From the NCBI GenBank assembly GCA_903821355.1, contig CAIJKW010000049.1, forward strand, positions 1-56,057: a stretch of DNA of 56,057 nt, read 5' to 3'. Position numbers and translations under genes: made by a program. The notes beneath the pieces are model-generated. The model was not told the DNA's origin. It worked only from the letters and a program-made list of their open reading frames with translations, and ran no database searches. The stretch comes from an uncultured bacterium. GTDB lineage: Bacteria; Patescibacteriota; Minisyncoccia; Phycocordibacterales; CAIZLB01. This document shows, piece after piece, positions 1 through 56,057 of the stretch (within the stretch, counting starts at the first letter, position 1; the number at the start of each line of letters is the position of its first letter).

Positions 1-3
1 ATT

Positions 4-32
4 TTGACCTCCCTGCAAAAACATGCTATATT
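4..32 (+). promoter_or_regulatory. sigma70-type promoter of nusA
   Basis: TTGACC (4-9), 17 bp spacer, TG extension, TATATT (27-32). Confidence 0.6.
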
Positions 33-50
33 AATGAGGTCTCAAGTTCT

Positions 51-79
51 GTTCGCCCAAAAGGCGGGCTAATTTTTTT
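51..79 (+). terminator. Weak intrinsic terminator/attenuator in the nusA leader
   Basis: GTTCGCC-CAAAA-GGCGGGC hairpin followed by TAATTTTTTT, between promoter and nusA start. Confidence 0.55.
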
Positions 80-196
80 CCAAAAAACTACAAAAGTGCC
101 TTTTATATGGCTACAGATATAGTTTTTATAGAAAAGAGACTAGACGGAACTCGTCGCTTAGGCGACACTTAAACAACTAAATAACAATTAAATATT

Positions 197-1462
197 ATGT
201 TTGACCTAAAAGTAATACATTCTGTGCTCGACCAACTAGAGGAAGAGCGTGGAATCCCAAGAGAAAAAATAATGGAAGCCATAGAATTGGCCCTTGCTAC
301 TGCCTATAAAAAAGAATATGGCAGAAAAGGTCAATATATCAGGGCTATTTTTGATATAAATACAGGTAAAGTGGAATTTTGTCAGGTCAAGACAGCCGTT
401 GATGGAGATACTGCCATTTTTCCAAATGAAGATGGAACCCTGCCAGAATCAGCTTATGATAGATCAGAGGATGATGAACGTGTGATTTTTAACGATGAGC
501 AACATATCTTGCTGGATATCGCCAGAAAAATTAAGAAAGACGTTCAAGTTGGTGAAGAATTAGTCTTTCCCCTTGAATCTAAGGAGGACTACGGAAGAAT
601 CGCAGCCCAAACTGCAAAGCAAGTTATTATACAAAAGATTAGAGAGGCAGAAAAAATCTCTGTACTTAATGAATTCGGCAAAAAAGAAGGAGAGATTGTC
701 TCAGGAACAGTAGAAAGAGTAGAACGTGGCACAGTATTCATAAATATGGGCCGTGCTGTTGGTCTACTTCCTTACGATGAACAAATCCCGGGAGAGCACT
801 ATAATCAAGGCGAGAGAATTAGAGCTTGTCTAATGCGTGTTGAAGAAACACCAAGAGGAATCTTCTTGAGACTTTCCCGTGCAACACCACATTTCCTAGC
901 AGAGCTATTCAAGATAGAGGTACCAGAAATAGCAGCTGGAACAGTTGAAGTTAAAGCAGTAGCAAGAGAGGCTGGCGCAAGATCTAAGATTGCCGTTCAT
1001 GCATCTGACTCACATATCGATCCAATCGGTTCAATGGTTGGACAACGTGGAGTTCGTGTTAACACCGTCATGAGTGAATTAGGAGGAGAAAAAATTGATA
1101 TAATAGAGTGGTCAGAAAACTCAGCTGAGTTTATAGAAGAAGCCCTATCTCCTGCAAAAGTTATAAATATAAAAATCAACGAGCAAGACAAAACAGCTGT
1201 CGTTGAAGTTGCAGAGGATCAGCAATCACTAGCTATCGGAAAAGGCGGACAAAATGTAAGGCTCGCTGCAAAACTAACAGGATGGAGAATTGATATTCAA
1301 GCAGTAAAGGTTGAGGATATGGAAGAAGACAAAAATACTCATGAAACCCACAAGGATCATGCTGAACATGAGCAAGAGACAATAAAGGAAGAAGATGTTG
1401 CAAAATTAATCGATGAAGGTGTACTTGTTGAAGAAGATGCAGCTCCAACTGACGAAGAATAA
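197..1462 (+). CDS. nusA: Transcription termination/antitermination factor NusA
   Basis: GRIAAQTAKQVIIQKIREAE, S1 and KH domains, AREAGARSKIAV, SLAIGKGGQNVRLAAKLTGWRIDI. Confidence 0.98.
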   Translation: MFDLKVIHSVLDQLEEERGIPREKIMEAIELALATAYKKEYGRKGQYIRAIFDINTGKVEFCQVKTAVDGDTAIFPNEDGTLPESAYDRSEDDERVIFNDEQHILLDIARKIKKDVQVGEELVFPLESKEDYGRIAAQTAKQVIIQKIREAEKISVLNEFGKKEGEIVSGTVERVERGTVFINMGRAVGLLPYDEQIPGEHYNQGERIRACLMRVEETPRGIFLRLSRATPHFLAELFKIEVPEIAAGTVEVKAVAREAGARSKIAVHASDSHIDPIGSMVGQRGVRVNTVMSELGGEKIDIIEWSENSAEFIEEALSPAKVINIKINEQDKTAVVEVAEDQQSLAIGKGGQNVRLAAKLTGWRIDIQAVKVEDMEEDKNTHETHKDHAEHEQETIKEEDVAKLIDEGVLVEEDAAPTDEE

Positions 1463-1564
1463 ACTTCGCCAAATCCAAATACAGACAGACGCCACAAATA
1501 AAACGCGAGACAAAACAAAATATACAGACAATCAAACTAATTATCGAACATAAATTAAATAAAT

Positions 1565-2614
1565 ATGGCTTTCACAATAACAAACAAACAAAAACTTCCA
1601 AATTCAGAATTTGAAATTGAAGGAGAGATTAAGGCGGAGACCGTTGCAGAGTTTAGAGCAAAAGCCCTTCAAGATTTCAGTAATGAAATAAAAATTGACG
1701 GTTTCAGACCAGGACACATTCCTGAGAAACAAATCGTTGATAAGATTGGCGAGCTAACAATCACAGAAGAAGCAGGACGTCTTGCGCTTGAACATCATTA
1801 CGGAGAAATAATTCAATCTCTTGACCTTAAAGCTGTCGGCTCCCCCGCTGTGACAATTACAAAAGTTGCCCCAGGTGAGGCTTTTGGATTTAAAATCAAA
1901 ACTGCACTGATGCCAGAAGTCAAAATTGGAAACTACAAAAAAACTGCGAGCAAGATAATGGCAGAAAAAGTAGAGGTAAAGGTAACAGATAAAGAAGTTG
2001 ATGATTCCATTGAGGAGCTTAGAAAACAAGTTGCTCACGATGAACATCACGCTAAAAATCCCGATGACCATGGACATGATCACGGAGAACTTGAACTTCC
2101 TGAAGTAAATGAAGATTTTATAAAAAAGTTTGGCGATATAAAAACAGTTGAGGAATTCAAAGAAAAAGTTAAGGAAGGAATAACAGCTGATAAAACTCGT
2201 AAAGAAAAAGAAAAGAAGAGGCTTACAATCATGGATGAAATCATAAAAGATTCAGAGATTGAAATGCCGGGGATGCTTGTAACTTCAGAGCTTGAGAAAA
2301 TGGTAGCCGAGATGTCATCAAACATTTCTCAAATGGGACTATCTATTGAAGATTATTTGAAGCATATTGGAAAAACTCTTGAAGATATCAAGAAAGAATG
2401 GACACCGGATGCAGAAAAAAGAGCAAAGACACAGTTGCTACTTAATAAGATTGCGATCGATGAAAAGATTGAGGTCTCAGAAGACGCAATCAAGAAAGAA
2501 GTTGATGCCCTACTTAACTATTACAAAGATGCAGATCGTGTTAGAGCAACAATTTATGTTGAGACAGTGATGCTAAACGAGGCGGTGTGGAAATGGTTGG
2601 AGGAGCAGAAGTAA
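1565..2614 (+). CDS. tig: Trigger factor lacking the FKBP PPIase domain
   Basis: Ribosome-binding signature IDGFRPGHIP; only 349 aa; a His-rich linker joins N and C domains. Confidence 0.92.
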   Translation: MAFTITNKQKLPNSEFEIEGEIKAETVAEFRAKALQDFSNEIKIDGFRPGHIPEKQIVDKIGELTITEEAGRLALEHHYGEIIQSLDLKAVGSPAVTITKVAPGEAFGFKIKTALMPEVKIGNYKKTASKIMAEKVEVKVTDKEVDDSIEELRKQVAHDEHHAKNPDDHGHDHGELELPEVNEDFIKKFGDIKTVEEFKEKVKEGITADKTRKEKEKKRLTIMDEIIKDSEIEMPGMLVTSELEKMVAEMSSNISQMGLSIEDYLKHIGKTLEDIKKEWTPDAEKRAKTQLLLNKIAIDEKIEVSEDAIKKEVDALLNYYKDADRVRATIYVETVMLNEAVWKWLEEQK

Positions 2615-2640
2615 ACTTTGTAAAGATTGAATCATAATAT

Positions 2641-2670
2641 AAAAGCACCCGAAATAAATCGGGTGTTTTT
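2641..2670. terminator. Bidirectional intrinsic terminator
   Basis: AAAAGCACCCGA-AATAAA-TCGGGTGTTTTT between convergent tig and TrmB genes. Confidence 0.8.
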
Positions 2671-2673
2671 ATA

Positions 2674-3420
2674 TTAGTTCCTCTCCTTAGAAACTGCCCA
2701 CAGAGCTTCAAACAAACCTCGCATTGTATTTGCAAATTCTTGATTCTCCACAACAAAACCAAAATTTTCATCGGCAGTGGATATAATTGAAACCTTGTTA
2801 TCATAAATAAAAATAGTTTCAGCAGTGTGAATAAAATCAGGAGCAAGTCTCAAATCACGCATAATATTTGTTTGATATATATCTTCCATCACCTCCGTGC
2901 TTTTCATTCTTATACTTCTTGCTATTATGTCTTTCTTTACTCTTTGCACCAGCCATTCGTCAATAAAATCCTTACCAACCATGTCGATAACGTCCGCTCC
3001 AGATCCAATAAATAAATATTCCTTGTTTTTAACCTTCAAAACATCGTCAAATATACCCCTAATTGCCTTTTGACCTGAAAAATATAGGAGAGTTGGCCCA
3101 TCTGTCTTTGGTTTATAAAGTTTTAGCAGATCTACTGAAACTTTTTTAGCAGTAACCATCTGAGTTTCAATTTGTTTGACCAAAACTTCCGGCGATTCTG
3201 CCTTATATTTAATTTTCTTTGCATTCGGTATCACAGAGACCAAGCCCTTCTCTGACAATTCATCCAAAACCAAATAACATGTTGGCCTTTTAATGTTTGA
3301 CGAATGAGCAAGGCTAGCAACAGAAAATGTCCCAAACTCTAGGGCCTTAATATATACAACGGCCTGTCTTTCTGTTAGACCAAGTGAAATCAACTTATTC
3401 TTATACTCAATAGTGTCCAT
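2674..3420 (-). CDS. TrmB-family transcriptional regulator (cassette 1)
   Basis: N-terminal wHTH LGLTERQAVVYIKAL...IKRPTCYLVLDELSEKGLV, YKAESPE linker, C-terminal IYDNKVSII...FEALW typical of TrmB. Confidence 0.88.
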   Translation of the reverse strand: MDTIEYKNKLISLGLTERQAVVYIKALEFGTFSVASLAHSSNIKRPTCYLVLDELSEKGLVSVIPNAKKIKYKAESPEVLVKQIETQMVTAKKVSVDLLKLYKPKTDGPTLLYFSGQKAIRGIFDDVLKVKNKEYLFIGSGADVIDMVGKDFIDEWLVQRVKKDIIARSIRMKSTEVMEDIYQTNIMRDLRLAPDFIHTAETIFIYDNKVSIISTADENFGFVVENQEFANTMRGLFEALWAVSKERN

Positions 3421-3428
3421 TACCTTTA

Positions 3429-3562
3429 ATGATATAGCTCTTACCCCATTTTGTCAAAATCTGTGACAACATTTCATGAATCCTAATATATGGCTAAATA
3501 TAGTAACTATATCTATATTTGTGTCACCCTTCTTTGACAATATATAGCATTTGTTTTATTAT
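3429..3562. promoter_or_regulatory. Back-to-back sigma70 promoters with TGTCA-N7/8-TGACA palindromes over the -35 boxes
   Basis: Plus: TTGACA 3534-3539, 17 bp, TATTAT 3557-3562. Minus: TTGACA 3457-3452, 17 bp, TATCAT 3434-3429. Palindromes at 3452-3468 and 3522-3539. Confidence 0.65.
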
Positions 3563-3568
3563 ATAACC

Positions 3569-4669
3569 ATGATAAATATAAACATAAAAAACAAAAACAG
3601 AAATATATTGGTAATAATCTTAGTCTTAGCCGTGATTATAGTTGGATCAATCATGAGCTCAAACAAAAATGGTAAGTTAGCTATTGGTGCAGTACTCCCC
3701 CTTACCGGACCAGCACAGTTTTTTGGTGAAGAAATGAAGAAGGGTATGGATCTAGCCAATCAAGGCTTTAATGTTAATTTAGTTTATGAGGATAGCCGAT
3801 CGGACACAAACTCTGGGATTTCTGCATATCAAAAGCTAAAATCACAAAACAATCTAGGCGCAGTTATATTGTCTCTAAGTTCAGTAGCAAATGCAGTTGT
3901 TCCTATCGCAGAGAAGGATAATGTTTTATCAATGCAAACATTAGTATCAGCTAGAAAAGTGAAGGGTGATATGTCTATTAGATATTTTACATCAGCAGAA
4001 CAAGAAGCGCCCATCATGGCAAACTTTGCTGTAAACTCTCTCAGACTAAAGAATATCGCAATTCTAAGCAGTAATGATGAATACGGAAAAACATATGCGG
4101 AAGTATTCAAAAATACTGTAGAGAGTGCTGGTGGAAAAGTTGTGGATGTAGAGGAGTTTGATAAAAAAGATCAAGATTTCAAAACTCAAATCACTAAAAT
4201 CAAAAGTTCTGGTGCAGACAGTGTCTATGTTATTGGACTAGACAATCAGCTTGTTAGTATTTTTAAACAAATGCACGATATGAATCTAATGCAAACAAAA
4301 ATGACAAACTGGGTACTATCTTCTCCAAGTGTTCAAGAAAAAGTTGGCGTTAACGGTGAAGGAGTTTATATGACAACACCGGAATATTATTTGTCTGGAA
4401 ACCAAAAGGTTCAAGATTTCACAAACGCTTATGTTAAAAGATACAATTCTAAGCCAAGTGCATATTCTGCAATAGGTTATGATCTTACTGGTATCTTTAG
4501 CCAAGCAGTTAAGGGTGCTAAGAATTCAAAGGAGGTGCTAACTAACCTAAAAAACATAAGGGATTACGATGGGCTAATGGGAAAACTGAATGTCAGCGAT
4601 AAAGGAGAAATTACCTTTCCGCTTTTCCCTGCAAAAATTGAGAATGAAAAAATGGTGTTGGTTAAATAA
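3569..4669 (+). CDS. Membrane-anchored LivJ/LivK-like substrate-binding protein (cassette 1)
   Basis: N-terminal TM; IGAVLPLTG, YEDS, NDEYG, DFKTQITKIK, YSAIGYD motifs; ATG 3569 preferred over TTG 3551 from promoter spacing. Confidence 0.9.
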   Translation: MININIKNKNRNILVIILVLAVIIVGSIMSSNKNGKLAIGAVLPLTGPAQFFGEEMKKGMDLANQGFNVNLVYEDSRSDTNSGISAYQKLKSQNNLGAVILSLSSVANAVVPIAEKDNVLSMQTLVSARKVKGDMSIRYFTSAEQEAPIMANFAVNSLRLKNIAILSSNDEYGKTYAEVFKNTVESAGGKVVDVEEFDKKDQDFKTQITKIKSSGADSVYVIGLDNQLVSIFKQMHDMNLMQTKMTNWVLSSPSVQEKVGVNGEGVYMTTPEYYLSGNQKVQDFTNAYVKRYNSKPSAYSAIGYDLTGIFSQAVKGAKNSKEVLTNLKNIRDYDGLMGKLNVSDKGEITFPLFPAKIENEKMVLVK

Positions 4670-4690
4670 TATTTCTAAGGCAACAAGAAT

Positions 4691-4727
4691 ACAAAAACTC
4701 GCACATAATTCTGTTGCGAGTTTTTGT
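4691..4727. terminator. Bidirectional intrinsic terminator
   Basis: ACAAAAACTCGCA...TGCGAGTTTTTGT between two convergent binding-protein genes. Confidence 0.8.
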
Positions 4728-4754
4728 TAATATATATTTACGATTTTATATTTC

Positions 4755-5879
4755 TTATTTTACCTGCATAACCTTCCAAGTACTATCTTTAACATCACCT
4801 TTCTTATCAAAGCTATATACTCCCGCATAACCATGATACGGTGCAACGTCAGACTTAAGATAATCTTTAAGGTCCATATTACCTTTATTTTGCAAAGCAG
4901 AAACCAGAAGCATTAAACTATCATATCCTCTATCTGCATACGCTCCAGGATATTCATTGTATCTAGCTTTGTATGCTTCGTTGAAAGATTCTGAATCTTT
5001 AGGACTAATCACAAAAATATTATCTTCATTCTTTATTTTTACGACTCCCTTTTTCTGAAGACCTAGAGGAATTTCTGTAGCCATAAGAATTTGAAAGTTT
5101 GCTTTTAATTCTTGTTTCTTTGTAATTAGAACTGTTGTCGCTTGATCAAAACCTGTGTAAAGAATTCCATCGACACCAGCGTCTTTTGCTTTTAGAATAA
5201 TTGATTTTATTCCGCCACCATCTACTGAGTTTTCCGTGTAAGTAAACCTTTCGACAAAGACAAGCTCCGCTCCAGAATTTTTAATAGCTTTTTCAAACGG
5301 AGCGATGTGACTTTCTGACCACCCACTATTCTCCACAACAATCGCTATTTTTTTCAACCCTCTTTCCTTAATCCAATCTGTTGCGTATTTTTCTTTAGCT
5401 TCGTTTTTGGGAGCGCCAAAGAAAAAGTAATCTGAGTTTGCAGTTACGAACTCACTCGTGTTTGCAGGGCTCATTGATACGATTTTATTTTTCTCAACAA
5501 CGGGTCCGGCTGCATCAGCCAAGAAGCTCCATGTAGGACCAATGATTGCTTGAGGGTGATTGAAGTCTACCATTTTCTGAATTGCAGTGATGGTGTTTTT
5601 GGGATTAGTTTGATCATCTTCATAGACAACCTTAACTTTCACACCCTTCTTTGCTAATTCTTCTTTAGCAAACTCAATACCACTTTTAATGTTGTTTCCA
5701 TCAATTGACGCCATTCCAGTTTCTGATAACACGGCACCAATAACTATCTCTTGATTATCAGCTTTAAAGTTACCAAGATTTTTACCAGAGGCCAATTCAC
5801 TTTTAAAAACAGTCCAACCTAGTATCGCTAATATCACAATCACTATCACAGATATAACTATATTCTTTTTGTTTTTCAT
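4755..5879 (-). CDS. Membrane-anchored Liv-type substrate-binding protein (cassette 2)
   Basis: N-terminal TM; IGAVLSETG, YEDDQTNP, IIGPTWS, YADRGYDS motifs. Confidence 0.9.
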   Translation of the reverse strand: MKNKKNIVISVIVIVILAILGWTVFKSELASGKNLGNFKADNQEIVIGAVLSETGMASIDGNNIKSGIEFAKEELAKKGVKVKVVYEDDQTNPKNTITAIQKMVDFNHPQAIIGPTWSFLADAAGPVVEKNKIVSMSPANTSEFVTANSDYFFFGAPKNEAKEKYATDWIKERGLKKIAIVVENSGWSESHIAPFEKAIKNSGAELVFVERFTYTENSVDGGGIKSIILKAKDAGVDGILYTGFDQATTVLITKKQELKANFQILMATEIPLGLQKKGVVKIKNEDNIFVISPKDSESFNEAYKARYNEYPGAYADRGYDSLMLLVSALQNKGNMDLKDYLKSDVAPYHGYAGVYSFDKKGDVKDSTWKVMQVK

Positions 5880-5998
5880 TTTTATTGAATTTAATTTGTA
5901 ACAGAATATATTATTTCAGATTTGTCAACTATTACAATGGTTTATTGACAAAGTTATATATATAAAATAGTATATAAATGAAAGCTTAAATCAAACAT

Positions 5999-6763
5999 AT
6001 GTCAATAAATCTTGATAGAAACATACCAACAAAACTCTTAAATGACTTCCAAAAGCTTGGTTTTAGCGATAAAACAGCCCGAGTTTACTACTCCCTTTTA
6101 AAACTTGGCTCTGTTGGCGCCTCCAAGATAGTTAAAGAAACAGGCCTGCACAATCAGTTTGTCTATAATTCGCTCAAAGAATTGGAAGAAAAGAACATGG
6201 TTAGATTCAGTTTAAAGAACGGCAGAAAGCAATTTGAAGCACAAAATCCTTCTCTTTTGGTGTTAGAAGCTGAAAAACAAAAGGTTATCGCGGAAAACCT
6301 ATCGCAAAACCTATCTAGTTTAATTGATTATGTTGATGAACAGACGTTTGATGTTATAAAAGGAACAGAATCCTTTGTGGCATCAGAATTCAAAGCTCTA
6401 CAAGAAGCTCCAAATGGATCAGAATTCTTGGTTATAGGAGGTATTGGAGATCAATATGCTGAAACAATGGGTAACCTTCTAAACGAGTATGAATATCAGA
6501 GAAACAAAAAGGGTATTAGTGTCAGATACTTAGGATCATTAGGGCAAGAAGAACATATTAAAGAAAAATATGACCCTAGATCAAATTTTAAATCCAGACT
6601 ACTCGATGGCCGATTTGAAAATGAAGTTAATATGAGTATTTTTCCAAATGAGGTGGTATTTAACCTATTTGGAACACCACATGTACGATTTGCTATTAAA
6701 AGCCCTAAAATGGTAGAAAGTTATAGAAAGTTTTTTGAGGTTTTGTGGAGTATGGGGAAATAG
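5999..6763 (+). CDS. TrmB-family transcriptional regulator (cassette 2)
   Basis: LGFSDKTARVYYSLLKLG...VYNSLKELEEKNMV, FEAQNP, C-terminal FFEVLW. Confidence 0.88.
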   Translation: MSINLDRNIPTKLLNDFQKLGFSDKTARVYYSLLKLGSVGASKIVKETGLHNQFVYNSLKELEEKNMVRFSLKNGRKQFEAQNPSLLVLEAEKQKVIAENLSQNLSSLIDYVDEQTFDVIKGTESFVASEFKALQEAPNGSEFLVIGGIGDQYAETMGNLLNEYEYQRNKKGISVRYLGSLGQEEHIKEKYDPRSNFKSRLLDGRFENEVNMSIFPNEVVFNLFGTPHVRFAIKSPKMVESYRKFFEVLWSMGK

Positions 6764-6766
6764 ATA

Positions 6767-7537
6767 TCAAAATTCAGCCTTGTTTTGAGCCCCAAAATCA
6801 GGCTCCAACGTATTCCAAATATACAAAAACAATCCTTCAAACATGGTTGAGACAATTTTTGAATCTATAATAATAGAGTAAACCTCGTTTTCTTTGAAAG
6901 AAAAGAAGAATACATCAGAACCAATAATAGCAAAAGAACCACCAGGCCACTTCTTTGGCATTTCACGCGTTATTCTATAAGGGTCACTCTTATAGTGTTC
7001 ATGAACACCCAAACCATTTGGTACAAGCAAAAAAGTAGTAGCGCCCGTCTTTTTATTCTTGCGCTCTCTCCAGTCAAAAAAGAACTTTGGAAACAATTCC
7101 GTCAATTGCGACTCAAAAAAAGCATAGACCAGCTTCAATCTCTCTTGAACCATGACATCCAACATGTGTTCAAATGCTATTTTTACACCCTCAACCCCAA
7201 CGAGAACCCTAGTTTTAGGGTTATCTCTTTCCAATTTGAACATACTATTCAGATCCCCAAATATTTCATTTAAGGCCAATTCCTTATTTTTCAATATCCT
7301 TTTAAGATTTTCAGGATTCTCTGCGGAGTAGTATTTAACGTTGTTTTTCTTCCAACTGGATACTAACCCTTGAGATTCAAGCTCTTCTAGAATCGCATAT
7401 ACCGTAGTTCTTGGTATTTTACTGTTTGTGGCCACCTTATAGACGGGTACATCCTGCTCTCTGAGTAAGCTGACGTATATCTTTGCTGCCTTTTCACTTA
7501 TCCCAAATTCTTCTAGTTTTTGCAATATATCTTCCAT
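6767..7537 (-). CDS. TrmB-family transcriptional regulator (cassette 3)
   Basis: FGISEKAAKIYVSLL...IPRTTVYAILEELESQGLV, YSAENPENL, C-terminal LFLYIW. Confidence 0.88.
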   Translation of the reverse strand: MEDILQKLEEFGISEKAAKIYVSLLREQDVPVYKVATNSKIPRTTVYAILEELESQGLVSSWKKNNVKYYSAENPENLKRILKNKELALNEIFGDLNSMFKLERDNPKTRVLVGVEGVKIAFEHMLDVMVQERLKLVYAFFESQLTELFPKFFFDWRERKNKKTGATTFLLVPNGLGVHEHYKSDPYRITREMPKKWPGGSFAIIGSDVFFFSFKENEVYSIIIDSKIVSTMFEGLFLYIWNTLEPDFGAQNKAEF

Positions 7538-7691
7538 ATTCTATATTGTGTCAGAAATACCGACAACAGTAAATAGTCTTTTCTATGGCTTATTTACTTA
7601 ATAAACTGGAATATATAAAATATACAATCGATTTTTATGACAAGAAATACAATGCAACATATAATAGTGTTTGTAAACTAATATATAAAAT

Positions 7692-8834
7692 ATGAAAAGA
7701 AAAAACATTTGGATACTCGTAATAGTAGCAATCGTAATCATAGCTATAATAATTAATGTTAATAAATCAGCAAAATCTGCCAATAACATTAAAATAGGGG
7801 CCACTTTAGCATTATTTGGTAACCTTTCTTATATTGGAGAATCAGAAAAGAATGGTTTAACAATGGCCATCGAGGATATAAACAAAGCTGGAGGTATAAA
7901 AGGCAAGAAGCTAGAGCTTATAACTGAGGATAATCAAGGATTAGCAAACCCCGCGGTGTCAGGTGCAAAGAAACTAATCGAGGTAAATAAGATTGATGTT
8001 TTATTCTCTTCCTTTACTCACATCACTCAAGCTGTGCAAGACACTGTAGCTACAGCAAAAATACCAATGATCTACGCTTCTGCGCTAGCTCAAATCGCAG
8101 AGAGTAATGACCTATTCTTCAGAGACTACTTTGATACAAAAGATATGGGTAAAACTATTGCAAATCAAATTGTTATAGACAATCATAAAAGAATTGCTTA
8201 TCTTGGTCAAAATAACACAGCTTGTAATGAATATCTTGGCGTAGCAAAAGAAATACTCGCAAAGAATGGGAAGTCTGTTGTTGCTGAATATATGTTTGCA
8301 CCTGAAGATAATGATTTTAAAACCAGTCTAACAAAGATCAAGACTTCAAACCCTGATGCAATATTTACCTGTTCTCATACCAAGTCGGATATCTTAATGA
8401 GACAAATGGATCAGTTGGGAATGATTAATATACAGACATACCAATTGCTTGCTCCATTTTTGCCAAGTGGCGACACAGTAGAAGTTAGAAATCTTTACGA
8501 AAAAAATAAAACAGTTTCAGGATGGTTTGGATTCGTTTATGGATCATTAACAGAGAAGCAAAAAGAATTCAAAGACAGGTACGAAAAAAGATTTGGGGTT
8601 AAGCTTGCTGCTGATGCAACCTTTGCCTATGACGATGTTATTGCGATGTCTCCCGTTATAGAAAAATGTCTAAACAATAATGGAAAGATAGATAGTGTTT
8701 GTTTCTCAGAGAATTTTAAGAAGACTAACCATGATGGAATTTCAGGTCTACTTACATTCAATGACAAGGGTGTATCTCAAAGAGACAGCTTGCTTATGCA
8801 GATTAAGGATGGTGAGTGGGTTACTGTGAAATAA
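7692..8834 (+). CDS. Membrane-anchored Liv-type substrate-binding protein (cassette 3)
   Basis: N-terminal TM; IKIGATLALFG, INKAGGIKGKKLELITEDNQG, DFKTSLTKIK, FAYDDV. Confidence 0.9.
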   Translation: MKRKNIWILVIVAIVIIAIIINVNKSAKSANNIKIGATLALFGNLSYIGESEKNGLTMAIEDINKAGGIKGKKLELITEDNQGLANPAVSGAKKLIEVNKIDVLFSSFTHITQAVQDTVATAKIPMIYASALAQIAESNDLFFRDYFDTKDMGKTIANQIVIDNHKRIAYLGQNNTACNEYLGVAKEILAKNGKSVVAEYMFAPEDNDFKTSLTKIKTSNPDAIFTCSHTKSDILMRQMDQLGMINIQTYQLLAPFLPSGDTVEVRNLYEKNKTVSGWFGFVYGSLTEKQKEFKDRYEKRFGVKLAADATFAYDDVIAMSPVIEKCLNNNGKIDSVCFSENFKKTNHDGISGLLTFNDKGVSQRDSLLMQIKDGEWVTVK

Positions 8835-8859
8835 CAGAATTTAGAAGTAACGCAAAAAC

Positions 8860-8892
8860 AAAAAAAGAGCTTTGAAATAAGGCTCTTTTTTT
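8860..8892. terminator. Bidirectional intrinsic terminator
   Basis: AAAAAAAGAGCTTT...AAGGCTCTTTTTTT between convergent genes. Confidence 0.75.
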
Positions 8893-8905
8893 ATGTTAAA
8901 ACATA

Positions 8906-9706
8906 CTATTGTAAAACAACCGCCAAAAGTGCAATCGCCGCTGTCTCCGCTCTTAAAACATTCTGATTAATCCTTACGGACTTTATTTTAGCGTCCTCAA
9001 ATAGCTTAATTTCCTTTGGAGACCAACCGCCTTCTGGACCAATCAAAAAGACTAAATCAGTATAGGAATTCTTTTTCTTTAGAATTTCACTAATATTCAA
9101 ACCATTTTGATTACAAACAAACACTCCGACCTTCTTTTTATCGATAGACTCAAGCTCTTTTAAAGCTTCACCGAGTTTTTTAACAGGGTCTATTACAGGA
9201 ATTTCACTTCTTCCACATTGTTCAGATGCTTCAACCAAAATTCTTTGAGATCGAGACATATTCAAGTCCTTTTTTATTGTTCTATCTGTAATAATTGGAA
9301 CGACTTGAGAAACACCGAGCTCGGTTGCCTTTTGTAGGACCAAATCAAAATTATCGTTCTTAATTAAGGACATTATTATAGTCACCCTAACTTTTGAGGA
9401 CTCAGTCTTATTATCTTTGCTGGCTTTGCTAGTCACGGCTTTTTTTATGGACTTATCTTCAGACGATTCCACTTTATCAGCCTTACTAGTCTCCAAAACC
9501 CGCAAAACCGCCCCAGCACTATCCATTTTTTCTATAATAGCCAGATAATCAAAGCCAGAGCCGTCAAAAAGCACCACTCTACTACCCGCAAGATATCTAA
9601 AAACCTTTTGCCACTGATTTAAAATGGAATCATAGTCAAAATATCTCAAAGTTACTTTTTCTTTTGGGTTTATCTTGTCTTTTACGAAGAATCGGTGCAG
9701 TCTCAT
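8906..9706 (-). CDS. rsmE: 16S rRNA m3U1498 methyltransferase RsmE
   Basis: MRLHRFF, QKATELGV, EASEQCGR, IGPEGGWS, LRAETAA. Confidence 0.96.
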   Translation of the reverse strand: MRLHRFFVKDKINPKEKVTLRYFDYDSILNQWQKVFRYLAGSRVVLFDGSGFDYLAIIEKMDSAGAVLRVLETSKADKVESSEDKSIKKAVTSKASKDNKTESSKVRVTIIMSLIKNDNFDLVLQKATELGVSQVVPIITDRTIKKDLNMSRSQRILVEASEQCGRSEIPVIDPVKKLGEALKELESIDKKKVGVFVCNQNGLNISEILKKKNSYTDLVFLIGPEGGWSPKEIKLFEDAKIKSVRINQNVLRAETAAIALLAVVLQ

Positions 9707-9882
9707 TGTTGTTTTGTGTTTGTTTGATTTTTATTAAAAATAGGCGTATTCTTTGGCTTATACAGATACACTGTTTCAGCATCTAGATTGAGAAAATTTA
9801 AAGAATTTCCAAAGTTTTTCTATAAATCTTAATCTATCCAAAATACCAGATCCCCCACTATTATATATAATACACTTTGAAC

Positions 9883-10455
9883 ATGTTAATACCAACCGTT
9901 ATAGAAAAATCACAATTTGGCGAGAGAGCATATGATATATATTCAAGGCTACTTAGGGAAAATATCATATTTCTTGGTGGCGAAATAAATGACAATGTTG
10001 CAAATATTGTTATTGCCCAATTATTATTCTTACAAGCAGAGGATTCAAAAAAGGATATCTCTTTGTATATCAATTCACCAGGAGGATCAGTCACTTCCAT
10101 GATGGCAATGATAGACACAATGAATTACATCAAAAATGATGTTTCAACTATTTGTATTGGACAAGCAGCCTCTGCCGCATCAATGATACTTTCAGCTGGA
10201 AAAAAGGGAAAGAGGTTTGCATTAAGCAATTCAGAAATTATGATACATCAACCAATGAGTGGAACAGAGGGGCAAGTATCTGATATCGAGATTGCCGCAA
10301 GACATCTTATAAAAATGAAAGAGAAGTTGATAAAAATAATGTCAGAAAATTCTGGCCAACCAATCAAAAAAGTAGAGGCCGACATGGATAGAGACTTTTT
10401 TATGTCAGCAGAAGAAGCGAAGAAATACGGAATTATTGACAAGGTATTATCTTAA
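9883..10455 (+). CDS. clpP: ATP-dependent Clp protease proteolytic subunit
   Basis: [43 protein letters not shown]; start ATG 9883 or TTG 9877. Confidence 0.97.
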
Positions 10456-10473
10456 CAAAATAAATAAACCGAG

Positions 10474-12027
10474 ATGATTATAAACCAAACAGAGCTCGCA
10501 TTAGCAATAATGGTGGGCGGTGTCGGTTTCGTCATTGGATATTTGATTAGAATACTAGTTGCACTAAGTACAAAAAATTCATTAGAGCTCAATGCTAAAA
10601 AGATTAAGACGGTGGCCAAAGAAGAGGCCGTTTTATTAATTTCAAAAGCACAAGAAGAAGCAATCAAGATTGTAGCTAGTTCAAAAAAAGAAATAAAAGA
10701 AAAAGAGGAAAATATTCAAAAGAACGAAGATCGACTAATAAAAAAAGAACAGTTGGTTGACAATAGATACGTAGAGCTTGAAAAAGAGCTCAGAAAAATT
10801 GAAGAAGGTATACAAAAAAATAACACAAAAAGTGAATTACTGTTGGAAAAAGAAAAAAACATAGAATCACTATTAGAGCAAAAAACCCTTGAAGTTCAAC
10901 GTATTTCCAAGTTTACAGAGGAAGAAGCAAAAATGTTTTTGTTTAATAAAATACAAAAAGATCATGAGGAAGATTTGCTAAACAGAATAAATAAATTTGA
11001 CTTGTTTGCAGAAGAAACTCTTGAGGATAAAGCGAAGGAAATATTAACGACAACCGTTCAACGTCTAGCCTCATCAGTAAATGGAGAAATGTTTTCATCG
11101 ACAGTTCCAATTTCATCGGAAGATATAAAAGGAAAAGTTATAGGAAAAGAAGGAAGAAATATTAAAACATTTGAAAAAGAAACTGGGGTTGAAGTTTTAG
11201 TCGACGAAGGGCAGGGTTACATTTCACTTTCTTGCTTTGATCCAATAAGAAGACAGGTTGCTAAAATTGCGCTTGAAGCACTGGTTGCTGATGGAAGAAT
11301 TCAACCAGCAAGAATTGAAAAGGAAGTGGAGATTGCAAGAGATCTAATAATAAAAGAAACAAAAAAGTTGGGAGATAAAGCATGTTATGAGACAGGAATA
11401 CTTGGACTTGATCCAAGAATTTCCACGATACTAGGAAGACTTCATTATAGAACGAGTTATGGACAAAATGTCTTACAGCATTCAATAGAGTGCGCACATC
11501 TTGCGGGAATGTTAGCAGAAGAATTGGGAGCTGATGTTGCAGTTGCAAAAGCTGGTGCTCTACTCCATGACATTGGAAAAGCGTTGGATCACGAGGTTGA
11601 TGGAAGCCATGTTGATATTGGAAAAAAATTGTTAGAAAAGTTTGGAGTTGATAAAAAAATAATTCAGGCGATGCAGTCACACCACGATGAATATCCTTAT
11701 GAAACCTTAGAAGCAAGGATAGTTCAGACGGCTGACGCCCTCTCAGGAGGCCGTCCAGGGGCAAGAAGTGATACTTTAGAGAACTATATCAAGAGATTAA
11801 ATGACCTTGAAGATATAGCAAATTCTTTCAGTGGAGTTGAAAAATCTTATGCACTTCAAGCCGGAAGAGAAATTAGAATTTTTGTTTCGCCAGAAAAGGT
11901 CTCGGATTATGATGCCAAAAATATGGCTAGAAATATAGCTATAAAAATAGAAAGAGAGTTAAAATATCCGGGAGAGATAAAAATAACAGTTATCAGAGAG
12001 AACAAGATAATGGAAATAGCTAGGTAA
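10474..12027 (+). CDS. rny: Ribonuclease Y
   Basis: N-terminal TM, coiled coil, KH (KGKVIGKEGRNI), HD domain (LLHDIGK), RPGAR, YALQAGREIR. Confidence 0.97.
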   Translation: MIINQTELALAIMVGGVGFVIGYLIRILVALSTKNSLELNAKKIKTVAKEEAVLLISKAQEEAIKIVASSKKEIKEKEENIQKNEDRLIKKEQLVDNRYVELEKELRKIEEGIQKNNTKSELLLEKEKNIESLLEQKTLEVQRISKFTEEEAKMFLFNKIQKDHEEDLLNRINKFDLFAEETLEDKAKEILTTTVQRLASSVNGEMFSSTVPISSEDIKGKVIGKEGRNIKTFEKETGVEVLVDEGQGYISLSCFDPIRRQVAKIALEALVADGRIQPARIEKEVEIARDLIIKETKKLGDKACYETGILGLDPRISTILGRLHYRTSYGQNVLQHSIECAHLAGMLAEELGADVAVAKAGALLHDIGKALDHEVDGSHVDIGKKLLEKFGVDKKIIQAMQSHHDEYPYETLEARIVQTADALSGGRPGARSDTLENYIKRLNDLEDIANSFSGVEKSYALQAGREIRIFVSPEKVSDYDAKNMARNIAIKIERELKYPGEIKITVIRENKIMEIAR

Positions 12028-12205
12028 ATTATAGGTTTTTTTGAGGTCGATTTCGGGCTAAAATTGACATAATTGACGAATAAGTCAAAATGTGTCAAAA
12101 CTTTTTAAAGCCTTTTATCCCTTGATTCAAAATATGGCTTAATATATAATCAATACCGAGGTTATAGCGGTCGACAATTATAAAGAAACAATTACTTCAA
12201 CAAAT

Positions 12206-12478
12206 ATGAATAAAGCAGCATTGGTTGACAAAGTAAACGACGTCCTTGGAACTACAAAAGTTCAAGCTGAGCAAATCGTTGATACCATCTTTGATGGAAT
12301 CACAGCCTCACTTAAAAAAGGAGATGAAGTTTCAGTAGCAGGTTTCGGAATCTTTTCTGCAAAGAAAAGAGCCGCACGTTCTGCACGTAATCCAAGAACA
12401 GGAGAAATCGTAAAGGTTGCAGCTATGAATGTTCCAAAGTTTAGAGCATCAAAGGCTCTTAAGGAAGCGGTTAAATAA
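12206..12478 (+). CDS. hup: DNA-binding protein HU
   Basis: MNKAALV...GFGIF...ARNPRTGE...PKFRASKALKEAV. Confidence 0.97.
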   Translation: MNKAALVDKVNDVLGTTKVQAEQIVDTIFDGITASLKKGDEVSVAGFGIFSAKKRAARSARNPRTGEIVKVAAMNVPKFRASKALKEAVK

Positions 12479-12550
12479 TTTCGGTTGCTATTTGGACTCA
12501 TGTTGTCTATCTGATAGAACCAACAAAGTCTAAATAAATAGTTTCCACTT

Positions 12551-12587
12551 AACAAAATATCTCAGCGAAAGCTGGGGTTTTTTGTTT
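12551..12587. terminator. Intrinsic terminator after HU
   Basis: CTCAGC-GAAA-GCTGGG hairpin followed by T tract. Confidence 0.75.
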
Positions 12588-12631
12588 GGATATTTATTTT
12601 TTTATCTATCATTTACACTTCTTCTGTTTTT

Positions 12632-13501
12632 TTATTTCACCACCACCGCCTGATTAGTTACACCTGGAACCGCATTTACCTGATTCATTAATTTATTTGT
12701 TGACCAATATTCAGATTTATTTCCATTAAAAGGATCGTGAATGTAAAAACCTGTTGGGTTTTCAACATCCCCAGAAAAACCAATCACAAGTCTTGCGTGC
12801 TCCCCTTTAAAGGCCGTTACCTCTCCCCCACCAGAAAGATTCCAAGTGTAAGCTGGTGCTGTTATTGAAGTGTAACCCCACAGTATCACAGGATGTCCCG
12901 CCTTTAATTCTTTAGCAAGAAATTGCGCATTTATGTTTGTTTCGTAAGAAGCATCTCTTCCGTAAGACAAGACTGCTTTCATCACCGGCTTGCCGTAAAC
13001 ACCGTACCCCTTTGTGCTACCAACAATATCTATATTTCCGACAAACATTTCTTGCGGATTGTCCCACTCGTCAAGCGTTATATCTTTATCCCTTGGGTTA
13101 TATCCAAATTTTTCCACAATATCCATATCATCCGATATTTCAATACTATAGTAAGCGAGCGCCATTCTAAGCGATGCGGCCTCACAGCTGTTTGCATATT
13201 GCTGTGAAAAATAAGGAACGTCTAGTTTAAATACTTTTTGATTTGAAACAGGGGTTAGAGCGACCGTTTTTGTGGAGGAGGTTTTATTTGAAGTAATCTT
13301 ATCTGAAGACGACGTTGTAATATCACCATCAAATGAGGGGGTTATAGAATTTTGCTTATCCGATTCAGAAGAGACGACGGAAGAGACGGTGATCAGCTCT
13401 GATTTTACCAACAGAGATGACGAAGAATTTGTATTCGCAAAATCTAGAACACCTATTATTACCAAGGCTAATCCGAGAAAGAGATAGTTTCTTATTCTCA
13501 T
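12632..13501 (-). CDS. Secreted C39-like cysteine peptidase
   Basis: Signal/TM, Ser/Thr linker, LDVPYFSQQYANSCEAAS (Q/C), EHARLVIG (H), IHDP (D); start moved to ATG 13501 because the longer ORF runs into tRNA-Gly. Confidence 0.85.
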   Translation of the reverse strand: MRIRNYLFLGLALVIIGVLDFANTNSSSSLLVKSELITVSSVVSSESDKQNSITPSFDGDITTSSSDKITSNKTSSTKTVALTPVSNQKVFKLDVPYFSQQYANSCEAASLRMALAYYSIEISDDMDIVEKFGYNPRDKDITLDEWDNPQEMFVGNIDIVGSTKGYGVYGKPVMKAVLSYGRDASYETNINAQFLAKELKAGHPVILWGYTSITAPAYTWNLSGGGEVTAFKGEHARLVIGFSGDVENPTGFYIHDPFNGNKSEYWSTNKLMNQVNAVPGVTNQAVVVK

Positions 13502-13503
13502 GA

Positions 13504-13577
13504 TGGTGCGGGATAAGGGAATCGAACCCTTGTCTACTGCTTGGAAGGCAGTCATTCTACCACTAAACCAATCCCGC
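13504..13577 (-). tRNA. tRNA-Gly(TCC), CCA encoded
   Basis: Acceptor GCGGGAT/ATCCCGC, anticodon arm ACTGC-CTTCCAA-GCAGT, T loop TTCGATT, 3' ACCA. Confidence 0.96.
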
Positions 13578-13682
13578 TTGTTTTTAAACTATATCAAATA
13601 CGGCGCAAAAGTAAATACTTTTAATTAAATGCATTAATTGTGTTAAAATGCTAAATAAGTTAAATCAATAAGAAGTTATAAA

Positions 13683-14921
13683 ATGAACAACATCGAAACT
13701 CTGCTTGGCAATTCTATATCGATAATTAAAAAAAGTTCATTATTTGTGGTTACAATTCTTAGCTTTTGGTCTGGAGCAAACAATAACGCTACAACCTCCT
13801 CAACAACAGTCTCCATTACTGAAAAAAACTCGATAGGGATACAGCATTCGGTGCAAGAAACAGCAACAAAAAATACAGATAAGATATTAAATATACTAAA
13901 AAAAGACGAGCTCAATGCGAAACCTAGTGGGACATCTAGTAAGATGATAGACCAAAACATATTCAGCGTCCCCATAAATACAGACAAGATAGTGGAAATA
14001 TCTAAAAAATTGAATCAACTCAACCTTGTTGCCCCAAATTATTCCAATCTAGATGTAAAAAATTCAAACAAAGACAGTAACAAGAATGTTGTTAATTCAA
14101 AAAATACAGTTGTACAAGATACAGAAACCCAAAATCCTGTAGTTAATAGTCTAATATCTATTACAAGACAAGGATCAGTAGAGAGCTTGGTAAACATTAG
14201 ATGTGAAAATAAAGCAAATAATACAATAAAGGTCATAACAGGAAGTGGCGTTATTATAAGCTCATCAGGTTTAATTCTGACAGCAGCCCATGTTGCAGCT
14301 CCCGTTTACTCAGAGCAAAATGGCGGTAAATACAACTGTTACGCAAGAATTAAAAACCCAGCAACGGGAAATTATCCTGTTAAGGTTGTTTTTATAAACC
14401 CAAACTGGGTCAATAAGTATTATTCAGAATTTGACAAGACATACTCTGAGACTGGAGAAAACGATATTGCTATTCTTCAAATAGATACTTCAAACAAAAA
14501 ACTTAGTAACGCTGAAATATCCGATTTAAATAATGCAACATATGCAATATTATCAACAGGTATACCAAATTTGGAGGATTCAATAGAAATTAAGTCGTAT
14601 CCGGCAGATATTTATGGAAAATCAGGCGTCTTTAGTGTCTTACCTAGAAAATCAGAAACGAACTCTATAAACAGCCTTTTTAACTTCAGTGGTGGAATAG
14701 ATAGTCCTTTTGATCTAATAGAAACAAAACCTAGCTCTCTGGGTCAACCTGGGGCTTCTGGAGGTGGTATATTCAACAATCAAGGACAGCTTGTTGGGAT
14801 AATATCTAATATGGTTTCATCAGATGTCCTATTTAAGAATAAGATAAGAGCATTATCTATCAAATACATGAATAATGAAGTTAAAAGAAACCTTGGTAAG
14901 TCTATTTTTGAACTTATCTGA
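13683..14921 (+). CDS. Membrane-anchored trypsin-like (S1) serine protease
   Basis: GSGVII...LTAAHV (His), NDIAIL (Asp), PGASGG (Ser); Asn/Ser-rich linker. Confidence 0.88.
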   Translation: MNNIETLLGNSISIIKKSSLFVVTILSFWSGANNNATTSSTTVSITEKNSIGIQHSVQETATKNTDKILNILKKDELNAKPSGTSSKMIDQNIFSVPINTDKIVEISKKLNQLNLVAPNYSNLDVKNSNKDSNKNVVNSKNTVVQDTETQNPVVNSLISITRQGSVESLVNIRCENKANNTIKVITGSGVIISSSGLILTAAHVAAPVYSEQNGGKYNCYARIKNPATGNYPVKVVFINPNWVNKYYSEFDKTYSETGENDIAILQIDTSNKKLSNAEISDLNNATYAILSTGIPNLEDSIEIKSYPADIYGKSGVFSVLPRKSETNSINSLFNFSGGIDSPFDLIETKPSSLGQPGASGGGIFNNQGQLVGIISNMVSSDVLFKNKIRALSIKYMNNEVKRNLGKSIFELI

Positions 14922-15252
14922 TTCCCCCATTATTAAACACATCCAAGACAAACTTGTTTTGAATTTTAATAACAGTATCCCAGTTATCATTTGGGGCTAA
15001 CATATTAACTTTTTCATAGCCACAAGACTCACATTTGTTTGTTACTCGATATTTATCCTTTTTAAGCTCTATATTAACAGGCTTCATTAAGCCCTGACAT
15101 TCAGAAAGTCTATCTCCTGGATTGATATCCACATGTTTACTCCACAAACAGTTAGGACAATGGTCTGTGTAACCATCTCCCTTAACCTCCGTCTTGCAGA
15201 CATCGCAAATAAAGTCTTCTTTTTTCTTCGTGAATTTTTTAGTCATGATCAT
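14914..15252 (-). CDS. RNHCP-domain zinc-binding protein
   Basis: EDFICDVC...YTDHCPNCLWSKHVDINPGDR...C..CG. Confidence 0.85.
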   Translation of the reverse strand: MIMTKKFTKKKEDFICDVCKTEVKGDGYTDHCPNCLWSKHVDINPGDRLSECQGLMKPVNIELKKDKYRVTNKCESCGYEKVNMLAPNDNWDTVIKIQNKFVLDVFNNGGIR

Positions 15253-15288
15253 AATCTGGTAATAACCCTTGTTTGGTCTGAAAAATTG

Positions 15289-15361
15289 TCGGGGCGCCGG
15301 GATTCGAACCCGGAGTCACTTGCTCCCAAAGCAAGCATGTTAGCCGTTACACCACGCCCCG
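15289..15361 (-). tRNA. tRNA-Pro(TGG), CCA not encoded
   Basis: Acceptor CGGGGCG/CGCCCCG, anticodon arm CTTGC-TTTGGGA-GCAAG, TTCGAAT; 3' ACAA. Confidence 0.96.
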
Positions 15362-15468
15362 ATTTGATGGTGTAAGCATATCACACATATTTTATTTTTG
15401 CCAACGGGCGAGTTCTCCCACCTATTTCTACCCTCAGTTGTTGATTGATCAAGGTATTTTTCAGCGCT

Positions 15469-16011
15469 TTATTCAAAAAGCGGCAACATTTTAACCTTAC
15501 AACTCAATAAATTTGATTTTGTTACACGTGAACCAGAATGGTACAAGCTTATGCACATACCTATAAATTTAAAGCTCTCTTCTCTTAAATTAAAGTCTGA
15601 GCAGTACTTGAGGGCAATCTTTTTGATTTTTCTAATCTTTTCTTTTGTTAGATTGATTTCTGGTCTAAGCCAATTCAATCCATCACTGTCTCTTATGATG
15701 CTAATTTTGGGGTTAAAAAGGTTATCATCACACTTTAGACTTTTTAAACCTGAGGGAATCTTAAGGGTTTTTACCTCAACTATGTAGTAAAAGTCATCCT
15801 TTTGGGCGATTATATCAATCTCCCCTATTTTATTTCTGTAATTTCTATCAATTATCTGAAATCCGTGCTTCTCTAAGAAAACAACAGCGATATTTTCACC
15901 CAAGTCCCCTATTTTCTTGTTTGAATCAAGGCCTGAGTCTTCATCGAATTTTACGGTTAAATCTTTTTTTATCTTTATTTTACTATCTTTTTTATGTTTT
16001 TGTGTATTCAT
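15469..16011 (-). CDS. yraN: YraN (UPF0102) family nuclease
   Basis: IGDLGENIA..FLE..GFQIIDRNYR..GEIDII...VEVKT. Confidence 0.9.
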   Translation of the reverse strand: MNTQKHKKDSKIKIKKDLTVKFDEDSGLDSNKKIGDLGENIAVVFLEKHGFQIIDRNYRNKIGEIDIIAQKDDFYYIVEVKTLKIPSGLKSLKCDDNLFNPKISIIRDSDGLNWLRPEINLTKEKIRKIKKIALKYCSDFNLREESFKFIGMCISLYHSGSRVTKSNLLSCKVKMLPLFE

Positions 16012-16232
16012 GTTTATTTTTTATTATTATTAACAAAAGTAATGATAATAAAATCATATGAAGTTTCTATAAAAAAATTATAAAGAAAAAGTAAAGATTA
16101 AATGTAAGCAAATATCTCCCTAAGGTTACATATGAAACCAACGGATTAGCCAAAAATAAGGGTTTTTCAATACATCAACCATGTTTCACGTGCCACATTT
16201 AAACCAAGGTCTAAAAGACAACATTTTGATGG

Positions 16233-16351
16233 TTATACACACATTGTGTCCTTATTTATAAGCGTTTATTCTTATAATCGTTGAAAAATAATGTTTTTAT
16301 AAAAGCCAAGCATTTATGTCTTTTATACACATATACACAGAGTTATCCACA
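16233..16351 (+). promoter_or_regulatory. DnaA-box cluster remote from dnaA
   Basis: TTATACACA 16233 and 16323, ATATACACA 16331, TTATCCACA 16343. Confidence 0.65.
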
Positions 16352-16479
16352 GTTTAGGACATTTTATAGCAGCCATTGGGGACAAGTCCTTAAGAGATTC
16401 TTTTGTCTTTCTTTCTTCATTCTCCACCTTCCTTTAGATACGATAAAAACACCTATAACCCTTCTTTTCTGTCATTTTG

Positions 16480-16550
16480 TGCGGATAGGGAGAATCGGAC
16501 TCCCGTCTCGTCCTTGGCAAGGACGCATTCTACCACTAAACCATATCCGC
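16480..16550 (-). tRNA. tRNA-Gly(GCC), CCA not encoded
   Basis: Acceptor GCGGATA/TATCCGC, anticodon arm CGTCC-TTGCCAA-GGACG, variant T loop TCCGATT. Confidence 0.94.
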
Positions 16551-16584
16551 ATTGTTTTTTTATTATAACACAAAATTATAATTG

Positions 16585-16656
16585 TGCACCCGCCAGGACT
16601 CGAACCTGGAATAACGGTTCCGAAGACCGTTGTGATATCCATTTCACCACGGGTGC
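16585..16656 (-). tRNA. tRNA-Arg(TCG), CCA not encoded
   Basis: Acceptor GCACCCG/CGGGTGC, anticodon arm ACGGT-CTTCGGA-ACCGT, TTCGAGT. Confidence 0.95.
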
Positions 16657-16739
16657 TTGGTCTTCCATTGCATAATCCGAGATACACAGTCTACATCATA
16701 GATAGCAAAAAATCAAAAGGTGTACTAATATTCTATATA

Positions 16740-18284
16740 ATGAATAAAAAAGATTTGAACAACAATTCAAAAATGACATCAAAACCTAAAAAAGGGCCTG
16801 ATAGTAAGGTTTTTAAGGAAATAGATAAAAACCTTATACCTGAACACGTTCAGGAAATAGTATCAAAACTACAAGATGCTGGTTTTTCAGCTTATTTGGT
16901 GGGAGGCTGTGTTAGAGATTTAATACTGAACAAAATACCAAAAGACTGGGATATAACAACTAGCGCCCAGCCGGAAGAGATCATTAGGATATTTGAGGAT
17001 ACCTTCTATGAAAATACCTTCGGAACAGTTGGGGTAAAGATAAAAAAAGAGTCGGGGGAGACAGAGATAGTAGAAGTTACACCTTATAGAACAGAAGGGG
17101 ATTATTCAGACGGGAGACACCCTAACTCAGTGTCTTTTAGTGACGACATTAGAGACGATCTGCTTCGCAGAGACTTTACAATGAACGCGATAGCCTATGA
17201 TTCAATAGAGGACAAGATTATAGATGAGTACGATGGATTAAAGGACATAAAGGACAAGACCATAAGAGCGGTGGGTGATCCTGTTAAAAGGTTTGCAGAA
17301 GATGGATTAAGGCTTATAAGGGCCGTGCGTTTCTCGGCCGAATTAGGTTTCATGATTAACACTGAGACTCAAAACGCCATTATTTCTGAGTCGAATAACC
17401 TTAAAAAGATTGCCGTAGAGAGAATCAGGGATGAATTTAACAAGATACTCATGTCTAACCAGCCGTCATTGGGTATAGCAATGGCTCAAAAACTAGGCTT
17501 ATTAGAGATATTTTGTCCAGAACTAGCTGAAGCGGTACACGTGAAACAGAATCAGGCTCATTCCTATGATGTTTTTGAACACTTACTAAGAAGTTGTCAG
17601 TGTGCAGCTGATAAGAACTGGCGTCTTGAAATAAGATTGGCCGCCTTATTCCACGATATCGGAAAACCTCCGACCAAAAGAGTCAATGAAACACAAGATA
17701 TCACTTTCTATGGCCACGAAGTTGTGGGGGCTAAGATGTCCAAGATTATTTTAGAGAGAATGAAGTATCCTGCAAAAACAGTTGAGGTTGTAACCAAAAT
17801 GATACGTTGGCATATGTTTTTCTCAGACACAGAGCAAATAACAGCTTCTGCAGTAAGAAGGATGATAGTTAACGTTGGCAAAGAATATATTTGGGACCTT
17901 ATTGACTTAAGGGTGTGTGACAGAGTTGGAACCGGTAGACCAAAAGAAAATCCTTACAGATTAAGGAAATATAGAGCATTAATAGAAGAGGTTATGGTAG
18001 ACCCAATAGATGTGGGGATGCTCAAAATTGATGGCAACACACTTATAAAAGACTTAAATATTCAGGTTGGACCCATAATAGGTCTAACATTAAATGCATT
18101 ACTTGAAGAAGTCTTAGAAGACCCTAAACTAAATACCGTTGAATATCTATCTGGAAGGGCGATAGAACTTTCAATGTTACCCATGAAACAATTGAAAGAT
18201 CTGGCAAATAAAGGGTTAAACAAGAAAAAAGACATGGAGGATGAGCAAATAGCCCTGATTAGGAAAAAACACGATATTAAATAG
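16740..18284 (+). CDS. cca: CCA tRNA nucleotidyltransferase with HD domain
   Basis: YLVGGCVRD..KDWD, RRDFTMNA, EDGLRLIRAVRF, ERIRDE, LFHDIGK; start moved to ATG 16740 to avoid the tRNA-Arg overlap. Confidence 0.95.
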   Translation: MNKKDLNNNSKMTSKPKKGPDSKVFKEIDKNLIPEHVQEIVSKLQDAGFSAYLVGGCVRDLILNKIPKDWDITTSAQPEEIIRIFEDTFYENTFGTVGVKIKKESGETEIVEVTPYRTEGDYSDGRHPNSVSFSDDIRDDLLRRDFTMNAIAYDSIEDKIIDEYDGLKDIKDKTIRAVGDPVKRFAEDGLRLIRAVRFSAELGFMINTETQNAIISESNNLKKIAVERIRDEFNKILMSNQPSLGIAMAQKLGLLEIFCPELAEAVHVKQNQAHSYDVFEHLLRSCQCAADKNWRLEIRLAALFHDIGKPPTKRVNETQDITFYGHEVVGAKMSKIILERMKYPAKTVEVVTKMIRWHMFFSDTEQITASAVRRMIVNVGKEYIWDLIDLRVCDRVGTGRPKENPYRLRKYRALIEEVMVDPIDVGMLKIDGNTLIKDLNIQVGPIIGLTLNALLEEVLEDPKLNTVEYLSGRAIELSMLPMKQLKDLANKGLNKKKDMEDEQIALIRKKHDIK

Positions 18285-18396
18285 GTTACACGTGCAACAT
18301 AGGTTTGATACGTGTTACATGTGTAACAACTGTGCTTACGTTAATCATCGTTCATCAAACGTTACACATGTAACATAAACAAGGCTGTATAGACGT

Positions 18397-18450
18397 AAAA
18401 CACAACAAAAAAACTGCAACAAGTGTAATGTGCAGTTTTTTTTGTGTTTT
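18397..18450. terminator. Long bidirectional terminator-like hairpin
   Basis: AAAAAAACTGCA...TGCAGTTTTTTT with extended AAAACACA/TGTGTTTT flanks. Confidence 0.7.
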
Positions 18451-18480
18451 TGTATCCTTCAGACTTAAAAAACCAGGCAT

Positions 18481-18601
18481 AAAAAGAGCCTCAGTACTGG
18501 ACGCAACAAGGTTATAGTTTGTTATGATGCGGCCGTACTAAGGCCCTCGACCGAAACTTGAGATTAAAACCCGAGACTATTCACTATACCGAAACGTGAG
18601 A
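18481..18601 (-). ncRNA. Candidate structured RNA element
   Basis: Minus strand GGGCCTTAGTACGGCCGCA...TGCGTCCAGTACTGAGGCTC stem with G-U pairs followed by TTTTT; 14-nt near-direct repeat at 18550 and 18588. Confidence 0.4.
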
Positions 18602-18977
18602 AAAATGAGACGATTGAGAAAAATTTTTATTTAATTGTATTGGTTGCCTTTGCGATTGTGGAATAAGACAGTTTGGGAACCAAGATTCTCCATTTAAAGG
18701 TGATACTCAGATAAGAGCTCACTAAGCTAGTTGTGGGAGAACAAAAAATGTCCTTTATCACCAGCCTATCCATATCACTACAGCTTCCTGAAAGAACTGT
18801 TTAACCCGATGTTGGGTTGTTCATCTGTCTTTTATTATAATCTAAATAAAGGACACGTAAAGGACACTACCAATAATTCCTGTGGATAACTTTTGCCATT
18901 CTACAAAATTTATTTAAGGGCTTTATATAAAGGACAAAATTAAAATTCGTTTTTAATATAAAAAAATGAAGAACACA

Positions 18978-19775
18978 CTAAAATAAGTTATCCACAACTA
19001 ATTTAATAGGGCAGTGATCTGAACCAAAAAAACTAGATTCTATTGTGCAAGATTTAACCTTATTTAGTATATCTTTCGATATAAAAAAATAATCTATTCT
19101 CCATCCAACATTTCTTTCTCTTGAAAACGTTTTCATGTCCCACCATGTATAAGCGTTTTTTACATCCGGATTCAGTTCTCTGAAAACATCTAAGTAATTT
19201 GATTCAATAAATTTATCAATCCAAAATCTCTCTTCTGGCAAAAATCCTATACTTTTAACATTTTCTTTTGGTCTAGCTAAGTCAATTTCTGTGTGAGCGA
19301 CATTGACATCGCCGCAGAAGACCACTTTTAAGCCTTTGTTTGTAAGCTTTTTACAGTATTTTAAAAATTCCTTATAGAAATCTAATTTATATTGCAGTCT
19401 TTCCGGTGCACCACCACCATTCGGAAAATAACAGTTTACGAGAGCCCATTTGTCAAAAATTAAACTTATCATCCTACCTTCTTGATCCATTTCTTTGACA
19501 CCAAATCCGTAATCAATTTTCTTTGGTTGTGGCAATATTTTTTTCATATAAATAGCAACTCCACTATAACCCTTTCTTGTTTTTGCATGATCAAAATAAC
19601 CAACATAACCATCGGGATTTACAATATTATTATCAAGCTGTTCAACATGCGCTTTTGTCTCTTGAATACACACAAAATCTGTGTTCTGTTGTATTAAGGA
19701 ATCAAAAGCACCTTTTTTGTATATTGCCCTAATTCCGTTTACATTCCATGAAGTTATACTTATTTGTTTTTTCAT
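18978..19775 (-). CDS. xth: Exodeoxyribonuclease III (AP endonuclease)
   Basis: SWNVNGIRA, CIQETK, GYSGVA, EGR, YFPNG, GDVNVAH, GWRIDYF, SDHCP. Confidence 0.97.
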   Translation of the reverse strand: MKKQISITSWNVNGIRAIYKKGAFDSLIQQNTDFVCIQETKAHVEQLDNNIVNPDGYVGYFDHAKTRKGYSGVAIYMKKILPQPKKIDYGFGVKEMDQEGRMISLIFDKWALVNCYFPNGGGAPERLQYKLDFYKEFLKYCKKLTNKGLKVVFCGDVNVAHTEIDLARPKENVKSIGFLPEERFWIDKFIESNYLDVFRELNPDVKNAYTWWDMKTFSRERNVGWRIDYFFISKDILNKVKSCTIESSFFGSDHCPIKLVVDNLF

Positions 19776-19814
19776 TTTTTAAAAGACATTAATCGGACAT
19801 CGCTATTAATTGCA

Positions 19815-20732
19815 TCATTTATTACTCTTATCTCTAAGTCCGTGAAAATTCTTATGTATGTCCTTTAGATGCTTATCAGTCACGTGAGTATATATTTGTG
19901 TTGTTGATATGTTGGCATGACCTAATAATGCCTGAACTGAACGTAAATCAGCACCATTTTGCAACAAATCTGTTGCAAAACTGTGTCTTATAACATGGGG
20001 TGTTACTTTTTTTGAAACTCCTGCCTTAATTGCATAGTGTTTGACAAGCCTTTCTACAGATCTCGGTGTAATTCCAAACATTAAACCGCTTGTTACATCA
20101 ACTCTTTTTGACAAATACTCTCTTAGGGCTTGTTTTGCAACCTCAGACATAAAGACAACCCTGACTTTATCGCCCTTACCCCTAACTGAGAACTCGTCCT
20201 TGTTCAAATCTAAATCTCGAGGAAGGGAACAAAGCTCTGAAACACGCAGACCTGTTGAGAACAGGAGCTCCAAAATAGCCTTATCCCTAAGTTTCTTTTT
20301 TTCATCCTTTTCAGTATTTGGGGCACTTAAAATCCTATCGAGCTCTTCTATGGATATGTGATCTATTTGTCTTTCAGGAACTTTGGCTAACTCAATGTTG
20401 TCTGGAGATAGTATTTGAAGGCCTCTTTTAGCCAAATACTTCAAATAAGCCCTTAATGCAATCAAATAATAGTTTTGGGTTCTCTTTTTGATTAAATTTA
20501 CCCCTGTTTTTGTTGCAAAAGAACGCCTGTTTAGAAAAAGCCTGTATTCTCTCAGTTTTTCTTCTGTTATTGCATTTGCTGAGTCGGATTTTAAGAAATC
20601 TAGGAAAAGGTTTAAATATCGATCATAATTTTCAACAGTTTTTAGACTTCTACCTTTTTCTATCTCTGTATATTCCAGAAAATGCCGTTTTAAGGTACTC
20701 AAACTAGATACTTGGTCTGTATTGTGCGACAT
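19815..20732 (-). CDS. XerC/XerD-type tyrosine recombinase
   Basis: LFSTGLRVSEL, GKGDKVR, TPHVIRHSFAT, LLGHANISTTQIYTHV; ATG 20732 follows a TGn-TATAAT box. Confidence 0.93.
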   Translation of the reverse strand: MSHNTDQVSSLSTLKRHFLEYTEIEKGRSLKTVENYDRYLNLFLDFLKSDSANAITEEKLREYRLFLNRRSFATKTGVNLIKKRTQNYYLIALRAYLKYLAKRGLQILSPDNIELAKVPERQIDHISIEELDRILSAPNTEKDEKKKLRDKAILELLFSTGLRVSELCSLPRDLDLNKDEFSVRGKGDKVRVVFMSEVAKQALREYLSKRVDVTSGLMFGITPRSVERLVKHYAIKAGVSKKVTPHVIRHSFATDLLQNGADLRSVQALLGHANISTTQIYTHVTDKHLKDIHKNFHGLRDKSNK

Positions 20733-20921
20733 AGTACCAAAATTATAACACCTAGAACCCAGTAAAGACAAGGATTTACGCAATACTAGCCTTAACTCAG
20801 ACTGGCATGATTTTGATTATTTGGCTGGCCTGAACTTAATTGTCTTATGAAATAGCCAAAATACCTATAAAAGCCCTAAATACTTGCTCACAACAGTCTT
20901 TTATGATACTATCAGAAGACC

Positions 20922-21197
20922 ATGTTAACCAAGACAAAGAAGCAAAAAATTATAAAGGAAGTACAAATTCACGATACTGACACAGGAAGTGCAGAGGCAC
21001 AGATTGCTATTTTAAGTAAAAGGATAGAGGAATTAACTAAACACCTTAAGACTCACGCTAAGGACAACCACTCAAGAAGAGGTCTTTTGCAGATGGTTGC
21101 AGACAGACAAACCCTCTTGAAATATCTACAAAAGAAGAGTTCCTCAAGATACGACGCTGTTACAAAGAAGCTAGATCTGAAGAGAAAGACAGCCTAA
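20922..21197 (+). CDS. rpsO: 30S ribosomal protein S15
   Basis: DTGSAEAQIAIL...HLKTHAKDNHSRRGLL. Confidence 0.98.
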   Translation: MLTKTKKQKIIKEVQIHDTDTGSAEAQIAILSKRIEELTKHLKTHAKDNHSRRGLLQMVADRQTLLKYLQKKSSSRYDAVTKKLDLKRKTA

Positions 21198-21404
21198 ATC
21201 AAGAGTTAAGTCACAGAAACAGAAGCTTAGGATTTTAGGTATACAATTTTTGAAATACAAATAATATCATCATAAACATTAGGATTGATATAGGACAAGA
21301 CGATTTTAATTTGATTTGCGATTAGTCTTTGGTTAAATACATGGAATTTTTAAAAGACAAATTTAAACCATATTAATTGGTTCATTTTAAATATAATATA
21401 AAAC

Positions 21405-22157
21405 ATGACAGTAATTAAACACAAACAACAACGTGTTGGAGTTTTTATTGATACACAGAATCTTTATCACAGTGCAAAAAATCTATATCACGCAAGAGTA
21501 AATTTTGGAGCAATAATGAAAGAGGTAGTAGCCGGCAGATCTCTAATTAGAGCAATCGCTTACGTTATAACAACAGAAAGTGGTGATGAAACTAACTTTT
21601 TTGATGCTTTAGGAAAACTAGGAATAGAAACTAAAACAAAAAATCTACAAATTTTTAGCGGAGGAGCCAAGAAAGGGGATTGGGATGTGGGGCTTGCGGT
21701 TGATGCTATTAAACTGGCACCTAAATTAGATACCGTTATCATAGCATCAGGAGATGGCGACTTTATTCCGCTTGTAGAATACCTTCAAACAAACGAGGGT
21801 TGCCAAGTAGAGGTTATATCATTTGGAAAATCTTCTTCACAAAAATTGAAGGAGGTTGCTGATGACTTTATTGATATGTGCGAAACTCCATCAAAGTATG
21901 TATTGATGCAAAACACACAGACAAATTCATCGAAACAACCCTTGAGACAAAGCCAGACACCTCAATCTATAGATGTACAGCCACAACCAAGACAGAACAA
22001 AGAGAACCCTAGGAGTAATTTAAAAACAAAAAGACAAGTAAAATCGAACGCCAGATCATCAAGTAATAGCAAAATAAATCACACAAATCACGGTGATGAA
22101 GGTAATTTTGACTTTTTCGACTCAGAAACAAGACCTGATTCTAAATTTGATATATAA
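21405..22157 (+). CDS. NYN-domain (LabA/DUF88, PIN-like) protein with disordered tail
   Basis: VFIDTQNLY, KGDWDVGLAVD, SGDGDFIPL, LKEVADDFID. Confidence 0.9.
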   Translation: MTVIKHKQQRVGVFIDTQNLYHSAKNLYHARVNFGAIMKEVVAGRSLIRAIAYVITTESGDETNFFDALGKLGIETKTKNLQIFSGGAKKGDWDVGLAVDAIKLAPKLDTVIIASGDGDFIPLVEYLQTNEGCQVEVISFGKSSSQKLKEVADDFIDMCETPSKYVLMQNTQTNSSKQPLRQSQTPQSIDVQPQPRQNKENPRSNLKTKRQVKSNARSSSNSKINHTNHGDEGNFDFFDSETRPDSKFDI

Positions 22158-22165
22158 TATTATCA

Positions 22166-23296
22166 ATGGATCCAACAGAACAAAAAACAACGCACTCTTA
22201 TCCAAACGCCGACAGAACTATTGGTGGTGATAACTCTGTATTATCTGACAATGTAAAGCCGTTAGTTCATATTTCAGATGTTATATCATCTATCGGACCA
22301 AAGCCTGAAGACCCATCTTACAAAACAAACACTGTGCACACATTTAAAGATGATATGGCTAGCGAAGCATCTAAGGGAAATTTCTCTATTGGGAAAATAA
22401 TGGCGGCAAACAATAAGAAGATTCATGAATCTTCAAGTAATGTTATATCTGTTGAGGATAAAAGTAAAAACTTACCCGTTAAAATATTGATATTTATTAT
22501 TTGCATACTGATAATAACGGGGTTTTCTTATGCTGGTTTCAAATTTGCAAAAACTCCAGCAGAGATAAGTTTGCAAGAAAATCCAACTCAACAAATAGCT
22601 GGAGGTATACTATATTCGGAACAAAGTGTCGGAATAAATATAAAAGGCAAGAGCATCTCTAATCTATATAAAGAAATACAATCAAATACGGCTTTTGATA
22701 GTGCATTGTCAGGAAAAATTAAATCTATAGTTTTAGATTATCAAGATGGCACAAGCACAATTCAACTATCTTCGGTTGATTTTCTGAATATCATTGCACC
22801 TGGTGCTCCAGATTTACTGCTAAGAAATTTGAAAAAGGAATATGTATTTGGATACTATTATTCTGCATCTGAAGAACCTTTCATTATTTTAAAATCGACA
22901 AATTACGATTCAACTTTTGCTGGTATGCTGGAATGGGAAAGAAACATATATGCAGACATAGGAGACTTAATCTTTAAAAAGGAAGGTCCTTCACCAGCTA
23001 ATAATACCGAAGATCAACCGTCAACAGATTCTACAAGCAGCTCAGCTGTGAACACAAAAAGTACCACAACGACAAATTCTCTACCTGCATCTTCAAACAG
23101 TGTAAAATCTGAATATGATACAGCTTTTGTTGATAAAATCATTTCAAATAATGATACAAGAGTTTTATATAGACCAAATGGCAGTATCGCTTTCTTTTAT
23201 ACATTCTTCAACAAAGATACTATAATTATAACGACAAGCGAAGTAACGCTTCACGAGTTAATATACAGACTTACTTCAGGAAAAATAACTAGATAA
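22166..23296 (+). CDS. Single-pass membrane hypothetical protein
   Basis: 376 aa ORF, one TM (ILIFIICILIITGFSYAG), Ser/Thr-rich loop. Confidence 0.75.
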   Translation: MDPTEQKTTHSYPNADRTIGGDNSVLSDNVKPLVHISDVISSIGPKPEDPSYKTNTVHTFKDDMASEASKGNFSIGKIMAANNKKIHESSSNVISVEDKSKNLPVKILIFIICILIITGFSYAGFKFAKTPAEISLQENPTQQIAGGILYSEQSVGINIKGKSISNLYKEIQSNTAFDSALSGKIKSIVLDYQDGTSTIQLSSVDFLNIIAPGAPDLLLRNLKKEYVFGYYYSASEEPFIILKSTNYDSTFAGMLEWERNIYADIGDLIFKKEGPSPANNTEDQPSTDSTSSSAVNTKSTTTTNSLPASSNSVKSEYDTAFVDKIISNNDTRVLYRPNGSIAFFYTFFNKDTIIITTSEVTLHELIYRLTSGKITR

Positions 23297-23430
23297 ACAA
23301 AATAAGGGGACTGAAATTACTAATGATACTAAGTTATCAACAGAACCTAGCTTATTTATATATATAAAATTTGGTATTTCTTTATAAATTATTTATAGAA
23401 ACTTAAGGTCTAATCTGATACAATGACAAC

Positions 23431-23784
23431 ATGAACCAAGATATACAAAAATACAAAAACATATTAGAAGATAAATTAAAAAAACTAGAAGAAGAGATAG
23501 TTGAAATAGCTGAAAAAGAGAGCGACTCCACATGGGAAGCTATTCAAACAGAAACAAACATTGATACCGCTGACAGGCAAGATGTTGCTGATGCTGTTGA
23601 AAATTATGAATCAAATTCATCTATTACATCCACCTTGGAAAGAGAGATTTTTGATGTCAGAGATGCTTTAGCAAAAATAGAAACTGGGACTTACGGTGTA
23701 TGTGAGGTCTGCCAAAAAGAAATAGAAACTGAAAGACTGGATGCAGAACCACAAGCTAGAACCTGTGAGCTTCACATGAATTAG
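23431..23784 (+). CDS. DksA/TraR-family zinc-finger protein
   Basis: Coiled coil with DxxDxA tip (DRQDVA), GTYGVCEVC...ERLDAEPQARTCELH. Confidence 0.88.
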   Translation: MNQDIQKYKNILEDKLKKLEEEIVEIAEKESDSTWEAIQTETNIDTADRQDVADAVENYESNSSITSTLEREIFDVRDALAKIETGTYGVCEVCQKEIETERLDAEPQARTCELHMN

Positions 23785-23902
23785 GCAAGCTTCATCTATG
23801 GATTTGGCAGTAAGAGTCTCGTCTTAAAGTCGTCTTGTTTTGATCACTTAACCGATGTGTATCGCTGTTTGTTTGTATCTAAAAATAGTTTTGTAAATCA
23901 AA

Positions 23903-25498
23903 TTGTATATATCTTGCAAAGGGATAACTAAGGAAGGCATATTTTGCCAAAGTATTGATGTTGAATTAGACATATCTAGAGGTCTTTTTTCTTTCTTAAT
24001 TGTAGGGTTAGCAGATAAGTGTATAGGAGAATCAAGAGAAAGAATAATTTCTGCAATTAAGAATAGTGGTTTCGAATCTCCAAAAACAAAAAATCATAAA
24101 ATAACAGTTTCCCTTGTGCCTGCTGGTATTAAAAAAGAGGGGGTATTGTTGGATCTTCCTATTTCTTTAGCTTATTTATCAGCTGCTGGTAAGATTGAGA
24201 AAAAATCCCTAGAAAACTCAATTTTTATCGGCGAGTTAGGTTTAGATGGTTCTATAAAAGAAAATGACTCCTTAGCTTCTGTTATAAATTCTTTGTCAAA
24301 AAGACAAAGCAACAAAGGCTTCAATAATATAGGATTAAAAAATGAAGTGATCAACCTGTATAGTAATTTTTCTGATGAACAGATCACTCTAATAAATGAA
24401 CTCTGTTTAAAAAATATCAAGATAGGAAAGTTCAATAATCTTAAAGATCTAACTTCTTTTTTAAATACCAATAAAAAACCTCAAGAATGCGGGGATGTAA
24501 AATTGATAGAAACAGAAAAAAATGGAGGTGGCGTCATAGACAAAATAATAGCAGAAAAAAAATATAATGAAATAAATTTTGAAATAGACAAAATAATCGG
24601 ACAAGAAAAAGCCAAAAGAGCAATATTAATATCCATATGCGGTAATTACAATGTCATAATGTCTGGACCCCCTGGAGTTGGTAAAACAATGTTAGCAAAA
24701 AGCATGCACCAACTTCTTCCAACACCAACTTCGGATGAATATCTAGAAATATTATCTATACACGGCAAACTAGAAAGACCTTTTCGATCACCCCATCACA
24801 CAAGTAGTTATTCCTCGATTGTCGGTGGCGGCACACCAATTAATGCGGGTGAAATTACTAAAGCTCATAAAGGAATATTATTTCTTGACGAACTTCCAGA
24901 GTTCAATAAAAATATTGTTGAATCACTAAGACAACCTTTGGAACAAAAGATGGTGCAGATAAATAGGGCTGAAAACACCATAACGCTACCGTGCAATATG
25001 ATTTGTGTTTGTGCAATGAATCTCTGCCCTTGTGGAAACAAAGGTATACCACTACAGGGGTGTGCTTGCAGCGGTAATAAAATAAATCTCTATAGACAAA
25101 AAGTTTCTAAACCTTTTTTAGAGCGGTTTCATATATCAATAAATCTTCCGTATGAAAATAAAAATATGGAGATGTTGTTGGTCAAAAATAAAATTGCAGC
25201 CGGAGAAAATATAATTAAAACTGGAGATACTCTAACGGGACAAAGCATGAAGGAGATAATTGATAGTTTTGACAATAAGAATGTCAATTTTGTATGGAAA
25301 GATAATGAATTAGAGATGCTTTATAAAGAATCAGAGAAAAGACACTTTTCTATGAGGGCGATTAAACATATTCAGGAAATTTCAGAGACCATTTGTTTAA
25401 TTGAAAATATTCAAAATAAAATAAGCAACAAATCTATTGTAATAAAGAAGGAGCACTTAACTGAGGCTTTTTCTTATAAAAACGATTTACTGAATTAA
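23903..25498 (+). CDS. comM: YifB/ComM Mg-chelatase-like AAA+ ATPase
   Basis: IVGLADK..ESRERI, IGELGLDG, GPPGVGKT, RPFRSPHHT, LFLDELPEF, MNLCPCG. Confidence 0.9.
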   Translation: MYISCKGITKEGIFCQSIDVELDISRGLFSFLIVGLADKCIGESRERIISAIKNSGFESPKTKNHKITVSLVPAGIKKEGVLLDLPISLAYLSAAGKIEKKSLENSIFIGELGLDGSIKENDSLASVINSLSKRQSNKGFNNIGLKNEVINLYSNFSDEQITLINELCLKNIKIGKFNNLKDLTSFLNTNKKPQECGDVKLIETEKNGGGVIDKIIAEKKYNEINFEIDKIIGQEKAKRAILISICGNYNVIMSGPPGVGKTMLAKSMHQLLPTPTSDEYLEILSIHGKLERPFRSPHHTSSYSSIVGGGTPINAGEITKAHKGILFLDELPEFNKNIVESLRQPLEQKMVQINRAENTITLPCNMICVCAMNLCPCGNKGIPLQGCACSGNKINLYRQKVSKPFLERFHISINLPYENKNMEMLLVKNKIAAGENIIKTGDTLTGQSMKEIIDSFDNKNVNFVWKDNELEMLYKESEKRHFSMRAIKHIQEISETICLIENIQNKISNKSIVIKKEHLTEAFSYKNDLLN

Positions 25499-25515
25499 AT
25501 GAGTAGATAAATCTG

Positions 25516-26565
25516 CTAGAAAGGATTTTTACCTCCACGAACTTCAAAGTGTAGATGGACACCCGTAGAATCTCCCGTGCTTCCCATTCTACCAATTTGC
25601 TGACCTTTAGAAACGCGATTACCAACACTCACTGAGTTTTCACTAAGGTGACCATACAATGTTTGTGTTCCATTTGAGTGCTTAATAACGACATAGTTTC
25701 CATAGCCACCATTCCAACCACCACTTTTGCTGATGATCACTGTACCATCGGCCGCTGCCAAGATTGGTACTTTTGATCCACCAAATGATGCTAGATCAAC
25801 ACCATTATTTCCATGGACTCCTTGTGTTCTTACTCCACCATTTACAGGTCTTTTAAAGTATCCGGCGATATTTGAAGAAGGCTTTGAAGGAGTTCCTGAT
25901 TTTGGTTTTGCAGTTTTAGAAGAAACAACTGTTTCAGCCTCAGCGTTTGGAATTATAATCTCTTGGCCAATCGTCAACCCCACGCTTGTATCGACACTGT
26001 TAAAACTAACGATATCACCAACGTCGGATTTGAATTTTTTGGCCAAAAGATCAACAGTATCTCCTTTTTTGACAGTATATTTTATACCTGTAATGGGTAA
26101 TATAACGATGACTTGATCTGGTTTGATGGGAGAACCGGCTTTTAAATCATTAGCCCAATAAATAGTGTTTGGCGTGACATCAAACATTTTTGCAATAGCA
26201 GGAACAGTGTCTCCTTTTCTAACTGTGTACAAACTAATCTGATCTGATGTATTATCTTCAGAATTAAGTGAGCCATCCAAGGAGTTGTTTTCATTTGTAA
26301 ACGCATACCCTTCAATTATAGACTTATCTGAAGCTGTTTTATTGTCTTTTGGTTCTGGACTGTTTACAGCCTGTGACAAAGGCATGTTTATGATAGTCTG
26401 TTTTGGATAAGCGAGCGCTTCTTCTTTTAAAGCTATTGTGTCAGATGCGCTAAGGGATAAAACCTCATTGTTTATTGTCTTGTTTGCACCAAATCCAGAT
26501 TTAACCCAGCTAAAAACGTCAAAAACTCCCGCTTGAACATAAAACGGATAAATTACTATAGCCAA
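25516..26565 (-). CDS. Two-LysM, M23 peptidoglycan endopeptidase; true start probably further upstream
   Basis: YTVRKGDT and YTVKKGDT LysM repeats; NNGVD, GYGNYVVIKH, LYGHL, STGVHLHFEV. Confidence 0.92.
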   Translation of the reverse strand: MAIVIYPFYVQAGVFDVFSWVKSGFGANKTINNEVLSLSASDTIALKEEALAYPKQTIINMPLSQAVNSPEPKDNKTASDKSIIEGYAFTNENNSLDGSLNSEDNTSDQISLYTVRKGDTVPAIAKMFDVTPNTIYWANDLKAGSPIKPDQVIVILPITGIKYTVKKGDTVDLLAKKFKSDVGDIVSFNSVDTSVGLTIGQEIIIPNAEAETVVSSKTAKPKSGTPSKPSSNIAGYFKRPVNGGVRTQGVHGNNGVDLASFGGSKVPILAAADGTVIISKSGGWNGGYGNYVVIKHSNGTQTLYGHLSENSVSVGNRVSKGQQIGRMGSTGDSTGVHLHFEVRGGKNPF

Positions 26566-26714
26566 TACGGTTAAGACAATCGTCGTCTTCGTAGCTTTAT
26601 TTGTCGCTCGTCCCTTGTTTAAATGCGGAATTTTGGTGGGCCTGCCTTCGGGATCGAGGTCTTGAGGGGTTTGTAAAATAACTTTAAGTTAAATTGATAG
26701 AATCTTCTTGCGTT

Positions 26715-26739
26715 GGTTTGGCTTAAAATAAGCCAAACC
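26715..26739. repeat. Perfect 11-bp inverted repeat in the LysM/pcrA divergent region
   Basis: GGTTTGGCTTA-AAA-TAAGCCAAACC. Confidence 0.8.
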
Positions 26740-26871
26740 TACCTGAATAAACCGTATTACTATATATGTTAAAGAGTATTCAATACAAAGTCAACAAAGT
26801 TATGCAGGCCACCATGGTAGTAAAAATAGTCAAATCGGTACATGACCACAAGCATGATATACTTACAAAAT

Positions 26872-28899
26872 ATGCACGCACAAGAAAATTCTAAGGCACT
26901 TAAAGGCTTAAATGATAAACAAAAAGAGGCTGTTATGACACTGCACGGCCCTCTTCTTATATTGGCTGGAGCGGGGGCGGGTAAGACTAAAACCGTCACA
27001 CACAGAATTCTAAACTTAATAGAAAACGGCGTTGCACCTGAGTCAATACTAGCTATTACATTCACAAACAAGGCAGCAAAAGAGATGAGAGAGAGGGTAG
27101 ACCATCTACTTGAAGATAGTAGGGAAATGAATTTGCCAATACATAATTTTTCAAAACCATTTCTCTCAACGTTCCACTCGCTTTGCGTTAATATCTTAAA
27201 GGAATCCGGGTTGGTTATTGGTATTCCTAGACATTTTACAATTTATGACAAAAGTGATTCTAAACAAGCTATAAAAGAGGCTATTAATGCTCTTGGTTAT
27301 GACATTAAGATGGTAGAACCGAACAAAATTATGTCTATAATTTCAAGAGAAAAGAGCAATTTTTCTTCTCTTGGAGAATATGAGGCTGTTAACGGCGAGG
27401 ATCATTTTGGGGCGATAGTTACAGCCGTATGGAGAAAATATTCTGAAGCGCTAAACAATGAAAAAGCACTTGATTTTGATGACCTACTATATAAAACCGC
27501 AGTTTTACTAAAGACAAAACCTGAGATTAGATTGGCATATCAAAACAAATTTAAATATATTCATATTGACGAGTACCAAGACACAAACGGTATTCAGTAT
27601 GAATTGGCTCGTCTTTTGGTGGGATCTGAGCATAACATTGCTGTTGTTGGCGATATAGACCAAGCAATTTATAGTTGGAGAGGGGCTAATATTAAGAATA
27701 TTATGAAGTTTGAAGTGGATTATCCAGAGGCTAAGGTAATTCTTCTTGAAGAAAATTATAGGTCTACAAAAACGATATTGGCTGCTGCAAATGAAATAAT
27801 TAAAAAGAACATCTTCAGAAAAGACAAGAACTTGTTTACAAACAATGAGGACGGAGAACTTATAACCCTTTATAATGCCTATGACGAGGGTGATGAAGCA
27901 AACCATGTTGCAAATACAGCTCGAGATTTAATAAAAGATGGTGGAAATGGTGTTATTGATATAAACAAACCTCTTTCCGCTGGGGGCTGGGGAATTAAGC
28001 CTGAAAAGATCGCGGTTTTATACAGGACAAACTCACAATCTCGTGCTTTGGAGGAGGCCTTTCTAAGAAAAGGTATACAATACCAGCTTTTAGGCACAAG
28101 ATTCTTTGAAAGAAGAGAGGTTAAAGACGTGATCTCTTATGCAAGGGCCGCAATGAATCCAGAAAGTTTGGCTGATATTAAGAGAATTATCAACACACCT
28201 GTGCGAGGAATCGGAAAGGTAACTCTACTTAAGATTATGGCCGGGCAAACGGTGGATTTACCATCCGGAACCAAAATAAAAGTTGATGGTTTTTATAAGT
28301 TATTGAACGATATTAAAAACCAAATCGAAACACAAAGACCTTCTGTTGCTGTAAAATATATTATAGAAAAAACGGGTATAGAATCAGCACTTAAGGCAGA
28401 AAATGACAAAGAGGAAGATAGGGTTGGAAACATAAGGGAGTTGGTAACACTTGCGACAAGATACGATGACATGCCCGGAGTAGAAGGAATAGAAAAATTA
28501 ATAGAAGACGCCGTGCTTGCAAGTGATCAAGATTCATTAAATGAAAAGACTGCAAAGAACAATGGCGACGGTGTTAAACTTATGACAGTGCATGCATCAA
28601 AAGGATTGGAATTTGATTATGTTTTTATCACAGGACTTGAGCAAGACTTGTTTCCAAGCGGTAGATCTTCTGAAAGTAAATCTGGTGAGGATAGTGAAGA
28701 AGAACGTAGGCTTTTCTACGTTGCTCTAACTCGAGCTCGTAAAAAGTTATATTTATCATATGCTAACATGAGAACAATATTTGGAAGCAAACAGATTAAT
28801 TTACCGTCAGAATTTATAGCAGATATTAATGATGATTTAATAGAACAACATAATCAAGAGGAGGTCAGTGGAATAAAATCAATATTTATAGATTTTTAA
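26872..28899 (+). CDS. pcrA: UvrD/PcrA SF1 helicase
   Basis: AGAGAGKT, TFTNKAA, DEYQD, GDIDQAIYSWRGA, NYRS, TVHASKGLEF, EERRLFYVALTRA; ATG 26872 chosen from -10 spacing. Confidence 0.96.
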   Translation: MHAQENSKALKGLNDKQKEAVMTLHGPLLILAGAGAGKTKTVTHRILNLIENGVAPESILAITFTNKAAKEMRERVDHLLEDSREMNLPIHNFSKPFLSTFHSLCVNILKESGLVIGIPRHFTIYDKSDSKQAIKEAINALGYDIKMVEPNKIMSIISREKSNFSSLGEYEAVNGEDHFGAIVTAVWRKYSEALNNEKALDFDDLLYKTAVLLKTKPEIRLAYQNKFKYIHIDEYQDTNGIQYELARLLVGSEHNIAVVGDIDQAIYSWRGANIKNIMKFEVDYPEAKVILLEENYRSTKTILAAANEIIKKNIFRKDKNLFTNNEDGELITLYNAYDEGDEANHVANTARDLIKDGGNGVIDINKPLSAGGWGIKPEKIAVLYRTNSQSRALEEAFLRKGIQYQLLGTRFFERREVKDVISYARAAMNPESLADIKRIINTPVRGIGKVTLLKIMAGQTVDLPSGTKIKVDGFYKLLNDIKNQIETQRPSVAVKYIIEKTGIESALKAENDKEEDRVGNIRELVTLATRYDDMPGVEGIEKLIEDAVLASDQDSLNEKTAKNNGDGVKLMTVHASKGLEFDYVFITGLEQDLFPSGRSSESKSGEDSEEERRLFYVALTRARKKLYLSYANMRTIFGSKQINLPSEFIADINDDLIEQHNQEEVSGIKSIFIDF

Positions 28900-28903
28900 A
28901 ATT

Positions 28904-29866
28904 ATGATAAAAAAATATACAAATAAATTTAAAAGCAAAAGAAATGGAGACTCAAATTTTGAGGATAATATAAACAAAGATACCTCCATAGAAAAAGAAT
29001 CTGTTTTTGCAAAAAAGACTCTGGGACAAAATTTCTTAAAATCACAAAAAGCTCTTAATCAAATTATTGAGGCAGCAGGTGATTTAAATGGCAAAACAGT
29101 CCTTGAAATTGGCCCTGGAATGGGATCACTTACAGAGAGGCTGGTCAAAACTTCCGCCCAAAAAATAGTTTTGATAGAAATGGATGATAGATTAATACCA
29201 ATACTTCAAGAAAAATTTGCTGGGGAAATAAAATCTGGAAAAATTAAAATTATTCACGATGATATTATGAAAGTTGATTTAAAATCTCTGGGCTTCAAAA
29301 AAGGTGACTACAGTCTAATTGCAAACATTCCATACTATATTACAGGAGCTATTATAAGAAATGTCATTGGTGGAGACACTTATCCAGAAAAGGCTGTCGT
29401 ATTAGTGCAAAAAGAAGTTGCGGAAAGAATTATTGCGAGAGACAAAAAAGAAAGCATTCTATCAATCGCAATAAAAGTAATCGGCTTGCCAAAAATAATA
29501 GACAAGGTTCCAAAGGGGGCATTCGTTCCATCGCCAAAAGTTGACTCTGCAATACTTTTGATTGATCAGATTTCCAAAGACTTTTTTTTAGCAAAATCAA
29601 ATGACACAAAACTAGAAAACAAAAAAGATAACGTCAGTGACGCCAAAAAAAAGGTGATGGTAGAAAATAAAGAAAAAAGATTCTTTGATATTTTGCACGC
29701 TGGATTTGCGCATAAGAGAAAATTATTAAAAAGTAATTTGGAGGAAAAAAAGATTTTTGAAGACGCAAAAAAAGCTTTGCTGATTTGTGATATCAAACAA
29801 GATGCGCGAGCGGAAAAATTAACACTTGAACAGTGGAAAAAATTGTCATCTATTGATATACTTTAG
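28904..29866 (+). CDS. rsmA: 16S rRNA dimethyltransferase RsmA/KsgA
   Basis: KKTLGQNFL, LEIGPGMGSLT, ANIPYYIT, QKEVAERI, FVPSPKVDS. Confidence 0.97.
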   Translation: MIKKYTNKFKSKRNGDSNFEDNINKDTSIEKESVFAKKTLGQNFLKSQKALNQIIEAAGDLNGKTVLEIGPGMGSLTERLVKTSAQKIVLIEMDDRLIPILQEKFAGEIKSGKIKIIHDDIMKVDLKSLGFKKGDYSLIANIPYYITGAIIRNVIGGDTYPEKAVVLVQKEVAERIIARDKKESILSIAIKVIGLPKIIDKVPKGAFVPSPKVDSAILLIDQISKDFFLAKSNDTKLENKKDNVSDAKKKVMVENKEKRFFDILHAGFAHKRKLLKSNLEEKKIFEDAKKALLICDIKQDARAEKLTLEQWKKLSSIDIL

Positions 29867-29868
29867 TT

Positions 29869-30720
29869 GTGAAAAATTCAATCGCTAGTAAAAATTCTCA
29901 TAATAAAGTTTTAATACTTGGAGCGATTTGCGTTTCTATTGTGACAGGGGTTTTATCGTACAAAATAGCTGATCTAAAAAGCCAACAAATTTTAGACGAA
30001 TCAAGTAAAAACGCTAGGGCTTTTAATATAACTGGGGACATTAACGATGAAGTAACAAATAAGATATTATCCGCAGTGGACAACTCGAATCAATTAATTG
30101 ACACGCCAACAAATTCTGACGACCCCTTCACAATAACAGACAAAGACACTGCAACCTCAAGAATGGCGAAACAGGTCTATTCTGATTATGTGAATCAAGA
30201 GGCTGGGAATAGTGATTTGACCGTTTCAGATATAGCCCAAAACGCAATATCACAAATCTCGTCTAGTGATTTACCAAGTTCAAAGTACAATCTAAACAGT
30301 ATTTCATACATAACAGACCTATCTAATGAAAGCATCAGGTTGTATGGAAATAATTTTGCGGAAATATACAAGAGAAACCTAACCAAAGTTGCACAAGACC
30401 AAAATAAATATTCAAACAGTTTGTCAGCCCTAGCTGATGTTTATGAAAATATAAGCAAAGAACTGATAAAAATAAAGGTTCCAACACAAATAGCAAGTTC
30501 TCATTTAGCTGTTATTAATAATTTTCAAATAATGGCAGATTCTTTTAGGTTGATTGACACCCAGAGTCAAGATCCTGTTAAATCACTTCTTGGGGTCAAA
30601 TCAGCAAAAGAAGCAAGTGATGATAATGATCAAATGTTCATAAACATTGGCAAGTATTTTAAAAACAGTGGTATAATATTTGGTAATAATGAGGTTGGAT
30701 CAATTTGGAATGTAAATTAA
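29869..30720 (+). CDS. Membrane-anchored helical hypothetical protein at the head of the T4SS-like cluster
   Basis: GTG start 6 nt after TATACT; one N-terminal TM. Confidence 0.75.
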   Translation: MKNSIASKNSHNKVLILGAICVSIVTGVLSYKIADLKSQQILDESSKNARAFNITGDINDEVTNKILSAVDNSNQLIDTPTNSDDPFTITDKDTATSRMAKQVYSDYVNQEAGNSDLTVSDIAQNAISQISSSDLPSSKYNLNSISYITDLSNESIRLYGNNFAEIYKRNLTKVAQDQNKYSNSLSALADVYENISKELIKIKVPTQIASSHLAVINNFQIMADSFRLIDTQSQDPVKSLLGVKSAKEASDDNDQMFINIGKYFKNSGIIFGNNEVGSIWNVN

Positions 30721-30729
30721 TTATTTAAA

Positions 30730-32562
30730 ATGAAGATAAGTCAAAACAACAAAAAAATTATACTCGCAACGCTTTTTTTTGTACTATTTATTGGCTTAGC
30801 AAAAGAATTGCAGGCTCAAACAGCGTCCGCAGATTTACCATCATGGTGGGTGCCAGGAACTGGGGTGACGCCACAGAACCCTGTTTACAATGGCGCCGTG
30901 CAAGATCCCAATGCTTTTAACAATGGGGCCAACTGGAATTCTTCGCCAGACGTATCGACTTTTAAAACGTCACCAGACGGATCAGTTGATTCAAGTATAC
31001 CCAGAGCAACAGTAGTAGATACATCAGGAGCAAGCAGTGCTACAGCAAACGGAAGCAACACTGGTGCAAAAACAGTTGCAGCATCACCCAGCTCAGCGCA
31101 AGGTGGTGGATCTTGTGTTGCAGGAGCAATGCTTGCACGGTTGTTATCTAGCTCAATTTCTTCAGCCCTTGGCATGGGAACAAAAGCTGCTACTGGTGTA
31201 ACAACAGCGGCAGAAAAAGTGGCTAATGTTCCAGTAACGATAGCTGGAACACAAGCGGCGAGAAATCAAGAGGCTGCAACTAACGCTCACACAGGTTCAT
31301 TTAGTCTGTTTGGCATTCAAACAGGAGTTAGTTGGGATACTATTGGATACTGTATTGTAAACACAATTATTGACTATATAGTTAATTCAACTATTGCATG
31401 GGCAAATTCAGGTTTTAAGGGAAATCCAGCTTTTATTAGAAATCCAGAACAGTTCTTTAAGCAATTAGCCGACAGAGAAGCTTCTATGTTTATACAAGAA
31501 CTAGCTTATGACACAACAGGACTTAACGTTTGTAAGCCATTCAGAGTTGTAATCGCCACAGGTTTAGCTGGTAGTTACTCAAGAATGAACGGTAATTACC
31601 AAAATTCTTGTTCGTTAAGCCAGATGCAACAAAACATGATGCAATCAGGAAGGTATACTATAACAACACCAACCGACTGGATCGCACTGACACAGCCACA
31701 AAACAACGCCTACTATTCATACATTAGCGCAAGTAATGAGTTGAGCAAAAGGATTGCGATTAAAAACAATACCGCGAGATTTGACTTAACTATTAACAGA
31801 GGTTTTTTGAGCAAGAAAAAATGTAAAGATGATAGCAAACCAGAAAGTAAGACAAACCCATGTGATACCACAACACCAGGAAGTGTAATAGCAGATTCTT
31901 TGTCTCAAACATTAAATATTCCAAAAGAAAGACTTGTTTCTGCACAAAAATTTGACCAAATGGTAGATGCAATCGTCAACAATCTAATTAAAATAGCATT
32001 GAGCGATGTACTTACAAAAGTTACTGGACAAGCTCCGTCAGCGCCTATGGCTTCAGATTATTATACAACAGTAGCAAATACAGCTACCTATAATTCTTCT
32101 AGCTACACTAACGGAGGGGCTCTTCTAGGAACCCCTGGTTCTGGAGGTGGAACACTAGCAAACAATGCCTTGGTTGTACAAAATCCTGATGGGTCATACT
32201 CACTAACTACAAATCGTTTGTCATTAGACACAGATGGTATTGCAAACCCTGGGGTTGATCCGACCACACACCAAGGACAGACATCTTATGGTCACGGTCT
32301 TTCTACTTATGACAATTATGTTGTTGTACCAGATAACTCACCAATAGCACTTGGAACAGCCGTCATTATTACAGACCCATCAACGGGACAGCAAGTAACT
32401 GCAATAGTGGGTGATCACGGAGGTTCTCAAGGTCATGGAGAAGTATCTATTGGAGTGGCTAATGCTTTTAATATTTATCCCGGTGGAGACAACATTAACA
32501 GTAGACAACTTCAATTTACTTATACAAACCAGCCACTTGGATACATTCCCAAAGGAAGATAG
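30730..32562 (+). CDS. Secreted T4SS-cluster protein with C-terminal GH75-like domain
   Basis: Signal peptide, Ala/Ser/Thr linkers, Cys-containing core (WANSGFKGNPAF), C-terminal LDTDG...YVVVP...LG...IVGDHG...GEVSIGVA. Confidence 0.7.
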   Translation: MKISQNNKKIILATLFFVLFIGLAKELQAQTASADLPSWWVPGTGVTPQNPVYNGAVQDPNAFNNGANWNSSPDVSTFKTSPDGSVDSSIPRATVVDTSGASSATANGSNTGAKTVAASPSSAQGGGSCVAGAMLARLLSSSISSALGMGTKAATGVTTAAEKVANVPVTIAGTQAARNQEAATNAHTGSFSLFGIQTGVSWDTIGYCIVNTIIDYIVNSTIAWANSGFKGNPAFIRNPEQFFKQLADREASMFIQELAYDTTGLNVCKPFRVVIATGLAGSYSRMNGNYQNSCSLSQMQQNMMQSGRYTITTPTDWIALTQPQNNAYYSYISASNELSKRIAIKNNTARFDLTINRGFLSKKKCKDDSKPESKTNPCDTTTPGSVIADSLSQTLNIPKERLVSAQKFDQMVDAIVNNLIKIALSDVLTKVTGQAPSAPMASDYYTTVANTATYNSSSYTNGGALLGTPGSGGGTLANNALVVQNPDGSYSLTTNRLSLDTDGIANPGVDPTTHQGQTSYGHGLSTYDNYVVVPDNSPIALGTAVIITDPSTGQQVTAIVGDHGGSQGHGEVSIGVANAFNIYPGGDNINSRQLQFTYTNQPLGYIPKGR

Positions 32563-32761
32563 AGAGTGAACATAATAATGAAAAAATTATTTTTTGTATC
32601 AAATCCACAAGTTGACAAAAAATAGCCTATTATTTTGTTCAAGATGATATATAATATTAAAGAATAGAGTTGATTAGAAAAATCAATAATATAGATATGC
32701 AATAATATTGGGGAGGGTGTAATTAGGTATTTTATTTGAGAGAGTGAATTAAATTTTTAAA

Positions 32762-35281
32762 ATGAAGATAATAAATAATAAAAATAAAATATGGATGATG
32801 TTTTTTGTTTTTATTATTACAATATTGATCACGACACAGAAAGCATATGCTGACGATCCACTACCACTTCCAGCAACATCAGCGTTAACAGCCCAAGATG
32901 AGGCTAATGCCGCTAATCTAAGCAAGGAAATTTCACAAATTGCAAATGGACAAAATACAAACTCCTCTATTACGGGATATAAAGGTGCTTCGTTTGACCA
33001 GGGTTCGTTTTACGACACCAAGACGGGCTCTATAATTAGCAACTTCGCGGGTAACAACCCAAATTTAACCAATGCGATAATTACTGGTGCGGGAGGATTA
33101 CTTATCCCAGGTGGCGGTGCTGCTGTTGCTGGATATGTTGCCCCTTCCATTACTAAAGTTGCAGCGGGTCCTGTAAAACAGCAACCTGAAGAAATTTTTT
33201 GTTTTAAAACCACTGTGGGAATACCAACAGATGTTAGCATACCCGGTTGTATAGCCATCACATCATATTTTATACTATACCTCACCTCCTGGGTTCTTTT
33301 TGTAGCAGCGGTAGCTTTTGATTGGACGATTCAGTGGTCTCTTTCAATGTATGGCATTATTAATAGTTTTCAAGCGATACAATATGGCTGGGAAACCCTT
33401 AGAAATGTTATAAATTTATTTTTCATATTAATACTTGTATATATCGCGATAGCTACAATTTTGCGAATAGAAAATTATGGTTATAAAAAACTATTGAGCA
33501 AACTAGTTCTTGCGGTTTTCTTAATAAATTTTAGTATGTTCTTCACTAAGATTATAATTGACGCAAGCAACATAACTGCGCTTGTTTTTTATAAACAGAT
33601 AATGATTGATGCCCAAAAAGCTGGTGCAGGAGCCACAACAGGAGGTCTTGGATCGAGTTCTGCCGCAGGCGCAACAAACCAATGGCTATCTTTTGGAATA
33701 ATGAACTCTCTTGGTCTATCAAGTGTTTGGGGTGTTGCTCAATCGAGTGGTGGATCAGGTTTAATGGGACCAGGATCATCTGGGACGATAAGCAACAATC
33801 CCGCTGTAGATGCTGGGAACCTTTTAGCCACCTCAACAGGAGTTCCAAAGGTAACAGATCCGTGGACCATGACCTTGGTTGGACTGGGTGGCTCTGTTTT
33901 TGTATTAATTCTGGCTTTTGTGTTCTTTGCTACAACAATAATGTTATTACTCAGGGTTGTTGCCTTAATACTTCTAATAATAACTTCTCCAGCAGCCTTC
34001 GCAGCAGGGGTTTTACCAAAAACATCCAAATGGTCTGATAAGTGGTGGAGTCACCTAACCAACAATGCACTGTTTGCACCTGTTTATATGATGCTATTGT
34101 TTGTTACACTTAAAATGATTTGGGGTGGAAGCACCAGAGTAAACACTAGCCTTTTAGCTTTATTTACAAACTCAGATAGCAGCGCAATACAAGCAATAAT
34201 CTTTTTTGTTCTATTGTGTTCAATGTTGATTGCCTGTCTTACTGTTGCTACATCATTTGGTACGATGGGGTCAAAGATGGTTGGTGGTTGGGGAAAAAGC
34301 ATGGGAGGAAAAGCTACGGATTGGACAAAAAAATATGCAAAAAGCAGGGCCTTTGCTCCTGTTAGTTATTTAGCTGACAAAGCTTCTAAGAGCCAGTTCC
34401 TTTCAAGGGTGCCTGGTGGGGGAATTATTTTGCAGAATGCAGACAAATTAGCTCAAGCCAAAGTTGGTGGTTCAAGTTATAGATCAAGGGTTGAGGCCGA
34501 CAAAAAGACTTACAAAACAAGAGGTGATTTAATAAAAAATGCCAACACAGGGGAGTTAATGAGAAAAGTTGGGGAGACCGAAGCGCAGTTTAAGGATAGA
34601 AAATCAAGACAGGAAAATTCTGGTAAGGAAGCTCACAAAAAATATTTTGGTATTGATCTAGAGGACGGAACCAGAAAATCAAACTTTATTTACAAAGGAA
34701 AATCTCAAGCAAGAGAAGATATTATGGAAGCCAATAGTAAACTTAAGGAAGACCAGAGTGGAAAGATAATAAAACAAACAAAGGAAGCCATGGCTAAAAC
34801 TGTGAATACTGAATTGATTGAAGCCGTGAGAGGTTTAAGCGCTGCTGACGCAGACATGATTAAAAAACATATTGAAAATAAGATGACAACCAAAGAGGTA
34901 GATGATGGAGCTGGAAACAAAAGAAAGATTCTAGATGTTGATAATAAAGATAAGAAAATGGAAAACGATGAATGGTTTGCTCTCCTTGAGAGAATTGAAG
35001 AACCAATGAAAAGGGTGGCGAAGGAGGTTAGGATTAATGAAGACAAAATGGTGACTTTGATGGATAACAACAGAACAGCTAACGATTCGGACAAAAAGAA
35101 AAATGATCTTGAATATGAAGCATTGAGAGTAAAAACAGACATGTTAAAGAGTAGAATTACAAATGTTGGAAACATAAGAACAAAAATTGAAACTGGGGTG
35201 AAAAGAATCGAAGACACCGAAATACAAAAAGGTACCAAAGCAGCTATTGAAAAAAATGTTCCACCGCCAACAGCTAAATAA
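32762..35281 (+). CDS. VirB6/TrbL-like polytopic membrane protein
   Basis: Many TM segments, WETLRNVINLFFI, LINFSMFFTKIIID, R..AL..LIITSPAAF, WSDKWW; long charged cytoplasmic tail. Confidence 0.78.
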   Translation: MKIINNKNKIWMMFFVFIITILITTQKAYADDPLPLPATSALTAQDEANAANLSKEISQIANGQNTNSSITGYKGASFDQGSFYDTKTGSIISNFAGNNPNLTNAIITGAGGLLIPGGGAAVAGYVAPSITKVAAGPVKQQPEEIFCFKTTVGIPTDVSIPGCIAITSYFILYLTSWVLFVAAVAFDWTIQWSLSMYGIINSFQAIQYGWETLRNVINLFFILILVYIAIATILRIENYGYKKLLSKLVLAVFLINFSMFFTKIIIDASNITALVFYKQIMIDAQKAGAGATTGGLGSSSAAGATNQWLSFGIMNSLGLSSVWGVAQSSGGSGLMGPGSSGTISNNPAVDAGNLLATSTGVPKVTDPWTMTLVGLGGSVFVLILAFVFFATTIMLLLRVVALILLIITSPAAFAAGVLPKTSKWSDKWWSHLTNNALFAPVYMMLLFVTLKMIWGGSTRVNTSLLALFTNSDSSAIQAIIFFVLLCSMLIACLTVATSFGTMGSKMVGGWGKSMGGKATDWTKKYAKSRAFAPVSYLADKASKSQFLSRVPGGGIILQNADKLAQAKVGGSSYRSRVEADKKTYKTRGDLIKNANTGELMRKVGETEAQFKDRKSRQENSGKEAHKKYFGIDLEDGTRKSNFIYKGKSQAREDIMEANSKLKEDQSGKIIKQTKEAMAKTVNTELIEAVRGLSAADADMIKKHIENKMTTKEVDDGAGNKRKILDVDNKDKKMENDEWFALLERIEEPMKRVAKEVRINEDKMVTLMDNNRTANDSDKKKNDLEYEALRVKTDMLKSRITNVGNIRTKIETGVKRIEDTEIQKGTKAAIEKNVPPPTAK

Positions 35282-35295
35282 AACAAACAACAACC

Positions 35296-36066
35296 ATGAT
35301 TAAATTTACAGAATCAGATATAAAAAATAAAATAGATTCATTACCAAATGAACTAAGGGAAAAACTTCTTTTTTTGGCGTATGATAATAGTTTTGTAAGT
35401 ATAATAAATTATAGAAGTGTTAAAACCCAAGATGTAATTAATGAGATTGATTACGCAACAAGAATGACAGCTCTTGGTTTTTCTTCAAAACAAGAGTTGT
35501 TTGACGCTATTAGTGGGGCTGCTGAGGATGAGGACGAAACCAGACATATCTTTGGAGAAATAGACAGTACAATACTTGTCCCCAACAATCTTCAGGGGGC
35601 GCCAGAAGAGACCGCTTCAAAAGATACAAGTGAACCTGAGGAAGAGGGTGTTGGCATGACAGAAGATGTTGAACCTAAAAAAACAGAGGTTGTGGATAAA
35701 TATTCAGATAGCAATAATACAACAGAAACAGCTGAAGATATTTTAAAAGAGATTGAAAATCCAACACCATCTCCTCTAATCCTTCCAATTATTAAACCCC
35801 TTCCTGAAACTATTACAAACGTTATCGCGACAGCAGAAGCTCCAAAAACAGAATTAGCACAACCAAGTAATGATGGGGCGCTTACACTGACACCTACACC
35901 AACCTCCACACCAGCACCCACACTTACTCCAACATCCACACTCACTCCACCACCCACAACAACTCCAAATAAAGAATCCCAATTAGACTCAAAACTAACA
36001 GAACCGGTTGTACAAACAGCAAAATCGACATACTATAAAGTAGACCCTTATAGAGAACAAATGTAA
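35296..36066 (+). CDS. Hypothetical protein with Pro/Thr linker and C-terminal DPYRE motif
   Basis: Helical N-terminus, (TP)n tract, ends KVDPYREQM. Confidence 0.75.
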   Translation: MIKFTESDIKNKIDSLPNELREKLLFLAYDNSFVSIINYRSVKTQDVINEIDYATRMTALGFSSKQELFDAISGAAEDEDETRHIFGEIDSTILVPNNLQGAPEETASKDTSEPEEEGVGMTEDVEPKKTEVVDKYSDSNNTTETAEDILKEIENPTPSPLILPIIKPLPETITNVIATAEAPKTELAQPSNDGALTLTPTPTSTPAPTLTPTSTLTPPPTTTPNKESQLDSKLTEPVVQTAKSTYYKVDPYREQM

Positions 36067-36114
36067 AAACACCACAAATGTGGTGGCTAGAAAAAATAAA
36101 CTTTTTTAAACAAC

Positions 36115-36462
36115 ATGACAGCAACATCAATAGAAAGAAATACGGAAAAATTTGCAAGCCTTCCGCTTGATTATCAAGAGGCAATAAAAACCAGTGATTA
36201 CGATGAGGCTCTTAACTTGATAACCAAAGAACATAAACTTCACATAGATCAGTCGGCAACACTTGAATCTTTGTTGGCAAAACTAATTTTTGGAGAAATA
36301 GAATCAGGAAATATGATTTCTGAAATAGAGACCAATTTGCATATAGGAAATGCAGAGTCTGTAAAAATAACCTTGGAGCTTAATGAGTTGATTATTAAAC
36401 CGATTAAGGAAAATCTGAAGAATATTCAGACAAAAACACACACAAAAGAGGACGGCGAATAA
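36115..36462 (+). CDS. Small helical hypothetical protein resembling the N-terminus of the previous ORF
   Basis: KFASLPLDYQEAI versus KIDSLPNELREKL. Confidence 0.7.
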   Translation: MTATSIERNTEKFASLPLDYQEAIKTSDYDEALNLITKEHKLHIDQSATLESLLAKLIFGEIESGNMISEIETNLHIGNAESVKITLELNELIIKPIKENLKNIQTKTHTKEDGE

Positions 36463-36488
36463 TTGTCGTGCTATAATTGTTTTGATAT

Positions 36489-36926
36489 ATGAGATATCAG
36501 ACACCACAATTTATTGAAGAGGATGAAAAACTGTTTGGACCTTTTACATTTAGACAGTTTGTATATTTAGTTGGAGGTCTTGGTATTTCTTTTGTTATAT
36601 ATAGAATGCTTCCATTTTTGTTTGCTCTTTTAATAATCATCCCGATAATGATGCTCGCTTTTGCTTTGGCTTTTTATAGAGTGAATGAAAGGCCGTTCAT
36701 AGACACAGTGGAAGCGGCCTTCTATTTTCTATTTTCTAGCAAGCTCTACACCTACAGAAAAGTCAGCAAACCCATCAACCAAGAAATTGAGAACCCCAAA
36801 ACAAAGGTTGTACCGTTATTTCAACCAGGAATATCTAGCAGTAAATTAAAAGATATGGCTTGGAGTTTGGATATAAATGAAAAAACAAACAGCAGAATTG
36901 GTGATAATGAGAAAATAAATATATAA
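36489..36926 (+). CDS. prgI: PrgI-family (VirB3-like) membrane protein
   Basis: YQTPQFIEEDEKLFGPFTFRQF, two TMs, NERPF. Confidence 0.88.
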   Translation: MRYQTPQFIEEDEKLFGPFTFRQFVYLVGGLGISFVIYRMLPFLFALLIIIPIMMLAFALAFYRVNERPFIDTVEAAFYFLFSSKLYTYRKVSKPINQEIENPKTKVVPLFQPGISSSKLKDMAWSLDINEKTNSRIGDNEKINI

Positions 36927-36934
36927 TTAATAAA

Positions 36935-37597
36935 ATGGCAATAAATAATGAAAACGGATCAAAGCCAGCACAAGATTTTGTACCAATAAAAGAGGTTAGA
37001 GATGGTGTTGTTATATTAAAAGACGGCTCAATGAGAGCTGTTCTTTTGGCTTCGTCTATAAACTTTGCACTAAAATCACCAGAGGAGCAACAATCTGTCT
37101 TGTATCAATTCCAAAATTTCTTAAACTCAATAAACTTTTCAATACAAATATTTGTCCAATCAAGAAGGTTGGATATCGGTCCTTATATAAACCTTCTTGA
37201 GGATAGAATAAAATTCCAATCTAGTGAATTAATGAAGGTTCAAACAAGGGAATACATGGATTTTATTAGAAACCTTACTGAATCAGTAAACATTATGACA
37301 AAGAGCTTCTTTGTTGTTATTCCTTACTCACCCACAATAATAGGAAAAAAAGGAGGTGTTTTTTCTGGTATGTTTGGCGGTAAAAAAGATAAAAAGGAAG
37401 CTGATAACGATGAGTACATGCAGTTTGAGGAATATAAAAGTCAATTACAGCAAAGAGTTGATGTGGTTGAGCAAGGGTTGGTCAGATGTGGTGTTAGAGT
37501 TGCACAACTTGGCACGGAAGAAATTATTGAATTCTTTTACAAACTATTTAATCCTGGAACGGTTGAAAAACCAATTAATATGGATAAATCTGAATAG
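36935..37597 (+). CDS. VirB4 N-terminal-like (TraC/TrsE-type) protein
   Basis: SINFALKSPEEQ...FQNFLNSINFSIQIFVQSR; lies between prgI and the ATPase. Confidence 0.7.
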   Translation: MAINNENGSKPAQDFVPIKEVRDGVVILKDGSMRAVLLASSINFALKSPEEQQSVLYQFQNFLNSINFSIQIFVQSRRLDIGPYINLLEDRIKFQSSELMKVQTREYMDFIRNLTESVNIMTKSFFVVIPYSPTIIGKKGGVFSGMFGGKKDKKEADNDEYMQFEEYKSQLQQRVDVVEQGLVRCGVRVAQLGTEEIIEFFYKLFNPGTVEKPINMDKSE

Positions 37598-37641
37598 TTT
37601 TGGATTTTTTATGCGTTTTAGCGTACAATTAATATAACAAT

Positions 37642-39492
37642 ATGAGTCTACTAGATTTTTTACAAAAACCAAAAAAGGAACAAGCTTCTCCAATTAGCTC
37701 AATTCTTCCAAAAGAAATTTATCAATCTGGTGTCTTGGAACTGCAAGACATAATCGCTCCTTCTGGCCTTAAGATTAGCCCTAAAACAATAAACTTGGGA
37801 GAAAAGATTGTTAGAACTTTCTTTGTTATCTCATACCCAAGATTTTTGTCAGCCAATTGGTTCTCACCAATAATCAACCTAGATAAAGTCTTTGATATCT
37901 CAATTTTTATACATCCAATAGACACAGCAACAATCCTAAGACAGTTTACAAAAAAAGTTGCAGACATTGAGGTTGATATAAGCACCAGAGAGACAAAAGG
38001 CTTGGTTAGAGATCCAAAACTAGACACAGCCTATCAAGACCTAGAAGAGCTCAGAGACAAGCTACAACAAGCACAGGAGAGATTGTTTGACATAGGGCTA
38101 TATATTGCCATCTATGGAGAAAATGAACAGGAATTAGATAAAATCGAGTCTGAAATAAAATCAATTCTTGAATCAAACCTTATTTTCATAAAACCGGCGT
38201 TGTTCCAACAAGAACAAGGATTTCAAAGTGTTTTGCCGATAGGGGAAGACAAGTTAGGGGTTCATTCCAAACTAAACTCTGAGCCTTTATCTAGTATCTT
38301 TCCTTTTATATCCTTTGACCTAACATCGGACAAGGGAATTCTTTATGGTATTAACAGACATAACTCGAGTCTTATACTTTTTGATCGATTTTCTCTAGAA
38401 AACTACAACTCCGTGACTTTTGCAAAAGCTGGTTCTGGTAAATCGTATCAAACAAAGCTAGAGATTATAAGATCAATGATGTTTGACACAGATGTTATTG
38501 TTCTTGATCCAGAAAGAGAGTACGAATATCTTGCAGAAGCAACAGGTGGTAGATATTTTAATATTTCACTAACATCAGAACACCACATTAATCCTTTTGA
38601 CCTGCCAGTTCCAAGAGAAGGTGAATCATCTTCTGATGTTTTAAGGTCTAATATCATCAACCTTGTTGGTTTGTTTAGAATAATGCTCGGAGGTTTAACA
38701 CCAGAAGAGGATGCTGTTATGGATAGAGCTATTACAGAAACCTATGCTCTTAAGGATATTACCCCTGAATCAAACTTTGCAGCAGCTGAACCTCCTTTAA
38801 TGTCAGACTTTGAACTTGTTCTTGGAGGAATGGAGGGTGGAGAATCCTTGGCACAGCGTTTAACAAAATATACAAAAGGTACATGGGCAGGTTTTATAAA
38901 CAGACCATCCAATGTTGATATTAACAAGAAGTTTGTTGTGTTTTCACTCAGAGACATGGAGGAAGAGCTCAAACCTGTTGCGATGTATATTGTTATGCAC
39001 TATATCTGGAACGCAATCAGAAAAGAGTTAAAAAAGAGACTTTTGGTAATTGATGAGGCTTGGTATTTAATGAAATCAGAAGACACAGCCTCGTTTTTAC
39101 TTGGTTTGGCCAAGAGAGGTAGAAAATATTATCTAGGTCTTGCTACAATCACACAAGATGTTGAGGACTTTTTAAAATCCCCCTATGGATTACCAATTAT
39201 TTCAAACTCTTCAATTCAAATTTTATTGAAACAATCTCCTTCGTCAATTGATATTGTTCAAAAAACCTTTAATTTAACCGATGAAGAGAAGTATCTACTC
39301 CTAGAATCTGATGTGGGGGAGGGTATGTTCTTTGCTGGTCTTAAGCATGTTGCCATCAAAGTTATCGCATCTTATACAGAAAACCAAATAATTACATCTA
39401 AACCAGCTGAAGTTCTACAAATCAAGAAAGAAAAAGCTGAACTAGCAGCCCAAAGAACTGAGGAAGCTGAAAATCTAAAAAGGAGTTTATAA
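37642..39492 (+). CDS. virB4: VirB4-family T4SS ATPase
   Basis: GILYGIN, Walker A AKAGSGKS, DPEREY, INPFD, Walker B LLVIDEAW, KRGRKY, TQDVEDF. Confidence 0.93.
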   Translation: MSLLDFLQKPKKEQASPISSILPKEIYQSGVLELQDIIAPSGLKISPKTINLGEKIVRTFFVISYPRFLSANWFSPIINLDKVFDISIFIHPIDTATILRQFTKKVADIEVDISTRETKGLVRDPKLDTAYQDLEELRDKLQQAQERLFDIGLYIAIYGENEQELDKIESEIKSILESNLIFIKPALFQQEQGFQSVLPIGEDKLGVHSKLNSEPLSSIFPFISFDLTSDKGILYGINRHNSSLILFDRFSLENYNSVTFAKAGSGKSYQTKLEIIRSMMFDTDVIVLDPEREYEYLAEATGGRYFNISLTSEHHINPFDLPVPREGESSSDVLRSNIINLVGLFRIMLGGLTPEEDAVMDRAITETYALKDITPESNFAAAEPPLMSDFELVLGGMEGGESLAQRLTKYTKGTWAGFINRPSNVDINKKFVVFSLRDMEEELKPVAMYIVMHYIWNAIRKELKKRLLVIDEAWYLMKSEDTASFLLGLAKRGRKYYLGLATITQDVEDFLKSPYGLPIISNSSIQILLKQSPSSIDIVQKTFNLTDEEKYLLLESDVGEGMFFAGLKHVAIKVIASYTENQIITSKPAEVLQIKKEKAELAAQRTEEAENLKRSL

Positions 39493-39533
39493 GTTGTTTC
39501 TTTATTCTACTCCAATCTGTTATTATATAGGTA

Positions 39534-39992
39534 ATGAACGAAAGGCAAGCTGCAGCTCAAAGAGATTATTCCCAAGGAAAAAGTCCTGGTAAAGATTCTT
39601 CGCCTACTCAAGAAAAAATGAACTATAATGGTGAGTTAATTGAGGGTGGTGATGAAAAAAAAATAGCAAAATCAACCTTTATTATAATGATTGGTGTTGG
39701 GTTGGTTTTGGATTTAATTGGCTTAATTCCCGCTTTAGGTTGGTTTACAAGCTCCTTAATACTGATTCTTATTTATTTAAAACTTGGTGTAAAATTTCAC
39801 CTTAAAAATGTTTTGAAATTTGGTGGATGTGATTTGATTAAATTAATTCCAGGACTTAGTATCATTCCAGCCTTTACCTTAAGTGTTATATTGAATCTTG
39901 GTCCAATGATTGAAGGTTTGGAAGACTCAATCCCAGGGGGTGAGATTGTTGCACACTCAGTACAAAAAGCAATTTCTATGACAAAAAAATAG
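39534..39992 (+). CDS. Small membrane hypothetical protein
   Basis: Two to three hydrophobic segments, IKLIPGLSIIPAFT. Confidence 0.72.
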   Translation: MNERQAAAQRDYSQGKSPGKDSSPTQEKMNYNGELIEGGDEKKIAKSTFIIMIGVGLVLDLIGLIPALGWFTSSLILILIYLKLGVKFHLKNVLKFGGCDLIKLIPGLSIIPAFTLSVILNLGPMIEGLEDSIPGGEIVAHSVQKAISMTKK

Positions 39993-40058
39993 TTTTTTAT
40001 CAAACTATAAACAAAAAATTAATTACAGTGTATAATTAGTAAAGTAAATATTCAGATT

Positions 40059-41150
40059 ATGAAAAATAAAACACAAAACACAAATATTCTTTTTTTGATT
40101 GTTGTTTTTGTTTTTTCTGTTGTTTTTGTTTTTAATTCAAAAAATCTGTCTTTAATAAATATTGTTAATGCCCAACTAAGTCCCTCCTTGGACGGAAGCG
40201 ATGTCCCACTACCTGAGCAAGTCAAAGAAATAAAACAACAATTGGATGTGGTGGTATCACCAGAGACACCTAGGCCTAGCGACGATGTAACTATATCTGT
40301 TGAAACTTATGGCGGACTGGACTTAAACTCGACAAATATACAATGGCTAATTAATGGAAAACAGCAATTACGCGGTGCTGGTGAAAAGAAGTTTACATTT
40401 AATGTTGGAAACTCAGGGGTAAGTAATGTGGTTTTAAACATCTTTCCAAAAAACCAACCACAGATTGTAAGGACCTTTACATTTAATCCATCAAATATAG
40501 ATCTCTTGTGGGAAGCTGAGACATACACACCTCCGTTTTATAGAGGTAAGGCTTTGTTTTCACCAGAATCATCTGTAACGATGGTTGCTATACCAAACTT
40601 TGTTAATGGCAACTCAAGAGTAAGTGATTCAAATGTTGTATACAAATGGAGTCTGGACAGAGAGGTACAAGGGGATAATTCTGGTTATGGAAAAAACTAT
40701 TTTAAATATACAGCAGATATTATTCCACTAGACAGAACAATAGATATTGAGGCTTATCCATCTGGACAAGAGAGCAGAAAGGGGGTTGGTAGTGTTGATC
40801 TATCAACAAAAAAATCATTTGCCTTATTTTATGAAGACAACCCAACAAACGGTATAATGTTTAACTATTCTCTAGGTGGCCAAATAAACTTAGGATCCAG
40901 GAATGATTCAAAAATCAGTGTTTTTCCTTACAATTTCAGTACGATAAACAAAGATTTGGGATTAGAATATACTTGGTATGTAAATTCAGAAAAAATTGAC
41001 ATTCCAAACAACACAAACACCGTAACGATTAAAAAGAACACTATAGAAAAAGTTAACAACGCTGGTGTTTTGGTTGATATCTCCAATCCAACACATATAA
41101 TGCAGACCACTCAAAACAGTATAGATTTTTTGTTTAATAACAATCAATAG
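40059..41150 (+). CDS. Exported protein with tandem Ig-like beta-sandwich domains
   Basis: Signal/TM; repeated IQWLING, YKWSLD, YTWYVN strands. Confidence 0.72.
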   Translation: MKNKTQNTNILFLIVVFVFSVVFVFNSKNLSLINIVNAQLSPSLDGSDVPLPEQVKEIKQQLDVVVSPETPRPSDDVTISVETYGGLDLNSTNIQWLINGKQQLRGAGEKKFTFNVGNSGVSNVVLNIFPKNQPQIVRTFTFNPSNIDLLWEAETYTPPFYRGKALFSPESSVTMVAIPNFVNGNSRVSDSNVVYKWSLDREVQGDNSGYGKNYFKYTADIIPLDRTIDIEAYPSGQESRKGVGSVDLSTKKSFALFYEDNPTNGIMFNYSLGGQINLGSRNDSKISVFPYNFSTINKDLGLEYTWYVNSEKIDIPNNTNTVTIKKNTIEKVNNAGVLVDISNPTHIMQTTQNSIDFLFNNNQ

Positions 41151-41235
41151 TTTTATTTTGTTGGTTTTGGGTTTTTACACAGTATTTAGTTTATATAAAT
41201 ATACATCAATCTTTATTTGTTGTATTATATTAGTA

Positions 41236-42042
41236 ATGAATACTTTAAAGAATAAGACCAAAAACTCCTATCAGAAAGTTTTATCAGCAATAGGTATTTT
41301 ATCTTTATTTTGTTATTTGCTTTTTGGATTGAGTATCAATCTCATTAAAGCAGAGACTCAACAAACCTTTTCAACACCTGGATTAGATAAAGCAGGTGGT
41401 ATGCAACAATACACAAACACCACAGGACAGATGCCTGGGGGAGTACCACAGTCCAACGCACAAGCACAACAAATCTGGAGCCAAGGAACTGGAATGCCTT
41501 CAAACTCATCAGTACTAACACCAGGTTCTATGGTCTCACAAAACGGCCCACCAACAGCGAGTGACGTTAATTGTGGTATCAATGTAATAAGTGGCACATG
41601 GAATTATTGCATGCTCGCTCCAGTCAACGGCCTTATCGGAAACCTGATTGGAACAAGTACGGAGCAGGTTCCAATTAATGAAAACAGTTTGCAAACCTTC
41701 TTTGCAAAAATTTATCAGATTGGCATAGCTGTTGTTATAGCCCTAGCTATTGTCATGATTTCTTTAGGGGGTATTAGATTGGCAACAACAGACTCCGTCT
41801 TAGGAACAGATGAGGGTAAAAAAATGGTCAACGCAGCTTTTGCCGGTCTTTTTGTTGCGTTATTCTCTTATGTTTTACTATATACAATAAACCCAGCATT
41901 ATTATCAAACGGCAACGGCAGTGATGGTACTAGTGCCTTATTCCCAACAACAAACATTCCTGTGATTACACCAACAGTACAAACACAAGGTCAACAAAAC
42001 AACAATAAAGGCGTGAATCCTCTTTTAACCCCAGCTCCTTAA
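41236..42042 (+). CDS. TrbC/VirB2-type T4SS pilin with long N-terminal extension
   Basis: ALAIVMISLGGIRLATT...GKKMVNAAFAGLFVALFSYVLLYTINPALL; ATG 41236 is 7 nt after TATTAT. Confidence 0.82.
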   Translation: MNTLKNKTKNSYQKVLSAIGILSLFCYLLFGLSINLIKAETQQTFSTPGLDKAGGMQQYTNTTGQMPGGVPQSNAQAQQIWSQGTGMPSNSSVLTPGSMVSQNGPPTASDVNCGINVISGTWNYCMLAPVNGLIGNLIGTSTEQVPINENSLQTFFAKIYQIGIAVVIALAIVMISLGGIRLATTDSVLGTDEGKKMVNAAFAGLFVALFSYVLLYTINPALLSNGNGSDGTSALFPTTNIPVITPTVQTQGQQNNNKGVNPLLTPAP

Positions 42043-42051
42043 AGTAATCAT

Positions 42052-43626
42052 ATGTCTAAATCAAAATTAACAATATTAATAGTAATCATCTTAAGTATAG
42101 CGATTGGCCTACTTGCTGGTTTCTATTTCTATAGCAAAAAGACAAATACAATTACCCAACCAACACCTAGTGATAAAACAATTTTCGGTGGAATAGGTGG
42201 TGTTAGAACAGACTTACCGACAGATAACACAAACAATATATCAGGTAACGAAACAGGATCTGGGGGAGATACACCTCTTGCAACATCGACACCAAAATCA
42301 AATCCATTAAGAATGATAGCTTCTGGCCCTATAGCTGGTGCTGATTTTGTAACCAGAGATATTATTGCAACATCGTCTTTGTTGATTTTACAAAACCAAA
42401 CAGCAAACAAAAGCACATCGACAAAAACAACAGTTAAAACAATTAAACCAAAGATTATAGGTCAGGAAGAAAAAATTAGATATATAGAAAGAGGAAAGGG
42501 GATGGTTTACGAAACATCATCATCGACACCTGCAGTTTCAAGAATCACCAATTCCACATACACAAGAATAACCGAGTCTTTCTTTGATAAAACAGGAGAC
42601 AATCTCTTGTTGAGAGGTCTTGTTGGTAGTTCTGACACAATTCAGACTGTGTTAGGCAAGACGATACTTGAAACACCAACATCAACAACCATGTCACTGA
42701 AAATGAATCCCCTGCCTTATAATTTAATCTCGCTTGTTTTATCGCCAACAAAAGATTATTTTGCATCTTACATAGAACAAAAAGGTGTTGGATCTTCAAT
42801 TAATATAAGTAGATTAGATGGAACGGGTGTGTTTAATATATATAAATCCCCTTTTAGAGAATGGTTACTATCCTGGCCAAGTGCTGACACTGTTATTTTA
42901 AACACAAAACCATCTACATATTCAGCTGGTTTTGCTTATTCTATAAACACAAAAACCAAAGCTTTTAAAAGGATTACTGGGGGACAGAGTGGATTAACAA
43001 CATTAATGTCTCCCGATGGTTTAAATGTTTTAGTGGGTGAGAGTATAGATGGATCTATGAAATTAAGTGTTTTAAATTTAAAAACTCAGTCTTTTAAAGA
43101 TATTTACGAAAGGGCACTACCTGAAAAATGTGTTTGGTCTAAATTAGAGAAAAACACAATCTTTTGTGCGGCTGGCGAATCAATTGTTTATGCCCCATAC
43201 CCTGACGCATGGTACCAAGGTTTGGTGTTTTTTGATGATAATATTTGGAAAATAAATACAGAAACACAAGAGAATAAAATTGTTGCTGTAATTAAAGATT
43301 ATGTAAAAGACGGCTTGGATGCGACAAACTTATTGTTAAGTAAAAATGAGGATTATATGCTATTTACAAACAAGAAGGATTTGAGTTTGTGGGGATTAGA
43401 AATTCCAAAACCACAAAAAGCAACATCAACCAACACAACAAAAACACAAAAAGTGAGTGTTGCAACAAGCACAACGAGTATTAAAACAACAACAAAAACT
43501 CCTACCTCAACAACCAAAAAAACAACCAGTATTAGTACCACTACAAAGACCACCAACAACACTACAACAAATCTGAAATCAACATCAACCGATTCAAATT
43601 CAACAAAAAAGATTTTTATAGATTAG
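42052..43626 (+). CDS. Membrane-anchored beta-rich (propeller-like) protein with Thr-rich tail
   Basis: N-terminal TM, LSP/MSPDG blade-like motifs, PEKCVWS, PDAWYQG, Thr/Lys tail. Confidence 0.72.
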   Translation: MSKSKLTILIVIILSIAIGLLAGFYFYSKKTNTITQPTPSDKTIFGGIGGVRTDLPTDNTNNISGNETGSGGDTPLATSTPKSNPLRMIASGPIAGADFVTRDIIATSSLLILQNQTANKSTSTKTTVKTIKPKIIGQEEKIRYIERGKGMVYETSSSTPAVSRITNSTYTRITESFFDKTGDNLLLRGLVGSSDTIQTVLGKTILETPTSTTMSLKMNPLPYNLISLVLSPTKDYFASYIEQKGVGSSINISRLDGTGVFNIYKSPFREWLLSWPSADTVILNTKPSTYSAGFAYSINTKTKAFKRITGGQSGLTTLMSPDGLNVLVGESIDGSMKLSVLNLKTQSFKDIYERALPEKCVWSKLEKNTIFCAAGESIVYAPYPDAWYQGLVFFDDNIWKINTETQENKIVAVIKDYVKDGLDATNLLLSKNEDYMLFTNKKDLSLWGLEIPKPQKATSTNTTKTQKVSVATSTTSIKTTTKTPTSTTKKTTSISTTTKTTNNTTTNLKSTSTDSNSTKKIFID

Positions 43627-43645
43627 TGAAGGTATAAAAAGATTT

Positions 43646-44380
43646 TTATTTATTTTTATTTTCGTCTTTTTTTATTGTCTTTCTAAAATAAACCTCCTGA
43701 GCAATCGCAAAAATATTTGAGGTTATCCAATAAAGAGAGATGGCTGATGTTAAACTAAATGATATTAAAAAAACAATTGCTGGCATCGTATATCTCATTT
43801 GAACATTCATACTTTTGGCAAAATCTTCTTGTTTACCAACCCTTCCGGAGGATTTATAGGCTGGGACAGAATACCTTATTTGCACAAATTGTGTAACACC
43901 AACAATAATACTTAGCCAAATATTTTTCTTTGTTATATCCAACAACCCCAAAAACATAGTGTTTACCGTTTGGGGATTTGGAATAAAGTTGTATAACAAA
44001 GACGGATCAATGTGTGGTAAACCTGATCTGTAGAAAATATTTGCTAGCGACAAAATTATAGGTAGTTGAATTAACAAAAGAAGAATCCCAGAAAATGGAT
44101 TTAGATTATTTTTTTTATAAAACTCTAGCATTTTTTTAGCCTGCTCTTCTTTATTATTAGCTGTTTGCTCTTTTATTTTGTTTAACTCTGGCTCCAACGC
44201 CTTCATTTTTAACTGAGTAACAACAGAACTTTTTGATAGTGGAATTAAGACAAACTTAACAATACATGTGAAAACAATAACAGCGACACCAAGATCTGCG
44301 TTGGGGGTATGGTTTATTATAAAAACCAAACCGTTGTATAGGGGGATATAAAACGTTACGCTAAAAAAATTTGTTATCAT
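43646..44380 (-). CDS. yidC: Membrane protein insertase YidC/Oxa1
   Basis: LEPELNKIKE, NPFSGILLLLIQLPI, LYWITSNIF..QE. Confidence 0.95.
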   Translation of the reverse strand: MITNFFSVTFYIPLYNGLVFIINHTPNADLGVAVIVFTCIVKFVLIPLSKSSVVTQLKMKALEPELNKIKEQTANNKEEQAKKMLEFYKKNNLNPFSGILLLLIQLPIILSLANIFYRSGLPHIDPSLLYNFIPNPQTVNTMFLGLLDITKKNIWLSIIVGVTQFVQIRYSVPAYKSSGRVGKQEDFAKSMNVQMRYTMPAIVFLISFSLTSAISLYWITSNIFAIAQEVYFRKTIKKDENKNK

Positions 44381-44820
44381 TATTTTATTATATAATCTTT
44401 TAGTAAAATTTGCTCTATTTCTTGACCAATGATTTTAAAATCATTCCTTATTGTTTCTTTTTTAGCTAAAAAAACAAATTGTGGGGTGGGGGTTTTAAGA
44501 ATACCGCCGTTTTTTTCAACATTTGTTAATTCTTTTAAAAAAGACTCTTTCATTCTTCTTTTGACTCTATTTCTGTCTACCGCCTTAATAAAAACCTTTT
44601 TTGAAGCAATGAAGGTGCAGAAGAGTTCTAAACCTTTGTTTTTATCTGTTTTTTCTTGTTTTTTGTGTTCTGGTGTTGTTTTTCCCGTGTTTTTGTGTTT
44701 TTTGTCATCAAAAACAACTGTTTCGTAATGTGTTTTTAAAAGAAAAGAGCCTGAGTTATAGGCCCTACCTTTTTTCATTATTAAAGCGATTTGTGAGGGA
44801 GAAAGGCTTTTTATTGTCAT
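44380..44820 (-). CDS. rnpA: Ribonuclease P protein component with insertion
   Basis: SKKVFIKAVDRNRVKRRMKE (RNR motif); lies between rpmH and yidC. Confidence 0.88.
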   Translation of the reverse strand: MTIKSLSPSQIALIMKKGRAYNSGSFLLKTHYETVVFDDKKHKNTGKTTPEHKKQEKTDKNKGLELFCTFIASKKVFIKAVDRNRVKRRMKESFLKELTNVEKNGGILKTPTPQFVFLAKKETIRNDFKIIGQEIEQILLKDYIIK

Positions 44821-44870
44821 ATATGGCTTTAATTAAGGTGTTTTATTGAAACACCAAAGCACGCAAACGA

Positions 44871-45005
44871 CTATACAGCCAGCTTTTTTCTACCTTTTGC
44901 ACGACGAGCGGCCAAAACACGGCGTCCACCGTGAGTCTTTGTTCTCACAAGAAAACCGTGAGTCTTTGCTCGCTTTCTTTTGTTTGGTTGGTATGTTTGC
45001 GACAT
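44871..45005 (-). CDS. rpmH: 50S ribosomal protein L34 (absent from the ORF track)
   Basis: Translates to [44 protein letters not shown]; promoter TTTACA-17-TAATAT. Confidence 0.97.
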
Positions 45006-45139
45006 GGTAAGGATATTAACCTATTTTTGTTTTTTTGTAAACATACCTCATGGGTGATTTAGTAGAACGGATCACTAAACAAACAAGCTGTTGTTCTTAA
45101 TAAAAAATTAAAAAATGTATTTAAAGAAAAGTAAATGAG

Positions 45140-45158
45140 TTATCCACAGGTATCAACA
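45140..45158 (+). promoter_or_regulatory. DnaA boxes upstream of dnaA
   Basis: TTATCCACA 45140-45148 and degenerate GTATCAACA 45150-45158. Confidence 0.75.
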
Positions 45159-45217
45159 TACTTTTATATATTATTCAAGTTTCATTTAAAAAAACAAGGG
45201 GTATAATATTTACCACT

Positions 45218-46552
45218 ATGGATATCAAAAAACTATGGGATGATTTGTTGGCGCAAATGGAGATAGAAGTATCAAGAGCCAACTTTTCAACATGGTTCAA
45301 AGATACTTATATAAACAAAATGGAAGGGGGTGTGGTTTACTTAGCTGTTCCAAACACATTCGCAAAAGAGTGGTTATCTCAAAGGTATCATAAAAAAATA
45401 TTAGAAATATTAAGGATGGGGGATGACACAATAAGGTCTGTTGAGTATATAATTTCTACACAAAAAAAGAAAAAAGACAGTGAGTCTTTGGATGAAAATT
45501 CCCAAAACAAAGAATTACCATTGAGTGGTCTGTTTATTAACCCTGAGGACAACCTAAACCCTAGATACACCTTTGAAAACTTTGTTGTTGGACAATTTAA
45601 TGAGCTTGCCCACGCCGCAGCACAAGCAATAATTAAAAAACCAGTTGCCTACAATCCACTTTTTTACTATGGAAACACAGGTTTAGGCAAGACTCATCTA
45701 ATGCAGGCTATAGGTAACCACATAAAGAACCACAATAAGGATCGTAGGGTTTACTATGTTACATCTGAAAAATTTACAATGGACTATATAATGTCTCTTC
45801 AGTCTGGAAAAATCAATAATTTTAAAGATAAATATAGAAAATATGATGTTTTAATTATAGATGACATACAGTTTCTATCAAACAAAGAGAAGACTCAGGA
45901 AGAACTCTTCCATTTGTTTAACCACCTCTACGACAACAACAAGCAAATAATCTTTTCATCAGATGTGCATGTAAATCACCTTCCCAACCTAGAGGATCGT
46001 CTAAAATCAAGGTTTATGGCGGGCATGATTATAGACATCTCTCCAGCAGACACAGAATCCAGGATGGCCATACTTAAAACAAAAGCTAGGATTAACAGTT
46101 TTAATATTTCGGATGAGGTTGCCTCTTTTTTAGCATCAAATGTTAATGGTAGTATTAGAGAGCTTGAGGGTGTTTTAAACGCCCTTATGTGTCAATCTCA
46201 ATTAAAAGGGAGGGATTTGGTGCTTTCTGAAATTAAACAACTCACAAAAAACACAGGAAAAATTCATAGGAATGTTTCTGTAAAGGATGTGGTTAGGGCT
46301 GTGGCCTCTTTTTACAACATAGAAGAAGAGACTATTTACAACAAAACGAGACGTCAGGAGGTTGTAAAACCAAGACAATTAACAATGTATATTTTAAGGG
46401 AATACTACAACATATCACTTCCATCCATTGGACAAAAACTTGGGGGCAGAGACCATACAACAGTAATACACTCATGTGAAAAGATAAAGAATGAATTAAA
46501 GGTAAATTTTGAATTACAATCAGAAATCAATCAAATCAAATCAATGATTTAA
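45218..46552 (+). CDS. dnaA: Replication initiator DnaA
   Basis: LNPRYTFENFVVG, YNPLFYYGNTGLGKTHL, IDDIQFL, RELEG, GGRDHTTVIH. Confidence 0.99.
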   Translation: MDIKKLWDDLLAQMEIEVSRANFSTWFKDTYINKMEGGVVYLAVPNTFAKEWLSQRYHKKILEILRMGDDTIRSVEYIISTQKKKKDSESLDENSQNKELPLSGLFINPEDNLNPRYTFENFVVGQFNELAHAAAQAIIKKPVAYNPLFYYGNTGLGKTHLMQAIGNHIKNHNKDRRVYYVTSEKFTMDYIMSLQSGKINNFKDKYRKYDVLIIDDIQFLSNKEKTQEELFHLFNHLYDNNKQIIFSSDVHVNHLPNLEDRLKSRFMAGMIIDISPADTESRMAILKTKARINSFNISDEVASFLASNVNGSIRELEGVLNALMCQSQLKGRDLVLSEIKQLTKNTGKIHRNVSVKDVVRAVASFYNIEEETIYNKTRRQEVVKPRQLTMYILREYYNISLPSIGQKLGGRDHTTVIHSCEKIKNELKVNFELQSEINQIKSMI

Positions 46553-46933
46553 TTTTCTAAGGCTGTAATTTATACAAAAAAGTTATAGGTGGGTTGTGTT
46601 TCAACCGATAAATAGGTAAATAAATGGGTAATAATGGTTATTTTAACAAGATAACCATTATTATTTTGTGTATAACTATGTGTATAACTTGTTATTAACC
46701 CGGGTTTAATATGTTTATAAGTTGTTATTTAGTGAGTATAAGTTGTTGATTATGTGTATAGTTATCAACATGGCTTAAAAAGACATTGTTTAAGCCACCA
46801 AACAAAACACTGTCTTTTAGTTTGTCTTTTATTAAAATATGGTTAAATTAATAGGTATATTAAAAAGTCCACATATCCACAGGTATAACAGTAATAGGTT
46901 TTTTTATTAATAAAGATATATAATTAATACATT
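46553..46933. other. oriC (dnaA-dnaN intergenic region)
   Basis: TGTGTATAA 46667 and 46679, TGTGTATAG 46753, TTATCAACA 46762, tandem AAGTCCACA-TATCCACA 46865-46881 followed by trio-like triplets and an AT-rich tract. Confidence 0.85.
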
Positions 46934-48037
46934 ATGAAAATAGAATGCATAAGAGAAAGATTAGCCGAGGCTGTTTCAAAAGCTGAAAAGATTACAAGTA
47001 AGAATGCTTCGTTACCCATTCTTAAATGTATTCTTTTAAAAGCAACAAAAAAAGATGGTTTGTTTATCAACTCAACAAACCTAGATATTGGTATTGAAAT
47101 AAAAATACCAGCAAAAGTTGATGTTGAGGGTGTTGTTGCAATACCTGGATCTGTGTTGAATTCGTTCCTAACTAGTATTTCTTCTGAAAAAACAGTTACA
47201 CTAGATCTTCAGGATGGAAATCTTCTTGTTTCAACTCCAAAAACAAATACTATTATAAAAATATTTCCAAATGACGACTACCCAACACTTCCTTTTGTTG
47301 ATACAAAACAAGGTCTTGAAATACCCACAGAAAGCCTTATAACAGGTATTAAGTCTGTTTGGTATAGTTCCGCCACTTCTAGTATTAAACCAGAGCTCTC
47401 AAGTGTTTGTGTGACCCCTGAGGGCGATTCTATTGTGTTTGTAGCAACAGATGGATTGAGACTAGCTGAAAAAACAATTAAAACTAAACAAATACCAGAA
47501 TTTTCTCAAATTCTAATACCTGCAAAGAATGCTGTTGAAATAATAAGGGTTTTTGAGGGGGTAACAGAAAATATTAAAATGGTTATAGAACAAAACCAAA
47601 TCGCCATATCTTATAATGATATATATCTAGTTTCTAGAATTGTTGAGGGTAATTTTCCAAACTATAAAGCTATAATTCCAAAAGAGTTTGTTGCAGAGGT
47701 TACTGTTTTGAAGCAGGATTTAATAAACTGTTTCAAAACAAGCTCTATTTTTACAGACTCTTTTAATCACACTAAGTTTATAATTCATTCAGAAGAAAAA
47801 AGCGTTGAAATAATAACAAAAAACAACAATGTTGGAGAAAATTCAACAACAATACAAGGTTCCATTATTGGCGATTCTATGGATATTAATTTTAACTATA
47901 AATACATAATGGACGCTCTGGTTTCTATTAACTCCGATAGTTTAAAACTTTCTTTTAGTGGTATAAACAAACCAATGATAATGAAGCCAGTAGGAGATGA
48001 AAGTTTCTTATACCTCTTAATGCCGATGAATAGATAG
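46934..48037 (+). CDS. dnaN: DNA polymerase III beta clamp
   Basis: LPILKCILL, STNLD, VATDGLRLA, SRIVEGNFPNY, FNYKYIMD, LLMPM. Confidence 0.98.
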   Translation: MKIECIRERLAEAVSKAEKITSKNASLPILKCILLKATKKDGLFINSTNLDIGIEIKIPAKVDVEGVVAIPGSVLNSFLTSISSEKTVTLDLQDGNLLVSTPKTNTIIKIFPNDDYPTLPFVDTKQGLEIPTESLITGIKSVWYSSATSSIKPELSSVCVTPEGDSIVFVATDGLRLAEKTIKTKQIPEFSQILIPAKNAVEIIRVFEGVTENIKMVIEQNQIAISYNDIYLVSRIVEGNFPNYKAIIPKEFVAEVTVLKQDLINCFKTSSIFTDSFNHTKFIIHSEEKSVEIITKNNNVGENSTTIQGSIIGDSMDINFNYKYIMDALVSINSDSLKLSFSGINKPMIMKPVGDESFLYLLMPMNR

Positions 48038-48088
48038 ATAAGTAAAAAGGTGGTTATTTGACGATATTAATAATTTAAAAAAATAAAA

Positions 48089-48346
48089 ATGATCAATATC
48101 GGCGATTTATTAAAAAATTATTCGGAAATTAAAAGTCCATTAACTGATAAACTTAGTGTTTCTAATGCTTTAAATGAAAAATTTAATATAGATATTAAAG
48201 AAGATCAGATTTTTTTTAGAAAAAACACCATTGTTTTTAAGGTTAATTCTGTCCAAAAAAACCTTATTTACATTAAAAAAAACAATGTTTTGGAAATTAT
48301 TAAAAATACCGTTCCAAACAGGTTTATAAATACAATACAGTTTTAA
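48089..48346 (+). CDS. Small DciA/DUF721-like protein
   Basis: 85 aa directly after dnaN; IVFKVNS...ILE-like...INTIQF pattern resembles the DciA KH-like core. Confidence 0.5.
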   Translation: MINIGDLLKNYSEIKSPLTDKLSVSNALNEKFNIDIKEDQIFFRKNTIVFKVNSVQKNLIYIKKNNVLEIIKNTVPNRFINTIQF

Positions 48347-48388
48347 ATAGACTAAAAATAAATAAAATAAAAACCTTTTAGTTTCTAA

Positions 48389-50851
48389 TTATTTTACAGA
48401 GTAAACAGTTATGGCTTCTGTTTGTTTACCATCAGAGTCTATTTCAACAGCTTTTAGTTCATCTTCGAAATCACTAGAAGGTGTTTCTTTTGGAATATAA
48501 GAAAAAACAAAAGGTGATTCAATTGATTTTCCTATCGACATACCGTTTATATAATATTCTACAGAAACAGCTTTTTGTCCCAACCCAGAAACCATTATTG
48601 TTTGTCTAGATGTTTTGTCTATTGTTGAAAATTTAACAGGTGATGTTATTCTAAATCCACCACTATTTAAGTTTGAATTATTGTTTGTGTTGTTTGCATT
48701 ACTACCAACCAACCCTAAAGCTTGTGATCCTGTTGACCAATTTGCAACACCATATTCCCAGTTTCTAAACTGTTCGTCTGTAGAGTTCATTCCAGGGGCA
48801 GCTCCTTTTGGATTATTTTTGTTTACCCAATATAACTCTGAGTGAACTTCATTTCCCGGCCCCATCCAAGCTCCAGTTAAGAAAGGTTTTAATCCTGTTT
48901 CACTAGACTCTGGCGCCTCAAAATTTTCAACAGGAATTTTTGTTAGTTCATAATCCATAATACTTTTCCATAAAGGGCTCACAATTCTCGCTGAGGCTTG
49001 TTGTGCCATTGGGGTGTTATCATTGTTTCCCATCCATGCCCCGATTGAGATACTTGGTGTGTATCCAATTGACCAAGCATCTCTAGAGTTGTTTGTGGTA
49101 CCTGTTTTAATAGCAACCTGTCTGTCTCCAAAATAGCTTCTAGAAAAAATAGACGATCTAGCGTTTGCATCAGATAGTACATCGTTAATTAATCTGGCTG
49201 TTTGTTGGGGTATAACTTGTTTTGTTGGAGCGATATCTGGTGCTTTTTCTAAAACCTCACCCTTTTCAGTTTCTATTTTTAAAACAGATATCACTGGTGT
49301 TTTTTGACCATCGTTTGCAAAAACTCCATAAGCCGAAGTCATATCCAATGGAGAAACTTCACCACCTCCAAGAGCCAAAGACAATCCATATTGAGAGGCT
49401 GAACCCAAATCATTAATACCCACAGCTGTGGCTGTTTTTATGGTATCGTCTATCCCAGCTAAATACATAACCTTAACAGATGGGATGTTTCTTGATTGTG
49501 CCAAGGCTGATCTAAAATTCATTAAGCCCTTGTATCCACCCTCGTAATTTTGAGGAGAGTAACATTTTGAGGTTGGGTCAGAGCTACTATTATCACCTAA
49601 GGGTGAACAATTTACATTAAACTCTGTTGAAACATCGTAAAGTGGTGTGTCAGGTGTATATCCTTTTGTAAATGCTGTTGCATAAGCAAATGGCTTAAAA
49701 GCTGAACCTGGTTGTCTATGTGCTGTTGCAACATTAAAGTTTCCGTTGTTGTTTTTATCGAAATAATCTTTTGATCCAACCATCATTAATATTTGACCCG
49801 TCTTTGGATCTGTTGCAACAACAGCGGCGTTTGTTGCTTTAAACGCTGGACCATTTTTTGTTATATAATTGTAAACCAAATCCTCTGATTTTTGTTGCAG
49901 ATCATAATCAAGTGTTGTTGTTATTTTTAAACCCCCTTTTGCCAACAACTCCTCTCCATATTTTTCTACTAAATAATCTTTGACATACATAACAAAATGA
50001 GGAGCTTTTATTCCAGCGATTGATTTTGGTTGAAATACAACCTTCTCATTTAAGGCTTTGTTATACTCGTCTTCTGTGATCGTTTTGGCATCAAAAGCTT
50101 TCTTGAGCACAAGATTTTTTCTAGCTTCAAGTTTATCTTTGTTTTTTCCATAAGGGGAAAGTGTTGTTGGAGATTGGGGGAGGGAAGCCAAATAAGCCGA
50201 CTCCGCAAGGGTTAAATCTTTTGATTTTTTATTAAAATAAAGAGAACTAGCTTCTTCTATACCATAAATATTACCCCCATAAGGCGCCTCATTCAAATAC
50301 ATATTCAAAATAGTGTCTTTTGAGGTGTTTTGTTCTAATTTAATAGCTAAAATCCATTCTTTAATTTTTCTGGTGACATTTTTATCTTGAGACAATAATG
50401 AGTTTTTAACTACTTGTTGTGTAATTGTAGAACCACCTTGGCTGAATTTTAAAGAGAAAATATTTGCAATAATAGCTCTTAATATTGAGCTAACTTTAAT
50501 ACCCCCATGGTTGTAAAAATCAACATCTTCAATTGCAATTGTTGTTTTTTTAACATAAGGAGAAATTTGGTCAAAAGGTGTTACTGTTCTTCTGACTTTT
50601 TCACTCAAATCATAAAGCAAAACATTTCCTGTTCTGTCATAAATTTTAGCAGACTGACCAAGTAATCTATCATCAAAAGATGATAGATCTGGTGTTTTAA
50701 TGGTTGAGGCCCAGATTACGAAAAATCCAGTCAAAATAAGTAGACAAACAATCAAAACCAAGACGACGTCTCTAATTACATACTTAATTTGTTTTTTGCC
50801 TCTTCTGCGGTTCATAAAATCACCAATCTTTTTTTTGTAGTATTTAAACAT
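48389..50851 (-). CDS. Class A penicillin-binding protein (PBP1A-like) with C-terminal Ig-like domain
   Basis: AIEDVDFYNHGG, QGGSTITQQ, RKIKE, RQPGSAFKPF, SRN, KTGT. Confidence 0.95.
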   Translation of the reverse strand: MFKYYKKKIGDFMNRRRGKKQIKYVIRDVVLVLIVCLLILTGFFVIWASTIKTPDLSSFDDRLLGQSAKIYDRTGNVLLYDLSEKVRRTVTPFDQISPYVKKTTIAIEDVDFYNHGGIKVSSILRAIIANIFSLKFSQGGSTITQQVVKNSLLSQDKNVTRKIKEWILAIKLEQNTSKDTILNMYLNEAPYGGNIYGIEEASSLYFNKKSKDLTLAESAYLASLPQSPTTLSPYGKNKDKLEARKNLVLKKAFDAKTITEDEYNKALNEKVVFQPKSIAGIKAPHFVMYVKDYLVEKYGEELLAKGGLKITTTLDYDLQQKSEDLVYNYITKNGPAFKATNAAVVATDPKTGQILMMVGSKDYFDKNNNGNFNVATAHRQPGSAFKPFAYATAFTKGYTPDTPLYDVSTEFNVNCSPLGDNSSSDPTSKCYSPQNYEGGYKGLMNFRSALAQSRNIPSVKVMYLAGIDDTIKTATAVGINDLGSASQYGLSLALGGGEVSPLDMTSAYGVFANDGQKTPVISVLKIETEKGEVLEKAPDIAPTKQVIPQQTARLINDVLSDANARSSIFSRSYFGDRQVAIKTGTTNNSRDAWSIGYTPSISIGAWMGNNDNTPMAQQASARIVSPLWKSIMDYELTKIPVENFEAPESSETGLKPFLTGAWMGPGNEVHSELYWVNKNNPKGAAPGMNSTDEQFRNWEYGVANWSTGSQALGLVGSNANNTNNNSNLNSGGFRITSPVKFSTIDKTSRQTIMVSGLGQKAVSVEYYINGMSIGKSIESPFVFSYIPKETPSSDFEDELKAVEIDSDGKQTEAITVYSVK

Positions 50852-50918
50852 TTTGTTTTTTTAAATCAAACCATATTATACATTTTATACACCAAAAAGC
50901 CACTAAAAATACACAAGA

Positions 50919-50953
50919 AAAAACACTCATTTTATTCTTAAAAGAGTGTTTTT
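50919..50953. terminator. Intrinsic terminator
   Basis: AAAAACACTC...GAGTGTTTTT downstream of the acidic ORF. Confidence 0.65.
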
Positions 50954-50983
50954 AATATAAATGATTATAGGTTTTTGTCTAAT

Positions 50984-51265
50984 TTAAAACAAATCCTCAC
51001 TAATTTCATCCTCAGGTTCATCCTCATCATCTCCTGCTGCAACAAATTCTCCGTTTTCATCCAAAATACCACCAGCTTCACCAAAACCAAAAGGGTCTTC
51101 TGTGTCCTCCTTCTCTGGATCCTCAGCTCCTTCCACAGCTAAATCCTCAACCTCCTCAGGTTCGTCAATGATGGCTGATGGGTCTATATCATCAACCTCC
51201 TTCTCCTCAACCTCATCTAAATCCAAAGCGTCCCCATTATTTGTTGTGTCTAGTTCGTCAACCAT
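50984..51265 (-). CDS. Hyper-acidic small protein
   Basis: 93 aa, about 41 Asp/Glu, 2 Lys, no Arg; followed by a terminator. Confidence 0.78.
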   Translation of the reverse strand: MVDELDTTNNGDALDLDEVEEKEVDDIDPSAIIDEPEEVEDLAVEGAEDPEKEDTEDPFGFGEAGGILDENGEFVAAGDDEDEPEDEISEDLF

Positions 51266-51383
51266 AATTATGTATTTAATTTATTATTAAAATGCTTATT
51301 TGATATATTTATCACATCAATAGAAATATGCAAGAAAAACTGTGGATATTTATTAAAAAGCTATCATTTTATTGAATAGTTCT

Positions 51384-51857
51384 TTAGTATTTTAGAAACG
51401 CTCCACAAGCGAGTCCACAGGCAATAGCGTCGTATTCATCATCTGTGGCTTTTTTGTCCATGTTTAAAATTAATTTAACCATTTTTGTTACTTGGTGTTT
51501 GTCACTTTTACCATCACTTGTAACAGCTAGTTTTATTTCCATTGGATTGATCTCCTTAATAATTAGATTGTTTTTTTTACAAACATAAATTATCACACCC
51601 CTTGTTTCAGCCACCCTCATCGCTGTTTTTGTGTTTTTACTAAAAAACAAAGTTTCAATAGCAAGAACAGAAGGTTTGTGGAATCTAATTATTTCCTCTA
51701 ATTTATCACCAATTTCAAACAAACGTTCTTCAAAAGGTTTTTTGGCGTCTGTTTTAAAACACTCAGAATGTATCAAGGTCTCTTTTTTACCCTGCTCTTT
51801 GTTTATGATTGCAATACCTAATCTTTCATATCCAGGGTCTATTGCTAGTATCTTCAT
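51384..51857 (-). CDS. ruvC: Holliday junction resolvase RuvC
   Basis: ILAIDPG, AIETLFF, AETRGVI, DDEYDAIA. Confidence 0.95.
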   Translation of the reverse strand: MKILAIDPGYERLGIAIINKEQGKKETLIHSECFKTDAKKPFEERLFEIGDKLEEIIRFHKPSVLAIETLFFSKNTKTAMRVAETRGVIIYVCKKNNLIIKEINPMEIKLAVTSDGKSDKHQVTKMVKLILNMDKKATDDEYDAIACGLACGAFLKY

Positions 51858-51896
51858 TTTTATCGTTTGTTAAATATGTTTTTCTAATCACTCAAT

Positions 51897-52946
51897 CTAT
51901 GCAAATTTAATTTGTTTTTCCTCCGGATAATCAAGTCCTAAATGGGCATACCCTTGAGGTGTAACAACACGACCTCTTGGTGTTCTTTCTATAAAACCAA
52001 GTTGTATTAGATAGGGTTCACTAAATTCTTCTATTGTTGCTTCATCTTCTGAAAGAGACGCTGCGATGGTGCCCAAACCAACCGGGCCGCCATTATATTT
52101 TTCAACAATAGTACTAAGTATTGATCTATCCATCGCTGTTAAACCTCTTCTGTCTATAGAAAGTAAGGACAAAGCCTCTTCAACAACATCTTTGGTTAAT
52201 TGTTTTTTTAGAACCTGTGCATAATCCCGGCACCTCTTTAATAAGTAGTTTGCTGTACGGGGAGTGGACCTGCTTCTTTTTGAAATTTCAGCCATGGCAC
52301 CTTCGTCAATATTCATGTTTAAAATTTTTGCTGATCTTGAGATTATTTTTTCTATTTCTTTTTCTGTGTAAAATTCTAATCTAAACACTCCACCAGAGAA
52401 TCTTGAACGAAGAGGGGATGATATCATTGCCACACGTGTTGTTGCAGAGATCAGGGTAAAGGGTGGTAAATCTAGTTGAATTGTTCTTGCTGACGGTCCT
52501 TTTCCAATGATAATGTCTATTTGACCAGATTCCATGGCGGGATAAAGGACTTCCTCAACAGTTTTGTTTAAGCGATGTATTTCGTCGATAAAAAGAATAT
52601 CTCCTGGGGAAAGGTTTGTTAGCACTGACGCCAAATCTCCCACACGCTCTATTACAGGCCCAGAGGTGACTTTTATTTGGGAACCAGTCTCTTTGGCAAT
52701 AAGATGGGCCATGGTTGTTTTACCTAAACCTGGGGGACCGTAGAACAAAAGGTGTTCTGGTGGGTGATTTCTCTCTTTTGCGGCTGTCAGCAGTATTTTA
52801 AGGTTGTTTTTGATCTGTTCCTGGCCTATATACTCTTCAAAATTATTTGGTCTAAGTTCTTGGTCAAGAACCTTATCCCCAGATTTTTCTAGGGTTTCAT
52901 CAGAGACAGGTTCATTTATAAGGGTTTTATTAAAATCTTGGGTCAT
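51897..52946 (-). CDS. ruvB: Holliday junction branch-migration ATPase RuvB
   Basis: LRP..F.EYIGQ, GPPGLGKTT, FIDEIHRL, PLRSRF, EPYL, RTPRGR. Confidence 0.98.
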   Translation of the reverse strand: MTQDFNKTLINEPVSDETLEKSGDKVLDQELRPNNFEEYIGQEQIKNNLKILLTAAKERNHPPEHLLFYGPPGLGKTTMAHLIAKETGSQIKVTSGPVIERVGDLASVLTNLSPGDILFIDEIHRLNKTVEEVLYPAMESGQIDIIIGKGPSARTIQLDLPPFTLISATTRVAMISSPLRSRFSGGVFRLEFYTEKEIEKIISRSAKILNMNIDEGAMAEISKRSRSTPRTANYLLKRCRDYAQVLKKQLTKDVVEEALSLLSIDRRGLTAMDRSILSTIVEKYNGGPVGLGTIAASLSEDEATIEEFSEPYLIQLGFIERTPRGRVVTPQGYAHLGLDYPEEKQIKFA

Positions 52947-52995
52947 TGTTGTGTCTATTGTTTATATTTTAACCCTTAATTAAAATAATGCCTGC

Positions 52996-53024
52996 TTGAC
53001 AGAAAAAAGTAAGCATGCTAAGAT
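52996..53024 (+). promoter_or_regulatory. Near-consensus sigma70 promoter facing an ORF-free region
   Basis: TTGACA 52996-53001, 17 bp, TG extension, TAAGAT 53019-53024. Confidence 0.7.
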
Positions 53025-53030
53025 GTTTAA

Positions 53031-53298
53031 GACTTTGAAATGTACTTGCAACAAAGAGTGATGGGGTGTTAAAATAAGACTCTTTGTAATTCGCATACAA
53101 AATAGGAAAGAAAAAGAGGTTTACAAACGGCTCCTTAAATCTCTAAGCGATACAACCTTCGCGGGTCTATCGGTTTTTCTTAAAGGACGTACTGGTGCGG
53201 GCTTTATGCCACGTTCCTGGTACTATCCTTAAAGAACTATCGGGCTTTAGGTCTTAGGACTTAAAGCATCGCTTAGAGATTTAAAGTGCTGTTTTTTT
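53031..53298 (+). ncRNA. Structured non-coding RNA, 6S-like candidate
   Basis: 17-bp perfect closing stem 53135-53151/53268-53284, internal bubble, G-U-rich inner rod, 3' T tract, own promoter. Confidence 0.6.
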
Positions 53299-53458
53299 AT
53301 GTCAATTTTTTAAATTTAGTTATTTTTCAAAACAACCAAATTACTTTCTTTAAAATTGATAAAGTAACAATACCTTTCTGCCCAACTTAAGTCAACGAAC
53401 ATATACACAGTTTTGTTTTTCAATAAGTGTTTAATCAAAGTGTCAAATACTTCCGATT

Positions 53459-55174
53459 TTAAATTATACTAGGCTCTTCAAACATTTCATCTTTTGCTAG
53501 GTCCACAACACGCTCCAACTCTTCAAAAGAAGTTACCCCTTTCAAAACCTTTACAACACCATCTTGTCTCAAATCTAAAAATCCTTGTTTTTTGGCTACA
53601 GCCTTTATTTCTCTTTCACTTGGGTTTTCTCTAACGATTCTTTCGATTGAGGCATCTGTTAATATTAGCTCATGAATACCTGTTCTGTCGTAATAACCAG
53701 TGTTATTACATTTGATACAACCAACCGCGGTATATATTTCTGTTGGTTTCTGTAAAAAATCTTTTCCTTCTTCAAAATCTTTAATTGATTCTAAAACATC
53801 ATTAACTAAATCAACCCTTTCTGTTGGTATTGGAATCTTCTTTTTGCACGATTCACACAGAACTCTAACTAAACGTTGTGCAATAGCAACGTGAATTGCA
53901 GATGTTAGAGTTTTTGGATCAGCGCCAAGGTCTATTAATCTAGTAAATGTTCCAGCGGCATTGTTTGTGTGGAGTGTAGAAAAAACCAAGTGACCAGTTA
54001 GAGCTGCGTTAATCGCAGTTATTGCTGTTTCGGCATCTCTAATTTCTCCAACCATTATAATGTCTGGGTCTTGTCTCATTGCAGACTTAAGGCCAGCTTC
54101 AAAAGTATAACCCTTAGATTCTTCAACTTGAGTCTGAACGATTCCTGGAAGGTGGTATTCAACAGGGTCTTCTATCGTAATAATTTTATATTCTGGATTA
54201 GAAACTTCTCTAAGGAACGCATAAAGGGTTGTTGTTTTACCAGATCCTGTTGGTCCTGTTGTTAAAATTAAACCGTTTGGTCTTGCTGTTTCCTTTCTTA
54301 TTGCCTCAAGAAAGCGTTTTGACATACCAAGTTTTTCCATCGTAACCATTATAGATTCCGGGTTTAATATACGCATTACAACAGATTCGCCATAAGACCC
54401 CGGTATTGTTGAGGTTCTTATTTCAATGTCGGTGTTTTTAATTTTAACTGTAAACCTACCATCTTGTGAGTTTTCTTTAATATTAAGTTTTAATCCAGAA
54501 AGTAATTTTATTCTAGAAAGAGTTAATTCATAAGTTTCTTTATCAAATTCTGAGATGGTAGTGAGAACTCCGTCGATTCTATATCTAAGTCTTGCGTTAA
54601 ACTCTCCAACTTCCATGTGTATATCAGACGATTTTGTGGAAAGAGCCCCCGCCATCATAATTGAAAGCATTTTTGAAACACGGTGTGTTTTCTTCATCTC
54701 AAGAGCTTCTTTGATCCAACCTGCTATATCCTCAATCTTTTCAGCTCTTTGAACAAGAGACTCAATCTCTTCGTTTGATATATCAAGTGACCCTGCTTCT
54801 GTTTCTGATGCAAAAGAAATATCCTTGTATCTCTCCCAAGCTTTGTTTAAACTATGCATTGAGGCTATAAAAACTATTGATTTATAACCCTTTCTCTCTA
54901 GGTTATCCAAAACATCTTTTGTCTCAACACTTTCAGGTGAGTGAACCGCTACAGAGATCTTTGTTCCAACGATATCAAAGACAGCAACTAGCCCTGCTCT
55001 TGCTGTTTCCTCATCTATTAGCTTAAGACCGTCAGAATTAATGGAAACTTTTGTTAGATCTATATATGTTATATTGTATTTATCAGCAAGTATTTGCATG
55101 GAAGCCTCTTCTTCATCAAGAAGCAACTGCTTCATCCTAGAGTTTTGTTTGTCTTCATCAAAATGAATTGTCAT
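53459..55174 (-). CDS. pilB: Type IV pilus assembly ATPase PilB/GspE
   Basis: SDIH, RYRIDG, QDGRF, GPTGSGKTTT, EDPVEY, RQDPDIIMVGEIRD, STLHTN, two CxxC pairs. Confidence 0.95.
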   Translation of the reverse strand: MTIHFDEDKQNSRMKQLLLDEEEASMQILADKYNITYIDLTKVSINSDGLKLIDEETARAGLVAVFDIVGTKISVAVHSPESVETKDVLDNLERKGYKSIVFIASMHSLNKAWERYKDISFASETEAGSLDISNEEIESLVQRAEKIEDIAGWIKEALEMKKTHRVSKMLSIMMAGALSTKSSDIHMEVGEFNARLRYRIDGVLTTISEFDKETYELTLSRIKLLSGLKLNIKENSQDGRFTVKIKNTDIEIRTSTIPGSYGESVVMRILNPESIMVTMEKLGMSKRFLEAIRKETARPNGLILTTGPTGSGKTTTLYAFLREVSNPEYKIITIEDPVEYHLPGIVQTQVEESKGYTFEAGLKSAMRQDPDIIMVGEIRDAETAITAINAALTGHLVFSTLHTNNAAGTFTRLIDLGADPKTLTSAIHVAIAQRLVRVLCESCKKKIPIPTERVDLVNDVLESIKDFEEGKDFLQKPTEIYTAVGCIKCNNTGYYDRTGIHELILTDASIERIVRENPSEREIKAVAKKQGFLDLRQDGVVKVLKGVTSFEELERVVDLAKDEMFEEPSII

Positions 55175-55321
55175 AACATTATTTTATACTGTTTTTGTAT
55201 AATGTGCCAATAAATAGAGCGTTGACATAATTATTTGCAAATAAATAGCCTGTTTTTTGTTTGACGAAAGATGTTGACAGGGATACAATTATTGTATTGT
55301 TAAAATAACAAAATAATATTT

Positions 55322-56057
55322 ATGTATAGAACACCAGATATGTTTGGTCCAAAAACACCCGGGAACATTCCAGAAGAGGCTAAAAAAGAGACACCCGCGG
55401 CGTTGCCAGATTTGGTGGCGGAAACCCCAGTAGAGCCGAGAAAAGAAGATGACCTTATAGGAAAAGAACTCAGTAGTTCTCAATCAGAACCACCTGAAGT
55501 TGCTTACTATGCAGAAAAAGAAAGAAACAAGCCAGCTGCTACAGCCAGTGAGCCTTGGACTGTAGATACAAGTTTGGCGGATAAATACGATCAAAAAGCT
55601 AAAGATGCATTAGAAGCAACAACAAAACACACTTCTCAAAAAGGATGGAATATGGAGGATGAAATAAAAAGGCGCAAAGAGGAGGATGTTAAGAATGGGG
55701 TTGTAAGTTTGGAAGATGAATATAAAAACAAAATAGATAATCCAACCTTGAGTGAGGCAGAACTTGTAGCTAGAGGTATATTATCAAAACCAACACCTCC
55801 TACCCCCGTGGTGACACCATCAGTTTCCGGATTACCCCCTATGCCCGGAGCACCTATAACACCTGGAACACCACCAACAGCGACAAATCCGATCCGTGGA
55901 AGATCTACTTCACTTGCTGGATTAGCACCTATGCCTGGAGTACCAGGCACACCTCCAGTTCCTGGAGTACCAGGCACACCTCCAGTTCCTGGAGTACCAG
56001 GCACACCTCCAGTTCCTGGAGTACCAGGCACACCTCCAGTTCCTGGAGTACCAGGCA
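55322..56057 (+). CDS. Pro-rich disordered protein, truncated at the window end
   Basis: Open frame MYRTPDMFGPKTPGNIPEE... to the end; promoter TTGACG-17-TACAAT at 55261-55289; missing from the ORF track because it has no stop. Confidence 0.8.
   Translation, partial: MYRTPDMFGPKTPGNIPEEAKKETPAALPDLVAETPVEPRKEDDLIGKELSSSQSEPPEVAYYAEKERNKPAATASEPWTVDTSLADKYDQKAKDALEATTKHTSQKGWNMEDEIKRRKEEDVKNGVVSLEDEYKNKIDNPTLSEAELVARGILSKPTPPTPVVTPSVSGLPPMPGAPITPGTPPTATNPIRGRSTSLAGLAPMPGVPGTPPVPGVPGTPPVPGVPGTPPVPGVPGTPPVPGVPG
55934..56057 (+). repeat. 27-bp perfect tandem repeat encoding PGVPGTPPV
   Basis: CCTGGAGTACCAGGCACACCTCCAGTT four times plus a partial copy at the window edge. Confidence 0.97.

Follow-up and report, generated by a model that had tools for sequence, protein, structure and literature searches.

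Three Divergent Regulator/Binding-Protein Pairs Lie between tig and rsmE

The window analyzed here, a 56,057-nucleotide stretch of contig CAIJKW010000049.1 (C49) of assembly GCA_903821355.1, comes from an uncultured patescibacterium. Its interval between tig (1565–2614) and rsmE (8906–9706, minus strand) holds three divergent gene pairs, each composed of a TrmB-like regulator (248–256 aa) and a Peripla_BP_6/LivJ-type binding protein (366–380 aa); Pfam matches identify nusA and clpP as further neighbors. The first pair consists of the TrmBL2-type regulator T1 (2674–3420, minus strand; 248 aa; PF01978 E 4e-12, residues 12–78) and S1 (3569–4669, plus strand; Peripla_BP_6 E 2.4e-50), which is 366 aa long from the ATG at 3569, within an ORF opening at TTG 3551. 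S2 (4755–5879, minus strand; 374 aa; E 4.9e-37) is paired with T2 (5999–6763, plus strand; 254 aa; E 1.8e-11), and T3 (6767–7537, minus strand; 256 aa; E 1.8e-14) with S3 (7692–8834, plus strand; 380 aa; E 9.1e-44). All three binding proteins are membrane-anchored; S1 and S2 are of the HAAT/LivJ type, and S3 is a HAAT-type protein with a pocket seemingly unlike that of LivJ. The ORFs and Pfam matches agree with the preliminary description, made from the sequence alone, of three two-gene units between tig and rsmE, and the paralogs are as strongly diverged as it held, S1–S3 being 22 to 26% and T1–T3 24 to 26% identical to one another. Its statement that the window lacks LivH/M/G/F also stands: no BPD_transp_2 permease or ABC ATPase match was detected on contig C49. 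All six cassette genes are under purifying selection (omega 0.02–0.09; tig 0.04, rsmE 0.11, clpP 0.08). T1 is 85 to 87% identical to its orthologs in two congeners (omega 0.03–0.05), and T2 81 to 91% identical to its orthologs (omega about 0.06).

Divergent Spacers Are Conserved and Convergent Gaps Carry Terminator Hairpins

The divergent spacers measure 148 bp (or 130 bp with TTG 3551 as the S1 start), 119 bp, and 154 bp, in line with the 120 to 155 bp first given. Spacer 1 (3421–3568) contains a 30-bp block (about 3449–3479) that is near-invariant in three species, with one variable column, and that includes the inverted repeat TTGTCA-N7-TGACAA (3451–3469), the left half of which overlaps the predicted −35 box of T1. 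Spacer 2 (5880–5998) is 77 to 79% identical to its counterparts in congeners and contains TTTGTCAA-N16-TTGACAAA at 5921–5952, the right half of which is the predicted −35 box of T2. The conserved blocks and inverted repeats in the spacers are candidate operators. Spacer 3 (7538–7691) is 86% identical to its congeneric counterparts, compared with 75 to 81% in the flanking coding DNA, and a 35-bp block within it (7543–7577) is invariant. Conservation of 77 to 86% in the divergent spacers, or of a near-invariant 30-bp block, contrasts with only 44 to 49% in the convergent spacers. We did not detect an operator motif common to the cassettes, TGTCA-N4-20-TGACA being limited to 5 of the 34 cassette spacers.

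Each of the three intergenic convergent gaps contains an A-run/stem/T-run hairpin predicted to act as a bidirectional terminator, with z scores of about −3.0 to −7.3 relative to shuffled sequences. They lie between tig and T1 (2641–2670; fold −24.3 kcal/mol, z −7.25), between S1 and S2 (4691–4727; z −3.3 on the plus strand and −5.0 on the minus strand), and between S3 and rsmE (8857–8895; z −4.1 and −3.0, respectively), so that terminators bound the array and separate the convergent binding-protein genes, as originally proposed. A simple consensus terminator scan detected only one of the three, at 2646–2665. The convergent T2 and T3 genes have stop codons 3 bp apart, with no hairpin between them.

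The Regulators Are of the TrmBL2 Type

T1, T2, and T3 match PF01978 with 46.2, 44.1, and 53.8 bits, respectively, above the gathering cut-off of 25.6, and so possess the N-terminal TrmB winged helix-turn-helix. An AlphaFold2 model of T3 (pLDDT 86.7) contains a helix at residues 76–104 followed by an alpha/beta domain at 108–243. The best Foldseek match of this model was TrmBL2 (5box; E 4e-13, 17 to 18% sequence identity), followed by TrmB (3qph; 1e-8), and PLD-fold proteins NucT, Nuc, and Zucchini were also matched at 2e-5 to 2e-4; the model and its matches thus contain both the long dimerization helix and the PLD-like first subdomain of the effector-binding domain. There is no conserved HKD-type site, since the regulator alignment shows no invariant His or Lys. 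The C-terminal sugar-binding subdomain found in TrmB and TrmBL1 is absent: T1–T3 end after the PLD-like domain, at 248–256 aa compared with 338 aa, and for this reason we class them as TrmBL2-type rather than sugar-sensing TrmB proteins. According to a review, some 70 residues that include the sugar-binding domain are missing from TrmBL2 and TrmBL3, and TrmBL2 is described there as chromatin-like, with no effector domain (PMC4158304). Of the earlier characterization of the regulators as ligand-responsive TrmB proteins, the TrmB winged helix holds, but the sugar-binding subdomain is missing, and any ligand response is putative.

The likeness to Thermococcales TrmBL2 (5box) extends to length class (264 aa), the three-part fold in which a long helix links the winged helix to the PLD-like domain, and the missing effector subdomain. 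However, TrmBL2 is a single, abundant protein with little DNA sequence specificity, whereas the window regulators belong to a set of many diverged paralogs with one target gene each. The TrmB of the trehalose/maltose cluster of Thermococcus litoralis and Pyrococcus furiosus is likewise encoded beside an ABC importer, in that case a sugar importer of another ABC family, but it is a 338-aa protein with a sugar-binding C-terminal subdomain and serves as one regulator per operon; the bacterial (CPR) hosts here encode one shorter regulator, without that subdomain, per binding protein.

The Binding Proteins Are Anchored and Differ in Their Predicted Pockets

The two-lobe type I periplasmic-binding-protein fold is present in S1–S3, which cover nearly the full PF13458 (Peripla_BP_6) model. 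The closest solved structures to S1 are the amino acid-binding proteins 3td9, 4n0q, and 4gnr (E about 1e-22); the best PDB sequence matches of S2 and S3 are likewise HAAT binding proteins, those of S3 including 4gnr and proteins deposited as "extracellular ligand-binding receptor." Read from the sequence, all 12 binding proteins encoded in this genome start with basic residues, after which comes a hydrophobic segment some 20 residues long, and none of the 12 has a Cys lipobox, supporting the proposal that they are membrane-tethered.

Pocket columns were assigned by alignment to E. coli LivJ, using the contact residues given for docking in PMC6983066; at about 20% identity this alignment, and every assignment drawn from it, is uncertain. 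The LivJ Ser79 column appears to hold S or T in S1–S3, Thr102 to correspond to S, T, and A in S1, S2, and S3, respectively, and Tyr202 to L, F, and H. The pocket of S2 seems the most LivJ-like of the three, with equivalents of Ser79, Ala100, and Thr102 retained. Glu226, which we take to be among the LivJ residues holding the alpha-carboxylate/alpha-amino group of the amino acid, appears lost from all three proteins, except possibly from S2 after a gap shift. The contact columns vary among paralogs yet are conserved between orthologs of this genome (G000) and the congener G003: over six ortholog pairs, 66 of 71 are identical, compared with 69 to 84% identity over the whole proteins.

Cassettes Are Inherited as Units and Are Interleaved with One Liv Set in Relatives

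The genome that carries the window (0.98 Mb) encodes 12 binding proteins and 10–11 TrmB-like regulators, the latter about 25% identical among paralogs and 81 to 91% identical between species. An immediately adjacent divergent TrmB-like gene accompanies 7 of the 12 binding-protein genes, bearing out the idea of a modular one-regulator/one-receptor system, and 34 of 54 over all annotated stretches; the pairing is not due to chance. Regulator and binding-protein distance matrices are correlated (Mantel r = 0.68; none of 5,000 permutations as high), and for 19 of 34 cassettes the nearest regulator and the nearest binding protein in another genome share one cassette. Such matches extend across families, for example between G021 and G332, with 51% identity for the regulator and 47% for the binding protein. 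Pairing is conserved among related Patescibacteria, as the preliminary description had anticipated. Within single genomes neither correlation was significant (r = −0.31 in G000 and 0.15 in G003), and co-duplication of paralogous cassettes consequently lacks support. Each cassette is inherited as a whole, and cassette numbers differ greatly from species to species; in four congeners, a single chromosomal site carries zero, one, three, or six of them.

In related Patescibacteria, the same cassettes form arrays that amount to as many as 31 binding proteins per ~1 Mb and are interspersed with a single LivH/LivM/LivG/LivF set. A contiguous island of about 40 kb in G003 contains 14 binding-protein genes and 10 TrmB-like genes, with 10 divergent pairs among them, and dispersed among these cassettes are single LivH-, LivM-, LivG-, and LivF-like genes (best NCBIfam families UrtB/LivH, LivM/UrtC, UrtD/LivG, and UrtE/LivF, none of which reached its curated cut-off). 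Distant Patescibacteria form a graded series. The arrangement in G098 and G187 is a simple binding protein-LivHMGF operon; G332 has such an operon plus two separate regulator/binding-protein cassettes; in G115 the operon adjoins a cassette; and G335 has a TrmB-like gene transcribed divergently from an operon of four binding proteins and LivH/M/G/F. LivH, LivM, LivG, and LivF were all present at the loci read in G003, G011, G098, G115, G187, G332, and G335. Among 41 sampled relatives, all nine genomes with at least five binding-protein matches have one or two BPD_transp_2 matches, as opposed to none of the 27 without binding proteins. Our literature search found no published account of this regulator/binding-protein cassette system.

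Most of the Liv-Type Pump Appears to Be Deleted from This Genome

A genome-wide search for a complete LivHMGF set, using tblastn with 10 Liv proteins from relatives, found only LivM (92%) and no fragment of LivH, LivG, or LivF. No matches to PF00528 or PF12399 were detected in the genome, and its three stand-alone ABC ATPases, judged from their neighbors, sit beside FtsX-like, MacB-like, and Lol-like partners. LivG and LivF, at 85 to 100% identity, are encoded by four of six congeners and are absent from G000; G001, G003, G004, and G005 each show both ATPases along with two BPD_transp_2 permease matches. Relative to G003, about 31 kb is missing, comprising LivH, LivF, LivG, and 12 binding-protein genes. 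The blastn junctions place position 40190 of contig C6 at G003 position 132439 and position 40708 at 163145, and the scar holds a 5′-truncated regulator gene (216 aa, no winged helix) whose G003 ortholog is 269 aa and 91% identical. Logan contigs (100% identity) span both junctions, with no loose ends reported there, at a depth of 2–3 and possibly sharing source data with the assembly. The sequence comparison suggests that most of the Liv-type pump was deleted. S1–S3 are currently without a detectable pump because the translocon is incomplete, and since the assembly contains no complete ABC importer, a transport role would be inoperable as encoded; a transporter-independent function may therefore apply in this strain. 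The earlier phrase "cassettes with no transporter" fits this assembly, with its lone LivM, but not the relatives, whose cassettes are interleaved with a full Liv set.

All 12 binding-protein ORFs are intact. Three-taxon dN branches of this genome and of the pump-bearing G004 were 0.062 and 0.061 for T2 and 0.072 and 0.067 for S2. The two genes evolve no faster than in G004, which fits a pump lost recently, a copy left unassembled, or a role independent of the pump. Pump loss would be either recent or an assembly gap.

A Probable Shared HAAT Importer with Separately Regulated Receptors

Because the arrays interleave with one LivH/LivM/LivG/LivF set, the cassettes are best read as receptors for one shared importer. 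They are probably separately regulated receptor modules of a single HAAT importer whose translocon is incomplete here, a loss explained by the ~31-kb deletion. Each binding protein would sit on the outer face of the membrane through its uncleaved N-terminal anchor and capture one class of small solute, likely amino acids or related small acids, and would hand it to the single shared LivH/LivM/LivG/LivF translocon. The most likely role of the divergent TrmBL2-type regulator is to bind the conserved spacer and control the promoter of its partner, probably along with its own, and because each regulator would control its own partner, each receptor could be switched separately. In this genome, LivM would have been kept and LivH, LivG, and LivF lost through the deletion at the syntenic site. 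The suggestion that the proteins feed a shared permease encoded elsewhere is thus borne out in congeners and distant Patescibacteria, where cassettes lie among or beside one Liv set, but not in the genome itself, where LivM alone is found.

Several Peripla_BP_6 proteins of differing specificity likewise dock to one HAAT translocon in E. coli, where LivJ and LivK act on LivHMGF (livJ plus livK-HMG layout), and in the rhizobial Bra system with its orphan BraC3. The cassette system differs from both in having 5 to 31 receptors per ~1-Mb genome rather than two or three, in binding proteins that are membrane-anchored rather than periplasmic and that mostly have their own divergent TrmB-like regulator, and in translocon genes that are scattered singly among the cassettes and mostly missing in this genome.

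It is possible, though rather unlikely, that LivH, LivG, and LivF reside on unassembled or unbinned DNA and that the three cassettes feed an ordinary pump. The assembly is in 57 contigs, about 330 bp separate one binding-protein gene from the end of contig C12, and paralog arrays are hard to assemble; the cassettes and LivM are all intact and conserved, and the assemblies of two other relatives rich in binding proteins have incomplete sets too, with a single permease match in G017 and, in G007, no match to LivF at E ≤ 1e-30. Against an assembly gap stand a marker completeness of 98%, the location of the syntenic site within one contig as a deletion with a truncated-gene scar, the Logan contigs across both junctions without reported loose ends, and the failure of tblastn to detect any LivH, LivG, or LivF fragment.

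Function without any transporter, the binding proteins holding scarce solutes at the surface, sensing, or binding host-cell molecules, each under its own regulator, is improbable. Twelve intact, selected genes for membrane-tethered proteins are kept with no complete ABC importer as assembled, and a dCache/HAMP protein comes after a weak family member in G427, a relative at class level. However, every relative rich in binding proteins has Liv-type permease matches, the islands read have their Liv genes within the cassette arrays, and the cytoplasmic regulator cannot contact an extracellular binding protein. The window cassettes have no linked gene for a kinase, cyclase, or chemoreceptor, and with no signaling partner, sensing, ligand trapping, or adhesion, as first suggested, is not supported as their general function. 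Even less credible is that the TrmB-like proteins are general TrmBL2-like DNA-coating proteins that are merely co-located. TrmBL2 is the best fold match, the effector subdomain is absent, and two or three of 11 regulators in this genome are not beside a binding-protein gene (C6:83788, C30:55409, and the truncated copy next to LivM), but a general chromatin protein would need no diverged copy per target gene, and the 10–11 paralogs, about 25% identical to one another and 81 to 91% across species, are each locked to a particular binding-protein ortholog and associated with highly conserved spacers.

Accounts of ultra-small CPR bacteria usually credit them with few regulators and few transporters, and most building blocks are beyond their biosynthetic ability. 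Under the shared-importer reading, one ~1-Mb genome of this lineage devotes as many as 31 binding-protein genes, along with at least 21 dedicated regulator genes counted in the stretches retrieved, to a single pump, numbers that point to substrate-by-substrate control of nutrient scavenging, with a cassette repertoire that turns over rapidly between species. The genome studied here may show reductive evolution in progress, with the pump lost and the receptors still intact, and as a pump-less genome it would offer a natural test of whether the receptors have a role without the transporter.

Regulator and Binding-Protein Genes Form Divergent Cassettes

The region between tig and rsmE (2674-8834), bordered by nusA-tig on one flank and rsmE-clpP on the other, contains six open reading frames (ORFs) arranged as three divergent pairs, T1(-)/S1(+), S2(-)/T2(+), and T3(-)/S3(+). 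In the TrmB-like regulators T1 (248 aa), T2 (254 aa), and T3 (256 aa), similarity to the TrmB winged-helix family is confined to the first ~80 residues, and the LivJ-type binding proteins (SBPs) S1 (366/372 aa), S2 (374 aa), and S3 (380 aa) match Peripla_BP_6 across almost the whole family length. Paralogs within the array are 22-26% identical, and the GC content of the region equals that of its surroundings. Divergent spacers measure 148, 119, and 154 bp, and folding detected an A-run/stem/T-run hairpin in each of the three intergenic convergent gaps, where it would act as a terminator working in both directions. The three-pair layout given in the preliminary description is accurate. The stop codons of T2 and T3 lie 3 bp apart (6763-6767), and this junction lacks a terminator hairpin, in contrast to the other three convergent junctions.

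The window corresponds to contig C49 of the genome assembly (G000; 0.98 Mb, 57 contigs, marker completeness of 98%), which contains 12 Peripla_BP_6 genes and either 10 (Pfam and BLAST) or 11 (family HMM) TrmB-like genes. At 7 of the 12 SBP genes, a TrmB-like gene lies directly alongside in divergent orientation; at an eighth, on contig C43, 1.4 kb separates the regulator from the SBP gene, and a receiver-domain-like ORF lies within this interval. That 161-aa ORF (within C43:2793-8422) has a receiver-domain score of 29.9 bits, just under the Pfam cut-off of 30.2, and in the same stretch two SBP genes flank a 384-aa ORF of unknown family. Two TrmB-like genes, C6:83788-84513 and C30:55409-56167, have no neighboring SBP gene, and the regulator family in G000 therefore has other targets too. 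All 12 SBPs begin with a basic and then a hydrophobic stretch, and none of the 12 N-terminal sequences contains a lipobox cysteine; judged from these sequences, the proteins are probably tethered to the membrane on its outer side.

The Cassettes Accompany a Liv-Type Importer in Related Genomes

Peripla_BP_6 matches were detected in 14 of 41 genomes from the genus, family, and order, with 1 to 31 in each. One or two Liv-type permease matches were present in all nine genomes of this sample with at least five SBP matches, and in none of the 27 genomes without SBPs. The congener G003 encodes an island of ~40 kb in which 14 SBP genes and 10 regulators are arranged in divergent pairs, with single LivH-, LivF-, LivG-, and LivM-like genes dispersed among them, and the arrangement in three other relatives (G007, G011, and G021) resembles it. 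In one cassette of the G003 island a KilA-N domain gene replaces the regulator and is divergent from the SBP gene (L010:15771-16598). LivF is 99-100% identical among the congeners G001, G003, and G004, whose T2, S2, and LivG orthologs are 82-97% identical; this could reflect either very strong constraint or recent exchange involving one segment of the island.

The SBP family was found in only 22 other genomes of a 400-genome sample of the phylum, and seven of these were inspected. Two (G098 and G187) encode a plain SBP-LivHMGF operon, two (G332 and G115) encode the operon together with detached regulator/SBP cassettes, and G335 encodes an operon with four SBPs and a TrmB-like gene divergent from it. 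This series from operon to cassette indicates that the TrmB-like regulator is an old companion of the Liv importer in Patescibacteria, and the unit that has multiplied is the regulator-plus-SBP pair. The remaining two genomes (G427 and G437) encode an SBP, with no Liv genes in the stretch examined. In the class-level relative G427, a weakly matching SBP-family member is followed by a 454-aa dCache/HAMP protein whose gene overlaps its end (L031:4719-7302), and this SBP may be coupled to a membrane sensor. Use of a single HAAT translocon by several SBPs, one of them unlinked, is established for LivJ/LivK and BraC3 (PMC2978685).

Cassette Genes Are Conserved and Co-Inherited

In comparisons with two or three congeners, T1 to T3 share 81-91% identity with their orthologs and S1 to S3 share 74-82%. 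The dN/dS of these six genes (0.02-0.09) is comparable to that of tig, rsmE, and clpP, although saturation of synonymous sites in comparisons of G000 with congeners (dS from 1.2 to above 2.5; two estimates failed) makes the values rough. Between species, identity reaches 86% in the T3/S3 spacer, above the neighboring coding DNA (75-81%), and 77-79% in the S2/T2 spacer, and the T1/S1 spacer contains a near-invariant 30-bp block with one variable column; identity in the convergent spacers is merely 44-49%. The conserved blocks of spacers 1, 2, and 3 span 3449-3479, 5921-5952, and 7543-7577, respectively. TGTCA/TGACA inverted repeats overlap -35-like hexamers in the spacers of the T1 and T2 cassettes. 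The pattern TGTCA-N4-20-TGACA was found in 5 of 34 cassette spacers versus none of 70 other divergent spacers of G000 (shuffle mean 0.05), which is too few cassettes for a family-wide operator, and it is considered a candidate operator solely at the T1 and T2 cassettes.

The preliminary description had proposed testing the adjacency and co-phylogeny of TrmB-like and SBP genes. The two are adjacent at 7 of 12 loci in G000, and regulator and SBP distances correlate over 34 cassettes (r = 0.68; none of 5,000 permutations was equally high). For 19 of these cassettes, the closest regulator and closest SBP found in a different genome belong together in a single cassette. Co-duplication among deep paralogs was not retained as a conclusion, as regulator and SBP distances show no significant correlation within G000 or within G003. 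SBP columns corresponding to ligand contacts listed for LivJ in PMC6983066 vary freely among paralogs and are almost fixed between G000 and G003 orthologs, a pattern that would suit a repertoire of distinct, maintained specificities. SBP relatives in the PDB are only ~20-25% identical and include amino acid binders and other HAAT proteins.

The Regulators Resemble TrmBL2 in Predicted Build

A sequence search of PDB chains with T3 gave no match below an E value of 0.07, so a fold search was required. The AlphaFold2 model of T3, built from a 25-member family alignment (pLDDT 86.7, pTM 0.56), comprises a winged helix and a long helix, followed by an alpha/beta domain. Foldseek ranked TrmBL2 first (5box, E = 4e-13) and TrmB next (3qph, 1e-8), and the C-terminal domain by itself matched PLD-fold proteins; no invariant His or Lys is present across the 25-member alignment. 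As modeled, regulators of the T1-T3 type are TrmBL2-type in build, but their gene position is that of TrmB, beside an SBP gene of an ABC importer. A search of genome contigs with T3 identified four loci, with one relative, 62% identical, on a Candidatus Saccharibacteria record. Relatives in public sources fall into 34 clusters bearing automatic names only, and TrmB clusters of ~250 aa in a protein atlas come chiefly from CPR phyla and Nanobdellota, which we regard as a lead only.

The Importer Has Probably Been Lost from the G000 Strain

Cassette content at the tig-rsmE site varies between congeners: one in G005, three in G000, and six in G003. The site is empty in G002, with 124 bp between tig and rsmE, and that genome encodes no SBPs and no permeases. 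Only 7 of the 12 G000 SBPs have an ortholog of at least 57% identity among the 31 SBPs of G003, and none of the 14 SBPs of the G003 island has a close counterpart in G000.

When a complete LivHMGF set was sought across G000, LivM was found and LivH, LivG, and LivF were not. The single BPD_transp_2 (Liv-type permease) gene is LivM-like (C6:41396-42262); no BPD_transp_1 match, no LivG C-terminal motif, and, by TBLASTN, no fragments of LivH, LivG, or LivF were detected in G000, and its stand-alone ABC ATPases adjoin what are, judged by gene neighborhood, FtsX-, MacB-, and Lol-type partners. LivG and LivF orthologs of 85-100% identity were found in four of six congeners but not in G000. Contig C6 is collinear with G003 as far as hpf, then jumps ~30.7 kb to resume within the 3' portion of a TrmB-like gene, beyond which it omits a further 2.9 kb before reaching LivM; the G003 stretch absent from C6 carries LivH, LivF, LivG, and 12 SBP genes. 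At this apparent deletion scar (C6:40190-41396; L001:250-1456), ~520 bp of unique sequence, including a 167-aa ORF without a Pfam match, replaces ~31 kb and is followed by the TrmB-like gene and then an intact, lone LivM. The remnant regulator (216 aa) has lost its winged helix and is 91% identical to its 269-aa G003 ortholog.

Both C6 junctions are bridged at 100% identity by contigs assembled independently from four sequencing runs on lake water, all from a single study, which report no alternative ends there, at a depth of just 2-3 and from runs that are possibly the source of the assembly itself. The four runs contain only 20-26% of sampled words and their contigs cover 10-14 of 30 bins, the uncovered parts being uninformative. 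A serious alternative is that a LivH/LivG/LivF copy exists in this strain and was not assembled. The scar, the truncated regulator, the bridging contigs, the absent LivG and LivF orthologs, and the empty TBLASTN search together tilt the balance toward loss of the pump from this strain, which we consider somewhat the more probable explanation. Such a loss would be recent. All cassettes are intact, and three-taxon dN branch lengths show T2 and S2 evolving no faster in G000 than in pump-bearing G004.

No description of regulator/SBP cassettes was found in the literature searched, although supplementary gene-family tables outside that search might mention them. The preliminary description had offered sensors, ligand traps, or adhesins, or else receptors feeding a shared permease encoded elsewhere. 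We conclude that the cassettes most likely serve as regulated receptor modules for one shared Liv-type importer and do not form a new transporter-free sensing system, although the G000 assembly is without the pump. Their significance would be greater if the pump-less state is real and the receptors are expressed.

Follow-up and report, generated by a model that had tools for sequence, protein, structure and literature searches.

The gene described here lies in the gap between pilB and ruvB, within a 56,057-nucleotide stretch of DNA that was analyzed over its full length and is referred to below as the window. The genes pilB and ruvB occupy one strand together with ruvC, which Pfam places just beyond ruvB, and the gene in the gap, which specifies a structured RNA, occupies the opposite strand. 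The features of the region, in order of position, are as follows.

51897..52946, minus strand: ruvB, divergent from the RNA gene (Pfam RuvB_N, AAA_lid_4 and RuvB_C)
52996..53024, plus strand: main promoter of the RNA gene, TTGACA, a 17-nt spacer and a TG-extended −10 element TAAGAT (10/12 matches with TG)
53031..53124, plus strand: 5′ leader of ~94 nt that holds a 9-bp hairpin at 53051-53087; its sequence is not conserved
53046..53075, plus strand: second, weaker promoter-like site inside the leader, TTGCAA, an 18-nt spacer and TAAAAT with TG (9/12 matches)
53125..53295, plus strand: conserved RNA core of ~170 nt with four arms, P1 to P4 (full-length covariance-model matches and covariation)
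53126..53151, plus strand: 5′ arm of the closing stem P1, pairing with 53268-53293 (covariation of helix 1)
53156..53165, plus strand: P2, a short hairpin on the junction's 5′ side (two-sided changes in 3/3 pairs)
53170..53243, plus strand: P3, a long arm with internal loops (helices 3-5 of the alignment)
53244..53267, plus strand: P4, a 10-bp hairpin (helix 6; two-sided changes in 7/8 pairs and 95.2% of cells paired)
53268..53293, plus strand: 3′ arm of the closing stem P1 (self-match, alignment and covariation)
53292..53298, plus strand: run of seven T directly after P1 (read from the sequence)
53367..53395, minus strand: promoter-like site aimed back through the RNA gene towards ruvB, TTGACT, a 17-nt spacer and TATTGT (9/12 matches)
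53459..55174, minus strand: pilB, the type IV pilus/T2SSE ATPase gene, convergent with the RNA gene (Pfam T2SSE and MshEN)

The main promoter consists of TTGACA at 52996-53001, a 17-nt spacer, a TG at 53016-17 and TAAGAT at 53019-53024. A first-pass annotation of this DNA had already read a near-consensus promoter at 52996, and we found the same TTGACA-17-TGnTAnnnT arrangement within 200 nt upstream of the RNA in 39 of 47 related loci. These sites show that the RNA gene has a sigma-70-type promoter of its own, close to consensus and with an extended −10 element, from which it is predicted to be transcribed on the strand opposite pilB and ruvB. This promoter also appears to be among the strongest in the class. 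Transcription would start near 53031 and yield the leader, whose hairpin, also noted in the first reading, is formed by 9 bp between ACAAAGAGT at 53051-59 and ACTCTTTGT at 53079-87. The leader shows no sequence conservation, hairpin included, and BLAST conservation among family relatives begins only at 53125. Leader length, gauged from the −35 box, ranges from ~0 to 130 nt among 39 loci, and in two relatives the promoter abuts the closing stem. Since the primary transcript in those two would start at P1, the ~94-nt leader of the window appears dispensable; it is probably trimmed or tolerated. The second promoter-like site has counterparts at the equivalent position in three genus relatives (TTGCCA or TTGTCA with TAAAAT), and none was seen outside the genus.

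No substantial open reading frame had been noticed downstream of the promoter, and the longest one that overlaps the region is indeed at most 43 aa. We found that the plus strand folds at −93 kcal/mol (z = −6.7; none of 200 shuffles equaled it), and that the minus-strand fold, at −78 kcal/mol, is worse by 15 kcal/mol. An alignment of 23 sequences made with MAFFT and folded with RNAalifold contains 59 consensus pairs, 26 of which show compensatory changes. In an alignment of 47 sequences drawn from the order, pairing holds in 93.2% of cells and two-sided changes occur in 49 of the 59 pairs; none of 500 shuffles matches this result, and the slid controls reach 38-52% paired cells, but this alignment was fitted to the model structure and hence favors it. 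The independent 23-sequence alignment yields the same helices. Additionally, the 47-sequence alignment contains 298 G-U cells versus 48 A-C cells, which identifies the RNA as the product of the plus strand. The same core is retained in a class-wide consensus of 65 loci. Judged from this comparative evidence, 53125-53295 on the plus strand is a real stand-alone gene for a structured RNA of ~170 nt whose ends are paired in a closing stem of ~26 bp.

The core is built from four helical arms that meet in a four-way junction. The two arms of P1 were recovered as a 27-nt self-match, and P1 comprises 24-26 pairs with one 2x2 internal loop. As helix 1 of the 47-sequence alignment it has 24 pairs, 20 of them with two-sided changes, and 96.9% of its cells are paired. 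The inner 17 bp of P1 are nearly invariant in sequence, and the changes that do occur there are compensated. P2 is short (3-6 bp) with variable loops. P3 carries an AGGA/UCCU helix that is invariant in 45-47 of the 47 sequences, and a conserved CUGG...CUGG element with a bulged U and a U-G pair kept in 44/47; its tip is variable in length and is missing, or nearly so, in 5/47. P4 abuts both P3 and P1 with zero unpaired bases between them, and altogether three of the four helix joints of the junction contain no unpaired bases. In the family of the window's genome, the P1 stem and the T run behind it are predicted to act as an intrinsic terminator, and more distant relatives have a separate GC hairpin with a T run 5-40 nt past the RNA fold.

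Most of the anatomy proposed in the first-pass annotation is borne out by these data. The closing stem is present with 26 bp (53126-53151 with 53268-53293), as are the inner helices whose G-U pairs fit the plus strand, the 10-bp hairpin at 53244-53267 and the T tract; the asymmetric bubble drawn in that reading, however, is replaced by the four-way junction in which P2 and P4 covary. Its broader picture, a structured RNA read from the plus strand off its own promoter, preceded by a leader that appears dispensable and ended by a terminator, is likewise supported; conservation is confined to 53125-53295.

The genome to which the window belongs comprises 978,826 bases in 57 contigs, is 98% complete and contains one copy of the RNA. 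We found the segment 53125-53300 once per genome in 22 of 24 family relatives (BLAST, E <= 1e-13) at 70-99% identity, and a further family relative has a weak match at the same locus; all six members of the genus are among the family relatives that carry the RNA. A covariance model, R1, built from the 23-sequence alignment gave full-length matches in 97 of the 121 order genomes sampled. In 95 of these 97 there is one RNA locus per genome, the exceptions being one genome with a tandem pair and one with two loci. With a second model, R2, a filtered search detected the RNA in 50 of 151 class genomes sampled; in a phylum sample, R2 matched only in G000 and in one genome of the window's own order, and the RNA was not found in ~144 genomes from other classes of the phylum. 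The genome-wide searches scored only part of their first-look candidates, so that their counts are lower bounds, and E-values of home-built covariance models are rough. When the 1 kb upstream of ruvB was searched without filters in 40 class genomes that had been negative, 25 of them gave full-length matches in the expected orientation (E <= 5e-4 in a 41.5-kb search). One further genome, G150, was also recovered as carrying the RNA, and none of three re-examined genomes of family f137 matched. The filtered search thus undercounts the RNA across the class, and we conclude that the RNA is a class-wide, single-copy feature within one class of Patescibacteria, made up of ultra-small bacteria of the Paceibacteria type.

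These counts also bear on whether the locus is a DNA-level repeat, such as a MITE, a palindromic element or a recombination site, as its 27-bp inverted repeat might suggest. The first-pass annotation had considered a MITE with many genomic copies. The element is instead present in one copy at a fixed orthologous position, and it shows compensatory changes, strand-specific G-U pairs and its own promoter and terminator. Copy number and covariation have already refuted the repeat reading, to which we assign practically no weight.

Within the class, the RNA gene is found almost always between the same two genes. RuvB is the divergent upstream neighbor at 74 of 80 loci (family 23/23, order 24/28, class 27/29) and PilB the convergent downstream neighbor at 77 of 80 (family 23/23, order 26/28, class 28/29), as counted by BLASTP against the proteins of the window; several of the misses are contig ends. 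In four genomes the RNA is flanked by just one of these two neighbors. The spacing can be tight: in many genomes ruvB begins 24-50 nt from the 5′ end of the RNA, within the promoter of the RNA gene, and pilB stops 0-40 nt from the 3′ end. At the three loci from other classes (three genomes), pilB is away from ruvB and the RNA was not found. Among class genomes without RuvB, the RNA was matched in 1 of 12, on a short contig, versus 49 of 139 genomes with RuvB, numbers obtained with the filtered search that misses many copies.

This arrangement could reflect a cis-encoded antisense regulator or insulator that uncouples or lowers ruvB-ruvC expression. In such a mechanism, convergent transcription would be combined with pairing of the RNA to the complementary spacer of a pilB-ruvB read-through transcript and cutting by RNase III. 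We regard this as a possibility that is less than probable. It is favored by the near-universal synteny on both sides and by the loci outside the class, at which the RNA was not found and pilB is not beside ruvB. The tight spacing to ruvB and pilB is a further point for it: in many genomes a separate ruvB promoter could not fit outside the RNA gene, so that ruvB would have to be transcribed through the RNA gene in antisense, in opposition to a strong promoter, and its transcript would be fully complementary to the RNA. In the window's own family there is also the minus-strand promoter-like site that points through the RNA gene, with similar boxes seen in family members. However, a minus-strand site with at least 10/12 matches is present in only 6 of 47 loci; we therefore reject a general minus-strand promoter behind the RNA and treat the site at 53367..53395 as a feature of the family alone. 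The mechanism assumes that pilB and ruvB are co-transcribed, and the four genomes that retain the RNA with one neighbor do not fit it well. Furthermore, antisense pairing does not need a four-way junction, invariant loop nucleotides or G-U pairs that work on one strand.

A junction of several stems with invariant nucleotides could instead belong to a ligand-sensing or self-cleaving RNA, either a riboswitch-like aptamer that sets the level of read-through antisense to pilB or a ribozyme. The convergent orientation of pilB, which makes any read-through antisense to it, and the separate terminator hairpin past the fold in distant relatives are both compatible with such a role. The closing stem of 24-27 bp, however, is far too stable for ligand switching, and in the window's own family it is the terminator stem itself. 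No gene in the same orientation follows, as a riboswitch leader would have, the downstream gene being convergent pilB in 77 of 80 loci, and no Rfam riboswitch or ribozyme matches. We consider this explanation very improbable. Equally far down our scale stands the idea that the RNA might mimic a Holliday junction and titrate or guide the Ruv branch-migration and resolution machinery, in parallel with 6S RNA, which mimics an open promoter to titrate RNA polymerase. The idea is drawn only from the fold and the fixed ruvB (often ruvC) neighborhood; the RNA would have to be made in large amounts, and its binding to Ruv proteins is conjectural.

The first-pass annotation had offered two identities for the RNA, a divergent 6S RNA or an undescribed RNA. 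We found no match of the 6S-type Rfam families to the RNA core at E <= 10 when 52900-53500 was searched with lax filters, and a class-tuned 6S model, R3, has no match at E <= 1 in the whole 56-kb window. The hallmark motifs of the terminal stem in the Rfam 6S consensus, GGGAG (5′ side) and CACCCACCU (3′ side), occur neither in 53125-53295 nor in the family consensus. The large open central bubble of 6S RNA is absent as well: the junction is closed, and P2 (3/3 pairs) and P4 (7/8 pairs) covary.

A different RNA of the same genome has the properties of 6S RNA. RF00013 gives a weak match of 18.6 bits at C29:5258-5387, where a 130-nt RNA has its own TATAAT promoter, a closing stem and a fold z-score of −6.9, and carries the 6S hallmark motifs GGGAG and GCACCCACCUAG. 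Homologues of this C29 RNA, with compensated changes, are found in 6/6 genomes of the genus and in 2/4 of a second genus, where they reach 31 bits against RF00013. In the class sample RF00013 matched in 5 of 151 genomes, in unrelated gene contexts, and only one of these (G153, 52.1 bits) is above the gathering score. The model R3 was built solely from these five Rfam-supported 6S sequences, which come from sister orders. It identifies one RNA of ~120-150 nt in 69 of 121 genomes of the window's own order, and it scores the C29 locus at 23.3 bits (E = 0.0023) and the homologues in the genus at up to 35.2 bits. In 58 of R3's 69 genomes the ruvB-side RNA is present too, invariably at another locus. 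An apparent mutual exclusion of Rfam-supported 6S RNA and the ruvB-side RNA was a filter artefact, and we rejected it: the unfiltered search found the ruvB-side RNA in 4 of the 5 genomes with an Rfam 6S match, including G153, where it scores 45.7 bits. Since a separate 6S-type RNA co-occurs with the ruvB-side RNA, the 6S RNA of this lineage is a different gene, namely a short, sub-threshold form at another locus, and the proposal that the window encodes a divergent 6S RNA does not hold.

Some bacteria have two 6S RNAs, and the ruvB-side RNA might be a second, non-canonical 6S-like decoy of RNA polymerase. In this case the closing stem would stand for downstream DNA, the junction for the open bubble and P4 for the release hairpin. 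The length of ~170 nt, the paired ends, the strong promoter and the hairpin on the 3′ side of the junction would all suit such a decoy. They are outweighed by the failure of the Rfam and class-tuned 6S models to match at the thresholds above, by the missing hallmark motifs and by a junction that offers no open bubble, with P3, P4 and P1 abutting and P2 and P4 covarying. The closing stem is also a regular 17-bp duplex, and a 6S RNA of canonical type is present in the same genomes. Altogether we judge a second 6S RNA to be unlikely.

Searches for other known RNAs place the gene outside the catalogued families. No Rfam 15 family reaches its gathering score for the RNA core, and at E <= 10 the only matches are chance matches to rod-like microRNAs. 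The second identity that had been offered, an undescribed RNA, fits this result, and the ruvB-side RNA is an uncatalogued family, absent from Rfam 15. SRP RNA models gave no match (RF00169 in 0/41 genomes, and likewise none for RF01854). A search of the own genome for PF02978 and PF00448, the latter the SRP GTPase domain, found neither, no real match was found in 41 relatives, a single weak match was found among 121 phylum genomes, and SRP-GTPase motifs occur in no reading frame of the own genome. SRP RNA was rejected as an identity because no model matches, because the tip of P3 varies in sequence and length, and because no Ffh or FtsY is encoded. As a separate observation, no SRP RNA is otherwise detectable in these genomes.

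RNase P RNA was likewise rejected as an identity, since relatives hold a normal RNase P RNA elsewhere. RF00010 finds it at its own locus in 37 of 40 genomes (G000 and 39 relatives), with lengths of 172-556 nt (most of them 310-560) and often near contig ends. The window contains rnpA, and no RNase P RNA was found in the own assembly, either with RF00010 or when 7 candidate sites from a motif scan were searched with Rfam; most likely its gene lies in an unassembled part of this genome. A stretch after GGAC in the ruvB-side RNA that resembles conserved region I of RNase P RNA covaries with a local partner. The tmRNA is located elsewhere in the own genome, and a Y RNA was rejected because the own genome has no TROVE/Ro protein. 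Together these results show that the ruvB-side RNA is distinct from 6S RNA, SRP RNA, RNase P RNA, tmRNA and Y RNA. A full-text search of a limited paper collection returned no description of the ruvB-side RNA, or of 6S RNA or SRP in these bacteria. PMC10768705 does name SRP genes, but these have APY09_ locus tags and seem to belong to the host, XH001.

The function that we tentatively prefer, though we rate it somewhat below even odds, is that of a trimmed, stable RNA that binds a protein and acts in trans. Processing would cut the transcript back to the closing stem, removing the variable leader and, where a lineage has one, a 3′ trailer, and the mature RNA would accumulate as a stable particle. 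It would then serve in trans as a scaffold or decoy for a conserved protein, which would contact the invariant inner part of the closing stem and the AGGA/UCCU-CUGG region of P3. We count in favor of a protein-binding role that nucleotides in the helix and internal loops are invariant where pairing alone would allow change. Action on a trans target through long complementarity was rejected, as extended complementarity to other sites of the genome is limited to three matches of 13 nt, about the number expected by chance on a rough estimate, and none of 14 nt. In RNA-type libraries, four contigs of 151-254 nt from relatives cover the RNA at a depth of 2-3, from which strand, ends and level cannot be read.

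Two observations speak against a protein-binding trans-acting RNA. Genes for trans-acting RNAs may move, yet this one has kept ruvB and pilB as neighbors in nearly all loci examined across the class, which argues for a function tied to the locus. Additionally, a near-perfect 17-bp duplex of fixed sequence would be an unusual protein-binding site and could be an RNase III site or a pairing partner. Any transcription that continues past pilB into ruvB has to run against transcription from the strongly promoted RNA gene wedged between them, and the fixed antisense position of this gene in the pilB-ruvB-ruvC string may damp such read-through. For a trans-acting RNA this would probably be incidental to the main function.

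Patescibacterial genomes are tiny and contain little non-coding DNA, and yet an entire class retains a 170-nt RNA gene with a strong promoter. The inner stem is more conserved in sequence than the neighboring proteins, a constraint typical of core cellular RNAs. As the known core RNAs (6S, RNase P, tmRNA and SRP) are encoded elsewhere or absent, this points to an unrecognized ribonucleoprotein or control circuit. Such a circuit may connect with DNA uptake (pilB) and recombination (ruvB and ruvC), on which these uncultivated bacteria depend. New in the present analysis are the finding that a 6S RNA of canonical type lies elsewhere and co-occurs with the ruvB-side RNA, and the exclusion of SRP RNA, RNase P RNA and Y RNA as alternatives.

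The ruvB-side RNA shares several properties with well-known RNAs. It resembles 6S RNA (SsrS; RF00013 and lineage-specific models) in its length, in the long stem that pairs its ends, in its strong promoter, in being present once per genome and in having a hairpin on the 3′ side of the central region. Unlike 6S RNA, it has no model match and neither GGGAG nor CACCCACCU, its four-way junction is closed and its closing duplex is regular; a canonical-type 6S RNA is, moreover, located elsewhere in the same genomes. With SRP RNA (4.5S or scRNA; RF00169 and RF01854) it has in common that it is a small stable RNA with paired ends, but it lacks the domain IV motif with its GNAR loop. A position opposite a potential target transcript is a trait of the plasmid-type antisense RNAs CopA/CopT and RNA I/RNA II and of chromosomal cis-antisense RNAs, and structured antisense RNAs also resemble the ruvB-side RNA in having apical loops able to start kissing contacts and a strong promoter that looks constitutive. 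The ruvB-side RNA differs from them in that its sequence and architecture are conserved far beyond what antisense pairing needs, and in that it lies in an intercistronic or 5′ spacer and not over a start codon, opposite a target transcript that is hypothetical. Finally, the raiA motif, OLE and ROOL/GOLLD are orphan conserved bacterial RNAs of unknown function. The ruvB-side RNA is much smaller than OLE, ROOL and GOLLD, and it differs from all of these orphan RNAs in its fold, in having no Rfam 15 match and in being confined to one class of Patescibacteria. Like them, it is a lineage-restricted RNA found by comparative genomics, with a complex conserved fold and strong covariation.

Immediately 3′ of the gene for the four-armed RNA, we find a minus-strand promoter-like element, which reads back across the RNA gene toward ruvB:

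53367-53395 of the window, (-) strand: promoter-like site, TTGACT-17-TATTGT

Together with the palindrome GTCAATTGAC, this site recurs close behind the RNA gene in family relatives. The arrangement is not order-wide: a minus-strand site with at least 10 of 12 matches lies at only 6 of the 47 aligned loci. On the 5′ side, many family leaders contain a hairpin lying downstream of the promoter and ahead of the closing stem (e.g., loci L020, L023, and L027), with a counterpart at 53051-53087 of the window. The sequences of these hairpins are unrelated among family relatives, and the hairpin may act as a signal for processing or stabilisation. In the order sample, two genomes (G073 and G042) encode two copies of the RNA each, one as a tandem pair and one on separate contigs:

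G073, contig C1:65111-65292 and C1:65311-65491: tandem pair
G042, contig C2:86632-86800 and contig C9:70801-70961: separate copies

The RuvB_N domain is missing from 12 of the 151 class genomes, four of which belong to family f146, so some lineages of the class have lost Ruv.

The genome carrying the window (G000) yielded no RNase P RNA in its assembly, although the gene for the protein subunit is present:

44401-44643 of the window, (-) strand: rnpA, RNase P protein

Since relatives do carry RNase P RNA, frequently at contig ends, that of G000 is probably unassembled. For the SRP system, RF00169 (run on 41 genomes) and RF01854 gave no match, searches of G000 for the Ffh M domain and for the SRP54-type GTPase domain were negative, and an SRP-GTPase motif was absent from every frame of that genome. 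A phylum-wide search for SRP protein domains gave one weak match among 121 genomes. By these sequence searches, no SRP system was found in G000 or the sampled phylum; our literature search turned up no paper reporting SRP absence from these bacteria.

Outside the window, G000 encodes an unannotated RNA that is preceded by a TATAAT promoter of its own, is closed by a stem, and shows the hallmark motifs of 6S RNA:

G000 contig C29:5258-5387 (locus L106:1541-1670): unannotated 130-nt RNA

Its Rfam 6S score is 18.6 bits, which is sub-threshold. When we searched with a model derived from sister-order 6S RNAs that have Rfam support, short 6S-type RNAs of this kind appeared in 69 of the 121 order genomes.
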